The position numbers and the translations under genes were made by a program. The notes under the pieces are model-generated. The model worked only from the letters and a program-made list of their open reading frames with translations. It had not been told where the DNA came from and made no database searches. Of a stretch of DNA of 13,699 nt, positions 1 through 13,699 are shown piece after piece; the first letter of the stretch is position 1; each line of letters starts with the position of its first letter. The stretch lies in IMG/VR virus record IMGVR_UViG_2537561934_000011; one strand, written 5' to 3'. The stretch is from a virus. Taxonomy: Duplodnaviria; Heunggongvirae; Uroviricota; Caudoviricetes.

Positions 1-7431: not shown

Positions 7432-8880
7432 TTGCTCAACAAGTATAATGGAGTTCCCGTGGATACAGCAGAACATGATGGCAAATTTGCTTGGGCTAGT
7501 TTTTATGAGGCTTTTGCCAACGCGTTACTGACTTGGCGAAATCGTAGAGATGAATTAGTCAAAGGTATTCATCTAATTGCCTCAGGTGTGGAAGGAATGT
7601 CCCATCTGCAGGACAAATCTATTATGGGAGAGATCTTTCCCTTAAAAGACATTTGTCCGTTTACTACTATGGGCTTGTTCAATCGTAACTTGACCGACAG
7701 CAATCGCAAAATTATTGCTGCCAAGCTAGCGAATTTGTTGGGCGTGAACGAACCGATTCCTGACTCCTTTGCCGGAATCCCGCTGTTGAATAACCAAAAA
7801 TCTTGGTTCTTTGGTTATGAAAAGTCACGCGACCCTAATGACATTGAATGCTTGTGGGAAATGTTCTCGCAGGCAATGACCTTTGCGGATAACCAGAATA
7901 CTAACTCTGCAGACTTCACTGCCGCATATGACATTGCTTCTACAGTAATGAATGTCGGTTGGAATCTCACCATGGGGTTGTACTGGACCCGTCCTTGGTT
8001 CTACCCTACTTTAGATAGCCAGTCGCAGTATTACATTCAGACAGTGTTAAACATTAAGATCATTAAAAACGGGGCAAAAGGTCGCTGTAGTGGACAAAGT
8101 TACCTGAGTCTTATGCGGGCGCTGAACGAGGTCTTTACCCAACCAAACTATCCGGTTCATTCTTTCCCAGAACTTTCTTTATCAGCGTGGAATACAGATC
8201 TTAGCCAGTCTAAAGATGAGGTGGCAAATAGAACGTGGAAAGCCTCTTTACTGAATAAAATTAAGGCGTTATGCCTGAAAAAAAATGGCCCTTATTTCAC
8301 TGCTTCGGAGTTGGAAGAAAACTACTTGGACGTATTCAAGGTAGAGCATCCTGAGAGCAAAACAGTTACAAGCTCAATCTACTTTTATCTACAGAAACTA
8401 TGCAATGATGATGAGTTAAAGTCCCTTGAGTCCGGAAATTATGAATACCTGAATTTTGAGAAAAATGAATCCCAGACGATAACTGAGGAAACTGTCGAAG
8501 AGAGTGCGCCGTTGCCAAAACTCACTCACGTTCCTTATGACATCAGTCATCTGGTGCAGGATGGCTGTTTCTTGGAAGAGGCTAAGATCCAACTCACACT
8601 TCAGCGCCTGATCGACAAGAAAAACCTGATATTACAAGGACCACCCGGAACTGGAAAAACCTGGTTAGCGCGACGTCTGGCGTACTGCTTGATGGGAGAA
8701 AAAGCACCTGAGCGTATTAGCGCGGTGCAATTTCACCCGAACCTCTCTTACGAAGACTTTATTCGCGGCTGGCGTCCAGGTAAAGAAGGGCAATTGACGC
8801 TAATTGATGGACCTTTTGTAAATGCAATCAAAACTGCAGTCAATAATCCTACCTCGAAATATGTGGTGATAATTGAAGAG
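7432..8880 (+). pseudogene. mcrB: McrB-like AAA+ GTPase gene, 5' part (long N-terminal domain, Walker A), interrupted by IS1 at 8881
   Basis: Walker A GPPGTGKT (8638-8661), then ARRLAYCLMGEKAP..VQFHPN.SYEDFIRG and the start of Walker B (VVIIEE) before the IS1 end; this tracks the K-12 McrB GTPase domain as I recall it. The preceding roughly 370 residues are unrelated to the K-12 McrB N-terminal domain. Start is uncertain (TTG at 7432, or GTG at 7459 with GGAG upstream). Confidence 0.8.
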
Positions 8881-8895
8881 GGTAATGACTCTAAC

Positions 8896-9399
8896 TTATT
8901 GATAGTGTTTTATGTTCAGATAATGCCCGATGACTTTGTCATGCAGCTCCACCGATTTTGAGAACGACAGCGACTTCCGTCCCAGCCGTGCCAGGTGCTG
9001 CCTCAGATTCAGGTTATGCCGCTCAATGCGCTGCGTGTAATGTTTGCTGATTACGTGCAGCTTTCCCTTCAGGCGGGATTCATACAGCGGCCAGCCATCC
9101 GTCATCCATATCACCACGTCAAAGGGTGACAGCAGGCTCATAAGACGCCCCAGCGTCGCCATAGTGCGTTCACCGAATACGTGCGCAACAACCGTCTTCC
9201 GGAGCCTGTCATACGCGTAAAACAGCCAGCGCTGGCGCGATTTAGCCCCGACATAGCCCCACTGTTCGTCCATTTCCGCGCAGACGATGACGTCACTGCC
9301 CGGCTGTATGCGCGAGGTTACCGACTGCGGCCTGAGTTTTTTAAGTGACGTAAAATCGTGTTGAGGCCAACGCCCATAATGCGGGCAGTTGCCCGGCAT
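8896..9399 (-). CDS. insB: IS1 InsB reading frame (InsAB' transposase by -1 frameshift)
   Basis: Canonical IS1 InsB sequence ..[41 protein letters not shown].. Confidence 0.85.
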
Positions 9400-9593
9400 C
9401 CAACGCCATTCATGGCCATATCAATAATTTTCTGGTGCGTACCGGGTTGAGAAGCGGTGTAAGTGAACTGCAGTTGCCATGTTTTACGGCAGTGAGAGCA
9501 GAGATAGCGCTGATGTCCGGCAGTGCTTTTGCCGTTACGCACCACCCCGTCAGTAGCTGAACAGGAGGGACAGCTGATAGAAACAGAAGCCAC
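9318..9593 (-). CDS. insA: IS1 InsA, 91 aa
   Basis: [43 protein letters not shown].. matches canonical IS1 InsA as I recall it. Confidence 0.9.
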
Positions 9594-9648
9594 TGGAGCA
9601 CCTCAAAAACACCATCATACACTAAATCAGTAAGTTGGCAGCATCACC

Positions 9649-10191
9649 ATTGAAGAGATTAATCGTGGCAATCCGGCGCAAATCTTCGGTGAAACACTCA
9701 CGTTGATGGAAGCAGATAAACGCACGCCGACTGAGGCATTATCTCTTTCCTATCCTAAAAATGATGATGAAAAAATATACATTCCTGAGAATCTATATAT
9801 CATCGGTACGATGAATATTGCAGACCGCTCACTCGCACTACTTGACCTAGCGCTGCGCCGTCGTTTCGCGTTTATCGATCTAAAGCCAGCTTTTAATGAC
9901 GCGTGGAGAAACTGGGTAAATTATAATTACGCAATTGATTTTGACATGTTAGCATTCATCAAATCTCGACTGACGGTACTTAACGATATGCTGGCAAAAG
10001 ATGTTACCTTAGGACCACAGTTTTGTATCGGTCACAGCTATGTCACCCCAGCTATCGGCCAAAAAATCAACGATGCCCAGGCTTGGTATGAACAAGTCGT
10101 TGATACAGAGATCTGCCCTTTGCTCGCCGAATATTGGTTCGATGCTCCAAATAAAGTCGATGAAGCCAGAAAAGTGTTATTAGCAAAATGA
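9649..10191 (+). pseudogene. mcrB: McrB-like AAA+ GTPase gene, 3' part, in frame with the 5' part once IS1 and one repeat copy are removed
   Basis: Reads (IEE)INRGNPAQIFGETLTLMEADKRT..YIPENLYIIGTMNIADRSLALLDLALRRRFAFIDL.., corresponding to the K-12 McrB segment IIDEINRANLSKVFGEVMMLMEHDKRG..YIIGLMNTADRSLAVVDYALRRRFSFIDI as I recall it. Stop overlaps the mcrC-like start (ATGA at 10188-10191). Confidence 0.8.
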
Positions 10192-11309
10192 CGACAATAA
10201 CCGGGAGTGAGCAACATACAGCATCACGTATTCCCATGCGAAATATCTGGATGCTGATGCTGTACGCTTCAGATCTGTTTCGTCAGTTAGGGCGCAATCA
10301 GATCGCAGTAGAAGATAACCCAGCAGAAATCCCCGACCTGGTGGCGACAATCCTCCTTCATGAGATTACGCTGCGCCGACGTCGCAATTTAAATATGGGA
10401 TACCAAACTTGTCATGCGGCCCTGAACCGAGTGAGAGGGCGCATTGACATACTGTATACTGCCAGTCATCAACTACTGGAACGGGGACAGGTTGCCTGCC
10501 ATTTTCAAGACATAACCCTCAACACCCCCCGAAATCGCTATGTTCGCTGTGCGTTAGAACGTCTGGCCTCAATCATAGTGAAACCGTCTTTGGCGGCAGA
10601 TTGCCATTTTATGGCAATATCACTTCGCCGTGAGGGGATAAATGGAGGATATCCTGCCCCCCACGAATTACCCTCAGTGTGGCGTTTTGGACGCCATGAT
10701 GCCGCAGATAAACCGATGGTCGATGCCGCACGATTAGCTTTTGAACTGCTGATGCCGACCGAAGATCAAGGCCAATATCTTTTACCTGCGCCCTCAAATA
10801 ACCTTTACTGGATGAGAAGACTATTTGAAAAAGGTATCGCTGGCTTATATCGTGTACACCTTGCCAAAACAACTTGGCAGGTCTCTGCAGGGAAAGAGCT
10901 GAAATGGGCGTTGAGCGATCAAAGTGCAGGTAGTGCAGAGATTTTCCCGACAATGAAGTCAGACATTATTCTGGAACACAAGACTGCCCAGCGGCGTATT
11001 ATTATCGATACCAAATTTAATTCGATTCTGACAAAGGGTTGGCATCGGGAGCAATCACTACGTAATGGCTATATTTATCAGCTATATACCTACCTTAGAA
11101 CACAGGAGAACAAGACGGATCCGCTTTCGCTCAATGCCGCTGGTCTTCTACTTCATCCAGCTGTTGGCTATATGCTTAATGAGTATGTTGTCACTCAGGG
11201 ACATAAGATCCATTTTGCTACAGTAGATATGACGGTAGATGCTAAAGCAATTAAAAAACAATTGCTGGCAATAGCCCATGATTGTGCAGGAGTCGCGGTT
11301 GATGACTAA
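10188..11309 (+). CDS. mcrC: McrC-like subunit (PD-(D/E)xK nuclease partner of McrB), 373 aa
   Basis: Translationally coupled to the mcrB-like gene. Length and position fit McrC. Candidate catalytic motif SDIILEHK..RRIIIDTKF (D at 11007-11009, K at 11013-11015). Confidence 0.75.
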   Translation: MTTITGSEQHTASRIPMRNIWMLMLYASDLFRQLGRNQIAVEDNPAEIPDLVATILLHEITLRRRRNLNMGYQTCHAALNRVRGRIDILYTASHQLLERGQVACHFQDITLNTPRNRYVRCALERLASIIVKPSLAADCHFMAISLRREGINGGYPAPHELPSVWRFGRHDAADKPMVDAARLAFELLMPTEDQGQYLLPAPSNNLYWMRRLFEKGIAGLYRVHLAKTTWQVSAGKELKWALSDQSAGSAEIFPTMKSDIILEHKTAQRRIIIDTKFNSILTKGWHREQSLRNGYIYQLYTYLRTQENKTDPLSLNAAGLLLHPAVGYMLNEYVVTQGHKIHFATVDMTVDAKAIKKQLLAIAHDCAGVAVDD

Positions 11310-11788
11310 CCATCCTATAAGGCACTGGCTGTAATATAATCAATAGTTTCAATTAAGTAGCTGTTATCCGTGCTTAGTCATCATATGACGCACCACGGTC
11401 TAATTTTCCTGCTCATACATTGATATATCCTTGTCGAGTCCGGAAAGTCGCAGTCCACTATTAGGTATACCGATTGCCAGCACCAAAAGCTTCTTTGTGA
11501 TTATTATATCGGGGAATGCCTATTTTTTAGTGACAATATCAGATAGCAATTAATAAGCGGTGCCGGTAATGGATGTTATGTTTAATGTATAGACACAGCC
11601 ATCATAAACTAAACGTCTGTTGTTCGCTCATAACCGACATTTATCTCAGTTATGGAAGATAATTATGTATGCAGATAATGGGGCAGACAGTCGTGGAGTA
11701 AACAAGGTTTTGCACTGCTTGGCGGCATCGTTATCTTATTTTTAATTATGTGCCTCTTAACATAAGTTGGGACAAAACAGAGACACAT

Positions 11789-11819
11789 AAGGTCTCACAA
11801 AGGTCTGCAAGGCCTCACA
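11789..11819. repeat. Three tandem 11-bp imperfect direct repeats AAGG(T/C)CT(C/G)CA(C/A)A
   Basis: Read directly: aaggtctcaca / aaggtctgcaa / ggcctcaca. One-helical-turn spacing, about 200 bp on the prophage side of the icd junction. Confidence 0.4.
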
Positions 11820-12010
11820 TGTATTGAGATGTTAATAAAATGTAGACTTGTAATTTGGATATAAATGGTAGAGAAAACCTTTCCCCAAAATAAAAACGAA
11901 CGTCAATGAAATCAAACGGTTGAATAAAGTTGATTTTGGCTAATAAAAAAACAATAAAATAATTTTTATCATTAAATATCAATGACTTGAACTTAATGTT
12001 TTTATATACT

Positions 12011-12172
12011 GTTACGCCACATGGGTTGGACCGAAGCCGCAGACCTGATTGTTAAAGGTATGGAAGGCGCAATCAATGCCAAGACCGTAACCTATGACTT
12101 CGAACGTCTGATGGAAGGCGCTAAACTGCTGAAATGTTCAGAATTTGGTGATGCGATCCTCAAGAACATGTA
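12011..12172 (+). pseudogene. icdC: Displaced original 3' end of icd (isocitrate dehydrogenase), marking the right prophage/host junction
   Basis: In-frame translation ..[57 protein letters not shown] matches the Icd C-terminus as I recall it. No upstream icd coding sequence; AT-rich prophage DNA precedes it. K-12 e14 has the same int .. pin, restriction gene, icdC, iraM, ycgX order. Confidence 0.8.
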
Positions 12173-12195
12173 ATCACTACATGTGTTTAATATTG

Positions 12196-12228
12196 CAACG
12201 GGCGTATAACACGCCCGTTGTTTTATTT
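12196..12228 (+). terminator. Intrinsic terminator of icd: 10-bp perfect stem, 5-nt loop, T-run
   Basis: caacgggcgt-ataac-acgcccgttg followed by ttttatttat, 25 bp after the icd stop codon. Confidence 0.6.
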
Positions 12229-12275
12229 ATGTAGGTATTATTAATAGCATATCGAGCATATTTATATAAAACCCT

Positions 12276-12599
12276 TTACTTGAGCCCATATGGGCATATT
12301 TTTATAATGCAACTATTATGCAAACATTTATTTGTTATTTTGCTTTCTCCTGGAGGACACTCTTGACTGCTTTTGAGTAGACTCCATAAATCCTTGTTGA
12401 ATGGTGCGATGTTATAAATAGTAATAGGATATTCTTTATCTTTAAGGATAATTCCAGATTTAACCGGTGTAAATATACTGCCAGGAGGGAGAAATATAGT
12501 AGATTGATACCAGATGATCATTTTCATATTACCCCATATGGCTGAAAAAGATATGCCGCATGAAGGTTGAATTATCGTGTCAATTACTATCCACTTCAT
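12276..12599 (-). CDS. iraM: IraM-like anti-adaptor protein (RssB inhibitor), 107 aa
   Basis: Sequence [41 protein letters not shown].. matches my memory of E. coli IraM (YcgW). Length and position after icdC fit the K-12 order. Long AT-rich upstream region. Confidence 0.7.
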
Positions 12600-13054
12600 T
12601 TGTTATGTCTTATCCCACGGTATTTAATATAGTTCATTTGGATGTTCATTTCTTTATTTTGCATATGAGTATATTACCCCTTCAAAAAATAAATTAATTA
12701 AAACGATTGCTTATATAAAACAAAATTTAAAGCAAGGAATCTCAATGGATGTTAAACAAAATGAGATTTAGAGAAAACAATAAATTATTCACTTCGTTTT
12801 AGATTTGTTTAGCTATAATGTTATACATTCAAATGACTGAACATCCTGTAATTAAAACATAGCCTTTATGCTACTTTGTGCCAATTTGCTAAACATTATG
12901 GTTGCCTTTTTATATAACGATAATAATGAATATAAGCATGACATGAGAATAAGGTTTCAATTTTTGAGTTATATAGGAAAGGTTTAACCTGTTCCTGGCT
13001 AAAATACATATAACTGGATGATGACTAAACCAAAACACATGTGCGTTAAGTATT

Positions 13055-13088
13055 GAAACGGGCGTATGGCACACCCGTTGTTTTTATA
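13055..13088 (+). terminator. Second, imperfect copy of the icd-terminator hairpin module (function uncertain)
   Basis: gaaacgggcgtatggcacacccgttg followed by tttttataaa. About 85 percent identical by eye to 12178-12230, with one stem mismatch. Confidence 0.3.
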
Positions 13089-13294
13089 AATATATTAACC
13101 GTTATAAAATAACGTATAGAAAGTCAAGTGATCACATTTCAAATATCAATTTGATAGTATTGGCATGGTGATTATTTATGGGTAGCAATAAAAGGACAGT
13201 ATTTATCATCCATAGGGATAGTCTCTGTACTTTTATTCCCATTATGCTAATGCCTTACTGAATTATGAAGCATTTCTTAAGCATCCAACTTTAG

Positions 13295-13699
13295 CTAGAT
13301 TAATGGTTTATTATTTTCTACATCTTCAATATATAAAAGCGTATTATCAATGGCGTAGTAACTGCGTTTGTTATGATTAACATCAGTAACCCACCGGAAA
13401 ACGCCCGCGCCTGCTAGTGTTGAACAGTATTCCCGAAATGTAGATTTTCCGCAAATATGAAGCAATGCGGCCTCTTTTATTTTAGCAGGGTTCTTGGTCG
13501 TACTAACTTTTAACAGGTTCCTGGTTCCTCTTAATAACAAAACCGTGTCATCGTGAGTAATAATTCTGATGTTATCCGTAGCCAGATAATAAATGTAATG
13601 TGCAATACGGTGATGTTTTAATTCTGAATAAAACCAGGAGAAGTTTTGCTCTTTTCTCACTTGCTCAAACATCTTTTGAAAAACAACGACCTGATCCAT
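13295..13699 (-). CDS. ycgX: YcgX-like protein of unknown function, 134 aa; start codon is the last three bases of the window
   Basis: Length and position (upstream of iraM, minus strand) match K-12 ycgX. I do not recall the sequence itself well. The ORF could extend beyond the window edge. Confidence 0.55.
   Translation of the reverse strand: MDQVVVFQKMFEQVRKEQNFSWFYSELKHHRIAHYIYYLATDNIRIITHDDTVLLLRGTRNLLKVSTTKNPAKIKEAALLHICGKSTFREYCSTLAGAGVFRWVTDVNHNKRSYYAIDNTLLYIEDVENNKPLI

Follow-up and report, generated by a model that had tools for sequence, protein, structure and literature searches.

The locus described here raises the question of what an McrBC-family restriction system would recognize when its McrB-like subunit begins with a long region unlike that of the E. 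coli K-12 enzyme. It lies in the window (the whole stretch of 13,699 nucleotides of viral DNA that was analysed) and is interrupted by an insertion sequence. The reading favoured here, to which we give a probability of about 0.7, is that it represents a Type IV (modification-dependent) McrBC-family restriction cargo that was killed by IS1 in this strain, and that an N-terminal domain known as DUF8425 would be its main DNA sensor when intact.

The mcrB-like gene spans from a GTG at 7459 to 10191 on the + strand and is present as two open reading frames, also on the + strand, which correspond to its 5' half (7432-8961) and its 3' half (9703-10191). GTG 7459 is the more likely start, rather than the alternative upstream TTG at 7432, because a GGAG lies 5 nt upstream of it and because it is the start used by PGAP in intact genomes. 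The interrupting element is a 768-bp IS1 (8881-9648, - strand), identified by its terminal inverted repeats, its ORFs (insA, 9318-9593; insB', 8896-9399) and a 9-bp target-site duplication, ATTGAAGAG, whose left copy (8872-8880) encodes I472-E473-E474 and whose right copy lies at 9649-9657. The insertion point falls within the Walker B codons (between VVIIEE and INRGN). It leaves a 5' part (7459..8880, + strand, residues 1-474), with the entire sensor region and Walker A, and a 3' part (9658..10191, + strand, residues 475-651), with the NxxD signature, the arginine-finger region and the lid. The motor subunit is knocked out in this strain by IS1, as an earlier note on this DNA had stated. In silico excision of IS1 together with one copy of the repeat restores a continuous frame of 651 amino acids from GTG 7459, and this repaired protein has an exact public match, WP_000379042.1, annotated as 'AAA family ATPase' in intact genomes. 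The same 651-residue sequence is present on at least 1000 contigs of the public collection, and the IS1 junction of the window is absent from every complete E. coli genome in it. A promoter and terminator scan of 7000-11600 gave background level only. A stretch near 7215-7245 resembles a tRNA 3' end, but both ARAGORN and Rfam were negative for it.

The same earlier note had recognized an McrBC-type pair, and the protein comparisons bear this out. The C-terminal domain of the repaired mcrB-like protein (residues 366-643) matches the E. coli McrB structures (PDB 6hz4/6ut6) with E=4e-77, and the protein contains a Pfam AAA_5 match (E=3.5e-27). In the repaired protein the signature motifs were all located: Walker A GPPGTGKT (residues 394-401; 8638..8661, + strand), Walker B VVIIEEINR (split by IS1 in the window) and, in the 3' part of the gene on the + strand, the NxxD signature MNIADRS (9811-9831) and the arginine-finger region ALRRRF (9850-9867). 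The NCBIfam McrB equivalog scores 265.5 bits over the AAA+ part, under its cut-off of 637. Compared at the sequence level, the C-terminal 285 residues are shown to be closely related to the GTPase of E. coli McrB. The partner, an mcrC-like nuclease gene (10188-11309, + strand), lies directly 3' of the mcrB-like gene, and its start overlaps the mcrB stop by 4 nt (ATGA), which gives a protein of 373 amino acids; PGAP instead annotates 357 amino acids from 10236. The alignment with E. coli McrC (6hz4_M) begins at residue 15, in the segment IPMRNI, part of which would be lost with a start at M17. The mcrC-like protein passes the NCBIfam McrC model (355.6 bits, cut-off 338), matches Pfam PF10117 (E=5e-21) and E. 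coli McrC itself (59.5 bits, E=3e-15), and contains a nuclease motif, D259...D274-x-K276 (10956-11018), that is conserved in the full-length alignment with E. coli McrC.

The pair follows a pin pseudogene and precedes an icd fragment (attR) and iraM, and in the e14 element of K-12 the order is pinE-mcrA-icdC-iraM. The gene orders agree, and the pair is placed, as had been proposed, in the mcrA slot, here at the attR end of a decayed e14-like prophage. Type IV restriction cargo seems to be exchanged at this slot (mcrA in K-12, mcrBC here), a small and clear case of defence genes replacing one another at a constant position in a prophage. A search for uninterrupted alleles, which had been suggested as a check, found the IS1 target site intact in 289 of the 5426 complete E. 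coli genomes (about 5%), many of them from clinical isolates. An uninterrupted operon lies, for example, at 1469434-1472507 of NZ_CP033401.1. The surrounding prophage is heavily degraded, with truncated bet, regulator and replication genes and a frameshifted pin. This degradation could mean that intact alleles are also non-functional relics of a decaying prophage, with no restriction phenotype, a reading that fits the tolerated loss of the system in this strain and finds room in the fact that selection within E. coli is not judgeable, because the copies of the pair there are at least 95%, and mostly at least 99%, identical. We nevertheless regard it as very unlikely, since in the repaired allele neither ORF is truncated and no catalytic motif is lost, the two-gene operon with its 4-nt overlap is kept across unrelated genomes and contexts, and the DUF8425 family is large and well conserved. 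In Leclercia, in another genome and in E. coli, mcrC directly follows the mcrB-like gene and no methyltransferase is found nearby.

The earlier note had placed roughly 370 residues before Walker A; the long extension stands, but it is the E. coli McrB-like homology that is preceded by about 365 residues, Walker A lying further downstream. It had also held that this extension shows nothing of the K-12 McrB DNA-binding domain (DUF3578), which is in agreement with the lack of any match for residues 1-369 in Pfam (a release older than PF28527), NCBIfam, PADLOC, PHROGs or PDB sequences; when the extension was compared with the PDB sequences by HMMER, singly and in the form of two profiles, nothing relevant came up. 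That the region could not be assigned at all is no longer the case, since it divides into DUF8425 and a DpnI_C-like winged helix. The first module (residues 1-245; 7459..8193, + strand) shares 45-69% identity across its full length with proteins that have a precomputed PF28527 annotation and, judged by this identity, belongs to Pfam DUF8425 (PF28527). The literature search found no paper mentioning WP_000379042, PF28527 or DUF8425. The AF2 model of the domain (pLDDT 93.4, pTM 0.91) is all-alpha with one beta-hairpin, and three motifs are conserved: DICPFT..FNR (64-76), GIPxLNNQxSWFF (106-118) and WNLTxGLYWxRPxxFxTLD (168-186).

DUF8425 matches form about 1954 clusters at 50% identity (E<=1e-3), and in nearly all the matches whose architecture was examined the domain lies upstream of an McrB-type AAA_5. 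It is also fused directly to nucleases, namely HNH_2 (P0231), an McrC-type nuclease half (P0236) and Mrr_N (P0247, P0018), and the accessory DNA-binding domains found around it vary (DpnI_C, HTH_24, HARE-HTH, Mrr_N). These direct fusions match, by analogy, the pattern of known modified-DNA readers, and because DUF8425 is joined elsewhere to HNH, Mrr-type and McrC-type nucleases, a different sensor is its most plausible role. Across phyla the domain keeps 45-60% identity, which is odd for a specificity domain and could reflect a structural or regulatory role instead.

The second module (residues ~252-335; 8212..8463, + strand) is a DpnI_C-like winged helix, with the DpnI winged helix as its top structural match, and is joined to the motor by an acidic linker (residues ~336-368; 8464..8562, + strand) of low model confidence, with pLDDT below 50 at residues 345-357. 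The structural match, together with a conservation of DUF8425 that is unusually high for a reader, would suit an arrangement in which the winged helix is the specificity element of an N6-methyladenine-dependent McrBC and DUF8425 has a scaffolding, oligomerisation or regulatory role, and many winged-helix-nuclease fusions do restrict Dam-methylated DNA (PMC11037411). This arrangement is nonetheless unlikely: most DUF8425-McrB proteins, which cover only 64-66% of the query, do without the winged helix, and DUF8425 is joined directly to nucleases lacking it. Dam is normally present in E. coli, and because hundreds of its genomes (the 289 counted above) carry the intact pair, ordinary Dam (Gm6ATC) or Dcm methylation is argued indirectly not to be the trigger. 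Moreover, only about 10% of winged-helix fusions retain the DpnI methyl/GATC motif, and the module of the E. coli protein matches Pfam DpnI_C below threshold, at E=0.42.

The best fold match of DUF8425 is to Ogg glycosylases, a similarity that is marginal and without profile support, and the domain is tentatively taken to be related, at great divergence, to glycosylases of the Ogg/EndoIII type. HMMER profiles of DUF8425 found no glycosylase in the PDB, HhH-GPD and OGG were absent from a Pfam scan of 32 members, and hhalign of DUF8425 against E. coli EndoIII, an EndoIII alignment (whose homologues are all at least 86% identical and hence of little use) and hOGG1 (a probe that scored 449 bits when checked against PDB entries) gave probabilities below 1%, with the putative helix-hairpin-helix unaligned. 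A candidate for this element, in a putative register, comprises two helices (150-160 and 169-177) separated by a hairpin, then the loop RPWFYPTL and D186; among DUF8425 members Asp or Glu occupies position 186 in 97% and P179 is kept in 99%, with the hairpin Gly in only 34%. The segment 'GVGWNLTMGLYWIRPWxFPTLD' looks like the HhH-GPD motif of MutY/EndoIII, a resemblance that is no evidence by itself because hhalign stays below 1% and the registers differ. EndoIII/Ogg-like sensors fused to PLD, NucS-like or McrB-like modules target hypermodified phages (PMC12191111), and the McrB-fused 'inactivated EndoIII' sensor of that preprint on END nucleases may tentatively be another such diverged relative, DUF8425 having been compared with it by description only.

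It is highly improbable that DUF8425 acts as a genuine DNA glycosylase, excising a modified base so that the McrBC motor-nuclease acts on or alongside abasic sites. The acidic residue at 186 and the Ogg-like fold point in this direction, as does Lys at position 169 in 15% of members (the nucleophile site of bifunctional HhH-GPD enzymes, if the inferred register is right), and there are precedents for glycosylase-based defence in the literature. Against it, the fold similarity is marginal and lacks profile support, the residue register is itself inferred, and according to the END preprint the related sensors lack the catalytic residues (PMC12191111). Also doubtful, although somewhat less remote, is a composite in which DUF8425 is a diverged Ogg/EndoIII base-flipping enzyme, or near-enzyme, and the winged helix a second reader, so that cleavage on two signals spares Dam-methylated host DNA. 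Were it true, the roughly 1950 DUF8425 clusters would link a GTP-driven nuclease to a step that recognizes or excises hypermodified bases of phage DNA.

Under the favoured reading, DUF8425 would be the main DNA sensor of intact alleles, and what it reads would probably be a base of incoming phage DNA that is non-canonical or hypermodified, with the winged helix contributing contacts to the duplex or checking the DNA a second time. McrB hexamers would then recruit McrC, GTP hydrolysis would power translocation and McrC would cut the DNA, as in EcoKMcrBC. DUF8425 is among the commonest N-terminal modules on McrB motors (about 1950 clusters at 50% identity), and the natural E. coli allele, uninterrupted in about 5% of complete E. 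coli genomes, makes a convenient model for it. Its target, once learned, would add to the known range of modified-DNA readers, could help to explain the phage host range of carrier strains and could lead to a new reagent with which DNA modifications are detected.

Among known systems, EcoKMcrBC of E. coli K-12 shares with the pair a two-gene operon with a stop/start overlap, an AAA+ GTPase with Walker A/B, NxxD and arginine fingers, and the D...DxK motif of McrC, to which the resemblance is much weaker than that between the motors. EcoKMcrB carries an approximately 160-residue DUF3578 reader of 5mC, whereas here about 365 residues comprise DUF8425 and a winged helix, and EcoKMcrBC sits in the immigration control region whereas this pair lies at a prophage attR end. 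In TgMcrB (YTH, 6mA) and LlaJI.R1 of H. pylori (B3 domain), too, motor and nuclease are conserved and the N-terminal module for DNA recognition has been swapped, although the N-terminal region here is different, larger and made of two modules.

The novelty implied by the earlier note is not supported, since the architecture was already catalogued as 'NTD-wH-NTPase' plus McrC, an uncharacterised class described by Helbrecht et al. 2024 (PMC11037411), for which one purification attempt was reported and failed. In this class as in the proteins studied here, an NTD is followed by a DpnI-like winged helix and then by an McrB-like NTPase, and the McrC-like nuclease is a protein of its own; the NTD, left unidentified in that work, is here DUF8425, and the winged helix is missing in most DUF8425-McrB proteins. 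END nucleases (PMC12191111) are similar in their all-alpha sensor, whose remote Ogg/EndoIII similarity is tentative for DUF8425, their interchangeable effectors, including an McrB-like GTPase, the lack of a methyltransferase partner and a role in defence against modified phage DNA, which for the present pair is proposed. Their effector is a PLD nuclease whereas here it is McrBC (sensors compared by description only), and DUF8425 keeps a conserved Asp, which may or may not match the catalytic one. Finally, EcoKMcrA of e14 occupies the same slot, with the pin invertase on one side and, beside iraM, the icd' attR fragment on the other, and is modification-dependent restriction cargo, as this pair would be, but it is an unrelated single-chain NEco-HNH enzyme.

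The mcrB-like gene of the window is present as two ORFs on the plus strand (7432/7459-8961 and 9703-10191), separated by a complete IS1 of 768 bp on the minus strand (8881-9648), which has a perfect 9-bp direct repeat, ATTGAAGAG, on either side (8872-8880 and 9649-9657). Removal of IS1 together with one repeat copy restores one continuous frame that codes for 651 aa from a GTG at 7459, with a GGAG 5 nt upstream; this is also the PGAP start in intact genomes. At least 1000 contigs in the public protein collection carry the identical 651-aa sequence, under no other name than "AAA family ATPase". E. coli McrB structures (6hz4, 6ut6, 7vsr) match residues 366-643 of the repaired protein with E about 1e-77, and the match to the NCBIfam McrB model is limited to this motor part (265 bits vs a whole-protein cut-off of 637). 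This part also contains Walker A (GPPGTGKT), an NxxD signature (MNIADRS) and an arginine-finger segment (ALRRRF). The mcrC gene (10188-11309, plus strand) codes for a protein that scores above the NCBIfam McrC cut-off (355.6 vs 338), aligns over its full length to McrC of E. coli K-12 (EcMcrC) and keeps the nuclease residues (SD259...IID274-T-K276 vs TD...VDAK in EcMcrC), bearing out the earlier note's identification of a McrBC-type GTPase with a McrC-like partner. RefSeq/PGAP places the mcrC start at 10236 (M17, 357 aa), although the EcMcrC alignment begins at IPMRNI, residue 15 of the 373-aa ORF, opposite EcMcrC residue 6, and ATG 10188 overlaps the mcrB-like stop as ATGA. The 373-aa start is more likely, because it preserves this overlap and M17 would lose conserved residues. 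A 4-nt overlap also occurs in the Leclercia homologue, and 373 aa is already used for McrC in some public records.

The codons duplicated by the IS1 insertion are I472-E473-E474 of Walker B (VVIIEE|INRGN), so the motor is destroyed and the system in the window is dead, in agreement with the inactivation first proposed. The interrupted gene can still be read through 474 native residues (both sensor modules and Walker A) and then 26 IS1-encoded residues; this tailed fragment is the most that the window could produce, and a DNA-binding, motor-dead polypeptide might be expressed from 7432-8961 (plus strand). The search for uninterrupted alleles that the earlier note had suggested found the intact target site in 289 of 5426 complete E. 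coli genomes, with the same context in related genomes. The IS1 junction was found in none of the complete E. coli genomes searched, which marks the inactivation as peculiar to this strain or lineage. A second IS1 copy (5665-6432, plus strand; 91% identical to the first) shows no target duplication (flanks ...CTAACAA / AACAATT...), cuts short an O-like replication gene (5091-5669) and lies directly beside a degraded pin-type recombinase. This copy is the older event, since it is common to genomes with intact alleles. The two copies lie in inverted orientation, so that recombination between them could invert 6433-8880, including the 5' half of the mcrB-like gene.

The window belongs to a degraded lambdoid prophage of E. 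coli, similar to e14, and represents its icd-proximal part. In related complete genomes the order is icd, integrase, excisionase, several small genes, a DGQHR-domain gene, exo, truncated bet, a truncated regulator, a YdaT/CII-like gene, a truncated replication gene, IS1, a frameshifted pin-type recombinase, the "AAA family ATPase", mcrC, an icd fragment, iraM, ycgX and bluR. The attR end of K-12 e14 reads pinE-mcrA-icdC-iraM and the same place in the window reads pin pseudogene, mcrB-like, mcrC, icd fragment, iraM, which confirms that the pair occupies the mcrA slot. The pin-type invertase pseudogene adjoining the restriction genes (6433-7100, plus strand) carries frameshifts and an internal stop and lacks its N-terminus, whereas K-12 e14 has an intact pinE at this position. 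Between it and the mcrB-like gene, 7215-7245 (GAGAGGATTTGAACCTCCGAG) resembles the end of a tRNA T-arm on the minus strand, and neither ARAGORN nor Rfam detects a tRNA there. The DGQHR-domain protein (354 aa; 2168-3232, minus strand; phrog_7901, E=1e-214; weak ParB-like match) is encoded in the early region, between exo and integrase, and could be defence or anti-defence cargo of the prophage. GC content is 29-37% over 11500-13699, which holds the icd' attR fragment (about 12006-12173), iraM (12276-12599, minus strand) and ycgX (13295-13699, minus strand), vs 40-55% in the prophage.

Nothing in the N-terminal 365 residues matches the reader of K-12 McrB, as had been anticipated, and as a single sequence they have no match in local Pfam, NCBIfam, PADLOC, PHROGs or PDB sequences. 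The region, which the earlier note could not assign, can nonetheless be resolved into a pair of modules. A DpnI-type winged helix forms module B (about 252-335): Pfam DpnI_C reaches only E=0.42 on the repaired protein, against 7e-9 in a Leclercia protein of 56% identity and about 1e-12 in two further proteins. Module A (1-245) has 280 relatives with 45-69% identity over exactly these residues (word-indexed search), from Desulfuromonadaceae, Syntrophobacteraceae, Acidobacteriota, Omnitrophota, Psychrobacter, Plesiomonas and others, whose precomputed Pfam label is PF28527, named DUF8425 (PF28529, which adjoins the AAA domain, is "McrB_lid"). Exhaustive phmmer against 1.84 billion cluster representatives recovered 1954 DUF8425 clusters at E<=1e-3 and 1350 at E<=1e-10. 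The earlier observation is confirmed, and its interpretation was right in outline but overstated the novelty: the architecture had already been catalogued, Pfam lists the domain as a DUF, and intact alleles are common.

In nearly all of the full-length DUF8425 proteins examined, a McrB-type AAA_5 lies downstream, and in the contexts examined McrC follows directly, with no methyltransferase in the vicinity. DUF8425 has varying neighbour domains (none, an extra N-terminal domain of ~160 aa, HTH_24, HARE-HTH, Mrr_N or a DpnI-like winged helix). The extra domain (WFVGA...DQT.RF...GIWE...GD.IAIKS...VMAIKAIG), found in many DUF8425-McrB proteins (database relatives P0005-P0012, P0123, P0125 and others), has no match in local Pfam; it may correspond to PF28530 and may be a further reader. 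Some relatives carry two or three tandem DUF8425 copies (P0121, 840 aa; P0122, 1368 aa), and in others DUF8425 is fused directly, with no motor, to HNH_2 (P0231), the nuclease half of McrC (P0236) or Mrr_N (P0247), single chains that are candidate stand-alone modification-dependent endonucleases. Further occurrences of DUF8425 are FRG-domain proteins of Bacteroides plasmids and the McrB family protein in plasmid records of Deinococcus radiodurans. Known sensors of modified DNA (EVE, SRA, YTH, winged helix) are distributed in this way, as a reader with interchangeable nucleases, and this pattern is the main reason for proposing, by analogy, that DUF8425 senses DNA.

Structure prediction, also suggested at the outset, gave a very confident model of DUF8425 alone (pLDDT 93.4, pTM 0.91) with ten helices and one beta-hairpin. 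Helix 150-160, the hairpin, helix 169-177, RPWFYPTL and D186 resemble a helix-hairpin-helix/Gly-Pro/Asp element, and among 149 non-redundant members D/E is found at 186 in 97%, P179 in 99% and the hairpin glycine in only 34%. Considerable evidence thus speaks against a glycosylase relationship: the hairpin glycine is poorly kept, HMMER profiles of DUF8425 match no glycosylase, and hhalign against EndoIII and hOGG1 stays at noise level with inconsistent registers; for these reasons an Ogg/EndoIII-like fold is kept as a hypothesis rather than a result, with roughly an even chance of being correct. Aromatic residues W12, F15, Y16, F68, F74, W133, W176 and Y215 are kept in at least 89% of non-redundant members.

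In intact alleles, an EcoKMcrBC-like mechanism can be proposed, in which DUF8425 would scan DNA and recognise a non-canonical base, probably flipped into an aromatic-rich pocket, while the winged helix would supply duplex contacts; the AAA+ domains would hexamerise and bind McrC, which would cleave upon translocation driven by GTP hydrolysis. The identities of the domains, their motifs, the operon structure and the associations seen across the family are shown, whereas sensing of DNA by DUF8425, the kind of target and the likeness to EcoKMcrBC in mechanism are inferred. The target would be other than Dam or Dcm methylation, because E. coli stably carries the pair. Both the recognition target of DUF8425 and its possible glycosylase ancestry are testable in E. 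coli.

No mention of DUF8425, PF28527 or WP_000379042 was found in the literature. In the CoCoNuT census of McrBC systems, DUF3578 appears solely as the reader of K-12, and searching the census by term returned neither winged helix nor DpnI. Winged-helix fusions were screened by Helbrecht et al. 2024 (PMC11037411), where the DpnI methyl/GATC-recognition motif is kept in only about 10% of them. The same paper catalogues an NTD-wH-NTPase class paired with a McrC-like nuclease, for which one purification attempt failed. In the END nucleases (2025 preprint, PMC12191111), an inactivated EndoIII/Ogg-like domain senses hypermodified phage DNA, and this sensor is stated to be also fused to a McrB-like GTPase, a description that DUF8425 may fit. 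By analogy with these enzymes, the best guess for the target of DUF8425 would be hypermodified bases of phage DNA, such as glucosyl-hmC and deazaguanines.

Follow-up and report, generated by a model that had tools for sequence, protein, structure and literature searches.

In K-12 McrBC of Escherichia coli, McrC requires the McrB ring, and McrBC is incompatible with cloned cytosine methylases, hence the use of mcrBC-minus cloning hosts. The usual target duplication produced by IS1 is 9 bp. One mcrBC-minus cloning-host allele is delta(mcrC-mrr)114::IS10 (PMC4982283), and the e14 prophage at icd carries McrA, an HNH modification-dependent restriction protein (PMC4982283 and established knowledge). 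In the 13,699-nt stretch of DNA analysed here (the window), a McrBC-type module (Type IV, modification-dependent) is found at the attR end of a lambdoid prophage that has integrated in icd and decayed. Very probably, an intact IS1 has recently transposed, in a single event, into the gene for the McrB-family GTPase of this module.

Results

The window corresponds to a decayed lambdoid prophage that is integrated in icd and lies between icd and a duplicated icd 3′ end. Besides a lambda-type integrase gene (int, positions 1–1143), it carries genes for an excisionase (xis), a DGQHR/DndB-like protein and an exonuclease (exo), a truncated bet and a ydaT-like gene, followed in order by the N-terminal part of an O-like replication gene with iterons, a first copy of IS1, a recombinase pseudogene, mcrBC, the duplicated icd 3′ end and iraM. 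The mcrBC module recurs in strain ML35, where it directly follows the tail-fibre genes; this position identifies it as cargo at the attR end of the phage, whose middle part has been lost by deletion in the lineage of the window. The first IS1 copy (5665–6432, plus strand), a different allele that is 91% identical to the copy in mcrB, sits at the deletion joint between the O-like gene and the recombinase pseudogene. No target duplication was found around it, and it is present at the same place in genomes with an empty mcrB site; this copy is older than, and unrelated to, the insertion in mcrB. An earlier interpretation of this DNA made from its letters alone (the sequence-only reading) mentioned neither this other IS1 nor the status of the locus as cargo of a decaying prophage.

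The element inside the McrB-family gene is a complete, IS1A-like IS1 of 768 bp, which occupies positions 8881–9648 on the minus strand and represents a rare allele. Its right and left inverted repeats (IRR, 8881–8903; IRL, 9626–9648) are mutually complementary at 17 of 23 terminal bases, and the element starts with GGTAATGACTCTAAC at 8881 and ends with GGCAGCATCACC at 9648. The insA gene (9318–9593, minus strand) encodes 91 aa with a zinc ribbon and an HTH (Pfam Zn_ribbon_InsA and HTH_Tnp_IS1), and the insB′ frame (8896–9399, minus strand, 167 aa) matches DDE_Tnp_IS1 with an E-value of 6e-78 and differs from the common IS1A by R120H. Both frames are open, and the A6C motif (AAAAAAC), the site of the programmed −1 frameshift that leads to the InsAB′ transposase, is present at 9336–9342 (minus strand; IS1 position 307–313). 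The element matched NCBIfam transpos_IS1 and showed 99.1% identity to annotated IS1A copies. The features typical of the IS1 family that were found at 8881–9648 are a length of ∼768 bp, imperfect terminal repeats of ∼23 bp starting with GGTRATG, insA and insB′ joined via the −1 frameshift at AAAAAAC, and a target duplication of 8–9 bp.

The 5′ part of the interrupted gene (7459–8880, plus strand; codons 1–474, with a GTG start according to RefSeq WP_000379042.1) encodes a DUF8425 helical domain, a DpnI_C-like winged helix, Walker A (GPPGTGKT) and Walker B (VVIIEE), and its 3′ part (9658–10191, plus strand; codons 475–651 and the stop codon) encodes INRGN..., the MNIADRS signature, the RRRF segment and the lid domain. 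Gene callers report the latter part as a 161-aa fragment from an ATG at 9706. Over its C-terminal ∼275 residues, the encoded protein aligns with the GTPase domain of K-12 McrB (PDB 6hz4, 6ut6 and 7vsr) with E ∼1e-77 (best figure 4e-77), and in this alignment GPPGTGKT stands opposite GPPGVGKT of K-12 McrB, YVVIIEEINR opposite Y274-IFIIDEINR, with E473/E474 facing D279/E280, and MNIADRS opposite MNTADRS. The codons duplicated upon insertion, ATT GAA GAG (I-E-E), align with I278-D279-E280 of K-12 McrB and are thus the last three codons of Walker B, the insertion point of IS1 lying directly 3′ of the codon that is aligned with the catalytic Walker B glutamate of K-12 McrB, E280. Across 36 homologues, with identities as low as 51%, residues V469, I472, E473, E474, I475 and N476 do not vary. 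The motifs characteristic of the McrB family (Walker A GPPGxGKT, Walker B hhhh(D/E)E and MNxxDRS) were all aligned with K-12 McrB and invariant in the homologues, and an adjacent McrC nuclease partner was found as well. When full-length orthology with K-12 McrB was assessed with the NCBIfam equivalog NF008457, the score remained below the cut-off (265.5 versus 637 bits), the GTPase half alone giving a match. Judged by these motifs and scores, the disrupted protein is a member of the McrB family and not the orthologue of K-12 McrB. PADLOC returned generic AAA matches alone for the McrB-family protein and nothing for McrC.

A perfect direct repeat, ATTGAAGAG, flanks the IS1, with its left copy at 8872–8880 (codons I472-E473-E474) and its right copy at 9649–9657. 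The repeat is exactly 9 bp long and does not extend in either direction, and the chance of a 9-bp match at two fixed positions is 4^-9 (∼4e-6). In silico excision of IS1 together with one repeat copy gave one continuous ORF containing ...KYVVIIEEINRGNPAQIFGETLTLMEADKRT..., and the excised window (12,922 bp) was identical to the chromosome of E. coli WCHEC020031 at 12,921 of its 12,922 positions, the sole mismatch being located at window position 4668 in the ydaT-like gene. The restored ORF of 651 aa is the RefSeq ‘AAA family ATPase’ WP_000379042.1 of WCHEC020031, where it is followed by mcrC (WP_001425460.1). With the IS1 in place, translation of the 5′ fragment proceeds from ...VVIIEE into 26 IS1-coded residues before reaching a stop codon at 8959–8961 (read-through 8881–8961, plus strand), which closes a truncated product of 500 aa consisting of 474 native and 26 IS1-derived residues. 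The sequence-only reading had already placed an IS1 at 8881–9648, and its exact ends and length of 768 bp are in agreement with this. Its proposal that the insertion fell within the Walker B codons of a mcrB-like gene was confirmed by the alignment with K-12 McrB and by the 36 homologues, and the continuous McrB-like frame and the 26-residue IS1-derived tail of the 5′ product that it had predicted were both recovered by excision and translation. The insertion was also rightly described there as a simple one, given the precise IS1 ends, the intact 9-bp duplication and the collinearity of the flanks with the uninterrupted gene in 290 genomes. Of its repeat coordinates, the right copy (9649–9657) was correct, but the left copy, given as 8873–8881, has to be moved by one base to 8872–8880, position 8881 being the first G of IS1.

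The N-terminal ∼370 residues of the disrupted protein, made up of DUF8425 and the DpnI_C-like winged helix, are unrelated to the N-terminus of K-12 McrB. Precomputed Pfam matches of the protein comprise DUF8425 and McrB_lid, and in the AlphaFold model of residues 1–339 a helical domain is followed by a winged helix (mean pLDDT 86.7). A family profile found DpnI residues 194–256 with an E-value of 2e-5, and Pfam DpnI_C was matched by one homologue (E 5.9e-12), the E. coli protein itself staying below the Pfam threshold. The identity to the C-terminal winged helix of DpnI (PDB 4esj) is just 16–23%, and there is no sign that the winged helix reads methyl-adenine. In a Dam+ species such as E. coli, Gm6ATC would be an improbable target. 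OGG1-type matches obtained for the DUF8425 helical part in a structure search were rejected, their probability being just 0.1–0.16. Proteins combining DUF8425, the DpnI_C-like winged helix and the McrB GTPase, accompanied by McrC, form a large and widespread family with thousands of matches across phyla, and no evidence of an experimental characterization of this family was found in this analysis.

Downstream of the disrupted gene, mcrC is intact (10188–11309, plus strand) and comprises an ORF of 373 aa in which the PD-(D/E)xK-type nuclease segment is conserved. The ORF passed the NCBIfam McrC equivalog cut-off (355.6 versus 338 bits) and aligned with residues 6–342 of K-12 McrC, including the nuclease segment, where MKSDIIL...IIIDTKF stands opposite METDITI...LIVDAKY of K-12. 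As the alignment with K-12 McrC begins at residue 15 of the 373-aa ORF, a start at 10188, where the ATG overlaps the stop codon of the mcrB-family gene (ATGA), is preferred over the RefSeq start at 10236, and we infer that translation of mcrC most likely begins there.

In order to trace the origin of the inserted element, it was compared with ∼75,000 IS1 places in 5,426 genomes, among which the closest was 99.1% identical with 7 mismatches; PLSDB gave the same result, and no identical donor copy was present in the 5,426 complete E. coli genomes or in the PLSDB plasmids. Five of the seven differences are clustered at window positions 9028–9043 and result in InsB R120H, and the two private changes are located at 9426 (silent) and at 8892 (inside IRR). 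The same five-base cluster was detected in one independent ENA metagenome contig, and this recurrence indicates a real but rare allele; a diagnostic 31-mer of the allele was absent from 185,579 species-representative genomes. Since the flanks differ at only one of 12,922 bases, the differences of this allele cannot have arisen in place and must have come with the donor copy. The internal IS1 sequence could in part be a consensus of several copies, the source being a draft assembly. Quasi-palindrome templating was also considered for the cluster at 9028–9043 and was not supported, as the local hairpin is no more stable than that of the canonical IS1A (−11.3 versus −13.5 kcal/mol).

Queries over either of the two filled junctions (at least 80% coverage) gave no match in any of the 5,426 complete E. 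coli genomes, and the empty site was present in 290 of them with at least 99% identity. The mcrBC module was found in 305 complete E. coli genomes, 289 of which keep at least 80% of it. Two genomes (H3 and H4) with a full-length match of 13,699 bp were considered as carriers of the same insertion and rejected, the coincident length being due to a 777-bp IS1 insertion elsewhere in each of them, in the integrase gene (EC2341) and in the iraM–ymgK spacer (Ec-U5), respectively. The 500-aa truncated product is on record for one contig only, AQEW01000007.1 of the draft WGS assembly GCA_000354735.2; this 478-kb contig, which contains both IS1 junctions, agrees with the window at every base over a length of 12,241 and is evidently where the window comes from. 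Both halves of the mcrB-family gene as well as mcrC show zero substitutions relative to the intact allele. The absence of a shared junction in 5,426 genomes, the single contig with the truncated product and the lack of flank substitutions together mark the insertion as recent and private to one strain or isolate. The recent date had been put forward in the sequence-only reading, and it fits the unchanged gene halves and mcrC and the 0 of 5,426 junctions; the comparison of related strains for an empty site that it had called for, carried out in silico, yielded the 290 genomes mentioned above. A literature search covering IS1 insertions in mcrB as well as the assembly accession returned nothing on the insertion allele.

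Discussion

The above results are best explained by a single transposition event, and none of them speaks against the insertion. According to established IS1 biology, the InsAB′ DDE transposase would have been produced by the −1 frameshift at A6C and would have introduced a 9-bp staggered cut in the target, gap repair then giving rise to the ATTGAAGAG duplication. What remains in the 500-aa product is the DNA-reading N-terminal region together with Walker A and B; everything downstream is missing, including the MNxxDRS signature, the RRRF segment and the lid domain. Such a fragment would be expected neither to assemble an active GTPase ring nor to hydrolyse GTP, and with McrC depending on the ring, we infer that the GTPase motor is lost and the restriction system is switched off. 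Expression of mcrC is probably lost or reduced as well, both through IS1 polarity, which is assumed here from the classical IS1 literature, and through a loss of translational coupling, as the mcrC ATG overlaps the mcrB stop. A scan for consensus promoters directed outward from IS1 toward the 3′ fragment and mcrC yielded 9 sites versus 8.3 in shuffled sequence, and residual mcrC expression is possible.

Whether the knockout was positively selected, as the sequence-only reading had suggested, so that the IS1 allele rose because the loss of a Type IV system was favoured, deserves consideration, even if we regard this as speculative and unlikely. The triggers proposed for such selection are an acquired plasmid or phage methyltransferase that makes the modification attacked by the system, or the opening of the cell to modified foreign DNA. 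Three independent IS insertions are present in the mcrB-family gene among ∼305 carriers and none was seen in mcrC: apart from the IS1 described here, an IS2 is located in the same gene of FCI55, ∼85 bp downstream of the IS1 site, and an IS3-family element in that of ML35, ∼100 bp beyond the IS2 site of FCI55. In addition, ∼16 genomes contain only truncated remnants of the module, mcrB having been removed by deletions with three or more different end-points (H207, H208/H209 and H210). However, these counts are small and uncorrected for phylogeny, and at least 80% of the module is preserved in a single stretch in ∼289 of the 305 carriers; among the matches listed at 100% coverage all are single-piece except that of ML35, FCI55 not being among the matches listed. 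Neighbouring neutral DNA has been hit by IS elements too, as illustrated by the IS1 in the integrase gene of EC2341, the IS1 in the iraM–ymgK spacer of Ec-U5 and an ISKpn26 in S115. Moreover, the allele occurs in a single isolate with no sign of spread, and the 13,699-nt window shows neither a methylase nor any other trigger. As numerous scars of IS elements and deletions already mark the prophage, the insertion needs no selective explanation, and neutral decay is sufficient.

A broader version of this idea, which we consider quite improbable, would combine function and selection: the disrupted module would belong to an uncharacterized McrBC class, in which DUF8425 and the DpnI-like winged helix act as reader of a modification that differs from that of K-12 McrBC, and the repeated IS knockouts (the IS1, the IS2 of FCI55 and the IS3-family element of ML35) would record selection to drop a barrier on the acquisition of modified plasmids and phages.

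It is very improbable that the IS1 at 8881–9648 is an artefact of draft assembly, i.e. a misplaced repeat. The source is indeed a WGS draft, and the lack of an identical IS1 in the 5,426 complete genomes and PLSDB would fit a chimeric consensus; however, assemblers do not create a 9-bp target duplication abutting exact IS1 termini, both junctions are contained in one 478-kb contig, and the unusual five-base cluster was seen independently in the ENA contig. Finally, the two IS1 copies are inverted and 2448 bp apart, and no target duplication surrounds the first, but it is scarcely conceivable that they are parts of a composite element or the traces of an inversion or other rearrangement. This reading was rejected: the second copy has its own intact target duplication, the two parts of which an inversion would have split, and the DNA on both sides of it is collinear with the uninterrupted locus of 290 genomes; the first copy is already there in genomes whose mcrB site is empty; and the two copies are just 91% identical.

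The simple transposition of IS1 into the McrB-family gene is thus a real but ordinary event, whose mechanism and kind are those of textbook IS1 insertional inactivation, and it is of little importance beyond annotation at the strain level. The isolate should be scored as lacking a prophage-borne McrBC-like restriction system that its close relatives keep, which could slightly alter the uptake of modified DNA. Together, the intact allele of the WCHEC020031 type and the IS1-disrupted allele constitute a natural, isogenic-like pair that would provide a handy control in determining the restriction target of the module.

Compared with the classical polar mutations caused by IS1 in E. coli, for example in gal and lac, the present insertion shares the length of 768 bp, the imperfect 23-bp repeats, insA and insB′ with the A6C frameshift, the 9-bp target duplication and the disruption of a gene. 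In contrast to them, the target gene is a new one and the element is a rare allele, with R120H in InsB and one change inside IRR. With delta(mcrC-mrr)114::IS10 the allele has in common an IS-associated loss of McrBC in E. coli (PMC4982283), but the former is a 24-kb deletion replaced by IS10 in engineered K-12, whereas here a simple insertion is found in a natural isolate. The prophage also resembles e14, in that both are lambdoid elements in icd that come with a second copy of the icd 3′ end and have a gene for modification-dependent restriction as their cargo, but its phage backbone differs and its cargo is a McrBC-type two-gene module instead of the HNH protein McrA. The module itself resembles K-12 McrBC in its homologous GTPase domain with Walker A, Walker B and MNxADRS and in the McrC partner encoded immediately downstream; unlike K-12 McrB, its Walker B contains EE in place of DE, and unlike the K-12 locus, which is situated in the immigration control region, it is carried as prophage cargo at icd.

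Sequence allele of the IS1 copy in mcrB and other insertions in the same gene

The minus-strand IS1 copy interrupting the McrB-like gene (8881-9648) was found to be a rare allele, and even its nearest match, among about 75,000 IS1 places across complete E. coli genomes, differs at seven positions. The differing sites fall at window positions 9028-9043, 9426 and 8892, corresponding to IS1 positions 606-621, 223 and 757, respectively; five of the seven are clustered and result in the substitution R120H in InsB, and one of the seven lies within the right terminal inverted repeat. Bases 421-450 of one further contig, L006 from an ENA metagenome, carry the five-base cluster as well, and no donor copy for this allele was found in the complete E. 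coli genomes or in PLSDB plasmids. The McrB-like gene has been hit independently by IS2 in E. coli FCI55 (L003 2699-5990) and by an IS3-family element in E. coli ML35 (L008 1560-4851), whose insertion sites are located approximately 85 and 190 bp, respectively, downstream of the IS1 site in the window.

A second IS1 and deletions within the prophage

A second IS1, 91% identical to the copy in mcrB, occupies 5665-6432 on the plus strand. No target duplication was present at this element, as its left flank (5656-5664) reads AACTAACAA and its right flank (6433-6441) AACAATTCT; it cuts short a lambda-O-like replication gene just past the iterons of that gene and adjoins a recombinase pseudogene. 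This second IS1 resembles a scar left when an IS1-mediated deletion removed the middle of the prophage. In ML35, tail-fibre genes precede the mcrBC module.

The iteron-like repeats, four to five in an array at 5532-5648 within the O-like gene, have the partly palindromic unit TTACCYGAATCRGGTAA, and the array resembles a lambda-type origin; it is now placed beside the apparent IS1 deletion joint. Further upstream, two gene remnants directly adjoin each other at 4342, one of bet (4061-4342, minus strand) and the other of a transcriptional regulator (4342-4485, plus strand); this junction is a further internal deletion joint of the prophage, and relatives have it too. The early region also encodes a stand-alone DGQHR/DndB-like protein (2168-3232, minus strand), which matched TIGR03187 at 1e-55 without reaching the DndB equivalog cut-off, and the window has no other dnd or dpd genes.

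At the other end, a hairpin-containing repeat of 43 nt is present in two copies (12182-12224 and 13042-13084; 84% identical) in which a T run comes after the core AACGGGCGT...ACGCCCGTT, and these repeats may represent terminators or att-associated remnants. The duplicated 3' end of icd (approximately 12006-12173) directly precedes the first copy.

The mcrC start codon and the N-terminal region of the McrB-like protein

An ATG overlapping the mcrB stop codon (ATGA) opens a 373-aa mcrC ORF, and the start annotated in RefSeq is located 48 bp downstream of it (window 10188-10236). The conserved I-P of an IPxRNI segment aligns with residues 6-7 of K-12 McrC, and use of the later start would remove it.

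The N-terminal region of the McrB-like protein (residues 1-339; window 7459-8475) comprises a DUF8425 helical domain, for which no convincing match was obtained among solved structures, and a winged helix that, by structure and by profile, is matched best by the methyl-DNA-binding C-terminal domain of DpnI. Longer homologues of about 800 aa carry an extra N-terminal domain of approximately 150 aa, which the McrB-like protein of the window lacks.

Follow-up and report, generated by a model that had tools for sequence, protein, structure and literature searches.

Known duplications at icd and comparable systems

The closest described counterpart of the locus analyzed here is the duplication of the 3′ end of icd through integration of e14 or phage 21 (Hill et al. 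1989 and Wang et al. 1997, to the extent that they are summarized in PMC6379469). A second counterpart is formed by tandem integrative elements that share three att sites at one target gene, as described with TIGER/Islander (PMC10111431). Furthermore, the phage "moron" cargo represented by an iraM-like gene of Stx2 phages, as well as bidirectional terminators, provide partial parallels.

Here, we analyzed a stretch of 13,699 nucleotides (hereafter the window) that is recorded as a virus in IMG/VR (IMGVR_UViG_2537561934_000011), and in which two copies of an approximately 50-bp hairpin module bracket iraM. The locus resembles the e14/phage 21 case in that the target gene, the orientation, and the module are the same, and in that the phage supplies a new icd end with its terminator and the old end lies at the right edge; the inner module (copy 1) together with the icd fragment icdC is exactly this case. 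Unlike it, the outer module (copy 2) lacks the approximately 165-bp coding part and any recombination function, and what the two copies enclose, in place of a prophage, is a remnant of 810 nt in which a single host regulator gene still works. In the portions of this literature that were available, the icd duplication is described only as one of 163–165 bp of coding sequence, and an outer terminator copy beyond iraM is not mentioned. With tandem arrays, the locus shares three att-derived repeats of the same sense (attL, copy 1, and copy 2) as well as the succession of a newer and an older element. However, the older unit is far below autonomous size, is fixed in most of the species, and its outermost repeat is decaying. 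The likeness to bidirectional terminators lies in the hairpin of single-module strains, which is located between convergent icd and ymgL-ycgX, is accompanied by A/T-rich tracts, and folds on both strands; its minus-strand U-tract is weak, though, and the analogy is one of function only.

As argued below from sequence comparisons, the two modules are very probably att-derived direct repeats of stacked integrations at icd, which surround an 810-nt prophage remnant.

Gene layout of the window

The window consists of Escherichia coli DNA and starts with the phage-21-type integrase of a resident prophage (1..1143, minus strand; 377 of 380 amino acids identical to phage 21 Int), next to which an excisionase ORF is located (1133-1369, minus strand). 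The prophage extends to the right up to a McrBC-type gene, followed by icdC at its end. The latter is the displaced 3′ fragment of icd (12006..12173, plus strand; last ~55 codons) on the attR side of the resident prophage. Its translation matches the C-terminus of Icd, and the corresponding stretch of a 99.9% identical genome carries the RefSeq label of a partial isocitrate dehydrogenase pseudogene. The attL of the resident prophage (icd 3′ end, module, and arm sites) lies just outside the window on the left. A genome that matches the window exactly in its int region has the icd stop codon, the module, and TTCCCCAAAA arm repeats at most ~115 nt to the left of the window start, and the strain from which the window originates should therefore also have three module copies.

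Copy 1 (12178..12226, plus strand) begins 5 nt past the icd/icdC stop codon and consists of the intrinsic terminator of icd (hairpin 12195-12221, T-run to 12224) with a 5′ leader of ~17-20 nt. It is followed by 810 nt of non-core DNA (12227..13036, minus strand), for which the annotation was transferred from the 99.9% identical genome. This islet contains only iraM (12276-12599, minus strand), ymgK (12852-12896, minus strand), and the AT-rich regulatory region between the two genes. Copy 2 (13037..13086, plus strand; hairpin 13057-13079), which we regard as a decayed older copy of the icd terminator, is followed by a putative decayed attL arm of the e14 type (13093..13122, plus strand). To the right of this module stack, ymgL (13132-13242, minus strand, annotated from the same 99.9% identical genome) and ycgX (13295-13699, minus strand; Pfam DUF1398 at 1.2e-47) are located; in single-module strains, both are convergent with icd. 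The small proteins YmgK and YmgL have been detected experimentally in K-12 (PMC6001520). IraM homologs are all listed as PF11183 (PmrD) in precomputed annotation, and a direct hmmscan of the window IraM (12276-12599, minus strand) against Pfam-A gave no match at E ≤ 0.01.

Copy 1 as the predicted icd terminator

The module is a Rho-independent terminator of icd together with ~20 nt upstream of the hairpin. In copy 1, a perfect 11-bp stem with 7 G-C pairs and the tail TTTATTTATG yield a fold of −27.3 kcal/mol (z −6.3), and a terminator scan called copy 1 as the sole plus-strand terminator near icd. The e14-borne homolog of the module in K-12 corresponds to the mapped primary 3′ end of icd, which lies in the T-run at 1196422/3 (Term-seq, PMC7815308 supplement); copy 1 and copy 2 themselves have no entry in the K-12 Term-seq tables examined, which are limited and include this supplement. 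The stem of copy 1 was intact in all 7 tallied variants and in the other strains compared, with changes confined to the leader and the loop, and copy 1 is, judging from these variants, under constraint. It is located 55 nt beyond the iraM stop codon on the opposite strand, and its minus-strand tail is weak; a putative additional role in ending iraM transcripts from the other side may be considered.

Two further properties of the hairpin should be mentioned. Its 7-nt loop occurs in two mirror forms, GTATAACAC and GTGTTATAC, with an unchanged stem (compare 12204-12212 of the window). Both forms are found in unrelated chromosomal and phage copies (copy 1 of AR_0006, Lambda_2E9, and C. amalonaticus), which suggests recurrent hairpin-loop inversion through template switching. 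Moreover, in iraM+ strains, the copy-1 leader CTACATGT (12178-12186) could pair with ATGTAGG after the T-run (12227-12235), by which the hairpin would gain an outer stem, and other strains carry the leader CTCCATGT with ATGTGGA at the outer-stem positions. This pairing may reflect either constraint or merely an effect of the palindromic ACATGT.

The module recurs beyond iraM

A repeat finder identified a direct repeat between 12182-12224 and 13042-13084 (43 nt, 84% identity, spacing 860). The ungapped identity of the two copies was 36/43, compared to a best chance match of 23.6 ± 1.0 with a maximum of 27 in 300 first-order Markov simulations of the whole window, in which both strands were searched with the copy-1 43-mer. 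If a 2-nt indel is allowed, the similarity covers ~48 nt, ranging from CACATGTG (12178 and 13037-13038, respectively) to the T-run (12224 and 13085, respectively), and includes the 5′ leader, which is not part of the hairpin, as well as most of the loop. This bears out the preliminary description, in which a module of approximately 50 bp recurring in the same orientation, with a single stem mismatch in the second copy, had been noted; the mismatch is C13063.A13073 on the plus strand. Likewise, no plus-strand ORF of at least 50 aa ends near copy 2, in agreement with the earlier observation that no plus-strand gene ends there.

Outside the module, local and end-free global alignments of 30-170 nt of the flanks were no better than shuffles (p > 0.1). 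A repeat reaching into the icd coding sequence was therefore rejected for the window, and since the flanks differ, the repeat comprises ~48 nt without icd coding sequence. Unrelated flanks had been put forward beforehand as an indication against a relationship between the copies; the flanks are indeed unrelated within the window, but the homology is nonetheless real according to the comparative data presented below.

Across E. coli genomes, the median number of places with the module was 2 and the maximum 4, all of them at the icd locus in the inspected records. In K-12, exactly three copies are distributed over 49.5 kb, corresponding to the e14 attL copy, copy 1, and copy 2; a fourth, more distal copy was not found by nhmmer in these 49.5 kb. 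With the module confined to the icd locus, a dispersed extragenic repeat (REP/BIME-like) was rejected. A curated RNA family was rejected as well, as the best Rfam hit was a sub-threshold match to tpke11 at copy 1 and none was obtained at copy 2. The tpke11 match (a dnaK-dnaJ intergenic sRNA candidate) covers 12178-12248 on the plus strand with 26.4 bits compared to a gathering score of 43 (E 0.006) and probably represents merely a shared terminator shape.

It should be noted that the bare hairpin with its T-run (AACGGGCG-7-CNCCCGTTGTTTT) was present in ~27 unrelated taxa among the 39 contig matches listed. Such stems thus arise convergently, and for this reason the leader and the comparative data matter for the claim of homology. 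That the two hairpins of the window are unrelated look-alike terminators is nevertheless practically out of the question: the similarity spans the 5′ leader and most of the loop at an identity well beyond the chance maximum, the module is found in E. coli at the icd locus only, and the two copies form the exact edges of an 860-bp presence/absence polymorphism. The polymorphism edges together with the beyond-chance identity rule this explanation out.

Presence and absence of iraM across E. coli

Among 5426 complete E. coli genomes, iraM and both module copies were found in 3839, and 1037 contained a single module without iraM and were exactly 860 bp shorter at this locus. In the single-module allele, exemplified by IHE3034 and the type strain (B2), the left flank is icd or icdC and the right flank corresponds to the DNA after copy 2, so that the 810-nt islet and one module copy are missing as one block. 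The two copies are repeats of the same sense around non-core DNA for which a single-copy "empty" allele exists. The absence of iraM from CFT073 has been reported previously (PMC4045071).

In the same publication, iraM was placed "on the e14 prophage" (PMC4045071). A comparison with strains lacking a prophage at icd, which had been proposed in the preliminary description, is informative in this respect: in these strains, copy 1 begins 5 nt past an intact icd, and iraM and copy 2 come next. As iraM and both copies are found beside an intact icd without a prophage, iraM is not part of the current prophage. It is located outside the attR of the latter, in what are probably the last 810 nt of an older prophage.

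The module of iraM-less strains is a hybrid: as far as the loop it resembles copy 1, and from the T-run onward it resembles copy 2, which is consistent with a crossover in the final ~15 nt of the repeat. In all three empty-site genomes examined, YcgX is represented by one and the same protein allele (WP_000373104.1), which suggests a single event. The iraM-less allele most likely arose by secondary deletion between the direct repeats; the direction of this change is addressed further below.

Two additional arrangements were encountered at this locus. In ECMA0423 (icd, copy 1, IS1), iraM is absent and an IS1 end is inserted on the right of copy 1, at a distance of 40 nt, representing a separate, IS-mediated route of loss; due to this IS1-mediated truncation, the locus is uninformative. 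In O157:H7 F8797 (3085-6136), icd and the module are followed by phage-21-type arm sites, int, xis, and truncated replication genes. The junction query had a single match there, to the icd-plus-module half only, and the iraM-ycgX side appears to be missing from this strain; Stx2 phages of that pathotype bear an iraM paralog.

This paralog is an iraM-family gene carried as cargo by Stx2 phages, with 65-71% amino acid and 72% nucleotide identity, the similarity being restricted to the coding sequence. In the Stx2a phage Stx2_EH2201 (5001-5324), it is located antisense between stx2B and the nanS-p esterase gene, a site at which it is present in many Stx2a and Stx2c phages. Morons of this kind possess a promoter and a terminator of their own. 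The islet of the window resembles such moron cargo in representing a phage-borne family and a stand-alone unit that is antisense to its neighbors. Unlike in the Stx2 moron, however, its flanks, including the terminators, are unrelated and the coding sequence alone is shared.

Phage-borne modules and stacked integration at icd

The module was found in ~27 lambdoid phage records, including phage 21, where it follows a 165-bp icd fragment and adjoins the arm sites and int; one of these records annotates it as a terminator. In the phage-borne copies, the homology to the chromosome ends right after the T-run, before the integrase arm sites and int. Furthermore, the icd-proximal module of EcPF40 is identical to that of phage 21. 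The icd-proximal module has repeatedly been overwritten by phage versions, and its sequence alone cannot date events.

These findings suggest the following scenario, in which the order of events is what we infer. Lambdoid phages of the 21 and e14 types integrate inside icd with their own last 165 bp of icd and a terminator beside attP, and integration rebuilds an intact, terminated icd. Because the phages carry the icd end and the module beside attP, each integration adds one copy and moves the old copy to the right, leaving the previous module at the far right end of the prophage with its orientation kept. Copy 1 is the terminator that moved away with the icd fragment when the phage-21-type prophage of the window integrated; in strains without such a prophage, copy 1 is the plain icd terminator. 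Copy 2 would be what remains of an earlier displaced copy and would mark where an older, e14-like element ended on the right, before this element decayed in place down to iraM, ymgK, and the promoter region.

A relic character of the enclosed DNA is in line with its content. Neither an integrase, nor a core site, nor a full 165-bp icd fragment was found beside copy 2 in any haplotype examined. The 810-nt islet contains no integrase ORF and no arm repeats, and a 6.3-kb version of the island, described below, has an e14-type arm and no integrase. Since the enclosed element lacks an integrase, it is a relic and not a functional element. In addition, no intact donor or circular junction (copy 2 left flank, module, and copy 1 right flank) was detected among viral and metagenome contigs, and IMG/VR searches with the copy-2 signature and IraM returned only E. 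coli prophage calls overshooting into iraM as well as the Stx-phage paralog.

To the right of copy 2, and likewise of the single module in iraM-less strains, the first ~40 nt can be aligned with the attL arm of e14, and their distance from the T-run equals that of this arm in K-12, S. flexneri, and Citrobacter. In the window, TAACCGTTATAAAAT..TATAGAAAG at 13093..13122 corresponds to TAACGGTTATCAAAAT..TATCAAAA in e14. Compared to shuffles, the local alignment of this right-flank arm gave p values of 0.0007-0.009 for the B2 version and of 0.057 for the window version. A still older integration layer thus appears to show through in the decayed arm to the right of copy 2. It is worth adding that Citrobacter was rejected as an outgroup for the native icd flank, as its post-terminator DNA is itself an e14-type attL arm that is near-identical to that of K-12 e14.

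A divergent haplotype with a longer island

A search for IraM homologs led to a divergent haplotype of the icd-ycgX interval, which is present in 19 genomes. In its representative R32_14_1F, icd and the module are followed by an e14-type attL arm with TTATCAAAA repeats, a 455-aa ORF, an IS5 remnant, trkG, a separate terminator, iraM′ (74% amino acid identity), and an ariR-like gene. Beyond these genes lie a stretch with homology both to the sequence upstream of iraM and to the flank on the left of copy 2, then 216 extra nt, ATCAAGAATATGT with a second module, ycgX′, and bluR. The island between the modules measures 6.3 kb (5159-11473 of the locus). Its trkG region is 90% identical to that of the Rac prophage and represents a second trkG copy; the 455-aa ORF is uncharacterized and contains two internal repeats, and the ariR-like gene is an extra member of the YmgB/AriR family.

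The second module of R32_14_1F bears the TTAAGTATT signature of copy 2 and is gaplessly preceded by ATCAAGAATATGT, which represents the final 13 nt of icd. Within 20.9 kb, this 13-mer is found only twice, each time 38 nt before the hairpin. A right-anchored alignment to the icd end scored 15, compared to −2.6 ± 3.4 for shuffles, none of which (0/5000) reached 15. As an icd end precedes this module, copy 2 probably represents the terminator portion of an icd 3′ end that was displaced at an earlier time. For the 216 extra nt, no homology was found to the right arms of e14 or phage 21, nor, apart from the last ~20 nt of icd, to the remainder of icdC; with the start of icdC, a soft alignment gave no better than p = 0.02. 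As the recognizable part of icd is limited to its last ~13-20 nt, a classical-core integration, 165 bp inside icd, is no more than plausible for the copy-2 layer.

In the preliminary description, copy 2 had also been considered a possible relic of a duplicated icd 3′ end from a prior integration and excision. With integrating phages carrying the module and with the icd end of the divergent haplotype, the relic of an earlier integration is supported in substance; in place of an excision, the element appears to have decayed where it stood.

The short extent of the repeat, which comprises the module only in the window and, in the divergent haplotype, additionally ~13-20 nt of icd, would also fit a different route. 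The iraM cassette could have entered directly at the terminator hairpin, used as a recombinase core with ~50-65 nt of element-borne homology, and no classical 21/e14-type integration inside icd with later decay would then have taken place. The arm-spacer-arm layout of the hairpin, as in the core of a tyrosine recombinase, agrees with this route, and the extra CG, the AAG for AAA, and the loop GG of copy 2 could be element-borne. However, in the longer island, the module is immediately followed by a typical arm of the e14 type, neither a recombinase nor a donor with such an attP was found among viral and metagenome contigs or in IMG/VR, and the loop GG is missing from the divergent ortholog, so that this feature arose later. 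We consider direct entry at the hairpin improbable, and we favor stacked integrations inside icd.

The divergent haplotype is also instructive regarding the direction of change. For ycgX, iraM+ and iraM− strains are 99% identical to each other, compared to 88% between the divergent haplotype and either of them; for the flank between the module and ycgX, the corresponding values are 93% and 65%, and for bluR, 97-98% in every comparison. The divergent haplotype, which possesses iraM, is thereby an outgroup for the ycgX block, and the iraM− state is most simply explained as a loss, an argument that refers to one recombining region within E. coli only. It should also be noted that the divergence of R32_14_1F amounts to ~20-35% from iraM to ycgX and to only 2-3% in bluR; given this contrast, the block looks imported by recombination.

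Decay and possible residual function of copy 2

Copy 2 has retained a T-run, but its stem is interrupted: on the plus strand, the mismatch C13063.A13073 leaves a fold of −11.4 kcal/mol, which equals that of shuffles (z 0.1), and the terminator scan did not call it. On the minus strand, the same position forms a G.U pair. Features common to all iraM+ strains are the extra CG, the AAG for AAA, and the loop GG, while changes in the stem and T-run differ by lineage (ACACCC in the window, CCCATT in IAI39, and GGACG in the L070 type). In several strains, the T-run contains a G, and in K-12, a double change creates an A.G clash by which the stem is broken on both strands. An intact copy 2 is present in the AR_0006 type. 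Altogether, the stem or T-run of copy 2 is damaged in most lineages, compared to an invariant stem in copy 1.

The preliminary description had proposed that copy 2 might terminate an unannotated plus-strand transcript running antisense through the iraM regulatory region. Apart from its orientation, in which it agrees with the functional icd terminator, and from the T-run that follows its hairpin, nothing in our analysis speaks for this proposal, and we did not retain it. Upstream of copy 2, neither a plus-strand ORF of at least 50 aa nor a predicted promoter was found in the window; specifically, no sigma-70-like plus-strand promoter is located between 12600 and 13037, with promoter hits overall at chance level (12 compared to 11 expected). 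Furthermore, the plus-strand fold is at shuffle level, plus-strand-specific stem or T-run defects are found in most lineages, and copy 2 has no Rfam match. The limited K-12 Term-seq tables contain no plus-strand 3′ end there, although the K-12 hairpin is broken anyway. An antisense terminator is thus very improbable.

A role on the opposite strand, which would be compatible with a relic origin, deserves somewhat more consideration. Copy 2 might have been kept as a minus-strand terminator or insulator that ends transcripts from ycgX-ymgL ~50 nt after ymgL and thereby shields the PhoP/H-NS-controlled iraM promoter from read-through. The hairpin is located 53-75 nt downstream of the ymgL stop codon on the minus strand, where, via the G.U pair, it forms an uninterrupted 10-bp stem of −16 to −18 kcal/mol (z −2.6), in comparison to the broken plus-strand stem. 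Moreover, three independent single stem transitions (window type, IAI39, and L070 type) as well as one T-run change damage the plus-strand reading only, which hints at residual minus-strand use after ymgL; with 3/3 transitions, however, this corresponds to p = 0.125, and as all three are G-to-A, a mutation bias could explain the pattern. In addition, the minus-strand tail (UUUCAAUA) is poor, the terminator scan gave no call on this strand, the A.G clash of the K-12 type breaks the stem on both strands, and the limited K-12 Term-seq tables list no minus-strand 3′ end at this position. Maintenance of copy 2 for this purpose is therefore doubtful, if worth keeping in mind, and copy 2 would be at most a weak minus-strand stop after ycgX-ymgL.

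Implications

The kind of feature described here, including tandem att-site relics, the icd/icdC duplication, and three-att islands, is well known (PMC6379469, PMC10111431), and the locus does not represent a new kind of biology. The copy-2 instance and its link to the loss of iraM, by comparison, appear to be undescribed in the available literature, the classical e14 and phage 21 attachment papers aside. Our analysis corrects the location of iraM, which is not on the e14 prophage and is also found in strains without a prophage at icd. Furthermore, it likely provides a sequence-level reason why approximately one-fifth of sequenced E. coli lack iraM, namely loss between two 48-nt repeats, and this loss is relevant to differences between strains in how RpoS is controlled during magnesium starvation. 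At the icd hot spot, at least three stacked layers of integration can still be read, which helps in annotating prophage boundaries.

A more far-reaching interpretation, which the sequence features allow and which we consider rather unlikely, is that the direct repeats act as a built-in deletion cassette by which the gene for the RpoS anti-adaptor IraM is shed in a single step, as in B2/UPEC strains, and that the outer copy has been re-used as a minus-strand insulator separating ycgX-ymgL from the iraM promoter. If this were true, att relics of prophages would influence gene content as well as the way in which the general stress response is wired.
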